From Mobula hypostoma (Eukaryota), in assembly GCF_963921235.1 (NCBI RefSeq), contig NC_086097.1, forward strand, positions 167,898,001-167,962,000: a stretch of DNA of 64,000 bases. The letters are read 5' to 3'. How positions within the stretch are numbered: position 1 is the stretch's first letter; the number at the start of each line of letters is the position of its first letter. Shown here piece by piece: positions 1 to 64,000 of this stretch. The notes under the pieces are model-generated. The model was given only the letters and a program-made list of their open reading frames with translations. It was not told the origin of the DNA and did no database searches. The position numbers and the translations under genes were made by a program.

Positions 1-139
1 AGGTCCTCATCTGCCTCCTTATGTCGTTTGTGCTCTCTTTTATCACTCACTCTCTCTTTCTTTCTTTGTCTCTCTGCATACTCTTTATCCCTTTCTCTCG
101 CCCCCCCAATCTGTGCACTTCTGCTTGCTCACTCTCCCT

Positions 140-336
140 TTTTATCTCTAGCCTTCTCCTTCCCTCTCTCTTTGTTCTCTCTCTGTCTGTCTCTCTGTCT
201 CTCTCTCTCTCTCTCTCCTCTCTCCCTCTCCTCTCCCTCTCCTCTCCTCTCCCTCTCCTCTCTCTCTCCTCTCTCTCTCCTCTCTCCTCTCTCTCTCTCT
301 CTCACTCCTCTCTCTTTCTCCTCCCCCCCCTTCTCC
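140..336. repeat. (CT)n-rich polypyrimidine microsatellite
   Basis: Long imperfect CT/CCT run; it explains the spurious low-complexity Ser/Leu and Glu/Arg ORFs. Confidence 0.9.
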
Positions 337-798
337 TGACATGGCTACTCTCTGTCTTGCATCCCCAGTCTGAAATGGCCACTGTATCTTTGCCCCACAT
401 GCCAAAACCAGTTTCGGTAGGTGCTGTGGTGCTTTACCTGGGGCCGTACACATACTTGCCTGCATGGCTAATCCTCTCTGACAGGACAGCCACGATGCCC
501 TGTGTTTATTTGGAATCTTGCTGCAGCTTTGGGCTTTCCCTTTCGAGCCTGCGACTGACCCAGATTGCTGGTTCAGTGACGTGTGGTGCTTCCCTCCCAA
601 GTGTGGAACTGAACGTCAGCTTTCTCCTTGCTGACGTGTGTGCCATTGTCAACAAAGGCCAGAGAAAAGCAAATCTTCCACTGCTCTGCACAACTAGTGA
701 CTGTGAGTAGCAAGAGAAACTCGCACGCTGGTCCGGTGTCTGGTCAGGAGCTACTACTCCACTTCATAAGCAAGCCACATATTTTCAGTGTGATATCC

Positions 799-1574
799 TA
801 GCGGTCCCCAACCACCGGGCTGCGGACCGGTACCAGGCTGCAAAGCATGTGCTACCGGGCCACGAGGAAATGATACGAGTCAACTGCACCTTTCCTCATT
901 CCCTGTCACACACTGTTGAACTTGAACATAGGGTTGCCAACTGTCCCGTATTTGCCGGGACATCCCATATATTGGGACCACCCTTGTCCCGTATTTTCCC
1001 CGCTAAGGTAGAGCGTTCCTATGAAACCGTAAGCGGAAATGGCGTAAAACGAAGAAGGAATTACCATTAATTTATATGGGAAAATTTTTTGAGCATTCCC
1101 AGACCCGAAAAATAACCTACCAAATCATACCAAATAACACAAAACCTAAAATAACACTAACATATAGTAAAAGCAGGAATGATATGATAAATACACAGCC
1201 TATATAAAATAGAAATAATGTATTACAGTGTAGTTTCACATAACAGAATCAGGAAGATTAAACCAAAACCGATTTGTAGAAAAAAATCGGCACGTACACA
1301 CATGCGCATGTCATGTATGCTCACGTCATGCACGCGCACAGAGCTTCGTGGTCATGGTAGTCTTTCTCAGGGTAAACACAAGTGTCCCATATTTGACTGC
1401 TACTTTTGTCCCTTATTTGGGTGTGAGAAAGTTGGCAACCCTAACTGTAAAAGACATTCTGAGGTGAGTTTAACCCAACTTGAACACCCCCCCCCCCACC
1501 GCCCGTCGGCCGGTCCACAAGAATATTGTCAATATTAAACCAGTCCGCGGTGCAAAAGTGGTTGGGGATCCCTG
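799..1574. mobile_element. Non-autonomous hAT-type DNA transposon (composite MITE), copy 1
   Basis: Ends TAGCGGTCCCCAACC ... GGTTGGGGATCCCTG; perfect 8-bp TSD TGATATCC (791-798 / 1575-1582); inverted second copy at 34679-35315. Confidence 0.85.
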
Positions 1575-1782
1575 TGATATCCCACTGGCTAATGTGCGTT
1601 GTCTGTCCCTTTACATTCCCCAAAGCTGGTTAACAAACTATGTCTCTTTTTTTTTGAATTCCTGAAAGATTACATGGGAGTATTGAATGGAGAAAACTTT
1701 TCTCCACAGACAGGCTATTCAGATCTGGAGGGCTTGGGTTTAGGTGAGCGATGAGATGTTTAGAGGGGATCTGAGGAAGAAC

Positions 1783-2376
1783 AGGGAGATAATGCTGCAA
1801 CTGTACAGGGTACTGGTGAGCCTGCACCTGGAGTACTGTGTGCATTTCTGGTCTCCTTACTTGAGAAAGGATATACTGGCTTTAGAGGTGGTGCAGACGA
1901 GGTTCACCAGGTTGATTCCAGAGATGAGGGGATTAGACTATGAGGAGAGATTGAATCACAGGGTCTGTTCTCACTGGAATTCAGAAGAATGGCAGCATAT
2001 ATAATTATGAAAGGAATAGATAAGATAGAGGCAGGGAAGTTGTTTCCACTGGTAGGTGAGACTATAACTAAGGGACATAGCCTCAAGATTCGGGTGAGTA
2101 GATTTCGGATGGAGAGGAGGAGGAACTGCATTTCCCAGAGAGTGGTGAATCTGTGGAATACTCTGCCCAGTGAAGCAGTGGAGGCTACATCAGTAATCAT
2201 ACTTAAGACCAGATTGGATAGATTTTTGCATAGTAGAAGAATTGAGAGTTATGAGGAAAAGGCAGGGAGGTAGAGATGAGTTCATGGCCAGTTCAGCCAT
2301 GATCTCATTGAATGGCAGAGCAGGCTCGACAGCCCAGATGGCCTACTCCTGCTCGTAATTCTTATGTTCTTGTGTT
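1783..2376 (+). mobile_element. CR1 LINE 3' fragment (end of ORF2 plus 3' tail)
   Basis: LYRVLVSLHLEYCVHFWSPYLRKDILALEVVQTRFTRLIP and RVVNLWNTLP motifs; GGCCTACTCCTGCT tail followed by TTCTTATG-like repeats. Confidence 0.9.
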
Positions 2377-2677
2377 AACTTTTTCACCCCAAGAGTGGTT
2401 GGAATCTGGAATGTGCAGTCCGAGAAGGAGATGGGTAACGAATATCTAGGCAAGCCCTTGAATCAGCAAGCAAGAGAAGGCTGTTGAGCAAGTTCTGGTA
2501 AATGCAAATAGTATCAATAGGTATTGATTAGTAAGCTTGTGGACACCAAAAATTAGAGTGTGGTCAAAGTTGAGTTTATTGCCTTGTGTGCAATGAAAAA
2601 AAATGACTTCCAGCAGCATCACCAGCATATAATATTACATGAGTAGCACTCACAAGAGAAACATAAATTTAAAATAT

Positions 2678-2870
2678 GCAACACACATAAAAGTTGCTGG
2701 TGAACGCAGCAGGCCAGGCAGCATCCCTAGGAAGAGGTACAGTCGACGTTTCAGGCCAAGACGTCGACTGTACCTCTTCCTAGAGATGCTGTCTGGCCTG
2801 CTGCGTTCACCAGCTACTTTTATGTGCGTTGCTTGAAAGTCCAGCATCTGCAGATTTCCTCATGTTTGCG
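2678..2870. mobile_element. Fold-back insertion of Penelope terminal-repeat family
   Basis: About 72-bp inverted arms (2678-2749 / 2761-2832); flanking direct repeat AATTTAAAATATGCA (2666-2680 / 2871-2885); same sequence as the end of the GIY-YIG element at 57253-57400. Confidence 0.8.
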
Positions 2871-2885
2871 AATTTAAAATATGCA

Positions 2886-3205
2886 CTGTTTTTACAAGAA
2901 AAAGCACAATTAGAACAAAAATCCCAATTTTAGTGGAAAGGGATCAACATGGTCACGATGTTGTTTAACTAGTGATAAGTGTTGTGCAGTTTGGTTCAAG
3001 AACCAAATGAGTGAAGGGAAGTAACTCATCTTGAACTAGGCTCCTGCCCAAAGATAGCTGTGAGAAGATGGAATGGCCTAGATACTGTGGATCTTTGATA
3101 ATAGATGTTACTTTCTTAAGGCAATGCCTCCTGTAGATGCTTTTGACGATGGGAGCTTGAACAGTGGTCAGCCAGAGTTCAGAGGTGAAAAGTAACAGTG
3201 TCTTC
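2886..3205 (-). mobile_element. Rex1/Babar-type LINE 3' remnant
   Basis: IYRRHCLKKVTSIIKDPQYLGHSIFSQL motif, shared with the other Rex1-like tails in the window. Confidence 0.6.
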
Positions 3206-3309
3206 ACCCAGGTTGAGGAGGGAAGCTTTACAAATCAGTGCTTCATAGCCACCTTGGTCTGAGTCACCTTGTTAGCTATAGTCACCATAGACCTCCATAG
3301 TCACCTTGT

Positions 3310-5460
3310 TAGCTATGACATAGGAAGGAAAAGAGAGGAGGTCGTAAAGAGAGAATTTAAGGAGTTAGATAGAAAGTTGAAAAATAGGACCTCCATGGTA
3401 ACAATATCTGGATTGCTGCCAGTGAGGGCAAGAATAAGATGATTTGGCAGATGAATGCGAGGCTGAGTAATGGGGGCAGGGTTTCAGATTTATGGATCAC
3501 ATGGATCTCTTCTGGGGAAGATGTGGCCTGTCCAGAAGGGGTGACCTACACCTACACCCAAGAGGGGCCAATATCCTTGGGAACAGATTTTCCAGAGCTG
3601 TTGGGGAGAGCTGTTGAACTAACTTAGCAAGGGGATGAGAATCAGAGTGATAGGGCTGACGCTGGGGCAGTTAGTATATAACTAAATGTTGTATGTAATG
3701 AGACTGAGAGGAAGGACAGGCAGATGATAGGGTAAAATTGCAGTCAGTGGGATGTGTTGCAGTGTAAACGTGGAACAAAATTGAAAAGAGTGACAGTTAC
3801 AGTACAGAAGCTGTTATATTTGAATGCACACAGTACAGTATATAAAATAAGGAAGGTGATCTTGTAGCACAGTTAGAGATTGGCAGGCAGACATTGTGGG
3901 TATCATGGTGTCATGGCTGAAAGATGATTGTAGTTGGGAGACATTCAAGGATACACGATCTATTGAAAGGACAGGCAGATTGGAGAGGAGGACGAGTGGC
4001 TCTGCGAGTGAAAAATGAAATCAGATCATTAGAAAGAGATTACATAGGATCAGAGGATAGAGAATCCTTGTGGGTAGAGTAAAGATAAGGGTAAGAAGAC
4101 TCTGATGGGAGTTATTTACAGGCCTCCGAACAGTAGCCAGGGTGTGGTCTACAAATTACAGCAGGAGATAGAAAAAGCATGTAAAAAAAAAAGCATGTTA
4201 CGTTAGTCATGGGGAATTTCAAAATGCAGATAGATTGGGAAAATCAAGTTGATGCTGGATCCCAAGATAAGAGTGCTTTTGGAATGCCCCCTAGGTGGCT
4301 TTTTTGAGCAGCTTGTGGTTGAGTCAACTAAGGGATCAGCAGTTCTGCATTGGGTGCTGTGTGATGAACCAGATATGATTAGGGAGCTGCAGGTAATAGA
4401 ACCCTTGGGAAACTAGTGATCATAATATGGCAGAATTCACCCTGCAAGTTCAGAGGGAGAAGCTAAAGTCAGATGTATCAGTATTACAGTGGAGTAAAGG
4501 GAATTACAGAGGCATGAAAGTTGGCCAAAGTTGATTAGAAGAGGACACCAGCAGGGATGACGGCAGAACAGCAGTGGCTGGAGTTTCTGGGAGCAATTCA
4601 GAAGGCAAGAGGATAGATACATACCAAATAAGAGGATAATTCAACTGTGACTGACAAGAGCAGTCAAAGCCAACATAAAAGCTAAAGAGAGGGCATATAA
4701 TAGAGTAAAAAATAGTGGGAAGTTAGAGGATTAGGAAGCTTTTAATAATCAACAGAAGGCGTCTTTAAAAAAATGCCATAAAGTGGGAAAAGGCAGAATA
4801 CAAAGTTAAGCTAGGCAATAATATTAAAGAGGACCAAAATATTCTTCAGATACATAAAGAGTAAAATAGAGGCAAGAGTAGAGATTGGACCATTGGAATA
4901 TGATGCTGAAGAGATAGCAGCAGACAAACTGAATAACTGTTGAAGACACTAGCAGTATGCTGGAAGTTCGAGAGTGTCAGGGGGCAGAAGTGGGTGAAGT
5001 TGCTATTACTAGGGAGAAGGTGCTTGGGAAACTGAAAGGTCTGAAGGTAGATAAAATCACCTGGACCAGATGGACTACACCCCAGGGTTCTAAAAGAGGT
5101 ACCTGAAGAGACTGTGGAGGCATTAGTAATTAACATCTTTCAAGAAGCTATTGATGGTGGCATAGTTCATTCCACTCTTTAAGAAGGGAGGGAGGCAGAG
5201 GAAATGAAATTATAGGCCAGTTAGGCTGACCTCAGTGATTGGGAAGATGTTGGAGTCGATTGTTTAGGACGAGGTCTCAGGGTACTTGGAGGCACATGAC
5301 AAAATAGACCAAAGTCAGAATGGTTCTTGATTAGTCAGAGTGTGAAAAGTTATGGAGAGAAGGCTGGAGAATTGGGTGGAGAGGGAAATGGATCATAATG
5401 AAATGGCAGAGCAGACGCAATGGACCGAATGGTCTTATTCTGCTCCTATGTCTTATGGAT
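3310..5460 (+). mobile_element. Decayed CR1 LINE (ORF1 esterase end, APE, start of RT, internal deletion, 3' tail)
   Basis: Degenerate esterase, APE (YLNA, YRPPNS) and SPGPDG-type segments; joins directly to CR1 3' tail sequence near 5330. Confidence 0.8.
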
Positions 5461-6015
5461 TGCCAGTGATGTATTGGGCTGCATCCACCATGTTCTGCTG
5501 CTTCTTGTGTTCTTGTGCATTCAAATTGCCTCACCAGTCCATTATGTGACCCATCAGTATACTTACAACAGTACATCTGCAGAAATTTGTAGTGTTCAGT
5601 GAGTCAGGTAATACCACAGTGGATTGGGACACAGCCAGGAAATCATGAGGCAGGATCAGAGGGATCCAAGACATATCGGGCAATCCACATTCAATCCTGA
5701 CTTTGAGCACTGTCTATGTAGACTTCATATATGCTCCCTTTGACTGCGTGAATTTCGTCCATTTTCTTGTGAATTCCCTACCCTATGCATCTCAAAGATG
5801 TGCAGTTTAGAAATTTAATGAACCACATATATTGGCATTAGTATGTGGGTGAGTGTTAGAATCCAGGGGGGATAGATGAGAATGTAGAGGAAAGAAAGGG
5901 TTAGTGCAGGATTGGTGTAAATGGAATTGTAGGTCAGTGTCTCTAATCCAGGCAGTGTTCTGGTAAATCTCCTCTGCACTCTCTCTAATAATAATCCTTC
6001 TTATAGTAAGGCCAC

Positions 6016-6211
6016 TGTTATGTTACTTCTGTTTAAATGTACCATGGGTTAACAGTAAAGAATCATATTCTGGAAGAATTAGAGAACTTTTATTTACAGT
6101 AATAAACACATCTTAACCCAACCATTTGCTGGAACATTCTGGCAATCCCGCGCATGCTCAGTGCTCTGTCCAATCATGTACTGGCACATCATTGCACGTG
6201 ATATCACCACA
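6016..6211 (-). repeat. 3' LTR
   Basis: Direct repeat of 7946-8145 (by eye about 8-10 substitutions plus one 4-bp indel); TG..CA ends. Confidence 0.93.
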
Positions 6212-6224
6212 TCTTCCTTTCCTT
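6212..6224 (-). other. Polypurine tract (AAGGAAAGGAAGA)
   Basis: Pure purine run on the minus strand directly abutting the 3' LTR. Confidence 0.85.
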
Positions 6225-6251
6225 AAAAAGAAAAACAAGTAACAACATTAA

Positions 6252-6410
6252 TCAAAACACATCTATATCAGATAACTGAAACTCTGAAGTTGGCGCTTTC
6301 TTAAAGCCTTTGGGATTCTTTCTTAACACTGCTCCCTCCTCTGTTTGGACCATGTATGATCTGGTCTGTGTCCATGGGTTCCTTTTATCTTGTATCCTCA
6401 GTTTTTCTCC
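6252..6410 (-). pseudogene. Retrotransposon Pol/integrase C-terminal remnant
   Basis: GEKLRIQD...W...TRSYMVQTEEGAVLRKN resembles the G-x2-VR...W...RSY-x-V-x-T-x2-G-x3-RRN tail of Gypsy Pol. Confidence 0.7.
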
Positions 6411-6458
6411 TTGTCCTTCAGACAAATATCTCCTTAGATCAGTCAATTCATGTTCCAC
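6410..6458 (-). pseudogene. RABEP1: Captured Rabaptin-like fragment, part 2 (VEHELTDLRRYLSEGQ)
   Basis: Matches recalled Rabaptin-5 AEREIADLRRRLSEGQ, the direct continuation of part 1. Confidence 0.75.
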
Positions 6459-6585
6459 CTCCATTTGTAATGAAATACGGATCTTCTTTTCTTTATCTAA
6501 TTCATTCATTAACTGTGTAATCTCTTTTTTTATGCTGACACTCCATCATTTAAATAATACTTCTTAATTCCTTCATTTATGCTTT
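6451..6585 (-). pseudogene. SH3KBP1: Captured CIN85/CD2AP-family C-terminal coiled-coil fragment
   Basis: KA*MKELRSII*MMECQHKK(fs)EITQLMNELDKEKKIRISLQMEV versus recalled CIN85 [43 protein letters not shown]; two stops and a +1 A in an A7 run. Confidence 0.8.
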
Positions 6586-6870
6586 CACTGCTTCCTTATA
6601 CTGTGCCCACTGTGAGTGTTCTTGCTCTAGACGGTGATGAAACTGAATCTCATATTCTCTCAGTGTCTCTTTCATCATCGCTTGCATTGAAGCAACCTCC
6701 TCCTGCCATTGCATTTTCACATCATCAATTGCCTCCTGTTTGGTCGTCTCAGACACTGTAGCTACTGCTTTTATATTCCCCATGTCAGCATTTGCCTCCA
6801 TGAGCTGGACTTGCAGTCGAGTTACATCACCTTCTGCCGACTGTTATGCAACTTTCTATCACTTCAGCTC
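6586..6870 (-). pseudogene. RABEP1: Captured Rabaptin-like N-terminal coiled-coil fragment, part 1
   Basis: ELK**KVA*QSAEGDVTRLQVQLMEANADMGNIKAVATVSETTKQEAIDDVKMQWQEEVASMQAMMKETLREYEIQFHHRLEQEHSQWAQYKEAV versus recalled Rabaptin-5 DLKRQNAVLQAAQDDLGHLRTQLWEAQAEMENIKAIATVSENTKQEAIDEVKRQWREEVASLQAVMKETVRDYEHQFHLRLEQERTQWAQYRESA; a RABEP2 paralog is not excluded. Confidence 0.88.
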
Positions 6871-7850
6871 TTGTGTCACTATCCAAGGCAAAAATTCTTT
6901 TCATCAAATTAAGTCTTTCACAGGCAGGGCAGATAAACCCAGAATTGACTGTACATTTTTTGGCACGACCACAAATGAAAGCTTATGCACAATATTTTTG
7001 TGTAATACCTTTGCCACGCATGTCCCTTTAACTGGAATGTCTGCACCTGTATACCCAGTCACGTTTATATTTGTCTGATATAACTTCGGTCTTGGCTTTA
7101 AAGCATTAAACTCAGATTCTGCAAGAACATTTACTTGTGCTCCAGTATCAAGTTTAAACAGATTATTGTTTTGATTCACTTGCAAAGGAATAGTCCAGTC
7201 ATTCTTACTTTTGTTTATTTTCACAAAGCACATCGAGATAAAATTCCTCATGTTCGTCTTCAAGCACAGCATTATTATTATATTTCTTGATGTATTCACG
7301 CTTTTGTTTTACAGCGTTTACATTGCAGTTTTCAACAAAAAGCTCTTCAGCCTGCAACGTCACAGTCTCAGAAACTTTGTAAAGCGCCAAAGCTTTTTCA
7401 AAATTTAAATCTTGCTCTCTCAACAGCCTTTCTCTCAGAGCATTATCTCGAATGCCACAAACAGGTCTATCTTTAATGAGAGAGTCCGTGAGCAATCTAA
7501 ACTCGCATGGTCTACTACGCTTCCTTAACAGTAACATACCGATCAATTGTTTCAGCGGCTCTCTGCGCACGTGAAGAATTTATATCGCTCATACGTTAAG
7601 TTATGCTTAGGTATACAAAATACTTCAAATTTGACCATTATCAACTTTAAATTGAAATTATCACCATCTTCAAAAACAAAATTATTATATACCTCTACTG
7701 CGTCATTCCCGATTACATGGAGCAAAAGCGCAGCTTTGGTAATCGATTGCTGAATGATAAGTACAATTCAAACTGTGGCTTGAATATCCTCCAGTTCTCA
7801 GCTACATTGCCAGTCAGCTGAAGTTTTGGTGGGGGTTGTAAACCTTCCAT
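6871..7850 (-). pseudogene. Decayed gag plus aspartic protease of the LTR element
   Basis: Starts MEGLQPPPKLQLTGNVAENWRIFK at 7850; LIKDRPVCGIRDNALRERLLRE gag motif; FKLDTGAQVNVL protease active site; several frameshifts. Confidence 0.88.
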
Positions 7851-7927
7851 TTTACTGTTTACAGTTCGACCTTTTTTCTTCTCTTTTATTTTCGATTATC
7901 TTCGATTCTCCCGTATTATTTTTCCAG

Positions 7928-7945
7928 ACCCCACGTCTGACACCA
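7928..7945 (-). other. Primer-binding site, tRNA-Leu
   Basis: TGGTGTCAGACGTGGGGT immediately after the 5' LTR; 16/18 match to the complement of the vertebrate tRNA-Leu 3' end (ATCCCACTTCTGACACCA). Confidence 0.85.
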
Positions 7946-8145
7946 TGTTATGCTACTTCTGTTTAAATGTACCGTGGTTTAACAGTAAAGAATCATATTC
8001 TGGAAGAATTAGAGAACTTTTATTTACAGTAATAAACAAACCCGTCTTAACTCAGCCACGTGCTGGAACATTCTGGCAATCCCACGCATGCTCAGTGCTC
8101 TGTCCAATCATGTACTGGCACATCATTGCACGTGATATCACCACA
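7946..8145 (-). repeat. 5' LTR
   Basis: Direct repeat of 6016-6211; followed by the PBS on the minus strand. Confidence 0.93.
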
Positions 8146-9199
8146 GCCACCAGAACTAAACATAATACTCCAAGTGTGATCCAACCAGAGTTTAAGAGAT
8201 GCAAACTTACTTTGCAGTTCTTGACCTTGGTCTTTTGACTAATGATGATTAACACACCATACACCTTCTAAACTACTCTTATCAACTTGCATGGTAACTT
8301 TGAGGGATCTATGGACGTGAACCTCAAAATCCCACTGTTCCTTAACATTATAAGAATCCTGCCTTTATCCTTGTACTCTGCTGTCAATTTTGATCTTCCA
8401 AAGTGTATTATTTCACACTTTTCTAGATTGAACTTTTAGGAACTGGTTTTTATTGTGACATGTACCGTACATTTCACATGTCATCCTTGTAGATTATTTC
8501 ATTACCATAGTACATAGAGGTCGTTCAAAGGAAAACAATAAAGGAATGCAGAATAAAGTGTTACAGTTACAGAGAAAGTGCAGTGCAGGCAGACAAAAGA
8601 ATCAAAGGTTCATTTTATTGTCGGTGTATGTACAATACAACTCTGATATTTGTCTTGTTCAGATAGCCAGGAAGACCATGGCAGTTGATGAAAGAAAATA
8701 TATCGAAGCCTCCCACCCGGCATGAAAAAGTAAAGAAACAAAACTTGCAGACCCCAAAATCAACCCCCCCCCACAGAAAAAACAGTGAAGATAACCATCG
8801 CGACCTACTCACCCACAGAAAAAACAGCAACAACAATCCCTGACACACTTATTTGCAGAAAAGAACAGTGACAGTAGTATCAAACTCCTCAACCCCACCC
8901 CCTTACATACAAAATATTAATGGATCACCCACCCAGCAATCAGCCAATAAAGTGCAAAGCCATGGTGGGGTAGAGTGTGAGGTCAAAAGTCCATCTTATT
9001 GTACTGAGGAACCATTCAATAGTCTTATGACAGTCGAATAGATGATGTCCTTGAGGCTGGTGGTAGCACTTTCAGGCTTCTGTGTCTTCTACCTGATAGG
9101 AGGGAGGATAGAAGAGAGAATGTCCTGTGTGGGTGGGGCCATTGATTATGCTGGCTGCTTTTCCAAGGCAGTGAGAAATGGAGGGGTTCCTGGTCTCCA

Positions 9200-10000
9200 T
9201 GATGTACTGAGCTTGGGTGCTTATGCTGTGATCCAGTATTCCTTCTCCTCGGAAAATTGAGACAATGTGTTGAAACCAACAAGGTTTCTGTAGCTACAGC
9301 CCATAACTCTTTTATGTGGTTTTGCGGATTCTTAAGGTTACAGGGTCCGGGCTTTTGTTGTTCCATGTATTGCAGTGGGATCTGGTTTGGAAATATGTAC
9401 CAGGAAGCATGTGTAGACGCTGCAGGAGGTGTTCACCGCTGAATCTGATGCTCAGATTCAACATTTGTGAAACGTCCAGCATAATTCCCATTATAGCTGA
9501 GGGTCACAAGATGTCCAGTTTTCTTCTGCACCACAGGGAATCTATTAATAAGAAAGTAGAAATAGCTGGAGAGAGTGGAACCAGTCCTTCCTCTAGCATC
9601 TTTGAGTCCATCTTGGATAAATGAAACCAAGCTAGGTGTTAGAATCATGGGCATAGATGCACCTTGTGTGAAGTTTATTTAAGAAAGTACTGGAACGTAA
9701 TTGGAAAGTGAGGCCAATTCCAAGATGGCATGTGGGCATACCAATCCACCTGGTGGGTCAAACCAAAGGGACCTCATCTGACAGCAGACTGTTCTCAGGG
9801 TCAGAGTTCAAACATTAGCCTGCGAGCAAAGTATTCAAAGATGGGCTGTGGCTCCCAACAAGATACCATGTGGAACCTATGCATTAGGGGTCGGGGTGGC
9901 GAGGGTGAGAGGAGGACACTCAGCTCCTCAAGCCCAGTCTGCTGTGCAGGAAGATAGTGGCAGGATTGGCTATAATTTCTCACTTACCCTTGGTAACCTT
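9200..10000 (-). mobile_element. Possible highly decayed Tx1/L1-like ORF2 remnant (a similar piece may lie at 10560-10870)
   Basis: Degenerate ELSVLL and RNLLVF-like segments; no intact frame. Confidence 0.3.
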
Positions 10001-11019
10001 GCACCTCTGCATTTAGCAAAGATAAATCTACCTTTGCCTTAAAGATAGTCATAGGTTCAGCAGCTGTCCCACCCACACCCCTATTTTGAGAAATACATTT
10101 TCAAAGACCTCCCTTCTGAAAGAAAAAAAGTAATCTCATCTCAAAAAAATGCCTTATTTTTAAGTCTCTGATTTCCTCTATCATAAGAATCATCCCCGCC
10201 ACACCCACCCAGTCCAGGACTCCACCAGATTTTGCATTTTTCAATCAAATCACTTCTCACTCTTCTAGCAGTCCAACAGATATGACAAGCTCTTCTGGGG
10301 AGCAGAAGGGAATCGGGGGTCGGCTCAGGAGTGAAATTGGAAAATGTGGGATATTAAAATGGCACTGGAGTTTCCAGGGGTTAAATCCCATTGTTGGTTT
10401 GGATTTCTATCACAAGACCCTGACTTATTATTTCTATCAGGACTCCGTAAACAAAATAGTTTGACTCCATGATGGTAGAACTAAGTACTGTTAACATCAC
10501 TAAAATGAAATACAATAGAAAGAAAAATATATTAGTTTGGAAACTCATAATCCAGTCTCGAGTTTGGACTGAGCTCTTGTCTTCCAGAGTCAAGGTCTGG
10601 CTTGTAGTAGTGCAGTGGTCTAAGGGTGTGAGCTGAGAGTGCCTCTTGCCCATGTGAGTGAGGAAGAGTTACTGTGTTCTCTCTATAGGTCAGCAGTAAG
10701 AGGCAGGGTGGAAGAAGTTGAACGGTTTGGTCATGTCAACATAACTCTTGTGAAACAATGGGAGATATAATCTGGTCACACAGTCTGGATTAATGACTGG
10801 TGAACCTGCCTTGGTGAGCACCTTGTGGAAGGAGGAAGAGCTGTAGCAGCCGTAGAACGACAGGGAAGTAGGTATGTTACTATACACAATTATTTGCATA
10901 AACCAAGGGAATCATCAGAAAGGTGTTCCTTATGAACACAGAAATGTAATGTGACTACATTGAACTATTCTTTGGAAACTTGGTTTCACGAAAGTCAATA
11001 AAACTCTGAGAATCCACTA

Positions 11020-11830
11020 TTCAAAGTTCAAAGACAATATTATCAAAGTACATATGTTCCCATATACTACCCTGAGATTCATTTTCTTGCAGGCATTTAC
11101 AGGGAAAAAGAAATACAATATAATTTATGAGAAACTATACATTAATTGACAAAGTGATGAACAGCCAATATGCAAAGACAATACTGAGAACGAGTTGTAA
11201 AGAGGATTCTGTAGGGCATAGAATCAGTTCAGAGTAGTTGTGAATGAAGTTAACTGCACCATTTCAAGAACCTGATTATTGTAGAATAATAACTCTTATT
11301 GATCCTAGTGATATGGGACTCAAGGCTTCTGTACCTCCTGCCCAATGGTAGTAGAGAGAACAGGGCATGGCTTGGATGATAGGGGTCTTTGATAATAGAT
11401 GCTGAATTCTTATGACAGCGAACCATGTAAGTGCTTCCACAAGTGGTGGGGAGGGATTTACCTGTGATGAACTGGGCTGTGAGCACCACTTTCTATAGCC
11501 TTTTCCATTCATGGGCATTCCACACCAGGCTGCGGTGCGACCAGTTAGGATACTCCCCATAGAAGTTTGTCAAAGGTTTTTGGTGACATAACAAGTCCAC
11601 ACAACCTTCTAAGAAAGTAGAGATGTTGTGATGACACTTATGTATGACTCCCAGGACAGATCGTCTGACATGTTAACACCAAGGAATTTAAAACTGCTGA
11701 CTCTGTCCACCTCCGATCCCCTAATAAGTAGTGGCTCATGGACCTCTGGCTTCTTCCTTCTGTAGTCAATGATCAGATCCTTGTTTTTGCTGATGTTGAT
11801 TGAGTAGCTGTTCTTCGGTACCACAGCCAG
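11020..11830 (-). mobile_element. Rex1/Babar-type LINE 3' fragment
   Basis: INISKNKDLIIDYRR...VDRVSSFKFLGVNMSDDLSW and IIKDPYHPSHALFSLLPLGRRYRSL motifs. Confidence 0.85.
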
Positions 11831-11904
11831 ATTTTCATTCTTCCTCTATGCTATCAGACTATTCAGATAGTTTGGATCAGGCTTACTATGTGATGTTTAC
11901 CACA

Positions 11905-12055
11905 TTCCATTCCCACTCACTGGGACCCCAGTTTCCACTTTCCCTTCCTACCCACTGGGAGCCTAGATCCCAATTTCCTTTCCTACCCACTGGACCCCAG
12001 TTCCCATATTCCCTTCCTTCCCACTGGGACCCCAATTCTCACATTCCCTTCCCTA
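11905..12055. repeat. Degenerate minisatellite, about 4 units of ~33-40 bp
   Basis: Recurring CCCACTGGGACCCCA...TTCCCTTCCT unit. Confidence 0.75.
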
Positions 12056-13309
12056 AAGAGATTAAAGATTATCGTAGTGGAGAAGAGGGGTGGAAATATT
12101 CAGGAAGGCAATAACAGAGATTGGCAGCTTTGGTTTTAGAAGACAGTGGAATTAAAATCAGTCTGCAGAGAATCCTTGTTTCAATTATGTCATTAATTTA
12201 TAGGGATAGGGGTCATTGTAGAGACAAGAGGACAGAAGGACAGTTGAGAGATAAGTAAACAAAAATGATTAAACATCTCTTAAGCAAGAGACAGTATAGG
12301 TTAGAGGTGATTTGTGAGTAAGACTTCCTGCATGTTAGGCCCAGGCTGCAGATTGTTGGGTGGCCTCCTGTTTATGGTGGCTACAATGGTTAGTGTTGGA
12401 GCAGTCAGTCTTATAGGTGAGAGAGGGGTGAGAGTTTCATCAGCCAATGAGCTGAGTCAAGAACAGAACCTAGTGGAAATATCCTGAGTGATGTTTAGTC
12501 ACAGTCTCCTCTTGTGATCAAACATGACAGTGTTGAGCAGAACCATATAGCCTGTGCCAGAGAAGTCATTTTAGCAGAAAATATTATCACTAAAATTAGT
12601 TCTTTGTCTCTAAATATTTGTAATACACTTATATGAAAAACTGCCCTTGGAAGGAGCATTTTCTCAGCCTGTTATTGAGAAACGTTGATCTCTGCAAAGC
12701 ACGTTAATGCTGATAACTCAATTGCAAATGTTATTTCTTTCAAAAATAATTCAGGAATCAAATGCTCGCTGCTATTTCTGCCTGCCTGAACAACTTTTTG
12801 TTTCATTTGTTCATTCAAATCTGTTTCTACAGAAGTTCAAAGAAGTACAACCCTTTAATGAGAAAATCCCCTTCATCTCATTCTTTAAGTTAGCAACCCC
12901 TCTTCCTGAAGTCATGATCTGTAGATCTAAAGTCTTCAACAAGTAAATGTTTCCATCCAGTGTGCACCTTGTGACAGACATTTAGAAATTTTATATTATG
13001 GTGAGCACACGTCTCCCATTTATTTTGGGTTAAGAAGGGAGATCACATTCTTCTAAACTCCAAGGACTGGAGGCTTTGCACTCCTGTAACGATTCCTCAG
13101 ATTACTGCGGTGCAGTTTATGGTGAAGGAATGAGGGTAGATGGTGGGGCCAGGGTGGAATCAGAGGGCAGTGGGAGTTGCAGTCAAAGATAAGATACCTG
13201 TTGTGTCGAGTTTCAAAGTGCTTGGCGGTTTTAATTGTCTTATCTTGTTTCCAGTCATATGGCTGCCAACTGATGCATAAATTCAAGCTGATTGCAAGCT
13301 GTGACAAAC

Positions 13310-13605
13310 TATGTTGAGTGCATATGTAAATATATCTTCAGAATTTGGCTGCAGATTTTGTATATTTGGGAGTAGTATACATCTGCCTCTGTATATGTAC
13401 ATACATCTGTGCATGCATATGCAAGTGTGTGAGCAAGCATGCACACACATCCTTGTAAGTAAGCACATGTATATATGTCCTCATACATCTGCCTATTGAT
13501 ATGGCTTTGCATCCTGCATGTCTCTATAAGTAGGTCTCTGTCTGTGTTTGTATATGTGTCCATATGCATGCATGTGTCTCTGCATATGCCCATGTTTTGT
13601 GTGTA
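13310..13605. repeat. Degenerate alternating purine-pyrimidine (TG/CA/TA) tract
   Basis: RY-alternating low complexity; similar tracts at 14780-15045, 27850-28170 and 29095-29320. Confidence 0.7.
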
Positions 13606-13607
13606 AA

Positions 13608-14403
13608 CATTGGATTCCAGTTAATTAAGCCATTGGTTAATCAGGGCAGCTGCATATTTTGGAGAACTCTTAAAGCACAAAAACTAGTCAAGAAAATAGT
13701 ACGGATTCCCTTCATTTATTGGGACACTGTGTCATTAACTGAGACGGGAAACTTGGCAAACAGTTTCTAACTAGCATCAGTTGTGTGCACTTGTGTGGTC
13801 GTTGGACATGACACTGTACTTAGAGTGATCAGGTTTTAAATAGTGGCGGTGTTTGTGTTCAAAATGCAGTGATCTTTGTCACTGATGGTTAACAAGAAAT
13901 AAGCAGTAAGACAATTCAAAACTGCTTTGCTCACTGTGGTTTCAAGCATTCAGGCTTGGAAAGACCAAAAATGACTGGGAGTGAAAATGAAACAATTTCA
14001 CTACTTCAACAAGTTAGGGATTAATCATTTGAAGGTATCAACAATCATCTTGAATGTTTTAGAGGATACAGTTGTCAAAATCATTGTATGAAGGCAGTCC
14101 ATTATCTGCACTAGGTACCTACACTGATTTGTTCAATTACAGTCAGTCAAAAGAATGCAGCAGCATACACTGGATGAAATCCTCCATCATTAACTAGTAG
14201 CAACTAATACACAGTTTTATAATACTGTAGCAGCATTGGTAGTGTTCTAATTTGTTCTGGATTTTACTTACTCTGTTAAGTGGTAGTTTGTCTTTTTCAT
14301 ACCTTTTTAATGATTTCCAAGAAACTTTCACTGATTGGGGCAGCTGCTTAATTGGGCCAAAATGTACTGGTCCCAATGTGCCCCAATTAACCAGAATCCA
14401 TTG
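13608..14403 (+). mobile_element. pogo/Tigger-like internally deleted DNA transposon
   Basis: TIRs CATTGGATTCCAGTTAATT / AATTAACCAGAATCCATTG followed by TA; internal TIQNCFAHCGFK (Tigger DDE C-terminal motif); partial inverted copy at about 21310-21592. Confidence 0.7.
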
Positions 14404-14874
14404 TATATACATGTGGAAATATACCGATCAATGTGTATGTGTATGTGAGGGAGTTAGATATGGCCCTTGTGGCTATGGGGGTCAGGGGGTATGGAGGGAA
14501 GGCTGGGGCGGGGTTCTGAGTTGGATGATCAGCCATGATCATAATAAATGGTGGTGCAGGCTCGAAGGGCCAAATGGCCTACTCCTGCACCTATTTTCTA
14601 TGTTTCTATGTTTCTATTACATGCATACATTTGAACCTTCATGCATGCATTCCGGTATACATATAAGGGAAAATCTGCAGATGCTGGAAATCCAAGCAAC
14701 ACACACAAAATGCTGGAGGAACTCAGCAGGCCAGGCAGCATCTGTGGAAAAGAATAGATGCTAAAGGGTCTTGGCCCTGCATGCCTATGCATTTGCACAC
14801 ATTAAAGCTTTGTGTATGTGTGCTTATGAAATGTGTGTATATATGCATGCATGTTTGTGTGTTCGTGTATGTCT

Positions 14875-15142
14875 GTGTGTGTGTGAGAGAGAGAGATATT
14901 GGATAAACTATAGGGTATTTTGCCTGTTAATGTGATAAAGGTCTTTAAATATCTATATTGGAATCTCCCCCTCCCATTCAATGTGTATGTGTGCATCTGT
15001 GTGTGTGTGTGTGTGTTTGTGTGTGAGAGAGAGAGAAAGAGAGAAATATTGTATTAACTAAAGAGCATTTTGTCAATTAATGGGATAAAGGTCTTTAAAT
15101 CTCTAAATTGGAATCTCCCCTCACTCCCCTATTCAATGTGTA
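14875..15142. repeat. Diverged ~130-bp tandem duplication
   Basis: Two copies of (GT)n(GA)n...GATAAAGGTCTTTAAAT...TTGGAATCTCCCC...ATTCAATGTGTA. Confidence 0.8.
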
Positions 15143-15271
15143 AGTAAATTTAAACCCAGCACAGAATGAATGAGAACACAAGGAAATCTGCAGATGCTGG
15201 AATTTCAAGCAACACACAGAAAGGTTGCTGGTGAACGCAGCAGGCCAGGCAGCATCTATAGGAAGAGGTAC

Positions 15272-15307
15272 AGTCGACGTTTCGGGCCGAGACCCTTCGT
15301 CAGGACT
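15272..15307 (-). ncRNA. Minimal type-I hammerhead ribozyme motif (intact core)
   Basis: AGUC-CUGACGA-A-GGGU-CUCG-GCCC-GAAA-C-GUC^GACU: helix I AGUC/GACU, conserved CUGANGA and GAAA boxes, helix II, helix III reduced to palindromic ACGU, GUC cleavage triplet. Confidence 0.8.
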
Positions 15308-15487
15308 AACTGAAGGGTCTGGAAGTCCTAACAAAGAGTCTCAGCCCGAAACTTCAACTGTACCTCTTCTTATAGATGCTGCCTGGCCTGCTGCGTTCAC
15401 CAGCAATTGTTGTGTGTGTTGCACAGAATCAACTAGAATAGGAGGGAAAAAGGGCTTTCAAATCTCTTACTATCTCTTCTTTCAGTT

Positions 15488-15523
15488 AGTCCTGACGAAG
15501 GGTCTCGGCCCAAAACGTCGACT
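15488..15523 (+). ncRNA. Minimal hammerhead motif, GAAA>AAAA mutant
   Basis: Identical to 15272-15307 except for the conserved G12 changed to A at a CpG. Confidence 0.7.
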
Positions 15524-16581
15524 GTACCTCTTCCTAGAGATGCTGCCTGGCCTGCTGCGTTCACCAGCAATTTTTATGTGTGTTGCTTGAAATTCCAGCA
15601 TCTGCAGATTTCCTCATGTTTGTGTTTTTGAATTCTCTCATTATTTGTGCTGATGCAGGAGTGGAGCTGCATGGTTTGTGCTGTTTATTTAACTGCATCT
15701 GTTCCTATGTGGAGACATTTGATGGCAACCAAACACTTGGGTCCAAACATGACTGAACAAAGAACAGCATCACCCCTGCAATGTGCAGTTGGAGAGAAAA
15801 ATGGCCCCAGGAGGAGGGGTGAGTGGGGGGGGGGTGATGGGATGGCTTCGCTTATTATTTGAGCTTCATTGTATCATCAACAGGAAACCACCCTCACACA
15901 ATCTCCAGTGCAAAGGTTCTGTGTCAGACCACAATGCTAAAGTAGTTGTTATTATTCAGCTTCATAAATGCAATGGAAAGGGGTAACTGTAATGTTAACT
16001 CTGAGAAATCGTCACCATTATGTAACCTGATGAGTGAATGGTTAGTGGCTGACACTACGCAGCCACATACTGGATGAAGCAAAATATTAGCCGGATGGCA
16101 TACACTGGTTACCATTTCCCAGGGTTGTTTTCTTTGGGGCAGTGGAAGCTGAGGGGAAACCTGATACAAGTTCATAAAATTATGAGAGGCATCTTTTTCC
16201 CAGGGTCAAAATGCTTAACACCGGAGTGTGTGCATTTAAGGTGAGGGGGGGAACGTTGAAAGGTGATTCGCAGGGCAGAGAGTGGTGAAGTGCACTGGCA
16301 GGGGTGGTGATAAAGGTGTGGAAGAGACTCTTAGACGGGCACATGAATGTGCAGGTAGTTTTGTGCCTTGGCACTGTATTGCTGCAACAAAGCAAGGAAT
16401 TTCACTGCATGTAAGACAGGGATGATGAACCTGATACTCATTATGATTCTGATATGGACCACATGCAGGCTTAGGAGGAATTCCTTTAGCCGGAGGGTGG
16501 TGTCCATTGCCACAGACGGTGGTTGGCAGGCTCTTGATTATTAAGGTTGTCAAAGATTATGGAAAGAAGGCAGGAGAATGG

Positions 16582-16738
16582 TAAACACAAAATAATCTGC
16601 AGATGCTGAGGTCAAAGCAACACACAACACGCTGGAGGAACTCAGCAGGTCGGGCAGCATCCGTGGAAAAGATCGGTCGACCGATCTTTTCCATGGATGC
16701 TGCCTGACCTGTTGAGTTCCTCTAGCATGTTGTGAGTG
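16582..16738. mobile_element. Loop-less fold-back Penelope-repeat insertion
   Basis: Near-perfect palindrome centred on GTC|GAC (16676-16681); 14-bp TSD AGGCAGGAGAATGG (16568-16581 / 16739-16752); inserted in a CR1 tail. Confidence 0.85.
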
Positions 16739-17779
16739 AGGCAGGAGAATGGGGTTGAAGGGAAACTAAATCAGCCATGATCAAATGGCAGAGCAGACTT
16801 AATGGGCCAAATGGCCTAATTCTTCTCCTGGTCTTAAGTAGGGAACATTAGCTTTATTAGTTTGGCAGAACAGTGTGGGGTGAAAGCCCTGGCCCTGTTC
16901 CTGTGCTGTACTGTCCTATGCTTTGCTACTCTATCAGCAAACTGGCTCCAGCTGCTGCTTGCTCAAGCACCAAAGCAGAACTAGAGCCGCCAAAGAACAT
17001 CCTTCAAAACTGGCGGGGGGGGGAACTACAGAAGCTGGAAGTCTGAAATGAAAACAAAAACACTGGAAATGCTGAACAGCTCAGACAGTATCCATGGAAG
17101 GGGAGACAATGAATGAGCAGAGGAGGTGGGACCAGGGATGGTTAGAACAAAGGGAATGTTTCTGATCGGCTGAGACCAAATGACTTACTAAGGCTACATA
17201 CAAAATTCTGGAGGAACTCAGCAGGTCAGGCAGCATCCATGTTGTTGATGGTAAAACTGTGAAAACCAGCTGACCAGGGTACATAACTGAATGAAAAACA
17301 AAATAAACAAAAATGCCAAATGGCCAGTCCTGATACGTAAATAAAAACAGAGTGAGTTATCGAAAACTGGTAAGCCTAGATGGAAGATGACATAAGATGG
17401 TGCTTTAACATATGACTTTTGTCTGTTTCCTTAGTATATAACATCTCTTTGTCACAGCCAGACTGCTGGTTTAATTCACCCCACCCCTGCCACTCCTCAC
17501 CAAAAGAAATGCTCACCTTGAACTGCTTGGCTCTTCTTTTAGCCCAAGCCTCACATTCCTCATCAATTAGTTGAGCACCACTAGCGCTCCCATGCACAGA
17601 ACTCTCTGTATTCAGTGCCCCATCCTGAGCTGCACTATCCCTCACTCTCTGCATGATGGTACGATACCCATTAAAACATCAGGTACTGCAGTCTACAACC
17701 CTGCCAGTTGACTGGAGAAGGCCAAACATTGTCTCGAGCCCACCTGATCAGTGGTTGGAGAGAGCTTAGACTAATTTGG

Positions 17780-18420
17780 GGAGGGAGGAGAAGATGGCGG
17801 CGCGACACAGGCGTGCGGCCGTTCCGAATGATATCGTATGTGTTAACTAGGATGCCGTGCACAATCCTGATTTGATGGAGACAACCATAAGAAGCACGGA
17901 GGAACACCTGGAGAAACTTCTGAAATGCCCGCTTCGCTGCTGCTGCTATTGTGCGATTGAGAATCTCCAGAGGGGAGGGCCCCAAATCCTCGGCTTTACC
18001 TATTGCCTGTTGCCGGGGCCGGGGTCGAAGCGCTCGGCAGAGATGGTGCTCGGTGTTAGAGAGCTGGTCGGAGGCTTGAAGTTTTCAGACAAACTCGGAG
18101 TCAGACTGTGGTCGGATGCTTCCAGGATACTGCATCAGCAAGTTTGTGGCGCTGGAGGTTCACCGTCTGCATGAGATGATGGGACTTTTGAGAGACTTTG
18201 AGACTTTTTACCATGCCCATGGTTTGTTCTTTATCAAATTACGGTATTGCTTTGCACTGTTGTAACTATATGTTACAATTATGTGGTTTTTGTCAGTTTT
18301 CAGTCGATTTGTCATGTGTTTCTGTGATATCATTCTGAAGAAACATTGTATCATTTCTCAATGCGTGCATTACTAGGTGACAATAAAAGAGGACTGCATG
18401 TCCTCATAATCTAATCTAAA
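17780..18420 (+). mobile_element. Probable non-autonomous retroposon (CpG-rich head, LINE-like tail)
   Basis: Head AAGATGGCGG (YY1-type motif, 17791-17800), CpG-rich body, AATAAA and (AATCT)n end. Confidence 0.55.
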
Positions 18421-19429
18421 TAACGAGTGGCCTGGCCTGTTCCTGCTTAATTTCTGGGATCAGCCTGGATTAGACATTTGCAAGGCCTGTAGCAGCAGGT
18501 CCAGGCAAGGACACAGTTCTGTGGATACTGAGAAAATGGTGTCTGTTATGAATTCAGGAGAATGTTACTACGAGGCTCAATAACCTTTTTCAAATTGTGC
18601 AGGGCGTTCTTCTCTTGAACTCTCAAGTTTGATTGCTATCTGTGCATCACATCTGTAATAAGCTATTGAGGTTAAAATTTATCTTTTAATACTATCTGTT
18701 AGTGTACAGCAGTTTTTAATACCTCTTCACCAGTATGAGTTTTATTTTTGTTAAATTTTCAAACCCAGAGCGAAAATAATCACTGTTCATTTACAGCGTG
18801 CAGCAGCTTGTGGTGGAGTAACAGTTTTAATGAAATAAATATTTTATTTTAACCTCTGTAATTTCCACTTTGGTTGGGTGTGTTTTATGAAATGGTGGTG
18901 ACAAGATACATTGTGTCACACACAAGCAGAGTACTTTTGCTCATACTGCCTATGCACCATAAGTTTGGAGTCAGCCAATTAACACAACACTGGCATTCTC
19001 ATATTTTCCTCATGGCGAAGAAGGGGGCCGTTCAGCCCATCTAGATGTGTGCCAGCTCTTGGAGCGATGTCCCAGGTCCCATTCTCCTGCTTATTTCCCT
19101 GTTGCACACTCATTTCCGGCATCATTGGCCAATTAACCAACCAACCAACCAGCCTGCAGCATGTCTTTTAGATGTGAGCTGAATCTGAAGCACATAGGAG
19201 AGGAAAGTCAGCAGGTTGGCTTCTTGGAGGGGCTGAGGCTACTCGGTATTTGGTGGGTTGACTGATTCTAGCCCAGTCAACATTAAACATAAGTGGTACA
19301 TGACCGGTCAGACTCTCTGCCACTTGGCTGTATAGGATCCCGTGGCATTAAAGCAAAATTCTCTACGTGCCTTTTCAAATAAAAAGGTGCAAAAGAAATC
19401 ACAATACATGCCAAAACAAAAGTGCCAGA

Positions 19430-19960
19430 GGTCACCTAAAGTTATTGTATTGCATGCAGTTCTGGACATCCCATTGCAGGAAGGATATGCAGGCTTTGGA
19501 CAGGGTACAGTTGCTCGCTGATGTACTGCCTGGATTAGAGGGTATTAGAGCTTGCACAAACTTGGGTTGTTTTCTCTGAACCACTGGAGACCGAGGGGAG
19601 ATTTGATCAAAATCTATAAATAATGAGAGGCAAATTTAAGGTCAGAATAATTTTTCGCAGAGTGGAAATGTCAAATACTAGAGAACATGCTTTTAAGATG
19701 AGGGGGAGAGTTTAAGGGAGATGTTTGGGGCATTTTTTTTAATGCAGAGAATACTAGGTGCCTGGAATGGGCTGCCAGAAACAGTAATAGAAACAGTTAA
19801 GATAGTAATATTTCAGTGATAGACACATAGATCCACAAGGAATGGAGGAATATGCATCATGTGCCAGCAGGAGATATTTAGTTTAATATGACCTCATGTA
19901 CAGCACAGACATCATGGGCCGAAGGGCCTATTTATGTGCTCTGGTGTTCTATGTCCTACA
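19430..19960 (+). mobile_element. Decayed CR1 3' fragment
   Basis: YCMQFWTSHCRKDMQALDRVQ motif and GGGCCGAAGGGCCT tail. Confidence 0.75.
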
Positions 19961-21869
19961 TACTATAAAAGATTGATTACAAAAATGTATCCAACTGTTA
20001 CTCATTGCAGTTTATCAGCTACTTAATTGTCTGAAACCGAAAAAAACTGCAGAAGAGCCACTTGCTACCTCATTATTAATCACTGGACCTTTTAGCACAG
20101 GTTCCAGGGATGCTTCACCCACATATTTCCTTTGAGTGGACTTTATTCCAAGGCCATACAATGCCTCTGCACCTTCTGCCCAACAACCTGATTTTGATCC
20201 GCAAGCCCATGTGTTCTGTATATGGACCCCAAGGGAATGGGCAGAGCTTTGCCACAAGTTCAGATTTATTATCATAGGTATACATACCCATGATATAAAT
20301 GCCATGAAAATTTGATTTTGCAGCAACACATAAACATGACAAATGTAAATTGCATTCACCTAAATTAACAAGTTATATATACCTTCCAGGAGAAAATGAA
20401 CAGCAATAGACTTATTGACGAAAGTGCAATTTGAGGGATATATAGTCCAAGGTAGAATTAGGGTTTTTCAGGTGGGTTCAGGGACCTGGTGTCAGTGGGG
20501 AAAGTCCCTCGACAGAATCAGCAAAATCCATTTGCATACTTCCCTATCCAGCGGAGGGTTGTCAGGATGGTGTGGGATTTCTCCACCCAATCTTTAGTGT
20601 CACTGGAATTGCATTGGGCCACTAACGATGATGACAGAGCCCCATTTCATGCCTGAGGCCAGTTGCCAAACGCCTGCCTCCCATGTGCCCTACACACAAT
20701 TTCCAGCAAACAATTCATATGGAATTGTGGTGCTCAAAGTCCATCTCAGTGTGTTAAGTGTCAAAATTCACAGTGTGAAGGTTTGGTCTTATGATCATTA
20801 AACGAGGTGAAAGTGGATTAGTGTAAAAATTGTCAGACATCTATTTAGGAATATCTGTTGACATTCAGTGCAATATAGTGCTGTCTGAATCTATCTGGAG
20901 CATTCTGCCTCCAGCCTGCTTTATGACCCTGGCAAGCAATAGTTTCACACCATCCGTTGGCACAGCCTTCCTGCTGGAACCAGATCCTGCAAGGACAACG
21001 TTCCCCTCCAGTAAGCGGGGCCAATGATATAGTGATCTCATTTACAACGATCTGGTTGAAGTATTGATCATCACTGTAATACTGATGGATGGCATCTGTT
21101 ACTGGCAGATTGCATCAAGTCATGCAGTTGTTTATTTAGGATGCCAGTCACCAATGGGAGCACAGATTATCCTATTGTTTTGTGGAATAACAACTGTTTC
21201 CTACATCTTTAACCAAACATTTGATCATTTGCATTTTCACTCCTGGTCATTTCTGGCATCTCCAAGGCCAAATGTTTGAAACTACAGTGGGCAAAACAAT
21301 TCTGAATTGTTATTCACCATCAGTGACAAAAATCACTGCATTTTGAACACAAATATACGCAAGTGATGCTATTAAAAAAACTCTTCACTCTAAGCACGGT
21401 GCAGTGTCTAACAGCCACACAAGTTCATGTGACTGACGCTAGCTAGAAACTGTTCAGCAACCATCTCCTGTACCAATTAAATGGTATAGTGTCCCAAATA
21501 AACAAAGGGCATTGAGCAATTTTATCCATTTGTTTTTGATCTTTAATGTCCCAAATAAAGGGCTACCCCGATTAACAATTAACCAGAATCCATGAATCTT
21601 GCCTTAATAGACCCCGTATAAAGTATTGCTATGCTGAAGACTGTATCAATCCAAATTGGTGTTATTAAGTAACCAACAGTCTGTCCTGGGTGATGAACAG
21701 GTTCTGTTTTTACAGACATCCATAAGTCATTTTTGAACCTAAGTCAGAAAATACACAAAATCATTTAACATTGTAACCGCACCTCCACAGAGTTGAAATG
21801 AACAACACCAAAAGCACATCAGACAAATACGAAAGAACAATTACTAAAAGTGGAGGAAGGAAACTAGTT

Positions 21870-22641
21870 CTGTTAGTTGCACAAACGGAGGAAGAACGAC
21901 AAAACTTAATTGATATAGTTGTTGAAGAAAGTGCAAAAATGGGTCTATCTGTCAATCGCAAAAAGACAGAATGTACGGTGATATCCAAAAAGAAGGAGAA
22001 TCCTATCTGCAGGCTGAAAATAAACGGGGAAGACATAAAACAAGTACAGAACTTTTGCTACGTAGGAAGCTGGGTGACATCAGATGGCAGGTGCAACATG
22101 GACATCAAAAGAAGAATAGGGATGGCAAAAGATACCTTTATGAGAAAGAAGGGTATAATGACCAACACTAAACTAGGCATGACAACCCGCCTCAGAGTAC
22201 TGAAATGTTACGTTTATCCAGTTATGTTATGTGGTTCAGAATGTTGGACAATATCTAGTAACATGAGGAAACGAGTTGAATCAGCAGAGATGTAGTTTTT
22301 GAGGAGGATGCAAAGAATATCATGAACGAAATGAATATCTAACGAGGATGTCATGTACAGAGCAAGCATAGAAAGAGAAATAATGTATGAGATCATGAAA
22401 AGGCAATATAACTTCATTGGACATGTGATTAGGAAAAAGGAGTTAGAATACACGGTAATTATGGGAAAGATTGAAGGGAAGAAAGCAAGAAGAAGACAAA
22501 GACAAATGATGATGGAGACAGCAGCCCGAGAACTGGAACTGAATACCAATGAATTGATCCAGTTGACCCGAAACAGGAGTGTGTGGGCCATGGCAGTCAA
22601 AGTTCAATCTGGGCATGGCACCTGATGATGATGATGATGAT
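21870..22641 (+). mobile_element. RTE-clade LINE 3' fragment with (GAT)n tail
   Basis: KMGLSVNRKKT, FCYVGSWVTSDGRC, VMLCGSECWTI and GKIEGKKARRRQR motifs; stop codons; TGATGATGA tail. Confidence 0.85.
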
Positions 22642-23149
22642 ATATGTATGTTGGGCTTTTGAATTTGAAGCTTGCTTAGATGTAGGGGTGTCCCTAAGTT
22701 CAGTATTGGTAACCTAACTCAGACCGTACATGCGAATAACCACAATATGTATTTCCTTGCTTCTGTTTGAAGGATTGGATCATCATTAACTTATAAGAAA
22801 AGCATTGAGCCAGCTGGAGTATGGAATTTATATGTTTATCTTCACATGTACAATCAGTTCTACAGGTGCTTAAGAACATCTCCATATGCCTTGATGTTTT
22901 TTTAGTTTGATACAATCTCTGATTTCTAAATCATGAATCCTGATTCAGGAGCAGTGTATAACTGAGATTTCTAAATCATGCAACCTCAGAAATATAATAT
23001 CCATATCCAGACCTGATGGTTAGTAATCCCGGTTCCCACCTCTCAGCCACAGCCTCTAAGAATGCTCACCTGGGTAGTTACTGAATGAGATGAAGGTATC
23101 TCTCTCAATCACTCCTTCAAGCAGCATGTCAGAACCTCTCCATCAATCG

Positions 23150-24135
23150 GTAACTGGATAAGTGTGAGCTGTTACATTTTGGGCAGGCAAATAAGCATAG
23201 GACTTTACCCTGGGGAGTCTTGTAGAATAAAGAGACCTTGGAGAACAAGTACGTAGAAACATAGAACTATGCAGTGCAGTACAAGCCCTTCTTTCCTCCA
23301 TTTTTCTACCATAGATGTGGTCATTTAAGAGTTTTCTAAATGTCCCTAATGTACCTACCTCTACCATCACTCCTAGCATTACACGCATCCACCACTCTGT
23401 TAAAAACCTTACCCCTATACTTGCCTCCAATCACCTTAAAGTTATACCTCCTTGTATTAGCCATTTCTGCCCTGAGAAAAAGTTTCTGGCTGCCCACTCT
23501 ACCTATGCCTCTTATCAACTTGTACACCTCTCCTCCTCCTCCTCCTCCTCCTCTACTCCAAAGGGGAAAAAAATCCTAGCTCACTCGATTTATCTTCATA
23601 TGACATGCCTTTTAGTCTATGCGGCATCCTGGTAAATCTTCTCGGCACCCTCTCTAATGAGGTGACCAGAACTGAACACAGTGTTCCAAGTGTGGTCTAA
23701 CCAGTGTTTTATAGAGCTGCAAAATTACCTCACTGTTCTTAAACTCAAACTCTTGACTAATGAAGGCCAACACACCAAATGCCTTTTTAACAACCCTATC
23801 AACTTGCATAGCAACCTTGGATCTGTGGACGTGGACCCAAAAGTCTCTCTCTTCCTCCGCACTGCCAAGAATCCTGCATTGGATCCTGCTTTGTGCCTTC
23901 AAGTTCTTCAGTGTGCTTTGTCACATCCTAAAAGTATTCAAGCAGGCTTGTGAAGCATGACCTTCCCCTCACAAAGCCATGCTGACTATTCCTCATCAGA
24001 TTATGCTTCTTGTAAAATCTGTCTCCAAGAGCCCTCTCCAATAATTTGCCCACCACTGAAAATTCGCAGATCTATAATTCCCTGGGTTATCCATATTCCC
24101 TTTCTTGGACAGAGGAATAATATTTGCCACCCTCC
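23150..24135 (-). mobile_element. Rearranged CR1 fragments
   Basis: VKKAFGVLAFIS...LYKTLVRPHLEHCVQFWSPH; pieces are out of order. Confidence 0.8.
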
Positions 24136-24139
24136 AATT

Positions 24140-24656
24140 AGTGTGGGGAAGAAGGCTGTTGGCACACTAGCTTTCAACAGTCAAGGTATTGAGTATAGAA
24201 ATTGAGATGTTATATTGCATGTGTACAAGAAGTTGATGAGGCCATATTTAGAATATTATGTTTATAATTTTGAACAATTTCATTCTGCTATCGGGAAGAT
24301 GCCACTAAGCAGGAAAAAATGCAGAGGAGAGTTATGAAAATGTTGAAAAACTGAGTAATGGAGAGAGGTTGAGTAGGTTGGGACTTTTTTCACTGGAGTA
24401 TACAAGAATGACAGGTGAGACTATAGAAGTGTATAAAATTACATGTGGCATAGATAGGGTGAATGCGCACAGTCTTTTTCCAAGGGTTAGGGGGTCAAGA
24501 ACTAGAAGGAATAGTGTAATGTGAAATGGAATGATTTATTAGGAATATGAGAGGCAGCTTTTTCACCCAGAGAATGTGCAGTATAGAGAGTGAGCTTATG
24601 GAAGGAGTGGTTGAGTCAGGTACATTAACAACATCTAAAAGGCATTTGGACAAGTA
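24140..24656 (+). mobile_element. CR1 3' fragment interrupted by Tc1 (resumes at 26284)
   Basis: KKAVGTLAFNSQGIEYRN and FFTQR motifs; GACAAGTA|CATGG split by the Tc1 element. Confidence 0.75.
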
Positions 24657-26283
24657 CAGTGCCTCTAAGAAGTATTCACTCCCCTTGGAGGTTTTCATGT
24701 TTTATTGTATTACATTGAATCATAGTGGATTTAATTTGGCTTTTTTGACACTGATCAACAGAAAAAGACCCTTTTGTGTCAAAGTGAAAACAGATCTCTA
24801 CAAAGTGATCTAAATTAATGGCAAATAGAAAACACAAAATAATTAACTGCATAAGTATACAGCCCCTTCAAGTCAGTGTTTAGTCGATGCACCTTTGGCA
24901 GCAATTACAGCTTGAGTCTGTGTGGATAGGCCTCTGTCAGCTTTGCAAATCTGGGCACTGCAATTTTTCCCCATTCTTCTTTACAAAACTGCTCCAGCTC
25001 TGTCAGATAGCACGGTCGTCGTAGTGAACAGCCCTTTTCAAGTCCAGCCACAAATTCTCAATTAGACTGAAGTCTGGACTCTGATTTGGCCACTCCAGGG
25101 CATTAACTTTGTTGTTTTTAAGCCATTCCTGTGTAGCTTTGGCTTTATGTTTGTGGTCATTGCCTTGCTGGAAAACACATCTTCTCCCAAGTCGCAGTTC
25201 TCTTGCAGACTCCAGGATTTCCCTGTATTTTGCTGCATTCATCTTACCTTTTATCTTCACAAGCCTTCCAGGGCCTGCTGCAGTAAAGCATCCTACAGCA
25301 TGATGCAGCCACTGCCATGCTTCACAGGAGGGATAGCATGTTTTTGATAATGTGCGGTGTTTGGCTTAAGCCAAACATAGCATTCAGTCTGATGGCCAAG
25401 AAGTTTGATTTTGGTTTCATCAGACCATAGAACCTTCTTCCAGCTGACTTCAAAGTCTCCCACATGCCTTCTGGCAAACTCTAGCTGAGATTTCATGTGA
25501 GTTTGTTTTCAACAGTGGCTTTCTCTTTGCCACTATCCCATAAAGCTATGACCAGTGAATCACGCAGGCAACAGTTGTTGTATGAAGTGTCTCTCCCACC
25601 TCGGCTGTTAGAGCTTGTAACTCCTCCAGAGCTGTCTTAGGTCTTTCGGTGGCCTCCCTCACTAATCCCCTTCTTGCACGGTCACTCAGTTTTTGAGGAC
25701 AGCCTGCTCCCGGCAGATTAACAGCTGTACCATATTCTTTCCATTTCCTGATGATTGGCTTAACTGGATATTCAAGGGATATTCAGAGGCTTGGAGGTTT
25801 TCTTGCATCCATCTCCTAACGTACTTTTCAATAACCTTTTTGCGAAGTTGTTTGTAGTGTTCTTTTGTCTTCGTGGTGTAGTTTTTGCCAGGATACTGAC
25901 TCACCAGAAGTTGGACTTCCAGATACACGTGTATTTTTACTACAATCAGTTGAAATGCCTTGACTGCACACAGCTCTCCAAAAAGAGATCACAATTTAAC
26001 TAATTATGTGACTTTTAAACCAATTGGCTGCACCAGTGATGATTTGGTGTGTCATAATAAAGGGAGTGAATACTTCTGCAATCAATTATTTTGTGTTTTA
26101 TATTTGTAATTAATTTAGATCACTTTGTAGAGATCTGTTTTCACTTTGACATGAAAGAATCTTTTTTTTCTGTTGATCAGTGTCAAAAAAGCTAACTTAA
26201 TTTGACCTTGATTTAATGTTGTAAAACAATAAAACATGAAAACTTCCAAGGGGCGGTGTGGGTGAGTACTTTTATAGGCACTG
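24657..26283 (-). mobile_element. Full-length Tc1-like DNA transposon with long (~210 bp) TIRs
   Basis: CAGTGCCT...AGGCACTG ends; TA TSD (24655-24656 / 26284-26285); long inverted repeats. Confidence 0.93.
24873..25874 (-). pseudogene. Tc1 transposase pseudogene
   Basis: (T)KTKEHYKQLRKKVIEK, VLWSDETK, PVKHGSGCIML, FQQGNDHKH (second catalytic D changed to G), WPNQSPDFSLIENLW, GASTKH*; start codon mutated; frameshifts. Confidence 0.9.
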
Positions 26284-27141
26284 TACATGGCTACAAAAAG
26301 ATAAGCAGGATAGGGGCCAAACACAGGCTAAGGCAATGAGCTCAGGTGAGAATCCTGGTCACTATGGACAATAATGGACATTTCAGGACATGACCCTGCA
26401 TCAACATGGGCACAGCAATAGCCTCACCTTTGTCACCCTGCACTCTCACATGAGTGCGTTCCACGCCCGGCTTGATGCCGAGCTCTTTTCTCATTACCGC
26501 CACCTCTGTGACTGTTCCTTTGGGAACGAGTCCTCAACCCCTTCACTGGTGACCCCTTCACACATCTCCAACCCTCTCCTTTCCCTTGAGCACACCTTCC
26601 CCTCCTCTTACCCACTCTTGACTTTTTCACTTCCAATTGCAAATGCCAGAAAAAGGGTGATATGGATTTGCCCCCTGAAATGCGAACTGTCCCTGTACTT
26701 CGGCAGATGTGACGCAGCCCACTAAACTCCTCCAGCATCTTTGCTCCATGTTCCAGCATCTGCAGTCTCTTTTGTGTCTCCAGTCTGAAACAACATACGC
26801 TTTTCATAATCTTAAATCTGTCCTCCTTTGAAATAATTTATTTGGCCAGTTAATCCATTCATTTTTTTTTACATGTAATTACACATCACATGTTTGAGGG
26901 CTTGCACTACATCATCCCAACTCTTTGTCAGCGACAGGATCTGAGCAAATCTGGGTAACAGCTTACCTGTGTCTTTAAACCCTTAATAAAGCAGGGTTTC
27001 CAAATTACTGGAACAATATATTCCGTATTTTGTTTTCCTGTCTGCAACCTCAAGGTACTGTATACTGGATGGTAGACAAAGAAAGCTTTTCACCGTGCCT
27101 CGGTTCATGTGAAAAGAATAAGTCAATTACAATTCCAAATC

Positions 27142-27286
27142 CCAAACAAGAGAAAATCTGCAGATGCTGGAAATCCGAGCAACACACACAACATGCTGGA
27201 GGAACTCGGGCTGAAACATTGACAGTATTCCTTTCCCACATGCTACCTGGCCTTTTGTGTTCCTCCAGCATTTGTGTGTGTTGCTC
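27142..27286. mobile_element. Fold-back Penelope-repeat insertion
   Basis: Inverted arms; 13-bp TSD ACAATTCCAAATC (27129-27141 / 27287-27299). Confidence 0.8.
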
Positions 27287-28179
27287 ACAATTCCAAATCA
27301 GGGGTTTCTGTTTGCCTTATTCTGTAATCTGATCTCTTCACTCTGCCACTGAGCTACTGCAGCCTTCTTGAGCAGCTGCAATCCTCCCGATCAGTGTGGT
27401 CCCATCATGCTCTTGGAGAGGAACTTCCATGATTTGAGCTCAGTGACAGTAGCAAATTGGAGGGAAATACGCAGTTAGGGAGATTGCTCATGCCTCGGTG
27501 TTTATAACCCTCACCTGATGATACAAGGGGAGTTGTTGGCCATGTAAGAGAGTGTAGGGTTGTGGGGCCACAAGGGAGTGGGACTGTTGAGACTACTGTA
27601 TTAGGAGCGGGCCTGAATTTTGTAGGCCTAATCTCCACTTCCTGTATCAAAGCAGATGGACAGGTTAGCTGATCATACATGGGCTACCCTTTATTATCTA
27701 ATGTTAAATTCCAAGCATGCTGGATAGTTTCTCTTTCATCTGCTCCTGGTTTGTGATAGAACAGCCAGATCTGGGATGGAGACAACATGGTATTCCAGGG
27801 CAGATGCTTGTTTGTGTGGCGAGGGGGGGTGGGGTAGGGTAGGGTATTGTGCTTCAGTGTGTGTATTCCTATGTGCATTTTGTAGAGTGTGTTTGTGCGT
27901 GCATGTGACATGCGTGCGCACGAGTGTACCAGTAAGAGTTTCTGTTAGTGCGTGTGCACCAGTGGAGAATGTGTGCACCTGATAAGCAAGCATCTATTGT
28001 GCGTGTGCGCGCGCCTGTGAGTGATGTGACTGTAGTGTGCATGTGTGTGTATGTATATGACTGTAGAATAACTTTTTACACTCAGTTGCAGAGTGTGTGT
28101 GTGTGTGAGTATGCGCACTTACCTGTATGTCTGTGCACTCAATTGCAGAATGTGTATGAACGTTCACAGTAGTGTAGCA

Positions 28180-28820
28180 ATAAAGTTCAAAGTAATTTTT
28201 ATTATCAAAGTACATATATGTCACCATATACAACAGTGAGGTTCATTTTCTTGTGGGCATACTCAGCAAATCTATAGAATAGATCAACCACAGTGCAGAA
28301 GACAATGAACTGTGCAAACGCAGGTATAAATAAATAGCAATAAGTAGCGAGAACATGAGATAAGAAGATAAAGAGTCCTTAAAGTGAGATCATTGGTTGT
28401 GGGAACATCTCAATGGATGGGCAAGTGAGTGTAGTTATCCCCTTCAAGAACCTGATGATTGAGGGGTAGTGACTGTTCCTGAACCTGGAGGTGTAAGTCC
28501 TAAGGCTCTTGTACCTCCTACCTGATGGCAGCAGCGAGAAAAGAGCATGGCCTGGGTGGTGGGGATCTCTGGTAATGGATGCTGTTTCCTACAACGGCAT
28601 TTCATGTAGATGTGCTGAATGGTTGGAAGGGCCGAATTTTCCATTGAAAGGCATTTCCAAACCAGGCTGAATGCAACTAGTCATTATGCTCTCCGCTACA
28701 CATCTATAGAAGTTTGTCAAAGTTTTTGATGTCATGCCGAATCTTTGCAGACTCTTTAGGAAGTAGAGGCACTGCCGTGCTTCCTTCGCAATTGCACTTA
28801 CGTGCTGGGTCTAGGACGCT
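28180..28820 (-). mobile_element. Rex1/Babar-type LINE 3' fragment
   Basis: LPTIQHIYMKCRCRK motif; similar to 11020-11830. Confidence 0.8.
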
Positions 28821-29095
28821 ATCACAGCTCGGAGTGTTTCAGAATTCAATTCTGGTGCCGTCTATAAGGAGCTTGTACGTTCTCCACATGAACCAGGTGA
28901 TTTTCCTGCAGGTTCCTCCCACAGTCCAAAGACGTACCAGCTGGATATTGTAAATTGCGTTCACCAGCAATTTTTATGTGTGTTGATTGTAAATTGCCTT
29001 TTGTGTTAATAGGCGGCTTTGCCGGGTAGTGTGGCTCGTTGGGCTGAAAGGGCCTGTTCTGCCCTCCATCACTAAATAAATAAATAAATTTACTG

Positions 29096-29126
<31 letters not shown>

Positions 29127-30059
29127 CACGCGCGCTCTTCGTTGTACAGTGTGTGTGAACTCAACTATTAAGTGTACATGTGTGCTCGTGTATCCGAACC
29201 AAAGGGGACAGTGTGCACGCACTTGCATGCACCTGTGGCATGGATGTGTTTTTGTGAGCGTGTGCACTCATATGCAGAGTGAGAGTATGTGTATGTGCGC
29301 ACGTGCGTTTGTGTGTGTATGAGAGAACATCCAGTGCGCCATATATTGTGGCATGGATCAAAGAATTTTAGTGGACCCTGAAATGCCTTTTTCAAGGGTT
29401 GCATTGAACGCATTAACATTAACAAAGGCCGGTTGTTTAGGTTGCAGCCATTTCTAAAATAAATCTTTCAGTTTTGAATATAATAATAGCTTCCTCTCAC
29501 TTTGAACCTAGTGTGCAAGATGGAATTAAATGCATAACAGAACTTCACATTCTGTATATTTAAAACTCCAGATCAAATAGTTTTCTTCTCCAATTACAGA
29601 GGCGGAGAAAAATACCAAATAGATAAGATGTATATTAGGGCTACATTAAGGTTTCTAACCATGTTTGGTCAAACAGAATCATTTAGTGATGCATCAGCAT
29701 TAACCAATAGACTGGGTAGTATCAAACAGTCCGGTTCTCAGTATTTTAAACAGTAGGAAACAGTGTTTTATAACCATAAGTGTCCAATAAGACGGAAAGA
29801 GATTGAACAATGTCTTCTGTGATGTTAAATTGATTGTGTAAAGTATTGCGTCTAAATTATTAAAAGCAACAAACTGATCTCGGGCATCTGGCTGCTCTGT
29901 TTTATTTCTGGGAGGTTGGAATTATAGCATGTTTAGCACAGAACAAATTCTGAGGGTTTTTTTTCTCTCCCCAAGTGAAATCGTCTGTTGCTGAATGTGG
30001 TTGCTGCCAGGGCATTTTTTGTAGGAATATTTCTGCTGAAAATTCTGTCGTCTGTTGTT

Positions 30060-30400
30060 CATCCACCAGCGAGGGCCCCATCCCCCTAAGTGCTTATGTA
30101 AACCAGCGGCAGAGCCAAGGCAAACTGACGGATGGCTATTTTTAGCAGCACCACTGCAGAGCAGGAACTGGGTCCGAGTCACGTGGGCCTCGCTGAGTCA
30201 AAGGGAGTATCCCAGCAATGTGCAGTAAACAAAGGGGAAGGTCAGCGGGGGAGCTTCTCGCCCCTCAATCCCAACCCCCACCCCCACAGGTACAGTGCAG
30301 TGTTTCCAGCACGCTGCATTCGAGCTCAAATTCACAGTCCCGTCCGAAAATAGGATTTACAGTCATTCACTTTAAAAATAGCACTTCAAAGAAAATGGAC
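30060..30400. promoter_or_regulatory. Candidate enhancer: MEF2 x2, E-box, AP-1 and FOX motifs
   Basis: CTATTTTTAG 30136-30145, GTCACGTG 30178-30185, TGAGTCA 30194-30200, GTAAACA 30225-30231, TTAAAAATAG 30372-30381; repeat-free and locally CpG-enriched. Confidence 0.5.
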
Positions 30401-31689
30401 CCGTCACCAAGGGCAAACACATGGGAGTTTATAAATACAATGTTTACACTATTCTTCATTTATCGAGGTCCCGGCGGGTACGTCTATTAATCATGGAATG
30501 GTAGTACAACAGAGGGTGACCATTCAACCCGTTCACTCTCTGGTTGTATATGAGAACAATCCAGCCGGTTGCATTACCCCGCCGTATCTCCGCTTTCCCG
30601 TTAGCACAGTGCAATGAATTTGCCTCCTACCCCTCGCAGTACATTTACTGCACGAACAGCTCAGAGTGTAAAAATTACTTATAGTTAATTGTTTGTCCTC
30701 TAGATTTTGACGCTTCTACCCGTGGGAACAGTTTGTCTTTATTCAGTCTATTTCTTTCATTATTTTAAACACCTCCATCAGATTTCCTTGCAACCTCCTT
30801 CATTCCACGGAGAACAATCCAGCACCTCCATTCCGTCTACGCACCTGGAGTCACAGAGTAACAGGGTACAGAACCAGCCCCTTTCACCCAACTTATCCAT
30901 ACCCACCTAAACTAATCCCTTTTGGCCTGATCCCTCCAAACCTTTCCTACCTATATACTTATACAAATGTATCTTAAATGTCATTATTGTACCTGCCTAA
31001 ACCACTTCCTCTGGCAGCTTGTTCTATAAAATCATTTTGAGAAATCTCTGCACCCTCTCCTTTATTCACATAGCACCCAGATCTGGCCACAGTACTCCGG
31101 TTGTTGGTACTTCTTGAAATGTTTATCGTGACTTTTGTTGCTCAGATTCAATGTTTATATGTTTAATGGCTAGGATACTGTCTGCTATTTTAACCACTTA
31201 CAATAAGCTATTCACATGCCCACCCAGATCTCATTCTTTCTACCAAAATGAAACACATCACATTTCTCTTAATTAAACTCTTACCTGTCTATTCCACCAG
31301 TCAGTCTGAGATCCATTACTTACCCTCCTCACCGTTACTTCAGCTCCAGGTGCAGTATTGTGTAATTTACTACTCTGGAAATTGTGCCCAGTACAGTACA
31401 CAAAAGTCTATACAGTATACGTATAGAAAAGCTGTGGTTCAGTACTGACCTTTGGGGAACTCTCCTGAATACTCTTGACAAACGTCCGTTCACCACTGCT
31501 TCCTACGTCCTTTTACTAAACCACTTTTCTATCTCCACTGCCATAGCCTTTTTCATTCCATGGCACTGAATATTAATGGCAGTGGCACCATATCAAATAC
31601 CTTACGTAACAGTAATAATTATTATCATTATTATTCCTTGTGCCAATATAGGAACACAAAAAATGATCAAAATGTATCAGTAAAGACCA

Positions 31690-32372
31690 AAAAATTCAAG
31701 ATGATAAATGTAGAAAATGCTGAGGAAAAAAAGAACAGAAACAATCTGACACATTACAGGATCCTGTAGCAATTTAACACAATCTGATTACTTACATAGG
31801 GATAATCAAGTGGCAAATATTATTCATCAAAATCTTGCTTTAAAATACAAACTCATAAATGAAATCACACCTTACTATAAATACAAGCTTGATCCAGTTT
31901 TATAGTCAGAATACCACAAATTGTAGTATGACCGGTTAGTTATTACAGATGGGACAATCCATAATAACCGTCCAGATATAATAATACAGGGTAAACAAGC
32001 AAGAACACCTTATTTAATAGATATAGCCATAACAAACACACATAACTCACAGAAATCAATAAATGAAAAACACCAGAAATATACTGAATTAAAAGAGGAA
32101 ATTAAAAGACTTTGGAACATGAACAAGTTATACACATTGTCCCAATAGTAATGACTACAACCAGTGTCATCCCAGAGTCACTACACAATAGCATCAAACA
32201 ATTAGGGCTACAGAGCAATGTCTTTGTAAATCTTCAGAAAGCCACAATACTAAACACCACTAGAATAGTCTCAAAGTTCCTAGCAATTGGGAAATGAGAG
32301 TTATGGCTATGCCCGTACCTCAGGTTTTACCAGATTGAGCTGAGAAAAAATAAAAAATGAAAAATAATAATA
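31690..32372 (+). mobile_element. R4-clade (Dong/Rex6-like) non-LTR 3' fragment with restriction-like endonuclease
   Basis: CRKC...HITGSC zinc knuckle, NRPDIII...LIDIA...EKHQKY RLE motif, LQKATILNTTRIV end, A/TAA-rich tail. Confidence 0.8.
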
Positions 32373-32589
32373 GCTTTATTTATATAGCACATTTCATACA
32401 TTAAGATGCAGACTCAAACTGCTTTACATAGATTGTAACAATAAATCAATATAGTAAAAAGAGACAAAATTAAAAATCATAAGTAAAGCCAAACATATAG
32501 AATAAAATGTAATTAAAAATACCAAATTATATAAATATCATCATCATCACAAGCATTAAGTAATCCTATAAGTCCTTAAGGTTCCTATT

Positions 32590-32775
32590 TGCGCCTTGTG
32601 GCACACTGGGCAGCATTTTTGTTGTTTCTTTAGCACTTGTCTGTTTTTTACGAGGCTGAGTTGCTTGCTTGATGCTCAACCCGTCACAGAAGGAAATCAT
32701 GCAGGGGGTCGGCCAGATTCGAACCGAGGAGCATTTGCATCGAAGTCCGGTGCTGATGCCACTACCCCACCCATA
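32590..32775 (-). mobile_element. tRNA-derived SINE
   Basis: Minus strand GGTGGGGTAGTGG (A box) ... GGTTCGAATC (B box), followed by a non-tRNA body. Confidence 0.6.
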
Positions 32776-33204
32776 AGTAGGCCAAATTTAAAAAGTAGAT
32801 TTCTAGAAATGTTTTGAAATGTTGCACAGTACTAATCTGGCATATTTCAGTCAGTAGAGTATCCTAGATTTTTGGTGTATAAGAACAAAAAGCCACATCA
32901 CCAGTTTTTATATGCTTGGCTCTAGGAACACTAAGCAAACCAGTATTCATAGATGTAGAATTACAAATAGGGATGGAAAGGGATAGACACTCCAAAATAT
33001 ATGGAGGAGCTAGGGTAGTCAGAGCCTAACAATTAAGAGTAAAGGACACAAGCAGCCAGTGGAATGATGCCAAAATAGTACATATAATATATTACCACTT
33101 CTACTATTTTACTCTCATCAACCCTCTCCATTAATTTATCAAAAAAGCTATCAAGTCATTTAGACATAATTTGCTTTTAGCAAATTCATCCTGGCTTTTT
33201 TCAA

Positions 33205-33900
33205 TCTGAAAAGCAGCCAGAGTCATCAAAAATCGCACCCACCCTGGGCATTCTCTTTTCTCCTCTCTCCCCTCGGGCGGAGAGGATACAAATGCCTTTA
33301 AGCACATACCACCAGGCTCAAGGACAGCTTCTGTCCGATTGTTATCAGACTCTTGGACGGACCTCTTGTATGACAAGATGGACTCTTGGCCTCACAATCT
33401 ACCTCGTTATTTTTTTATTATTATTTTATTGAGAAACAGTGCGGAATAGGTCCTTCTGACCTTTCGAGCCGTACTGTCCAGCAATCCTCTGATTTAATCG
33501 TAGCCTAATCTCAGGACAATTTACAATGACCAATTGACCTACTGACCGGTACGTCTTTGGACTGTGGGAAGAAACCGGAGGACTCGGAGGAAACCCATGT
33601 GGTCACAAGGAGACTGTACAAGCTCCTTACAGGCAGTGACGGGAATTGAACCTGGGTCACCTGTACTATAAAGCGTTGTGCTAACCACTACGCTGCTGTT
33701 TCACCCTACAGTATTGTACTTTATTGTTTACCTGCACGGCACTCCTTTGGTAGCCTTCACACCTACTTTCTGCATTGTTATTGTTTTACCTGATCCTAGC
33801 TCAGTGCACAGTGTAATGACTTGATCTGTATAAACAGTTTACAAGACAAGCTTTTCACTGTATCTCAGTACATGTGACAATAATTAACCAATACTAATAG
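33205..33900 (+). mobile_element. Rex1-type 3' tail interrupted by a SINE
   Basis: HPPWAFSF/TTRLKDSF-like segment; resumes after the SINE at about 33710. Confidence 0.65.
33410..33700 (-). mobile_element. HE1-like tRNA-derived SINE
   Basis: GCAGCGTAGTGGTTAGC A box, GGTTCAATTCCC B box, CCTCCGGTTTCTTCCCACAGTCCAAAGACGTAC core, (TAA)n tail. Confidence 0.8.
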
Positions 33901-34678
33901 CAACCCACACTGGTAAATCTGCCCCTAAATATTGTCCCTTGAACATTCCCCATTTCTGAGGTCAGTTAAGTGCTTTATAATTGTTGTATGATGTTACAAT
34001 AGCAATTTGTAAACTAAATCTTGTAGTTTTGTAGTCCTCAGCCATCACACCCGAATCTCCAGATGTCTGGAAGATTATGACCAGAGTCTTTACAAATCAG
34101 CAACCTCAAATGCATCTCATCCAGCCAGGGGATTTAAGTACACCAGTATCGGATTCATGAAGGGCTTTGCGATCAGTGTCATAAAGTTATACAACATAGA
34201 AACAGGCCCCTCAGGCCAGCTCATTCATGCCATCCTGCGCCAGTCCTATTGCCTGCATTTACCAATATCCCTTGGACGTGGCAGGAGAGGAGAAACCAGG
34301 TGGCATGGCTGATTGGCACTGCATTTTTTCATGCTGTTCCTGTTATGAATGGTGGAGGAGGCAGAATTACTGATAACTTTCAAAAGAAAAATTGATAAGT
34401 ATTTGAAAGGGGAAACACTTCCATTACCGTAAGGGGAAAGCCTAGTTCATTCAAAGAGCTGGCACACATTGTGGATAAAATGTCTACTGCCTAACTCCAT
34501 ATTATATGTTGCCAATGTAGTTTGTGTGTTAAAACCTGGGACAGCAGTGTAAAGCAGCACACACAAAATGCAGGTCAGGCAGCATCTGCAGAGGGAAATG
34601 ATCAGTTGGTGTTTCGGACCGAAACCCTTCATCAGGAGTCAAATGTAATGGGTGTGTCCCAGAACAAGTTATTTAAGT

Positions 34679-35315
34679 CAGGGGTCCCCAACCATTTTTG
34701 CACCGTGGACCGGTTTAATATTGACAATATTCAACCGGGGGGGGGGGGTGTTCAAGTAGGGTTAAACTCACCTCAACATGTCTTTTACAGTTAGGGTTGC
34801 CAACTTTCTCACTCCCAAATAAGGGACAAAAGTAGCAGTCAAATCCTGGGACACTTTACCCCAGGAAAGACTACCATGACCGTGAAGCTTTGCGCGGGCA
34901 CCTGTGTGCACGTGCGTGACGTGCGCATGTGATGTGCACATGTGCGCACTTGCCGAATTTTTCCCCCCACAAATGCTTTTACTATATGTTAGTGTTATTT
35001 ATTTTCAGTTTTATGTGTTATTTGGTATGATTTGTTAGGTTATTTTTTGGGTCTGGGAATGCTCAAAAAATTTTCCCATATAAATTAATGGTAATTGCTT
35101 CTTCGCTTTATGCCATTTCGGCACGAAAGGTTTCATAGGAACACTCCATCTTAGCGGGAGAAATACGGGACATTTGGCAACCCTATGTTCAAGTTCAACA
35201 GTGCGTGACAGGGAATGAGGAAAGGTGCATCTGACTCCTTTCGTTTCCTCACAGCACGGTAGCACAGGCTTTGCGGCCCAGTACCGGTCCGCAGCCTGGT
35301 GGTTAGGGACCGCTG
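34679..35315. mobile_element. Non-autonomous hAT-type composite MITE, copy 2 (inverted relative to copy 1)
   Basis: CAGGGGTCCCCAACC ... GGTTAGGGACCGCTG; 8-bp TSD ATTTAAGT / ACTTAAGT. Confidence 0.85.
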
Positions 35316-35737
35316 ACTTAAGTGATCCTGATGAATAATGCGGAAAACAGAAATTACTTGTGCATAAAATTCATTTTTTAAAACCCTTAAGTAAGAAGCG
35401 AAGAAATGCTAGCTATTATAAAAGTCTATTTGCAATTTCTCTTCAGGATGTGGGTGTTGCTGTCAAAGCCAGCATTTGGCGCCATTCCCTGAAATAACCA
35501 TGAAACTGTCTAATGAATGTAAGTGCTGTCAGTGAACCCCAGTGACAAGGAGAGGGAGGTTGGATAAACTGAAGTTGTTTTCTCTGGAGCAGCTGAGGCT
35601 AAGGGGAAACCTGACAGAGGCTTATAAGATTATGAGAGGCATAGATAAAATAGACAGCCTTTTCCATAGTTGAAATGTCAAATACAAGAGGGCATACGTT
35701 TAAGGTGTTAGGGGAAAATTAGGGGGAGGGGTGAAGA

Positions 35738-36055
35738 GAGCAGCATGGTAGTATAGTAGTTAGCGTAACACTTTTCAGCATCAGTGATTAGAGTTCAATT
35801 CCCACCACTGTCTGTAAGGAGTTTGTACATTCTCCCCGTGACCATGTGGGTTTGCTCCAGGTTCTCTGGTTGCCTTGCACATGTTCAAAGACAGACAGGT
35901 TAGGAATAGTAAATTGTGGCCATAGATGCCGGAAGCAGCTGCCCCAGCACATTCCAGTACCGTTGGCAATTGACACAAACAACAAGTTTCAATGTGTGTT
36001 TCACTGTTTGGATGTACATGTGACAAATAACGCTAATCTTTATTTATTATTTAAA
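35738..36055 (+). mobile_element. HE1-like SINE
   Basis: GGTAGTATAGTAGTTAGC...GAGTTCAATTCCC head and TGTACATTCTCCCCGTGACC core. Confidence 0.7.
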
Positions 36056-36839
36056 TCTTTACGCATAAGAGCTCTGGAAACATGAGATACAAAGGCTGAC
36101 TGTTCTAAACTTCTGAACACATTGTTAAATCCCAGACAGCTCAATCAGAAGAGGAGACACTGCCTTTCGAGCATTAGGTGAGCGGTTTGGGTAGACTGAA
36201 GAATTAAAGTGACAGGCGGCGATAAACCGATGGTCATCTTTGCAGACTGAGCAGAGGGGCTCTGCAAAGCAGTCGCCCGGTCTATGAGCCACCTGCAGTT
36301 GCCTGGACTTCTGAAATAAATTGAGAAAATGGTAGAAATCCTTAGTAGCCTCGGTAGAGTGAGGAATTGTGTTTATGTCTCAGATCGGCCTTTTGTCTGC
36401 TGGAAGGTCGTTGATGCAACTTATTATGCTTTTTTTTCCTCTCTTCACAAATGCTGTCTGATTCATTGGGTATTTCTTTATGTATCAGAAAATCTCAGTC
36501 TAATTTCCCACAGCAGAGAAGTCCCGATGATGAGCTCTGACCTACTCTTTTTTTTTAAATACTGCTTTTTAAAAATGTAATTACATTGGAATTCCTTCAG
36601 TACCCTGGTGGGATTCCGAGTTGTGTTTTGATTAATAATCCAAGTATAGTAAAACAACGATAAGACTTTCATCCAGATCACAGTTCCCACACTCCTTTAA
36701 ACTCACCAGAGTCCCACTTCCAATGCTTCCTTTAACTTCACCAGAACCCTGCTTCCAGCACCACCTTTAAACTTAAGTTTACTAGAAAATTGATTGTGGT
36801 GCAATGTATCTTGTAAAAAGGTAAATTAAATGTGTCAGC

Positions 36840-37250
36840 AGGAATTCTGTAGGTGCTGGAAAACTTGGGCAACCATACAGAATGCTGGAGGAACTCAGCA
36901 GGTCAGGCAGCATCTATGGAGGGGAATAACCAGTCGGCATTTTGGACCATGGCCCTTCATCAGGACTGCCTATGAAAGGCGGGGGGTAGGGGAGTCAGAA
37001 GCTGGAATAAGAAGGTGTAAGTAGGGGAAGGAGTACAGGCTGACAGGAGATAGGTAAGACCAGGTGAGGGGGGCAGGGGGGTTGGAATTGTGTGAGAAGC
37101 TTGGAGGTCGTAGGTGGAAGAAGTAAAAGTCTGAAGAAGGAATCTGATAGAAGATCTATGGAATAAAGAGAAGGAGGTGAGGAACCAGGGGGAGGTGACG
37201 GGCAGGTAATGAGAGTGGGGGAGGTTGTGGAGAAGAGAAGGGGTAAGAAG
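36840..37250 (-). mobile_element. Penelope terminal repeat plus purine-rich 3' UTR with degenerate hammerhead (36932-36967)
   Basis: Similar to 57253-57640; AGTC-CTGATGA...AAAA-TGCC-GACT. Confidence 0.7.
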
Positions 37251-37658
37251 GCTTTTATTACCACAGGGACAAGCAGTAAGATTTTCATAGAAACAGTTGG
37301 GTGCATGTTAATAGATACTGTCAAGTGGGTGTGGGCTGTGGTTAAACATATAGTTCAGGCTTTTTTGCAAAATGATCCAAATACTGTGTTTGAATGACCT
37401 GCTTTAGCAAATCATAAGCCTTGGATTGATACTGCTTTAGTAATTTGATTCACAGACATTAATTTACGATGACTGTAAGAAAAATGTAAATATACTGTGA
37501 TTGTGACTTCAAGGAGTGATTATCAGCTGATTATACTGGTCATCTTGGAGACCAGATTTTAGTTTAAATTGGGCTGGGTTACTGGATTGATCTGAGAGAG
37601 CAATGTGGTGGTGTCAGGGACAAAGGGGCTATCAACCTATAACTGCATGCATGAATTC

Positions 37659-38130
37659 CAGACATCCCACCCTGCAAAAACTCATTTCAGGGAGGTAGCA
37701 CCATCAATTTGTGGGAGACTCCCGGAACTTCTGGGAGAGGTGGGATGTCTGCAATAGAGTAGCTCCTTAGCAGCTAGCCAGCTAGTTTAAATAACATTAG
37801 CTATGCTGTAATGACACCTGTTAAACTCACCTCAACATGTCTTTTACAGTCTTAACCCACCATGGACAATAGAAAAGTCACTGTTGCAAACAGTGCAGCG
37901 AGCAGCACTGTCATTATTTTGACCCCTGTTAGGCAGGGGTACACTTTAGGGTAGTCTGGGGTGACGTATGTTTTATATTTTCTTTTTTTGGAACACTCTG
38001 CCATGGTGCACTCTCGCTCTCTCTCGCGCTCTCTCTCTCGCGCTCACTCTCGCATGCTCTCTTTCTCTTGCGCTCTCTCTGTTTTGCGCTCTCTCTCACA
38101 CGCGCTTGCTCTCTCGCTGTCTCTGGGTGG

Positions 38131-38161
<31 letters not shown>

Positions 38162-38325
38162 GTGGTTGCTCTCGTGCTCACTCACTCGCTCTCTCTCACT
38201 CTCGCGCTGTCTAGCTCACTCTCAAAAAAAATTGATTTCCGTGATATATATAATTTGCGGGCATCAGGGAGCCACTATTAATATGCGGGAGACTCCCGGA
38301 ACTTCCAGGAGAGGTGGGATGTCTG
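37659..38325. mobile_element. TIR element with duplicated right end and internal (CT/CG)n tract
   Basis: TIR CAGACATCCCACC / GGTGGGATGTCTG flanked by GAATTC on both sides; extra right end at 37711-37751. Confidence 0.75.
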
Positions 38326-38734
38326 GAATTCATTGATATCAAAGCAGGTTAGTGGAAGTTACCGAGTATAAAGTCCTTCGGCCTATGTTGCCCAGCAAGC
38401 TAGTCCCATCGGTATAGATTAGTCCTTTGATCCTGAGAAAGGACAGGGGAGCACTTTTTCCCTAGCTACACACTTGCTCTTTTTATTCTAAAAAAATGAC
38501 AGGCGGCTCCTCAATCTTACATGTCAAGGATATTCATGGCCTCTTTGTGCCTTCATGATTTCTTTCTTAGTATTTTGTATACTCTCCATATTCCTCAAAG
38601 GGCTCACTTGATTCAATAACCTTTGTCATCCAAGCTCCAACATATATGATGTAAAATAATAATTTATCGTCTGACATATCATTTCCCTTCCCAATTGTTT
38701 TCTGTCCCTGCCACATGTTTCCTTTCTGTGATCT

Positions 38735-39065
38735 ATGGCATAGGTTGAATGGTACAGAGCCAGGATCTGGACCATTACTCCAGGGACATCAGTTCGAATC
38801 CCACAGCAGCCGCAAGTGAGCAAGTAATTAAATCTGAAGTAAAAGGCTAGGGTCATTCGTAGTGACCAAGAATCTCCCCGACTGTCATCTGTTTAGTTTA
38901 CTAATGTCCTTCAGGGAAGGAATGCTGTCACCTTTATGCAGACTGTTTGATGTGCAACTCCCCACCACATCAATGGGGTTCAATCTTAGCTACTTTCTCA
39001 TTTCAGTGGGAGTCAGAGTTAGTCACTAAATCCCAGCTCTCTCAATGATGACCAATTACCATGAA
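38735..39065 (+). mobile_element. Old tRNA-derived SINE
   Basis: AGTTCGAATCCC B box and AATGTCCTTCAGGGAAGGAA core. Confidence 0.5.
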
Positions 39066-42000
39066 AAGGAAAGCAAATAGAAAATGCTTTTTTGCACTTG
39101 TAAACAGGGTGCTCGAGTACCTTCAGAGGTCTCTCATCATTGTGTTACTAGGACTCAAGGGACTGAGTAATAAGGAGAGGTTAGATAGGCTAAACCTTTA
39201 CTCCATGGAATGTGGGAACTGAGGAGTGATCTTATTGAGGTATATGAAATCATGAGAGGCTTACAATACTGTACGGAAGTCTTAGGTACATATATATATA
39301 GCTAAGACTTTTATATGTTCCACTGTAGTGCTGCCAAGTTTCATGATATGTGAGTGATGCTAAACCTGATTCTGATATGGGTCTTACTGTGGACTGAGGT
39401 GGAAAGGGGGAAGGGAGAGGGGAGGGTGTGGGAAGCACCAGAGGAGCATTCTGTACTGATCAATAAACCAATTGTTTGGAATCAAATGACCTTGCCCGGT
39501 GTCTCAGGGCTTGGTGTGTCTGCACCTATGCCACCCATTCACCCCGACACTCCTTCTCTGCCACCTGTCCCAAGCCGCTCTTTATGTATGTGTGTCTAAC
39601 AATTTTGTATAGTGGACATTTTTCCAAGGTGGTGAATTCCAAGCTATAGGACAGAGTTCTAAATTAGAGCTGAAATGTTTAATTAGAACCTGAAGGGCAA
39701 CATGTGGGTGGTAGATATGTGGAACCAGCCACCAGAGGACATGTGTGAGGCAACTACTTTCAATATCTTTCAGGATATATGTATGACAAGAGTTTAGACC
39801 AGCTACTGGGATTTGGGATGGGTTTGTTCGAGCTGGGCAAGTATGACCTGAAGAGTATTTTCCATGCTGTACAACTCTGGGACTAAGGATAAAGCAGCAG
39901 GGAAGAAAACTTCTCTCGATGCATTTTCCCCAGATGGTTTTAATTTTTGTGATTCAGAGTCTGTTTTATACAGCAACAGAGTATCTTACTTGGAACTTCA
40001 ATTTCACTGCGTTTGGGGCACTGAGTTCATGCTTATATAATCTATGTATCACAGTTCTGTGACCTTTTCTTCATGACTGGTGGAGTTGGTTGTGAGCACA
40101 GCATCAGTGATTCCTAAAATGTGAAAATCTGATGATGTGTCAAAACTCAGAAGGGATGACCAAAATTGCTATATTGACATTCTTGTGTTTGAATGGTGTT
40201 TCTGCACAGAATTACCTGAAATGTTGTTAATCTCAGCATTAACTTCAAGAAGTGCTCCATGTTTTGAGTGAATAATGAGTTGTCACAAAAAGCTTACATT
40301 TTTCACACAACTGTCACTGCTTCCACTTATAAATCACTGGAGGAACAGTGGGTCAGGCAATATCTGTGGAGGGAAATGGACAAAGGACGTTTCAGGTTGA
40401 GAATCTTCATCTGGACTGATATGCAGTGGGGAGATAGCCATTATAACAAGGGGTGGGAAAGGAGTGAAGCAACATTATAGGACAGATGTGGATAATTTGG
40501 AGTTGGCATAGAAGAGGTTTACTAAAACGCTGCCTAGATTAGAGAATATGTGCTGTAAGGAGAGGTTGGACAAACTTGTGTTGGAATGACGGAGGCTGAG
40601 AAGAAACCTGATATTGATTTATAAGAGTATGAGAGACATAAATAGACAGTTCGTATCATTTTACCAGAACTAAAATGTCTAGTACCAGAGGGAATGCATT
40701 TAAGGTGAGAGGAGGTAAGTTCAAACAAGGTGTGCAGGGTAAGGATTTTATATATTGCCTGTAATGCACTGCCAGGGCTAACTCTGAAGACAAACATGAA
40801 TAGGGTACTCAAGAGGCTCTTTGATAAGTACGTGAATCTTCATGAAATGGATGGATGTGGATACTGTGTTTTGAAATGGAATAGTTTAGTGAGCATTTGA
40901 TTGCTAATTTCATTAGTCTGCCACAAAATTGTGGGCCAAAGGGGCTGTTCCTTGTTGCACCCTTCTCTGTTCTGTGCTGTAAGAGCTAGCAGGCAATGGG
41001 TGAACCTGCTACGCTCCTGCAGTTTGACCATCTTTGACAATGCTTCCCTTCAGCGAGATGTTCCACATTGTGAGGGTACTGATGCACCAGGAATGACATC
41101 ACTTTGCTGCTGCCAGTTATTCTCAATTGATGGTGCTCAAGCCAAAACTATTGTCCTGGAGTTTATTTCCTCTTCTCATTCTATTCATAATAGTCATCAC
41201 AGTCTTTCAGCATAGTCTTTGCACCTCTGGAATCATTAGTTATGGTCGCTAATGCTTCATAAGCATTCTATTTTTTATGGTGTGGCAAATGTGGTTTCTC
41301 TCGAGTATCATGTGATTTCACATCCTGTTGTATCCTTCCAATCTCTAGCTGAGAATGGCTCCGAATGCATGTTAAATGGCATGAGCACAGTCCTGGCTGT
41401 TGCCGTCTCAGCAGTTTATGTCACTCTGAGCAATTTTCAAAAATATGTTTCCCATCAAGTTTGGTCACTGACAGGGCTGATGAGCGGGTAGTTTCATTGT
41501 GCTGGAATTCCAAAACACTGGATTGAAAATCAACCCTCTGAATGGTACTCCCACAAAGAAACTGTGCTTCCATCCTCATTGCCAGCATTAACTGCAAGTG
41601 CTGAGCCTTTTGATAAGCAAGATTAATTAAACAAACATGTTACGTACATTAGAACAAATAGCTGCTTTCTTTATTTCTACACGCTAGATGACGAGTCTTC
41701 TCCAAATTGCCTTAAAGAACGTACACACATAGTGGAAAATTATCACTGTCACACGATGGCTGCCTTCCAACAACCATCATCTCTTGTGCAATTCCACCTA
41801 GTTTTCCCCTGATTCCCATTGACCTTTGTTTCATCCGGGCTCCTTGACATCTCACATAGCCTTGAGATCAGGGATAGTTGATGACTTCTCAACTCTTTAG
41901 CCCAGATTTGAACCAAGGCTATAAAAAGATCAAAATTTAAGCTATATCTTGGAGAGCAGGTTGTTGTTGAGGCTATGCTGCGGGAACATGTACCAACATA

Positions 42001-42930
42001 ACTAGAAAATCACTCATAAAATTTTAAAAATCAAAGTTTTGTGAAACTTGTACCTGCTTAAAAGGTGAAAGTTGACTATTAACCAGTCTCGTTTGTTTTA
42101 CTGTGTATCTCTGGCTTTGTTTGAGCACTTCCTTTCTTGCCATTTTGTTCAGCCTTTGAGAGGGACCAGAGCGAGAAAGATTGTCAAAAACAAAATTGAT
42201 CGCAGAAATCCAGTCAGCTCACCCTTCTCAATATTTGCATTAAAACATTTGCAGCTCTGCCAGCCCTTTTATGGGAATAATATTCTCTCGAGCATTGAGC
42301 TGGAGGGATTGTTTTGGAACTAAAACCACCCTCAACTGCTTCATTCCACCTTGTCCTTGTGTTGTGTAAAGGAAAGATTATCCTGGTGATTCCAGCAGTG
42401 AATAGCAAAAGAAAACACAGGAAAACGAGACATGGGCTGCCCAATCTGGTTTTTATTTCATTCACTTGTGGAGAAATTTAGCAATCCTAGAAATGTTTCC
42501 CAGACGAAATTCTTAAGATGCACTTCCCATAAAATGATTGTGATTGAGATCAGCAGTTATTGTTTGGAGTGATGATTCATAGTGCTTTCCTTTTGCAGTT
42601 CATGGTTTTAATTCTTAAAAAGGGAGAGAAGACCTTTGTACAAACAAAGAGTGATTGTTAAAGTGGGGCTGTGAACCTACAGGTAAAAGAAAGATTATGA
42701 CAGCATTTTAATGGCACTGTTAAATCTCAGGATTGGCAAGGGTGCTTTTGCATATTGTGGTCAGGTTTGGTCACACTGCTACAGAAATGATACTATTAGG
42801 TTGGAAAGGATTGTGAGAATGTTGCCAGGACCTGAGGAACTGAGTTATAGGGGGGAGGCTGGGCAGGCGAGGATTTTTAATCTCTGGATTTTAAGGGGCA
42901 GTGGGGTGATTTTATAGAGGTGTATCATAA

Positions 42931-43228
42931 GTGCGTGGCCAAGTGGTTAAGGTGTCAGTCTAGTGATCTGAAGGTCGCTAGTTCGAGCTTCAGCTGAGGC
43001 AGCATGTTGTGTCCTTGAGCAAGGCACTTAACCACTTGCTCGGCAACGACACTGGTGCCAAGCTGTATCAGCCCTAGTGCCCTTCCCTTGGACAACATTG
43101 GTGGCGTGGAGAGGGGAGACTTGCAGAACAGGCAACTGCCGGTCTTCCATACAACCTTGCCCAGGCCTGTGCCCTGGAAACCTTCCAAGGCACAAATTCA
43201 TGGTCTCACGAGACTAACGGATGCCTAT
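42931..43228 (+). mobile_element. tRNA-derived SINE inserted in a CR1 fragment
   Basis: GTGGCCAAGTGG A box, AGTTCGAGC B box, GTCCTTGAGCAAGGCACTTAACC core. Confidence 0.8.
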
Positions 43229-43269
43229 GTAAAACCATGAGGAGATTGCAGAACTTTTAGAAGAGAAAA

Positions 43270-46200
43270 CCAAGATGGAAAGGGGGAGTCAGACCTGAAT
43301 ATTAAGGATGGGGTAAAAGCAGCAGAAAGAAAATGATCTTAATAAATCAAGATGCAAAATCAGCTTGAGTTGAACTAAAAATAAAGGCAAGTAATAATTG
43401 TGGGAGTGGTCGATAAACCCTCAAAACAAGGCAATGCAAGGCATAGTATCAATCAGGAAATATCGAAGGAAATATCAAAGGCTAATGGAATAATCATTAG
43501 GGAATAGAATCTGATATGGATTAAGCAAACCGCCCCGTCAGAACTAGTGTGGAAGACAAATTCACAGCATATATAAGGGATCATTTTTGAGAATGTTGTG
43601 AAGAGGCTAGTTAAATCTTAGCAATGAGAATGGGTTAATTATATTTAAATGGTTAGGGAACTTTAGGGAAAAGTGATTATAAAATAATGGAATTTTATAT
43701 AAAGATCTGAGAGTGATTTAGTTAATCTAAAACCAGGGTCTTAAATCTAAGTAAGACAAACTATAAAGGTATGATTCATGAGTTGGCAGTAGTAGATTGG
43801 GAAATAATATTAAAAGATATGGCAGAACAAGCATAAAATAACAGAAGGGCTACAGCTCAAAAAGAGGCCACTTGGTTCATCATTTCATTATTGGCTGTCT
43901 ATCAGATCAACTCAGGTCAATGACTGCCTTTTAAAAGCATTTATACATTGTTTAAGGCACAAAATCCAAAATGAAAATGTGGTGCGGCCATGGCTAACAA
44001 AAGATAAAAGTAAGGACATATAATGTTTCTAAAAAAAAAGGGCCTTAAGCGTGATTCAGATTATTTCAGATTTTATTAAGAAACAAGAAATTGTCAAGAA
44101 AAGAAAATAAGAATAATATAGGAATAATTTAGTGAGAAACAGAAGCAGATTTGTAATGCTTCAACAGACTTGTAAGAAGGAAAAGTAACAAAGAATAATA
44201 TGGGTATGTCTCAGACTGGGAGAGGAGAAATTATATTAGAGAATGAGGAGACTTCGGAGAAACATTTAATTGCTGTCCTTGTGGAGGAAGACAGAAAATA
44301 CTTTGGAAATAGTGCCAAACGTCAGATCAAGAATCAACGAGGAACTGAAAGTAATTAAAGGGAAAAAAAAGTGATGGTGGAATTAATAGAGTTGAAAGCA
44401 GATAAATCTTAAGGATTTGGCATCTCATGCCAAGGTTTTGAGAGACGGTTAAGGAGGTTGTACCTGACACTATCTAAAATCCTGCAAAGGCTACAACAAT
44501 GTCCATAAGTCAGAAGGCAGCAAATGAAACTCCACAATTTAAGGAAGTAGTAAGAAAACAGGAAATACAGACATTATGCAGACACCAGGAATACGAAAAT
44601 GCAAGGATCTGTTATTAAAGAAATATCAAGGTATACTTAGAAAATATTAGGACTGTGTATTTATGAAAAGGTGTCATGTTTGCAAATTTGCAATAAATTT
44701 CTAAGATTGCAACTAGTTGAATACAATATACAGAACCAATGAATATGGTGTATAGGACTTTCAGAAGGCCTTTGATAAGGTCCCACACAAGACATTATCA
44801 AATAAATTTGGAGTTCACGAGATTTTAGGAAGTATACTGGTGTAGATTGAGGATTGATTTACAGGCAGAAAACAGAGAACAGAATTAAACGAGTCACCTC
44901 ATGGCTGGGAGGCCGATAATATTGGATTCCAGAGAGATCGGTGTTGTTTTCCCAGTTGTTCTCAACCTCCAAAAGAGGACTAAGAGTTTGCTGACCATAC
45001 AAAGTCAGGGCACTGCCTGGTTTGTGAGGAGGATTCGGAGGACATTCAGATGGCTGTAGATAGAGTGAAGAGAAGGGCCGAGGACATGGCAGGTGGGATA
45101 CAGTTTTAAAAGATATGATCATCTAGATTGATAGAAAAAATGGAAAGACTTTTTTGATATAGTGAGAAAGTGAACGGTACTAGTGTTCAGAGAAATCTAC
45201 AGGATCTTATGAATGAATCACTGGAAGTTAACGTTAGGTAGCCAAACATTGATTTCTGTTGCTAGGTGATGAAAGGCATCTTGCTGCAATTGGATCTTGG
45301 CATAAAGCATGCAAATCTGATATGGAAGGATACTTGTGTTAAAGAGAGTGCAATGCAGGTTCACAAAATTGATTCCTGGGATGGCATGTTGGTTCTATGA
45401 AGAGAGATTAACTAGATTGGACAAAGACAGGGGTTCCCAACCTTTTTATGTCATGAAGCCTAACCATTAACCAAGGGGTCCGTGAACCACAGTTTGGGAA
45501 CCCCTGCTCTATAAGAAAGAGAGGTGAACTCACTGATTCTCTAAACCCAAAAGGAATTACAAAGAGGTGTGAAAACAGCATAGTCCATCATGCAAACTTG
45601 CCTCCCTTCCATTGACTCCATCAATACCTCCTGCTGCCTCAGGAAAGCACCCAACATGATCAGAACCCCCCTCACCCCAGCCACTCGCTCTTTTCCCTTT
45701 TCCTGTCAGGCAGGAGATACAAAAACTCGGGAACACGTATCATTAGGCGCAACAACAACTTCTGTCCTGCCTTGTATTTTATTTAGAGCTCGAGCACGGA
45801 GCAGGCCCTCCCAGCCCTATAAGCCACAGTGCCCCATGGCACCCAACCGCCCCGATTTAACCGTAACCTAATCACGGGACAAATTACAGTGACCAATTAA
45901 CCTACCTGGAATGTCGTTGGACTGTGGGAGGAAACTGGAGGAGACAGAGAAAATACATGCTTTCCATGGGGAGACTCCTTACAGAAGGCACCAGGACTGA
46001 ACTCTGAACTCTGACTCCCCTAACTGTAATAGCATTGTGCTAACCACTACTGTCAGACTCTTGAACAGACCTCTCATATGCTAAAGGTGAATCCTCGATC
46101 TCCCAATCTACCTGGCCGTGGCCCTTGCACCTCATTTGTCTGCCTGCACTGCACTTTTTCTGTAACTGCAACACTATTCTGAATTCTGATTTCTTTTATA

Positions 46201-46680
46201 TTAACTCGATGTACGTTTATAATAAAATGCGGTGTGATCAGCCTGGATGACGTGCGAGCAGAAGTTTTTCACTGCATCTCAGTACATGTGACAATAAAAA
46301 ACCAAATCCAGTTCCAATAAGCTATACGTTACACAGTAAATGTGAGGATGATGGTTCTGTAGACTAGAATATCCAGAAGCAGGAACCATGGTTTCAAAAT
46401 AAGGAACTAGATATTCAGGACTGAGAAAATTAAAGGGTTTCCTCAAGGAGAGTGCAGTGGATCTTTAGAGTTCTCTACCCAAGTGGGCAGTCATACTCAG
46501 TCACTGAGTATATTCATGACAGAGACTGACAGATTTTTAAATATTAAGGGATTCACTATAGTCTAGGAAAATGGCATTGAGGTAAACAATCAGCCATGAT
46601 CTCATTGAATGCTGGGAGGGGCATGAGGGACTAAATGACCTATGTAAGGAATAGAATCTCATGTTTCTTTTTCTTACATT
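43270..46680 (+). mobile_element. Highly decayed CR1 ORF2 with nested insertions
   Basis: DFQKAFDKVPH (about 44760), KFAD-like and 3' tail remnants; interrupted by a MITE, a Rex1 tail (about 45560-46310) and an HE1-like SINE (about 45775-46050). Confidence 0.7.
45428..45506. mobile_element. 79-bp hAT/Charlie-like MITE
   Basis: 13-bp TIRs CAGGGGTTCCCAA / TTGGGAACCCCTG; no clear TSD. Confidence 0.7.
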
Positions 46681-47069
46681 CTTGTGAATGGACTTATGTA
46701 CCATAACCATTCTGTGATTCCATCAGGGAACAGAATTTATCCTTTGTTAGATAAAGCTCTCAAGGAGTTTGGTGTTCAGCTTTGCCTGGCTGTGGATGAA
46801 TTCCAAAGCTGTTTTCCATTACTTCTGGGTAGTTAAACCCGTAACCATGTTTGCCTCTCGCCCTCTCCCACTTTACTGTATTCCAGCAGCAAAGTGAATT
46901 TTAACCCTAGAGTGAGCAGATTACTGCCTGAAAGCTGTATGACAGGGATTGTAATTACTTGTTTTGCACAGACTGGAGTAGCACCCCAATCTTGATATCT
47001 TGAGCAATGACAATCAAGTTCTATTCTATTCTATCCCAGTGCTCACTGGGAACCTACCCTGGTTGGTCC

Positions 47070-50000
47070 TCACAAAGTGTAACACCTCACACTTGTCTGC
47101 ACTGAATTCCATCTGCCATTTTTCTAGCTGGTCCAGATCCCACTGCAAGCTTTGATAGTCTTCTTCGCTGTCCACTACACCCCAATCTTGGTGTCATCTG
47201 CAAATCTGGTGACCCAGTTTACCACATTATCATTTAGATTGTTGATGTAGATCACAAACAGGAATGGACCCAGCACCAGTCCCTGTGGCACACCACAAAC
47301 CACAGGCCTCCAGTCAGAGAGACAACTATCTATAACTGCTGTCTGACTTCTTCTGCGAAGCCAATATTCAATCCAAATTAATCCAACTACCTCATCTGAA
47401 TACCAAGTGACTGAACCTTCTTGACCAATGTCCCTTGCAGTACCTTGTCAAATGCCTTGCTAAAGTCCATGTAAACAACATCCACTGCCTTACCTTCATC
47501 AACTTTCCTGGTAATTTCCTCAAAATACTCTATAAGATTCGTTAGACACAACCTGCCACAGACAAAGCCATGTTGTCTCTTCCTAGTCAGTCTCTGTCTA
47601 TCCAAGTACTTATATATCCGGTCCCTTAGAATATTTCTAAAAACTTTCTCACTTTTGTTGCCAAGTTCACTGCCTATAATTTTCTTGGCTTATTCTTAGA
47701 GCCTTTCTTATACAACAGAACAGCATTAGCTATCCTCCAGTCCACTGGCACCTCACCTGTGCGTAAAGATGTTTTAAATATCTCAGCGATGGACCCTGCA
47801 ATTTCTGCACTAGGCTCTCACAGGGTCCAAGGGAGCACATTGTCAGGCCCTAGGGATTCATCTACCCTAATTTTCCTCAAGACAGCAGACACCTCCTCCT
47901 CTGTAAACTGTATAGGGTCCATGACCTCGCTACTGCTTTGCCTCACTTCTATAGACTCTGTGTCCGTCTCCCGAGTAAATACAGATGCAAAAATTCCATA
48001 TAAGATCTCCCCACTTTTTTCAGCTCCATGTATAGATTACCACTCTGATCTTCCAGACAACCAATGTTGCCCTTTGCCATCCTTTTGCTCTTTATATGCT
48101 GTATCAGTAGAAGACCTTAGGATTCTCCTTCACCTTGCTTGCTAGAGCAATCTCATGTCCACTTTTAGCCCTCCTGATTTCATTCTTAACAGTTCTCTTG
48201 CAGTTCTTATACTCCTCAAGTATCTCATTTGTTCCTGCCTGTCTGTACCTGCTATGCACCTCCTCCTTTTTCTTAACCACGGTCTTAGTATCTCTCAAAA
48301 ACCAAGATTCCCTCAACCTGTTATCCTTGCCTTTTATTCTGATAGGAACGTGCAGACTCTGTACTCTCAAAATTTCTCTTCTGACAGTGTCCCACTTACT
48401 AAGTTCATCTTTGCCAGAAAAGCAACCTGTCCCGATCTACACTTGATACCACCAATTTAAAATCTCAACCCACAGACCAGACCTATCCTTTTCCATAATT
48501 ACCTTGAAACTAATGGAATTATGATCACTAGATGTAAAGTGTTCCCCTACATAAACCTCTGTCACTTGCTCTGTCTCATTCCCTAATCTAGTATTGCACT
48601 CTCTCTAGTTGGAACTTCTATGTACTGATTAAGGAAACTGTCCTGAACACATTTGACAAACACTTTTCCATCCAGCCCTTTTACAGTATGGGAGTCCCAG
48701 TCACTATGTGGAAAGTTAAAATCACCTACTGCCACTACCTTACAGTTTGCAATCTCTCTATAAAGTTGCACCTCTACTTTTGGTTGGTCTATAATATAAT
48801 CCCATTAATGTGGCCATACTTTTCTTATTCCTCAGTTCTACCCATAAAGGCTCACTAGACAAGCTCTCCAGTCTGTATGACTGAGCACTTGTGACATTTG
48901 AAAATGTGACATTTTCCCTGACTGGTAATGCCACACCTCCTCCTCTATCACATCTAAAACAATAGAACCCCAAAACATTGAGCTGCCTGTCCTGCCGCTC
49001 CTGCATCCAAGACTCACTAATGGCCACAAAGTCATAATTTCATGTGTTGATCAATGCCCTAAGCTCACCTGCCTTTCCTACAATATCCTTTGCATTGTAA
49101 TATCCGCAGCTCAGAACATTAGTCCCACCATGCTCAACCTTTTGATTCCTAACTTTGTGTGTAACAACACCTTTCTCCACAATCACTCTCCATTGTTTTC
49201 GCACTCTTGTTCCCATCCCCCTGCATCTCTAATTTAAACCGTCCCGTGCAGCACGAGCAAATCTTCCCACTAGGGTATTAGACTCCTCCCAGTTCAGGTG
49301 CAAACCATCCCTTCTGTGCAGGTCCCACCTTCCCTGGAAGAGAGCCCAATGATCCAAAAATCTGAAGCCCTTCCTCCTGCACCAACTCCTTAGCCACATG
49401 TTAAATTGTATGATCTTCCTATTTCTATTCTCACTAGCTTGTGGCCCGGGTAGCAATTCTGAGATCACAACCCTGGAGGTCTTGTCCTTTAACTTAACAT
49501 TTAACTCTCTGAACTTACTTTGCAGGACCTTGTCACCCCTCCAATCCATGTCTTTGGTACCATCGTATTGTAGACCATGACTTCTGGCTGCCTACCCTCC
49601 CACTTAAGAATACTGTGGACTTGATCTGAGATGTCCCCATCTCTGGCACCCAGGAGGCAACAAACCACCCAGGAATCTTGTTCTCATCCACAGAACCTGC
49701 TATCTGCTCCCCTAACTAACAAATTGTTTTATCACCACTGCTCACCTCTTCTCCCCTCTTTCCTTCTGAGTCACAGAGCCAGACCCAGTGCCAGAGACCT
49801 GGCCACTGTGGCTTTCCACTGCTAGGTCCCCCACCCCATCCCAACAGTACCCAGAGTGGTATACCTGCTGTTGAGGAGAACAATCACAGGGATACTTTGC
49901 ACTTGCTGCCTATCCTCTTTCCCCTTGCTAATGTCACCCAATTACCTGTGTCCTGCACCTTGGTTGTAACTACCTCCCTGTATGTCCTATCAATCAACCC

Positions 50001-50290
50001 CTCAGCCTCCTGAGTGATCTGGAGTTCATCCAGTTCCAGCTCCAGCTCCTCAACACATTATCTCACAAGCTGTAGCTTGATGCACTTTTTTTAGGTGTCG
50101 TCGTCAGGGATATGGGAGGTCTCCCTGCCTTTCCATATCCCACAAGAGGAGCATTTCAGTATCCTGTCTGTCATCCCCACTGTTCTAAATAAAGAATAAA
50201 TAACAAAAAAAATCTACCTATGCCCTGCACCTCTCCTTTCCTAAGCCTCGATGAGCCAAAGCCTAAACTCTCCACTCCAACTCTGGCCCA
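47070..50290 (-). mobile_element. Large decayed CR1 LINE (ORF1 Zn-finger/leucine zipper and SGNH esterase, APE, RT to motif C)
   Basis: KCIKLQL/ELELELDEL, WCRRKGFRFLDHW...RDGLHLN, AISESW, YYRP, VGDFNFP, QHGFVCGRLCLTNL, YMDFSKAFDKV, FADDTK. Confidence 0.93.
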
Positions 50291-50789
50291 CTCACACAAT
50301 AGCCACTCCTCTTAAACCTAACTTCTTTTTATTGATCCTTGCCAAGTGCCTAATTTTACACAATCTAATATCTCCTCAGCAACTAAGTCACTCAAAAAGT
50401 GCCAACTGTCCCTGCTCACTTCTTATAAATTCTATCTGCTTCTGTGCAATCCAGTCTGCACTCAGGACTGTGGTATGCCAAATGTGCCGACGGCCTCTTC
50501 TCACTTCTTTTAAACTCTCTCTCCCTCTTCTCAATCCAGTGTCTCCTCGGGACTGTGACACACAAAAAAACGATGAGAGACATAGATAGGATAGATGGTC
50601 AGAATCTTTTTCTCTGGATAGAAATGTTAAGTACTGGAGAACATGCAGGAAAAGAGAGTTAGGGACGGTTTTAAGAGAATGTGTGGAGCAAATTTTTTTT
50701 TTACACAGTGAGTGGTAGGTGCCTGAAGCAGCCTGCCAGTGGTAGTGGTGGAAGCAGATATGATCGTGGCATTTAAAAGGCTCTTCATG

Positions 50790-51560
50790 TTCATGGTCAA
50801 TTTTATTGTCATTCAGCCATATACATGTATACTGCCAAATGAAACGTTTCTCTAGACTAAGGTGCTCAACACAGTACATATAACACACACAACACATAAA
50901 GTAATATTATCACAAATAAATTGATAAATAATACAATATATTTTAGAAGATTGACATTTAGCATAGGTGCATTTATGACACAAATCGAAAAGTATAATGC
51001 TGTAGGCACTTCTTAAGTGATGAGACCTGGGTGGTGGCAGGGAGTTCAGCGAGTTCTCACAGCCTGGGGGAAGACGCTGTTTCCCATCTGAACAGCCCTG
51101 TCTTAATGTTATGGTGCCTCCTGCCTGATTGTAGAGGGTCAAGAATTCATCAGTAGGCAACACTCCTGATAAATATCTCAGATGGGTGGGAAAGAGACCC
51201 CAATGATCCTCTGAGCAGTCCTCGCTATCGTTTGTAGGGTCTAGTGGTTAGATGCCTTGCAATTCCTGCATCAGAGGTGACGCAGCTGATCAGGACACCG
51301 TCAATGATGCTGCTGTAAAAATTGGTTGAAAGGGGGAAGGGTCCTTGTTCACCTCAGTCTCCTCAGGAAATGGAGATGCTGCTGTGCTTTCATTAAAGGC
51401 CCCATCATCCAGGACATACCCTCTTCTCATTGCTGCCATCAAGGAGGACATACAGGAGCCCGAAGGTACACACTCAAATGTTTCAGGAATAGCTCCTTCC
51501 CCTCCGCCATTAGATTTCTGAATGGACAATGAACCCATGAACACAACCTCAGTTTTTCCC
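50790..51560. mobile_element. Rex1-type tail fragments in opposite orientations
   Basis: Minus-strand tail at 50790-51390 adjoining a plus-strand TLKCFRNSSFPSAIRFLN segment. Confidence 0.55.
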
Positions 51561-53090
51561 TCTCTTTTTGTATACTTACTTAATTTATATATATTAGTTT
51601 GGGGTATATATATTTATATATATTTGGGGTAGTGGAGGTATAATTCGTCCATCAGTGCTGATCACCCCATCCTCCACCATGAACACGATCTGTTATGAGT
51701 CAACATGATGCTTTCGGGTCAGGCCATGCATAGCACATACCTTCACCACGCTGCTCAGGTGTGTTTCTGGGGTACAGGGGCTAGCGACCCTTGTGCCTGT
51801 TCTATCGCCAAGCAGCAGTGAATCATCTGATTGTCCTATCAGAGTTCTCTTTGAGATCTAGTTGACTTGATCAGCATTCTGATCTGGCTATTGTTCACGA
51901 TTGCACTTAAATTTAAAAAGTATATATACTTATTGCAAGTGATATTAAACCTGATTCTGACTGACTATTGAGGGACCAAGTAAGATCATCCATTATGTGC
52001 ATTCTCAGAAAGTTGGATAGATAGAAATTGAGATAGATACAGGGAATGGAGATGGAGGAATATGGATCACATACAGACTGAAGGGATTGAGTTTAATTCA
52101 GCATTGTGTTTGGCGCAGACATTGTGGGCTGAAAGGCTTTCTCCTGTGCTGTATTCTATAATTGTGATGACGAATGCTGGCGACAAAATCATCTGGAGAA
52201 GTCCTTTTGGAATTTCAAGTCAGGTGAAAAATTTGGGTGGATATAGCTGGACATTCGGAGGGGAAGGTGAGATCTGTCTACCGGGTGGTTGGGAGTGAAG
52301 CAGGTGACATCTGCTGGTGCTCAGTTTTCTCCCTTTTACTCTCTGGTTGTAAAGTCATTTGCTCAGAGAGGATGCTCTCATTTTGCAATATGTTTTGACC
52401 TGGAACAGTTATTGCCTGGGAGATTGCCTGGTTTTTCTACAGCAGTCTGAAGCTTGTTGGGAATATGCTATAGGGGAAAGCAACTGACTTAGGAGATCCA
52501 CTTAAGTGAGAGAAAATGTCTCTCACTCCCTTAGAGAAACAACGTCGGCTTCAAGAATCAAATTCAAATTATTCACCGCAGAAAAGTCTAAAAATTCTTT
52601 ATCTAGTTTGAAAGTTCAAAAAGAAATCTCCAGTCAATTTTATCACCAGAACTTGAATCCTAACTAGATTTGGTGGCTCTGGTGAGGTTTATTCTTTTGC
52701 CAGATTCCAAATTGTTAAGGGAATGCGCCAGTTCACCACAATGACCTGGTTATCTTAAATAACACAGAGTCCTATAATTTTAAAGGATTACCTGAACAAA
52801 CAGGCCAGGGGATTTATCTGGAGAGTTATAAATCATTGTTGCGTTTCTGTATATAGAATTGTTTGCCTTCATGGTCTGGCATACAGTCATGTTTTCCAAG
52901 CCTGGCCCTGTGCTGGGCACTTGTGTTGATGCATTGGCAGTCTTGGCAGGCAGGGCCAGTGTGTTGAAGCTGGCTGCTGCTACAGGATTCATCAGGAATT
53001 GCCAGCTGCTGGCATTTGATTTCACAGGAATAGCAACGCCTTTCTCTCCTTTATGATTCACAACTTTTTAATGATATCTATCGGAATACA

Positions 53091-53867
53091 CTCTCTCTCT
53101 TGATGCTGAAATCAATAGGCGTATCGGCAAAGCAGCATCGATCCTTGCAGGACTCTCCTCACGGGTCTGGAAGAATCCGGAACTCGCTACAAAGACCAAG
53201 ACTGCCGTGTACAATGCATGCGTTATCAGCACCCTCCTGTATGGTAGCGAGACTTGGACCATCTATTCCAAACAGGAGAGGAAAGTCAGTAGTTTTCACC
53301 TGCGCAGCCTTCGCCGTATCCTCAGCATCACCTGGAGAGACATAGCCCCAAACTCTGAGGTCCTCTCCCGCGCTGGTCTTCCCACAATGTTCACACTTTT
53401 AAGACAACGCAGACTGCGCTGGCTGGGCCACGTCTGTCGTATGAAGGATGATAGACTGTCAAAGGACATCCTCTATGGAGAACTAGCAACAGGCAAGAGG
53501 AACGTTGGTAGACCCCAGCTTCGCTTCAAGGACCTCTGCAAGCGCGACATGAAAGCCTTAAAAATCAGCAGAGAGTGCTAGGAGGATACAGCAGATGACC
53601 GCAACAAATGGCGAGGTACTCCTCAGCAACACCTAGAGCAAGGCGAAATAGAGATCCTGAGTCAGTTTGAGGACTAAATGGAGAGCACAGCGGACAACAG
53701 TTCCACGACGCCTTACACATGCAGCAACTGTGGCAGAGCCTACCATTCCAGGATCGGTCTCAATAGCCACAGTCGACGTTGCTCAACAAACCAGTGACTA
53801 GCAGAGGCGCAGTACCCATGGTCGACCATGACCGATGGAGGCCACACACACACACACACACACACAC
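53091..53867 (+). mobile_element. 5'-truncated RTE-clade LINE with C-terminal C2H2-like finger and (CA)n tail
   Basis: EINRRIGKAA...VYNACVISTLLYGSETW...RRLRWLGHV...CSNCGRAYHSRIGLNSHSRRC; 9-bp TSD CGGAATACA (53082-53090 / 53868-53876). Confidence 0.92.
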
Positions 53868-53934
53868 CGGAATACATTTTATCAAATTTCTTTGATTTGT
53901 TCACTTGACATGGGTGTTGTTAGCAGTCCTCAAG

Positions 53935-54500
53935 AACATGGTGGTGGGATGAAGTAATGCAATCAGGAAGAAGGCACGCTGGTAACTATACTTCATCAGG
54001 AGTTTGAGGAGAAAAGTAGCAAATTTCTACAGATATACAGTCTGGGGCCTTCTGACCGGATGCATCACCACCTCATATGGAGGCTCCAATGCACAGGAGT
54101 GAAAGAGGTGCAGAGGACTGTAAATTCAGCCAGTTCTGTCATGGGTACTAACCCTTCCCACCATCAAGAGTATCTTCAAAAAGCAATGCCTCACGAAAGT
54201 GGCATCCATTGTTAAGGACCCTCACGGTCCAGGACATGCCCTCCTCTCATTACTACCATTAGAGAGGTGGAATAGGAGCCCAAAGACCCACACTCAATGA
54301 TTCTTCACCTCCGCCATCGGATTTCTGAATGGTCCATGAACCCAAGGTCACTACCTCACTATTCCTCTTGCAATATTTATTATTTTATTTCATACTGTGG
54401 CTTTTTGTGATTTTATTTTTGGTGTCTTGCACTGTGCTGCTGCCACAAAGCAACAAGTTTAACAAAATATGGAAGTGACAATGAACAGTCTGAGTCTGAG
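53935..54500 (+). mobile_element. Rex1-type 3' fragment
   Basis: LTGCITT..YG and IVKDPHGPGHALLSLLP motifs. Confidence 0.7.
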
Positions 54501-55923
54501 TTGCTCTCACTGTGCTGTTTTGATCCCGGAGTGATTGAGGGTCTGGCCACGTGCCTCCACATTATGATGACATGTGACCCGGTGGAGAACCCGTAGGTCT
54601 CAGCCCGAAACTTTAACTGTTTATTTTTCTCCATGGATGCTGCCTGATCTGCTGAATTCCTCCAGCATTTTGTGTGTGTTGCAATTGGAATAAATGGGTC
54701 TTTTCCAGGGTAGAAGGTTTTAACTAGTGGAGAATATCCAGAATCCATTCTTAATCCTCACCCTCCATATATTTTAATATTGATGACCTGGAGGAGTGAG
54801 CAAAAAGTAAGGCATCTTTGCCATTGACAGGAAAATAGGTGGAAAGTTATGATGTGATGAGGATATTGTGACTCTGCAGTGGAAAACAGATTGATTGCTT
54901 GAATGAAACCTTGGCAACTAGAGTTTAATACGCAAAAGTGTGAGGTCATGTACTTCAGTAAGAGGAATCAAAAGATGGAATTTTATTTAAATGGAAAGAA
55001 TAAGTGAAGTTCCAGAGAGATCGAGGTATTCTGTACATAAATCACAAAGATAAACATGAGATTTTGCTGATTGTTTGTCTTGCTATAAATCACAGTAATC
55101 GGACAAGCAGTTAGGAAGGTAAATGGTATATTGGGCTTTATCACAAAATGATTGGAGTTTAGAAATAAGGTCTGTGGCTCTATACGAATTCTGCCACTGT
55201 TCGTACTATGGGATAGATAGGTTCTGCCCTTCCATAGCTGGGATGGAAGAGTTGTCCAATGCCATTTTTATGCTGTTGACATTCTTTCACTTCTACTTCA
55301 AAAGAGCCAGTTTCTCCCTGTACTCACACTCCCAAATTGGCTTCTGGTCCACCTACCCACTCCCTGATCTCTAAACTTCCTCTTGATTCCAGATCCAGGC
55401 ATGGCCGCGCCTTTCGCTGCCTCCGAGCTCCTCTAGTTCTGCATTCCTTCAAACCATCAGTCACTTTGCTAATTAGAGACCTCCTGTTAAATTCTGCTTG
55501 ACAACACACACAAGAAGTGTCTCAGGACACCTTACTATGTTAAAGTGATTTGTTGCTGTTGGAGGAACTCTCAGATGAAGTTTTCCCCTTTGTTTTCAGG
55601 AGGGGTCAGCGTCATTGATGTCAGGACTATGCTGTCTTCCCTAAAGCAAACCCTGTCAAATTTGGAAGGCAATTAAAAGCATGTGTGGTTGCAAATATTT
55701 ATGAAACCTGTCCCAAATATCATTTGATAATGCTGCCGGTCAAACCTTGGGTATTGTGGATTTGTCTCATCACTCCAGGATTCATTCCTGGAAAATTTTC
55801 TCTGCCAAGTTTTGCAGCGGGTCAACATGATATTTCTAACCTCAATCATCAGATCCCATATTGGGTATCGATTCTTGCAAAAGCTGAACTATTTATGTCA
55901 GGCAGCTAACTCTGTTTCTTCTA

Positions 55924-56122
55924 AGCAACACACACAAAATGCTGGAGGAACTCAGCAGGCCAGGCAGCATCTATAGAAAAACCCCTTTGAGTCCTGCCGA
56001 AGGGTTTTGGCCCGAAACATTGACCAGACTTTTTTCCATAGATGCTGACTAACCTGCTGAGTTCCTCCAGCATTTTGTGTGTGTTGCTCGGATTTCCAGC
56101 ATTTGCAAATTTTCTCTTGTTT
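55924..56122. mobile_element. Fold-back Penelope-repeat insertion with degenerate hammerhead (about 55990-56025)
   Basis: Inverted arms; 13-bp TSD TCTGTTTCTTCTA / TCTGTTTCCTCTA (55911-55923 / 56123-56135). Confidence 0.8.
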
Positions 56123-56679
56123 TCTGTTTCCTCTAGACCATTTCAGTTCTATATTTCCTTGAGACATAGAAGGAAGACATTTGACGCATCGTTTGTATAT
56201 CAGCTCACAAGATAGTCTCATTCCCCCCATTAATTTTCCCTGTTCATCCTGGATTCACATTGATCTCTTCCCAGACTTCACTACTTGCCGACACTCTAGG
56301 GCAATGGCTGATGGGCAATTCTTTTATCAGCCTGCACACCTTTGGGAGGAAAGCTGACATGGTCACAGAGAGAATGTGTACGACTCACGCAGATAGCACC
56401 CACATCACTGCATTATTCAAACTTGTTAGATCAACACAGATCTTCACTGTGCCATCTGGCTTGGGAGCAGGAACAATGCTCACACACCAGTCAGCAGATC
56501 TGTGGTAACGTTGCAGGGAATCAATGTTTCTAGGAACACTGTACACACAGATAACTGCTGACTCCTGGTGGTTTGCTCTGGCCAGGATTCTCCTTCAGCT
56601 TGGTTACTGTTCCAATCAGTTACCTCTAAATCACTAAGCATTTCATTATTTTTCATTTCCAGATATGGGTATAGCTGGC

Positions 56680-57192
56680 AGGGCCTCATATTCTGCTTGT
56701 GGTGTACAACTCTCCAGCTTCCAGTGAACTTTCCCTTTGCCTCTCTTCTTTCTCTTCCTGATGCTCCCAGCCCCCATCACTGAGTCTCCTTCCCCTCCTC
56801 CATCCTCTCCATCTGCCCATCACCCTCATACCTTCCCACCACCCTCCCTTGATTACATTCTCCACCTTCCCCTCCTCTCAGATTCCATCGGCTTAGGCCG
56901 TTTGTCACTCCCACCTATCATCTCCCATCTTCTGGCACCATTCCCATTCTTCACTCCCCCATCCATCTATTACTGCTCCTCACCTGGTTCCACCTATCAC
57001 CTGCCAGCACTCACTCTATCCTTCCCTCTACTTTTTTGTGCTGGCAATCCATCCTCTATCTTCCTGTCCAGATGAAGGGTCTTGACCCAAAACGTCGACT
57101 GTCAATTCTCCTCTGCAAATGCTGCCTGAGTGAGTTCCTCCAGCTTTTTCTGTGTTGTTCTAGATTTCCAGCTTCTGTAATCTCTCATGTCA
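56680..57192 (+). mobile_element. Older Penelope 3' end (end of GIY-YIG, pyrimidine-rich UTR, degenerate hammerhead at about 57066-57100)
   Basis: LIFCLW-like segment, C/T-rich UTR, GTC-CAGATGA-AGGGTCTTGACCC-AAAA-CGTC-GAC. Confidence 0.65.
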
Positions 57193-57252
57193 CCCGTACA
57201 TATCTTCCAAACTGGCCTGACACTTTCAACCATCTATGGACATATATGATCA

Positions 57253-58053
57253 ACACACATCAAAGTTGCTGGTGGACGCAGCAGGCCAGGCAACATCTCT
57301 AGGAAGAGGTACAGTCGACGTTTTGGGCCGAGACCCTTCGTCAGGACTAACTGAAAGAAGAGCTAGTAAGAGATTTGAAAGTGGGAGGGGGAGGGGGGAG
57401 ATCCGAAATGATAGGAGAAGACAGGACGGGGAGGGATGGAGCCAAGAGCTGGACAGGTGATTGGCAAAAGGGATATGAGAGGATCATGGGACAGGAGGCC
57501 TAGGGAGAAAGAAAAGGGGGAGGGGGAAAAACCCCAGAGGATGGGCAAGGGGTATAGTCAGAGGGACAGAGGGAGAAAAAGGAGAGAGAGAAAAAGAATG
57601 CGTGTATATAAATAAATAACGGATGGGATACGAGGGGGAGGTGGGGCATTAGCAGAAGTTTGAGAAGTCAGTGTTCATGCCATCAGGTCGGAGGCTACAC
57701 AGACAGAATATAAGGTGTTGTTCCTCCAACCTGAGTGTGGCTTCATCTTTACAGTTGAGGAGGCCATGGATAGACATATCAGAATGGAAATGTGATGTGG
57801 AATTAAAATGTGTGGCCACTGGGAGATCCTGCTTTCTCTGGCGGACAGAGCGTAGGTGTTCAGCAAAGCGGTCTCCCAGTCTGCGTCAGGTCCCGCCAAT
57901 ATATAGAAGGCCACATCAGGAGCATCGGACGCAGTATATCACCCCAGCCGACTCAGAGGTGAAGTGTCGCCTCACCTGGAAGGACTGTCTGCGGCCCTGA
58001 ATGGTGGTAAGGGAGGAAGTGTAAGGGCATGTGTAGCACTTGTTCCGCTTACA
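57253..58053 (-). mobile_element. 5'-truncated Penelope-like element: GIY-YIG endonuclease remnant, 3' UTR, terminal repeat with hammerhead (57313-57348)
   Basis: GVIYCVRCS*CGLLYIGGT*RRLGDRFAEHLRS...PVATHFN...LEEQHLIF...PDGMN; 11-bp TSD ATATATGATCA (57242-57252 / 58054-58064). Confidence 0.92.
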
Positions 58054-58789
58054 ATATATGATCAGTATATTATGTCAATATAACTGACATATATGATCAG
58101 TTCCCTCAATCTTATGCCCTCTAGTTTATTGTTTGTCTTCTCAATCTCCTTACATGTTTTAAGGACAGTGATGAGTCAGATGGATTTTTATAACAATCAC
58201 TCCAGTAGTTACACAGCCAACTTTATTCAGACGGTGTTTATTCCAGGTTCATTTAGTTGATTGAATTTATGTTCCCCAGCTGCCGTGGTGGGATTTGAAC
58301 TTGTGCCCCAGAATAGTTATCTAAACCTCCAGTTGCTGGTCCAATAACTTAACCACTCTGCTGCTAGACCGGGAATTTAGACATGTCAGCAGACTGACAG
58401 AAAACAAACTGCTGGAGGCGCTCAGCAGGTCAAGCAGCATTTGTCGGGTGTGTGTCTGTGGGGGGAGAGGGAGTGTCGACATTTTGGGTCAGGACCCTGC
58501 CATCAGGACTGATGACTGACAACTGATTCCAACTCAGCATTGAAGTCAAGTCATAGAATCATACAGATTTACAGCGCAAGAGGAGGCCATTCATTATATT
58601 CTCATTCTCTCTCTCTCTCTCTCCCCCATCTATCTATCTTTCTCTATCTCTATTTAATCTATCTCTCTCTCTTTCTTTCTCTTTTCTACCCATAAGGAGC
58701 TCCTTAAAACTCATTACTCATTCTTGTGTCCAAGCCCTTGTCTCCACATGAACTTGTGAGTCAGTGTCAAGCTTTGTTTAACTGTGGTT

Positions 58790-59315
58790 CACTGAAACAC
58801 TTGCAGTACTGTGTACAGTTTTGGTCACCCAATTGTAGGAGAGACGTCATTAAGTTGGAAAGAGCGCGAAGAACAATTACAATAATGTTTCAGGATTCGA
58901 GGGCCTGTGTTAAAGGAAGAGGCTAGTCAGGATCGGACTTTATTCTTTGGAGCATACGATACTGAGGAGTGACTTTATAGAAGACTATAACATTATAAGG
59001 AACATTGATTGAGTGAATGAACCCAGTTCAGGTTCAATTGTCATTCAGCCATACATGAATACAGCCAGACAAAAGGTTCCTTCCCCCAGGGTTTGGAAAC
59101 CAAAAATGAGAGGTCAAAGGTTTAAGGTGAGAGAGGAAATACTTAAAAGAGATCTGAGGGGTGACATCTTCACACAGAGAGTGGTATGTATATGGAAAGA
59201 ACTGCCAAAAGAAGTATTTGAAGCAGGTACAATAACAACCTTTAAAAGACACTTGAACAGATATTTGGATGGAAAGGCTTCAGAGGGATATGGGCCAACT
59301 GTGGGCAAATGAGAC
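58790..59315 (+). mobile_element. CR1 3' fragment
   Basis: HLQYCVQFWSP and FTQRVVCIWKELP motifs; abuts an inverted CR1 tail at 59320-59775. Confidence 0.85.
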
Positions 59316-59319
59316 TAGT

Positions 59320-59775
59320 TTAGACCATAGGAGCAGAATTAGGCCATTTAGCCCATCGAGTCAGCTCTACTATTCAATCATGGCTGATTTATTATCCCTC
59401 TGAACCCCATTCTCCTGCCTTCTCCCCATAACATTTGTCTCCCTTACTATTCAAGAACCTACGAACTTCCGCTTCAAATATACTCAATGACTTTGCCTCC
59501 ACAGCCAACTGTGCCAATGATTTCCATTTATTCACTGCCTTTGGGCTAAAGAAATTCCTCCTCATCTATGTTCTGTTCTGAAGCTGTGCCCTCTGGTCCT
59601 AGGCTGTCCCCCTAATGGAAACATCCTCTCCATATCTGGACCACTCAACATTTGGTAGGTTTCTTTGAGATTCTCCCTCTTTCTTCTAAACTCCAGCAGG
59701 TACAGTCCCAGATCCATTAAATGCTTCTCATACGCTCCTTTCATTTCCGGGATCGTTCTTGTAAACCTCCTCTTT
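59320..59775 (-). mobile_element. CR1 3' fragment
   Basis: ERMFPLGGQPRTRGHS motif and reverse-complement CR1 tail. Confidence 0.8.
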
Positions 59776-60449
59776 TGAGGACTTGCCCAGCAGAGTTGAG
59801 TCGGACCACAGGCCTGTTTCCCTGCTGTATGACTCTTATGACTCCAAGCAGTTTAGCATGTTTTACTCCCGGGAGTGTCATTTTGAACTAAGTTGTTTTT
59901 TTTTGATGATGCTGTACAAGGATTTCGAATGTCAAGGTTTATTTTTGTTCTGGTTCTTTCGCTTAATCTCCAAGAATGTTTTACAGTGAAAGTAATTTGT
60001 TTCCCTTTATCCAAAGTGTTGAGTGATGGAAGGTATTAACCAATCAGAATGTTGTGTACAATATTTGGGAGTAGTTTGTGTCCAATACAGACCTGCCCAG
60101 TGTTCTTTGGTGCCATCCAGAGGATTAACATATGCTGTGGCCTTGAAATTCCTTCTCAACTCATTGTAAAAACTTTGCCAGAATGAACAAAATTTAACTG
60201 CCCAGTGGGAATTTTAGCCATTCAGTTGCCTTTCCAGACATTTGCCAATGGTAGAAAGATCATAAAGTTCACCCAAGCAATGGTAAAAAAAAAGTCACAG
60301 ACGAAACACTTGAGGAAATCAGTGGATCAGGCAGCATCTATGGAGGTAGACTCTTTATTTGGACTGAAAGATAGAGAGAAGGTGGCTAGTGTATTAAAAA
60401 AATAGATGGAAGGTGTCGAGCAAAAGCTGGTGATAAATCAGCATATAGG

Positions 60450-61340
60450 AGAGAGACTGAAACTCTGGCTGAGTGGTGTCACAACGACAATGTCGTTCAA
60501 TGTCAGTCAGACCAAGGAGCTGATTATCGACTTCTGGAGGAAACCTGAGGTCCGCGATGAGGTCCTCATTGAGGGATCATTGGAGGATTCCTTGGGGTTC
60601 TCATTTCAGAGGTTCACTCCAGGGCCTAGCACATAAGTGAAATTACAAAGAAAGCTGAGCAGCACCTCTATTTCCTTAGAAGATTTGGCATAACATCTGA
60701 AACTCTGTCAAATTTCTATAGATGTGTGGTGGGAGAGTATATTGATTGGTTGCATCTTGGCCTAGTATGGAAACACCAACACCCTGGAATGGAAAATCCT
60801 ACAGAAAGTACTGGATGCATCCCAGTCCATCATACATAAAGCCCTCCCCACCATTGAGCATATCTACACGGAACGCTGTTACAGGAAGCCATTAGCAAAC
60901 CCCACCATCCAGGCCATGCATTCTTCTCGCTGCTGCCATCAGGAACCAGGTAAAGGAGCCTCCAGACCCACTGCATCAGTTTCAGGAGCAGTTATTACCT
61001 CTCAGCGATCAGGATTTTGAACTACAGGAGATTATTTAACAGAATTTCACTCACCCCATCACTGAACTGTTCCCACAACCTATGGACTCACTTTCAAGGA
61101 CTCTTCATCTCATGTTCTTGATACTTACTTTTCATTTATTTACTAATATTATTGTTTTTTTTCTTTTTTTTGCAGTTTGTTATCTTTTGCACATTAGTTG
61201 TTTGTCCACCCTGTTAGGTGCGGTCTTTCATTGATTACATTGTGTTTCTTGGATTTACATTGTATGCCCACAAGAAAATTAATCTCGGGTTTGTATATGG
61301 TGACATACGTGTACTTGATAGTAAACTTATTTTGAATTTT
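60450..61340 (+). mobile_element. Rex1/Babar-type LINE 3' fragment
   Basis: FNVSQTKELIIDFWRK, HPGHAFFSLLPSG motifs and typical tail. Confidence 0.85.
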
Positions 61341-62487
61341 AACCCTGGCCCACTGGCCTGTTGGGGAGTATTAGAGGCTTATGTGTTTCCTCAGTGACAA
61401 GAACCTGGAGCTCTGGCCTTGAAAGACTGGAAAAAGCCTCCCAACTACATAACTAAGTGCAGGTCACGTTGGCTAATATTGGTTCCTTGCCAAAATGGAC
61501 ACAAATTTGTGGGATCCACCCAAGACAAAGAAAGGGGAAAATAATCTGTTGCTTTATTAATGTGTTATGTACAAATAAAATCAAGTTGAGAACAAAACTG
61601 AGAATTCCAAACAAGGCAAGCACAAACTATTTCTTTCATTTCTATCAAAATGTAATGCTTACTAAAACAATGTTACAGAGGTGGACATTTGCTGTTTGCT
61701 TGGTTTTATTACTGAATGACTAACTTAGAAGAGGAAAAGCAGGGTCTGGGTGAGAATGTCTGCAGTCTCGCTGGGCTTGCAGCAGTCTGAGGGCATGGAG
61801 GAGTGGGGTGGAATATCAAGAATTTCTCTGTACTTGGTAGCTTGTTGTTCTGGTTTTCTTTACCACAAAACAAAGCGGGGATATGATGAGAAATGAAAGG
61901 GACCAGGAGGATGTGGGCAAACTGAGTGTGTGGGCAACAGGATGGTAACGTTGAGAGTGAAGATATAAAACACCAGACAAATGCTATCTTTTTAAAGGTG
62001 AGAAATAGGGACGTATCAATATTCAAATGCGCCTTGTACACAGTTCGCTGGAAGCTGAGATGCAACCTGAAAGGGAAGTGGTTGTTAGTCTTTATTGCTG
62101 GAAGATTTGTATACGAGACAGACAACCTTGACCCACCTGCAATTTGCCTACCACCAAAACAGGTCCACTGTGGAAGCCATCTCCCTGGCCCTACATTCAT
62201 CTTTGGAACAAATGGGCAACAAAGACACCCATGTCAGACTTTATTGACTACAGCTCTGCTTTCGAAACCATAATTCCAAACAAACTCATCTCCACCCTCC
62301 TAGTCCAAGGACTCAGTATCTCCCTCTGCAACTGAATCCTTGTCTTCCTGACAAGTAAGGATAGGCAGTGACACCTCCTCCACAATTATCCTCAACACCA
62401 ATGCCTGCAAGGCTACATCCTCAAACATGTACTCCATAAACTCTCACGACTGTGTGACCAAATTCTGCGCTAGCTCCACCCTTCTGC

Positions 62488-63620
62488 AGCTTTTTCAGAT
62501 ATACAAGAAGTAAAAGAGAGGTGAGAGTGGGTATTGGGCCACTGGAGAATGACGTTGGAGATCTAATAATGGGGGATAAAGAAACAGCAGACGGACTGAA
62601 TAAGTATTTTGCGTCAGTCTTCACTGTGAAAGACACAGTGGCAGAATGCTAAAAATGCAAGAGTGTCAGGAGGCAGAAGTGAGGGCAATTGCTATTACTA
62701 AGGAGAAGGTGCTTGGAAAGCTGAGAGTCTGGAGGTAGATAAGTCACCTGGAACAGATGGACTACAACCCAGAGTTCTGAAAGAGGTAGCTAAAGAGATT
62801 GTGGAGGCATTAGTAATGATAGTTCAAGAATCACTAGATTCTGGCATGGTTCCGGAGGACTGGAAAATTGCAAATATCATTCCACTCTTTAAGAAGGAAA
62901 AGAGCCAGAAGGAAAGAAACTGTAACTATAAGCCAGTTGGCCTGACTTCAGCAGTTGGGAAGAAGTTGGAGTCCATTATTAAGGATGAGGTTTTGGGGTA
63001 CATGAAATCACATGATAATATAGGCCAAAATCAGCATGGTTTCTTTAAAGGGAGATATTGCCTGACAAATCTGTTGGAATTTTTTGAGGAAGTAAGAGGC
63101 AGGATAGACAAAAGAGAGTCGGTGAATCTTGTTTACTTGGATTTTCAGAAGGCCTTTGACAAGTTGCCACACATGAGGCTGCTTAACACGATAAGAGTCC
63201 ATGGTATTACAGGAAGGATATTATAATAGAAGATTGGCTAACTGGCAGGAGGCAGAGTGGGAATACAGGGGTCCTTTTTAGTTGGCTGTCAGTGATTAGT
63301 GTTATTCCACAGAGTTCTGAATTCGGATTGCTTCTTTTCATGTTATATATAAATGATCGGATGACAGATTTTGTGGTCAAGTTTGCAGACAATACAAAGA
63401 TAGGTAGTGTTGAGAAAACAAGGAGTCTGCAGAAGGATTTAGACAGATCAGGAGAATGGGCAGAGAAGTGGCAGATGGAATATAGTGTTGGGAAGTGTAT
63501 GGTCATGCACTTTTGTAGAAGGATAATGTTATAGACTATTTTCTAAATGTGAAGAAAATTCAAAAATCAGAGGTGCAAAGTGACGTGGAAGGCCTTATGC
63601 AGTATTCCCTAACTTGCAGA
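62488..63620 (+). mobile_element. CR1 RT fragment
   Basis: VPEDWKIANIIPLFKK, QHGFFKGRYCLTNLLEFF, YLDFQKAFDK, KFADNTK. Confidence 0.92.
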
Positions 63621-64000
63621 AACCTATCGAAACCCTTCTACCCCTCCTCACAGTCCCGCACCCTGCTCTCATGACTATACCCCTTCCCCACACGAAACCA
63701 CCACGGTGGGCTTCACAGCTGAACAGGTGAGAAGACAGCTGAAACTTCTCAACCCAAGCAAGGCTGCAGGACCGGATGTTGTCAGTACCAGGGTGCTCAA
63801 AGCCTGTGCCCCTCAGCTATGTGGAGTACTTCGCCATGTATTCAACCTGAGCCTGAGGCTCCGGAGGGTTCCTGTACTGTGGAAGACGTCCTGCCTCGTC
63901 CCTGTGCCGAAGACGCCGCGCCCCAGCGGCCTCAATGACTACAGACCGGTGGCATTGACCTCCCACATCATGAAGACCCCGGAGAGACTTGTTCTGGAGC
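63620..64000 (+). mobile_element. Young Rex1-type LINE, start of RT (continues beyond the window)
   Basis: Open frame FTAEQVRRQLKLLNPSKAAGPD...WKTSCLVPVPK...NDYRPVALTSHIMKT running to the window end; CpG-rich. Confidence 0.88.

Follow-up and report, generated by a model that had tools for sequence, protein, structure and literature searches.

How did pieces of two host genes come to lie inside a retrotransposon of the ray Mobula hypostoma, and did they arrive together? The question is raised by a single locus in the window, the 64,000-nucleotide stretch of DNA analyzed here, which an initial annotation had described as an LTR element that acquired Rabaptin and CIN85 sequence in a double transduction of host mRNA.

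A Gypsy element with host cDNA in place of its pol core

The locus is confirmed as a Gypsy LTR element; it lies on the minus strand and is non-autonomous, host cDNA having taken the place of the RT-RNaseH-integrase core (Table 1). Ty3/Gypsy hallmarks are present, including TG...CA LTRs (187/196 ungapped columns identical between the two), a target-site duplication (TSD) within the usual 4-6 nt, a polypurine tract (PPT) and a primer-binding site (PBS), putatively that of tRNA-Leu; no tRNA gene was found within the window. The element had been called intact in its LTRs, TSD, PBS and PPT, which holds for these cis signals but not for the coding part: reading frames contain stops and frameshifts, and gag has private deletions of 186, 20 and 19 nt, the largest of which (near 7274) takes out the Gag zinc knuckle. 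The window copy is thus a dead, decayed fossil. Other changes are family-wide, namely a 159-nt in-frame deletion that places the protease directly beside RABEP1, a 27-nt in-frame deletion near 6365 in the integrase tail, and a stop codon at 6252-6254 produced after a terminal deletion. In full-length relatives the pol order is PR-RT-RNaseH-IN, without env, and the integrase tail extends to the PPT, with the rve (integrase) match scoring under its curated cut-off.

Table 1 Features of the element and its borders in the window
Feature	Position	Strand	Remarks
Target-site duplication	6011-6015	.	GCCAC
3' LTR	6016-6211	-	196 nt
Polypurine tract	6212-6224	-	
Integrase C-terminal tail	6252-6405	-	Homology to full-length copies L045 and L046
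RABEP1 cDNA, second piece	6406-6458	-	Same host exon continued; 51/56 nt to host exon L037
SH3KBP1 (CIN85) cDNA, C-terminal coiled coil	6453-6594	-	PDB match, host exon alignment
RABEP1 cDNA, first piece, about aa 61-157	6586-6872	-	Host exons L036 and L037; Pfam PF03528
Aspartyl protease region	6873-7200	-	Domain about 6925-7188; DTG 7141-7149; Pfam 4.5e-7
Gag remnant, broken	7201-7850	-	ATG 7848-7850
Primer-binding site (PBS-position sequence)	7930-7945	-	
5' LTR	7946-8145	-	200 nt
Target-site duplication	8146-8150	.	GCCAC

Between the protease and the integrase tail lie 467 nt of non-element sequence, in agreement with the earlier estimate of about 460 bp of foreign sequence in place of the missing core, and the piece borders proposed at the outset proved accurate to about 10 nt. 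Both donors named there were also borne out. Positions 6577-6843 match Pfam Rabaptin at 5e-38 and are 94% identical to Mobula RABEP1; a PDB search with the RABEP1 piece gave no match. The two RABEP1 pieces, proposed at the outset as consecutive parts of the Rabaptin-5 N-terminal coiled coil, align to host exons at 195/207 and 86/88 nt (first piece) and 51/56 nt (second piece). Positions 6399-6545 match the CIN85 C-terminal coiled coil in PDB at 4e-5; where an annotated stingray copy corresponds to this region, it shares 94% identity with ray SH3KBP1. Judged by these protein identities, the genome is that of a myliobatiform ray. RABEP2 was absent among the named matches of the RABEP1 piece, and CD2AP was absent among 48 matches of the CIN85-like stretch of the annotated stingray copy. 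Separately, C2:30664721-30664834 shows a 58% match to the middle part of SH3KBP1 and is possibly the paralogue CD2AP.

Both cargoes derive from spliced messages, as had been proposed: three host exon junctions are crossed without introns. Host RABEP1, on C71, has exons of 204 and 161 nt lying about 9.1 kb apart that are joined in the element at 6669/6668. Host SH3KBP1, on C18, contributes its last three exons without the introns of ~1.1 and ~2.0 kb (junctions 6530/6529 and 6465/6464), the last exon being located by position, as a back-translated pattern for it matched nothing. Copies of the window's family diverge 3.0-4.6% from the host exons, and the net CIN85 insert is 129 nt in most of them. 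An L1-type processed pseudogene inside an LTR element was rejected because ~2.4 kb of pol is replaced and the junctions are microhomologies; the cargo edges have no poly(A), and no TSD surrounds the cargo. In public sequencing runs whose RNA status is guessed, long contigs from two runs match 6586-6870 unbroken and contigs from two runs omit the CIN85 insert, as expected of spliced host message. Contigs from four runs guessed to be RNA are fragmentary, bridging two element junctions and never spanning the element.

Related families and their spread

The genome holds several related families, labeled A to E. Family A (2 fetched copies) carries RABEP1 only. Family B (5 fetched, L038-L042) carries only CIN85, joined through two different 5' junctions and accompanied by about 60-90 aa of proline-rich sequence. 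Family C, that of the window (30 fetched), has the order RABEP1-CIN85-RABEP1; family D (9 fetched; L051-L054, L057-L061) reads gag(-PR)-RABEP1-CIN85-probable SLU7-integrase tail in one frame; and family E (1 fetched, L055) joins RABEP1 once to CIN85 and has the 3' junction of B. A pattern at the start of RT gave 64 matches, and four RT-bearing copies were fetched, two of them full length. A genome search with SH3KBP1 returned 67 rows, all intron-free and within aa 513-669, and family B occurs at at least 65 places. Two pairs of B copies with identical scores (C1:168384914 and 168429807; C154:124054 and C90:5665163) are probably segmental duplications or assembly duplicates.

Family D combines the window's left junction, the 3' junction of B and a third piece of ~55 aa. 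This piece resembles human SLU7 458-513 (PDB, E 0.002-0.005, with compositional bias) and is a probable fragment of that nuclear splicing factor; it had no match in Pfam, a 1.84-billion representative library or the ESM Atlas. There are 92 candidates for it in the genome, and 40/40 of those scored match. One candidate for its host exon, L057, turned out to be another D copy, and the ray SLU7 locus, sought through this third-cargo candidate, was not found. Three of nine fetched D copies retain the protease and six have lost it, and several have a duplicated integrase tail and PPT-like tract.

Parts are shared across families. The CIN85-to-integrase junction of B is found in D and E, the RABEP1-to-integrase junction of A in C, and the 159-nt deletion in C, E and protease-bearing D. 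In a gag tree of 26 rows (8/31 C copies included; L048, L052 and L058 omitted for short gag), C and D group as a single clade (100/100), with A, B, E and the RT-bearing copies falling outside it. In the same tree, B cargo sits on at least two backbones, which indicates that cargo moved between backbones by recombination.

Other repeats occur in the same sequences. A short element with long inverted repeats is present at 2678-2878 and 15175-15632 of the window, and a similar one is apparently inserted, with target duplication, in the CIN85 piece of L060. At 11888-12052, a pyrimidine-rich unit of 35 nt is repeated four times in tandem.

Family C was copied after its cargo was assembled, as had been suggested. 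Querying the 3.48 Gb genome with the insert gave 466 first-look candidates, 40 of which were scored; all 40 cover at least 497/521 nt at 88-100% identity. The four cargo junctions are common to 30/30 fetched copies, and among the 14 of these with both full LTRs inside the fetched flanks (mean LTR identity, 0.92), TSDs differ between copies and are exact in seven, with one mismatch in three and two or more in four, that is, at most one mismatch in 10/14. A 30-nt pattern over the RABEP1/CIN85 junction had 136 matches at up to three mismatches, pooling families C and D, and a control had none. Full-length relatives carry RT, RNase H and integrase, and their enzymes would have served the defective elements in trans.

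The fusions are also annotated in other rays. Hemitrygon akajei XP_072880776.1 and Hypanus sabinus XP_059819315.1 contain protease-RABEP1-CIN85 in frame, and XP_072897951.1 is a protease-CIN85 fusion. Because the same fusions occur in Hemitrygon and Hypanus, the captures appear older than the split from whiptail stingrays, which dates to the Late Cretaceous or so. NCBI labels element copies in these two genera 'RABEP1-like' or uncharacterised proteins. Elsewhere, a Narcine RABEP1 isoform (X9) is annotated with an RVT_1 domain and a Sinocyclocheilus RABEP1-like protein has an internal tandem duplication, both probably annotation or assembly artefacts. The available part of a Greenland shark preprint describes gene copies that consist of a single exon and have LINEs or LTRs beside them.

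Junctions, reading frame and selection

Junctions with a known donor show about 5-10 nt of microhomology, with 8 nt where the second RABEP1 piece meets the integrase tail. The RABEP1 5' junction sits at an exon start, and a private variant accounts for its seemingly exact fit in the window copy. Splicing from an element donor into the RABEP1 exon acceptor was rejected as unnecessary, since the full-length sequence lacks a GT at that site and family A has a microhomology of 6 nt instead. Each end of the CIN85 piece is similar to the RABEP1 site, and CIN85 re-enters RABEP1 where it left, with a 3-nt overlap; family C could be the product of a single out-and-back switch or of two crossovers through a D-like intermediate.

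We counted 14 junctions seen in at least two copies: nine joins (pol-RABEP1, RABEP1-IN, two pol-CIN85, CIN85-IN, RABEP1-CIN85, CIN85-RABEP1, IN-SLU7 and SLU7-IN) and five deletions (159, 150, 27, and 30 or 33 nt, and the protease loss). All 14 keep the gag frame, the SLU7 frame calls depending on the weak PDB match, and so does the single-copy junction of E. Terminal deletions of C and D that enter the 3' untranslated part, creating a new stop before the PPT-like tract, fall outside this count. Exact matches of 5-8 nt that pol and the cargo exons share by chance are in frame at 0.40-0.47, so that 14/14 has p about 1e-5 at 0.45. The families were located by protein searches, which may favor in-frame chimeras; for the about 10 junctions least exposed to this bias, p is about 3e-4. 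The five family-wide deletions, which are independent of cargo searches, are all in frame, compared with 2/7 private deletions of at least 9 nt in C copies (Fisher p=0.03), a small control that missed the window's 186-nt (in frame) and 19-nt (out of frame) deletions. Frame is kept as well at 3' junctions near the natural stop, which RNA decay explains poorly. This conservation suggests that hybrids needed translatability to spread, and selection for a single uninterrupted ORF seems to us fairly likely.

Among C copies, decay of the cargo, PR, gag-N and tail follows a context-matched null, which also matches their raw pairwise dN/dS below 1; gag-C has a synonymous excess in two of three printed replicates. 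Set against the other two backbone groups, C/D has a net dN/dS of 0.06-0.44. C and D descend from a common non-autonomous ancestor, and their fixed differences in gag plus PR, 13 synonymous and 10 non-synonymous (p=0.005 against 0.29), indicate purifying selection, the synonymous excess being located in gag-C and PR and the first part of gag holding one fixed difference. This pattern would be expected if Gag-PR continued to be translated and required, or if there was exchange with helper elements. The cargo has no synonymous excess, either among C copies or between C and D (0 synonymous, 3 non-synonymous; Fisher p=0.22 against gag), at low power. As for a functional retrogene or an oncogene-like transduction, the cargo ORF of the window copy is broken, and purifying selection on the cargo was undetected, with low power between families.

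Origin of the chimera and its precedents

We propose that a Gypsy element with gag-PR-RT-RNaseH-IN, and without env, captured spliced RABEP1 mRNA to give family A, and that a separate capture of spliced SH3KBP1 mRNA gave family B with its two 5' junctions. Both would have proceeded by microhomology-guided template switching, presumably during reverse transcription, with the RT-RNaseH-IN core lost each time. The defective elements, whose amplification is evident in the genome, may have multiplied with enzymes of full-length relatives, and co-packaged A- and B-type RNAs would have recombined into the existing forms C, E and D, probably in steps of which the order is our reconstruction. Family D would have gained the probable SLU7 piece, and most fetched D copies lost the protease. 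Spread may have been limited to variants whose single ORF began in gag and stopped close to the PPT; the probable reason is that RNA with a premature stop is unstable, or that the element's own Gag packages the RNA, and for RSV, the available part of one report describes packaging lowered by a premature stop in gag (PMC5035971). The cargo peptides would be tolerated passengers. Taken whole, with separate captures, recombination between element RNAs, ORF-continuity selection and passenger cargo, we hold this account to be likely.

The initial annotation had instead inferred that one element captured both host mRNAs directly, as co-localised or co-packaged endocytic transcripts. The re-entry of CIN85 at its exit site would fit a single out-and-back excursion, the CIN85 sequence of C is indistinguishable from host mRNA (a B-specific variant sought in its 129-nt piece was not present), and co-retroposition of two genes is documented in the main text of Tan et al. 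2016 (PMC5131818). We nevertheless consider it quite improbable: single-cargo families A and B exist, the latter widespread, B-specific junctions occur in the recombinants D and E, and the third cargo resembles nuclear SLU7. Given a single-cargo family for each gene and recombinants between families, recombination between element RNAs is the most likely source of the chimera. From the original proposal, then, both donors, the spliced origin, template switching as the expected source of the microhomology junctions, and later mobilisation survive, the single double capture gives way, and co-localisation of endocytic mRNAs becomes unnecessary as a reason for the pair, D having added a probable piece of a nuclear protein. 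Our best reading is that family C is a recombinant of separately captured cargoes, and the CIN85 donor of C was probably B RNA rather than host mRNA.

The two remaining alternatives concern what was selected. If the cargo itself were, its coiled coils and the lysine-rich SLU7 stretch might serve as oligomerisation, endosome-tethering or nuclear-targeting modules on Gag-PR. Two independent captures both stop within coiled-coil regions, every fusion is in frame, the founder cargo was nearly host-identical (in C, 3 differences are family-wide over about 390 nt) and cargo-bearing families count tens to hundreds of copies. This explanation nonetheless appears unlikely in view of the cargo's missing synonymous excess (a weak point), a 43-codon insert that is no multiple of seven and the inclusion in B of proline-rich sequence besides the coiled coil. 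Cargo of C and D is also purine-rich (0.64-0.68 versus 0.56 in pol), which would favor microhomology whatever the protein function. Conversely, frame may have been unselected, with codon-biased microhomology and our way of finding families explaining the in-frame junctions and later copying being neutral. Chance microhomologies are indeed in frame above one third of the time (up to 0.47), and decay within C is neutral in most regions; the uniform frame of all 14 shared junctions, and of the five family-wide deletions against the private ones, makes this doubtful.

The mechanism is already known. In animal LTR-mediated retrocopies, according to the main text of Tan et al. 2016 (PMC5131818), truncated spliced mRNA replaces the internal ORF, with microsimilarity at switch points, chimeras of two to four genes and secondary retroposition as non-autonomous elements. 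The ray families share the intron-free host mRNA in place of an internal ORF, the microsimilarity, the multi-gene chimera and remobilisation with identical switch points. They differ in having tens to hundreds of copies rather than a few insertion sites, in the coexistence of single-cargo families and recombinants where that text describes multi-gene cases as co-retroposed, and in that we assessed continuity with gag whereas frame was there considered relative to the parental gene. Maize Bs1, as described in the parts available of PMC5131818 and PMC13317346, is likewise an LTR element with three host-gene pieces and switch points common to all its copies, but these number one to five, one of its pieces is out of frame and a host function has been proposed; the ray families are animal, far more numerous and in frame throughout, with host function undetected.

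Among vertebrates, KIT-ligand and nectin3 in crocodilian ERVs (Chong et al. 2014, PMC4299795) and HERV-K FAM8A1 (as cited in the main text of Tan et al. 2016, PMC5131818) are similarly captured host mRNAs amplified by a retroelement, the crocodilian ones in several species. In the accessible account, the crocodilian elements are retroviral, with a single gene, 6-9 copies and cargo under purifying selection, unlike the Gypsy-borne, shuffled fragments of the ray, where cargo selection was undetected. Plant TR-GAG elements (PMC8704663) are a further case of LTR elements that lack autonomy yet retain a Gag ORF and transpose; the available text describes no host cargo in them, whereas most ray families keep the protease and extend the ORF with host peptides. 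A search that was thin on subscription literature turned up no publication dealing with RABEP1 or SH3KBP1 capture or with these ray families. What is new is the traceable stepwise cargo shuffling together with frame conservation.

In these families, LTR-mediated exon shuffling in a vertebrate can be followed through a series of fossils, since parents with a single cargo, crossovers and a product of three genes all persist in one genome. A bolder possibility, to which we give little credence, is a long-lived exon-shuffling network, amplified to hundreds of copies, in which host modules passed from backbone to backbone as in-frame extensions of Gag-PR and the RABEP1 and CIN85 coiled coils were kept because they altered oligomerisation of the fusion protein or linked particles to host trafficking partners; if true, it would be a retrotransposon analogue of gag-onc fusions. 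Frame conservation raises a question testable from sequence, namely whether full translation of a non-autonomous LTR RNA is required for its copying. For annotators there is a warning as well: because element copies are labeled as host-like proteins, what looks like an expanded gene family in elasmobranchs can be transposon cargo.

What the first reader, a model, noticed from the sequence alone, without database searches (positions are those of the whole stretch)
15272..15307. Intact minimal hammerhead ribozyme hidden in the abundant SINE-like repeat
Seen: the minus strand reads AGUC CUGACGA A GGGUCUCGGCCC GAAA C GUC^GACU, giving a complete type-I core with 4-bp helix I, helix II, and no real helix III (palindromic ACGU). 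Predicted cleavage lies between 15276 and 15275. Established: Penelope-like elements carry such minimal hammerheads in their terminal repeats, and these are thought to cleave as dimers. The same repeat ends the GIY-YIG element at 57253-58053, linking the family to Penelope. Any transcript crossing an intact copy could be self-cleaved.
Basis: partly seen in the sequence, partly recalled or inferred. Interest (0 to 1): 0.7.

Follow-up and report, generated by a model that had tools for sequence, protein, structure and literature searches.

The report
Penelope-element minimal hammerhead, ray genome
The 36 bases are a real copy of the small self-cutting RNA motif that Penelope-like jumping genes are already known to carry, but this copy sits in a dead, shortened insertion whose mirror-image neighbour would pair with it and most likely keep it from folding.

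Summary
Observation exact. Minus strand 15307-15272 is a complete minimal type-I hammerhead: full core, extra A after position 9, palindromic ACGU instead of helix III, cut 15276/15275. It is the only descriptor hit in 64 kb; 0 of 300 shuffles give one. The repeat is no SINE. It is the 5'-truncated 3' end (pLTR plus tail) of a Penelope-like element. A TSD-bounded copy at 57253-58085 joins the motif to a GIY-YIG domain 88% identical to a Mobula RT-endonuclease protein. The motif class covaries across 70 clusters from other hosts and is described (Cervera and De la Pena 2014). 'Any transcript crossing it could be cleaved' is not supported here. No same-strand partner lies nearby, and the inverted copy just upstream drops helix I/II pairing to about 0. 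Published dimer activity is low or protein-dependent. The scan noted this family many times before in this genome. One lead: a fold-back insertion at 16568-16752 is centred exactly on the cut site. New member of a known kind.

The parts
15272..15307 (-). Minimal type-I hammerhead motif, intact core; predicted cut between 15276 and 15275
15175..15314 (-). Copy 1: 5'-truncated pLTR end of the Penelope-like element (starts 7 nt before helix I), 66 nt from cut to main 3' end, then about 35 nt of tail
15312..15323 (+). Inversion junction with a short piece resembling the start of helix II, overlapping copy 1 by a 3-nt microhomology (probable template switch; inferred)
   Evidence: read from the sequence
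15324..15422 (+). Copy 2: inverted pLTR copy without tail, same insertion as copy 1 (both carry the same A downstream of the motif); core decayed (6 of 36 changed, 5 of them G>A)
15159..15176 (+). Left copy of a probable decayed target-site duplication (15 of 18 identical to 15421-15438; 9 bp exact)
15421..15438 (+). Right copy of the probable target-site duplication
15455..15620 (+). Copy 3: separate 5'-truncated insertion with tail; hammerhead at 15488-15523 carries G12A
57253..58085 (-). 5'-truncated Penelope-like element between perfect 14-bp TSDs (57239-57252, 58086-58099): CX4CxxC linker, GIY-YIG domain broken by two stop codons (57646-58053), about 300-nt 3' region, hammerhead with G12A (57313-57348), no tail
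16568..16752 (.). Fold-back insertion of a related subfamily between 14-bp TSDs; its two arms meet between 16678 and 16679, the position homologous to the cut site
2666..2885 (.). Fold-back insertion of the same subfamily as the finding, 15-bp TSD; the tailed arm starts 3-5 nt before the cut site

Best explanation
The motif is the minimal hammerhead that a Neptune-type Penelope-like retrotransposon of a ray carries in its terminal repeat. In the master element it is a selected ribozyme fold. Two copies on a tandem transcript pair their ACGU palindromes into a shared helix III and swap helix-I strands, probably with help from the element's protein, and cut weakly after GUC (inferred from published work on other families; not shown here). 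This genomic copy is a passenger. Reverse transcription started about 66 nt (or about 105 nt with the tail) 3' of the cut site, ran through the uncut motif and stopped 7 nt past helix I; an inverted second copy was laid beside it. The copy is dead, has no partner on its strand, and is intact only because its five CpGs have not yet decayed. In a read-through RNA it would be locked in a long hairpin with its inverted neighbour.
For: Shown: exact core and chance model. The motif lies 301 nt after the stop of a GIY-YIG frame in a TSD-bounded element. The frame is 88% identical to Mobula P0001 and 61% to Rhincodon P0006, which has RT and GIY-YIG hits. The same order, endonuclease then motif on one strand, holds in 5 of 120 fetched loci. 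Pairs left free by the search pattern covary across 70 clusters: I2 48/70 vs 33.1 shuffled, I3 35 vs 24.2, II3 47 vs 27.8, II4 42 vs 25.6, II5 38 vs 28.2. In four public runs 85-92% of laid depth has the intact G12, and contigs of a second subfamily part from the reference at both edges of the motif (344 and 432 loose ends at 57311 and 57348 in run X1). With upstream sequence, helix probabilities fall to about 0 and forcing the fold costs 48.5-67.9 kcal/mol. Inverted copy, tail and TSD match the published PLE anatomy.
Against: No cleavage was measured, and the contigs cannot show RNA ends (table 6: none). Pair I4 does not covary across clusters (21/70 vs 24.7). The shuffle control ignores relatedness, and only 5 of 120 loci were tied to a PLE frame. 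No full-length element or 5' pLTR was seen. Neptune assignment rests on one linker motif, which Naiad and (reduced) Nematis also have; no RT tree was built. The TSD of the finding's insertion has 3 mismatches in 18. Equilibrium folding ignores kinetics, RNA-binding proteins and ADAR editing. A transcript starting inside the junction (at or below 15316) would fold helices I and II (p 0.86-0.95).
Confidence: 0.85

Rival explanations
1. One reading: this and other dispersed intact copies cut host transcripts that run across them, pairing in trans with the many other family RNAs.
For: The family is huge (94,734 contig records laid in run X1) and is present in two runs guessed to be RNA (9,036 and 8,459 records). 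Most depth has an intact G12. The isolated motif folds helices I and II.
Against: No same-strand partner nearby; sequestering hairpin. The modelled active dimer (-16.3 kcal/mol, secondary structure only) is less stable than two misfolded monomers (-28.2) or an inactive duplex (-36.5). Published: monomer inactive, dimer low; 1 of 9 Xenopus dimers cleaved; the Anolis motif cleaves only with protein and no RNA-seq read ends at its cut site were found. No host exon was found among the 121 longer frames scanned, so no overlapping gene is known.
Confidence: 0.06
2. The motif keeps the hammerhead shape for another job in the element (a protein-binding or template-folding signal, or a parasite of the element), and cleavage is incidental even in master copies.
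For: Catalytic mutants did not affect insertion in vitro and uncut RNA was the main template. Naiad elements thrive without the motif. In 4 of 5 two-armed insertions here at least one arm begins upstream of the cut site, so its template was uncut.
Against: Catalytic core letters are kept while helices covary (the search pattern fixed the core, so this is partly built in). G12 loss (at most 15% of depth) is rarer than the tolerated C11.1->U change at the same CpG (39-58%). The Anolis motif does cleave with protein.
Confidence: 0.2
3. The short repeat is a non-autonomous element in its own right (SINE or non-LTR retrozyme) mobilised in trans, not merely truncated ends.
For: Most window copies are short and start within about 40 nt of the motif. 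Summed contig depth is about twice as high over the last 100 nt as over the endonuclease frame (a poor measure). Retrozymes derive from pLTRs and occur in one chondrichthyan.
Against: No fixed 5' end, no tandem unit, no tRNA gene, no poly(A). Sequence upstream of the motif in copy 3 is 96% identical to the coding element over 131 nt.
Confidence: 0.08
4. Chance resemblance to a hammerhead.
For: No Rfam hammerhead hit; ordinary folding energy.
Against: 0 of 300 shuffles; expected position in a PLE. Rfam at gathering score also found nothing in 9 of 9 comparison loci, three of them PLE-linked.
Confidence: 0.01

Closest known systems
[quoted passage not shown]
   Same: Type I; full core; unpaired nucleotide between 9 and 10.1; G10.1-C11.1; palindromic 15.2-16.2 with no loop 3; 4-5-bp helix I; mostly single dispersed copies; pairs on opposite strands close together are described there too.
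   Different: Helix II is 4 bp, against 7-8 bp in the Schistosoma families described. Cartilaginous fish are not named in the parts read. The copy number looks larger than the 4,000-9,000 quoted for coelacanth and Xenopus, but I could not count it in a genome.
Hammerhead of Poseidon element PAc, Anolis carolinensis (Frangieh et al. 2024, PMC11167929; parts 1-2 of 4 read)
   Same: pLTR motif, optional 30-40-nt tail from two RT start sites, uncut RNA used as template.
   Different: PAc is Penelope/Poseidon clade; the ray element has a CX4CxxC linker that Poseidon lacks. PAc cleavage was measured; here it was not.
Inverted pLTR plus tail insertions of EN+ PLEs (Arkhipova et al. 2013, PMC3846280, passages; Craig et al. 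2021, PMC8557442, passages)
   Same: Head-to-head inverted copy, tail on one arm only, 8-10-bp TSDs there and 9-18-bp here, palindromes at the junction.
   Different: The insertions here are 150-260-bp stumps with no coding sequence.
Animal non-LTR retrozymes (Li et al. 2026, bioRxiv 10.64898/2026.07.22.740005; parts 1-3 of 5 read, supplements closed)
   Same: Type-I hammerhead derived from PLE pLTRs; reported from one chondrichthyan.
   Different: Retrozymes are head-to-tail tandem arrays; here the copies are single or inverted.

Membership tests
PLE minimal type-I hammerhead | Core CUGANGA, GAAA, NUH in type-I order | tested here: met
PLE minimal type-I hammerhead | Unpaired nucleotide between 9 and 10.1; G10.1-C11.1 pair | tested here: met
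   A at 15296; G15295-C15284; features listed
PLE minimal type-I hammerhead | No helix III loop; palindromic 15.1-16.1 allowing a dimer | tested here: met
   ACGU at 15280-15277; a nested dimer can be drawn
PLE minimal type-I hammerhead | Helices I (4-5 bp) and II | tested here: met
   Helix I 4 WC + U.G; helix II 4 bp, shorter than the 7-8 bp of Schistosoma families
PLE minimal type-I hammerhead | Located in the terminal repeat downstream of a GIY-YIG frame | tested here: met
   301 nt after the stop in the element at 57253-58085
PLE minimal type-I hammerhead | Covariation in helices | tested here: inconclusive
   Met across 70 outside clusters for I2, I3, II3-II5, not I4; within the ray family only one-sided changes among 14 aligned window copies
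PLE minimal type-I hammerhead | Self-cleavage as a dimer | not testable with these tools
   Contigs only
EN+ Penelope-like element | Single ORF with RT and C-terminal GIY-YIG domain | tested here: inconclusive
   Window holds only the endonuclease part (PF01541 below cut-off); close homologues hold RT-thumb-EN in one frame (P0006: RVT_1 and GIY-YIG)
EN+ Penelope-like element | 5' truncation, inverted pLTR, optional 30-40-nt tail, TSD | tested here: met
EN+ Penelope-like element | Two direct pLTRs flanking a full ORF | not testable with these tools
   No genome held; no full-length copy in the window
Neptune clade | CX2-5CxxC linker before a CCHH-type GIY-YIG domain at the C-terminus | tested here: met
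   C-x4-CxxC at the start of the frame, two Cys between the GIY and YIG equivalents; criteria
Neptune clade | Placement in an RT phylogeny | not tested
   No reference set of named PLE RTs was fetched
SINE | tRNA-derived head, fixed 5' end, simple-repeat or poly(A) tail | tested here: not met
   ARAGORN 0 genes (insensitive to decayed heads); variable 5' ends; continuity with the coding element
Non-LTR retrozyme | At least two consecutive head-to-tail units with complete motifs | tested here: not met
   No such array in 13000-18000; 1 intact motif in the window

The most novel reading that the evidence does not exclude
Ray genomes keep a fossil record of ribozyme action. A fraction of insertions were copied from RNA already cut by the hammerhead, so reverse transcriptase ran off at the 5'-OH end and folded back there, as in the insertion at 16568-16752 whose arms meet exactly at the cut site. 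With more than 10^4-10^5 copies, counting junctions would give the first in vivo measure of PLE hammerhead cleavage. A companion idea: intact copies survive in host transcripts mainly when an inverted neighbour locks them, which would make the inverted-pLTR insertion a built-in safety catch.
Probability: 0.12. Interest if true: 0.58.

Novelty: new member of a known kind. Interest (0 to 1): 0.2.

Why it matters
As it stands: a correct catch of a described motif in a lineage where I found no paper describing it (searches; a new manta and devil ray genome preprint has no occurrence of 'Penelope', 'PLE' or 'ribozyme'). What PLE hammerheads do in vivo is an open question. A very large, young family with intact and G12A copies side by side is good material for it: junction statistics, intron orientation bias and cyclic-phosphate sequencing can all be done in rays. 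This single copy adds little.

Tried and rejected
Own genome: none held, so no copy count, no full-length element and no genome-wide junction test. Rfam: no hammerhead family; the microRNA-precursor rows only reflect the hairpin between copies 1 and 2. Viral contigs: 3 pattern hits (L001-L003); two sit in GC-rich sequence without a helix I and I left all three out of the covariation count. A conserved inhibitory switch: in the monomer G5-A6-C7-G8 pairs with C15.2-G-U-C17 (4 kcal/mol), but position 7 is A or G in 39 of 70 outside clusters, so it is not a conserved feature. A host gene over the motif: the Rabaptin hit at 6577-6843(-) looked like an exon that would put the motif in a sense intron, but it is an intronless fragment inside an LTR element. 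Selection on dead copies: none visible; core changes are mostly CpG-type. Copy 2's excess of core changes is not significant (p=0.17; that table used 4 of 58 outside changes typed by eye, while the script counted 7 of 65, which is weaker still). Lunse et al. 2017 is not held; only its title was seen in reference lists.

Full report
1. Observation. In hammerhead numbering (recalled convention, also used): 2.4-2.1 AGUC, core C3-A9 CUGACGA, one extra A, helix II GGGU/GCCC with loop CUCG, G12-A14 and A15.1, C15.2-G16.2 with no loop, U16.1, C17 (15276), then GACU. A descriptor scan of both strands finds this one hit in 64 kb. 0 of 300 block-wise dinucleotide shuffles give a hit with helices of 4 or more pairs, and 8 of 300 with 3-pair helices. 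Two near-identical copies carry G12A. Rfam has no matching family at gathering score, also not for 9 of 9 comparison loci, so its silence says little. Folding energy is ordinary (z=-1.37).

2. The repeat. BLAST of the finding's copy gives 19 segments in the window, itself included, in at least two subfamilies. They are not SINEs. Copy 3 continues 96% identical for 131 nt into the element at 57253-58085, which lies between perfect 14-bp duplications. That element encodes a CX4CxxC linker and a GIY-YIG domain broken by two stops. All 11 homologue hits are 276-469 aa proteins, ten named from Mobula, Hypanus or Rhincodon, the best at 88%; P0006 shows RT and GIY-YIG in one frame. By the criteria in Craig et al. 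(passages) a C-terminal endonuclease with this linker fits Neptune; I built no tree. The host is therefore a ray-like fish (inference). The motif starts 301 nt after the stop and the cut lies 66 nt before the main 3' end; some copies add a 37-39-nt tail, as described for PLEs.

3. The locus. Copy 1 (minus, 15175-15314, with tail) and copy 2 (plus, 15324-15422, no tail) lie head to head, share a private base, and are flanked by a probable decayed duplication (15 of 18 identical). This is the inverted-pLTR-plus-tail insertion of Arkhipova et al. (passages). Four more two-armed insertions with duplications of 9-15 bp lie at 2.7, 16.6, 27.2 and 55.9 kb. Copy 3 (plus, 15455-15620) is a separate insertion.

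4. Is the fold selected? Within the window's ray copies the changes are mostly C>T and G>A at the motif's five CpGs, with no two-sided change, as expected of dead copies. Between subfamilies the motif is better kept than the 66 nt after it: 24 of 163 versus 145 of 396 non-CpG positions differ over 7 copies (the copies are related, so the p-value there overstates it). Laying four public runs on 57200-58100 placed 94,734 of 20.6 million, 70,643 of 14.4 million, 9,036 of 1.10 million and 8,459 of 1.26 million contig records. At G12, 85-92% of depth reads the intact base. At the neighbouring C11.1 of the same CpG, 39-58% reads U, which keeps a G.U pair. Contigs part from the reference at both edges of the motif (57311 and 57348). 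Depth here is a poor measure, and the asymmetry may be one founder variant. In 70 clusters, pairs not fixed by the pattern pair more often than after shuffling partners: I2 48 vs 33.1, I3 35 vs 24.2, II3 47 vs 27.8, II4 42 vs 25.6, II5 38 vs 28.2; I4-I6 do not. Five of 120 loci show a PLE frame upstream on the same strand. So the motif class is a selected hammerhead fold; the control ignores relatedness.

5. Would this copy cut? Alone it folds helices I and II (p 0.66-1.0) but also pairs G5-G8 with C15.2-C17, closing the core at a cost of 4 kcal/mol to reopen. The dimer with shared ACGU and swapped helix I can be drawn but scores -16.3 kcal/mol against -28.2 for two monomers (tertiary contacts not counted). 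In context it is worse: a minus-strand RNA begun at 15330 or further up has helix probabilities of 0.002 or less, and forcing the fold costs 48.5 kcal/mol with copy 2 and 67.9 with copy 3. No same-strand intact partner exists in the window. Published activity is low: monomer none, dimer low (Cervera and De la Pena); 1 of 9 Xenopus dimers (Li et al.); the Anolis motif only with protein, not needed for insertion, and with no RNA-seq ends at the site (Frangieh et al.). No host exon was found among 121 of the longer frames scanned (4, 117 of the 126 listed); short exons would be missed.

6. Mechanism, shown and inferred. Shown: sequence, position in a PLE end, insertion anatomy, class-level covariation, predicted sequestration. 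Inferred: dimer or protein-assisted cleavage of tandem master transcripts; internal RT start giving the tail; copying of an uncut template here, since both arms include sequence 5' of the cut.

7. Lead. The insertion at 16568-16752 is a palindrome whose arms meet between 16678 and 16679, the position homologous to the cut. It is 1 of 5 two-armed insertions. An earlier scan note (e1-7790562) reports another insertion starting at the cut; I did not check it. The site is itself a 6-bp palindrome, which could drive fold-back with no cleavage, and that copy lacks the core. I give the cleavage reading 0.12.

8. Novelty. All tested defining features of the PLE minimal hammerhead are met; activity was not testable. 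Searches found no paper on this ray family, but the library lacks most subscription papers and repeat databases, Lunse et al. 2017 is not held, and the supplements of Cervera 2014 (not opened) and Li 2026 (closed) may list cartilaginous fish. The scan's own look-up gave 31 notes with 'hammerhead' in this genome; most of the 8 shown describe this kind of motif. Verdict: new member of a known kind; interest 0.2.

Noticed in passing
window 6016-8145 (-): A 2.1-kb LTR element (repeats 6016-6211 and 7946-8145, 93-97% alike, starting TGTT) with broken gag-protease remains fused to an intronless RABEP1 fragment (residues 60-163, 85% to the Mobula protein). Similar chimeras are annotated in Hemitrygon (P0030) and Hypanus (P0043), so it is a spread family with captured host cargo. 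The scan noted it before (e1-7791549).
   Followed up: partly
window 16568-16752: Fold-back insertion centred exactly on the position homologous to the hammerhead cut site, with 14-bp TSDs.
   Followed up: partly
window 15324-15359 (+): Copy 2 has 5 G>A and 1 G>T in the 36-nt motif while its twin has none. Two G>A are outside CpG. On the minus strand all five become G.U pairs, so the hairpin with copy 1 stays nearly perfect. Could be chance CpG decay or deamination of single-stranded DNA; not significant.
   Followed up: partly
window 28947-28997: A 27-bp scrap of the element's extreme 3' end between perfect 12-bp duplications.
   Followed up: no
window 57325 (motif position 11.1): 39-58% of laid depth reads U at 11.1 while at most 15% loses G12 at the same CpG: a subfamily variant, or selection on master copies.
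   Followed up: partly
window 14900-15130 and 15430-15470: Host sequence around the insertion is a decayed repeat of about 150 bp with TG/AG runs. Copy 3's 5' junction resembles the host unit, suggesting microhomology joining.
   Followed up: no
window 25003-25365 (-); 47175-47689 (-); 49229-49591 (-); 62702-63226 (+): Fragments of other mobile elements: DDE_3 transposase, RT pieces, a GDSL-like domain, and an RT piece.
   Followed up: no
L006, L113 and related loci: One cluster of 32 near-identical minimal hammerheads among the metagenome hits; L113 holds two on opposite strands.
   Followed up: no
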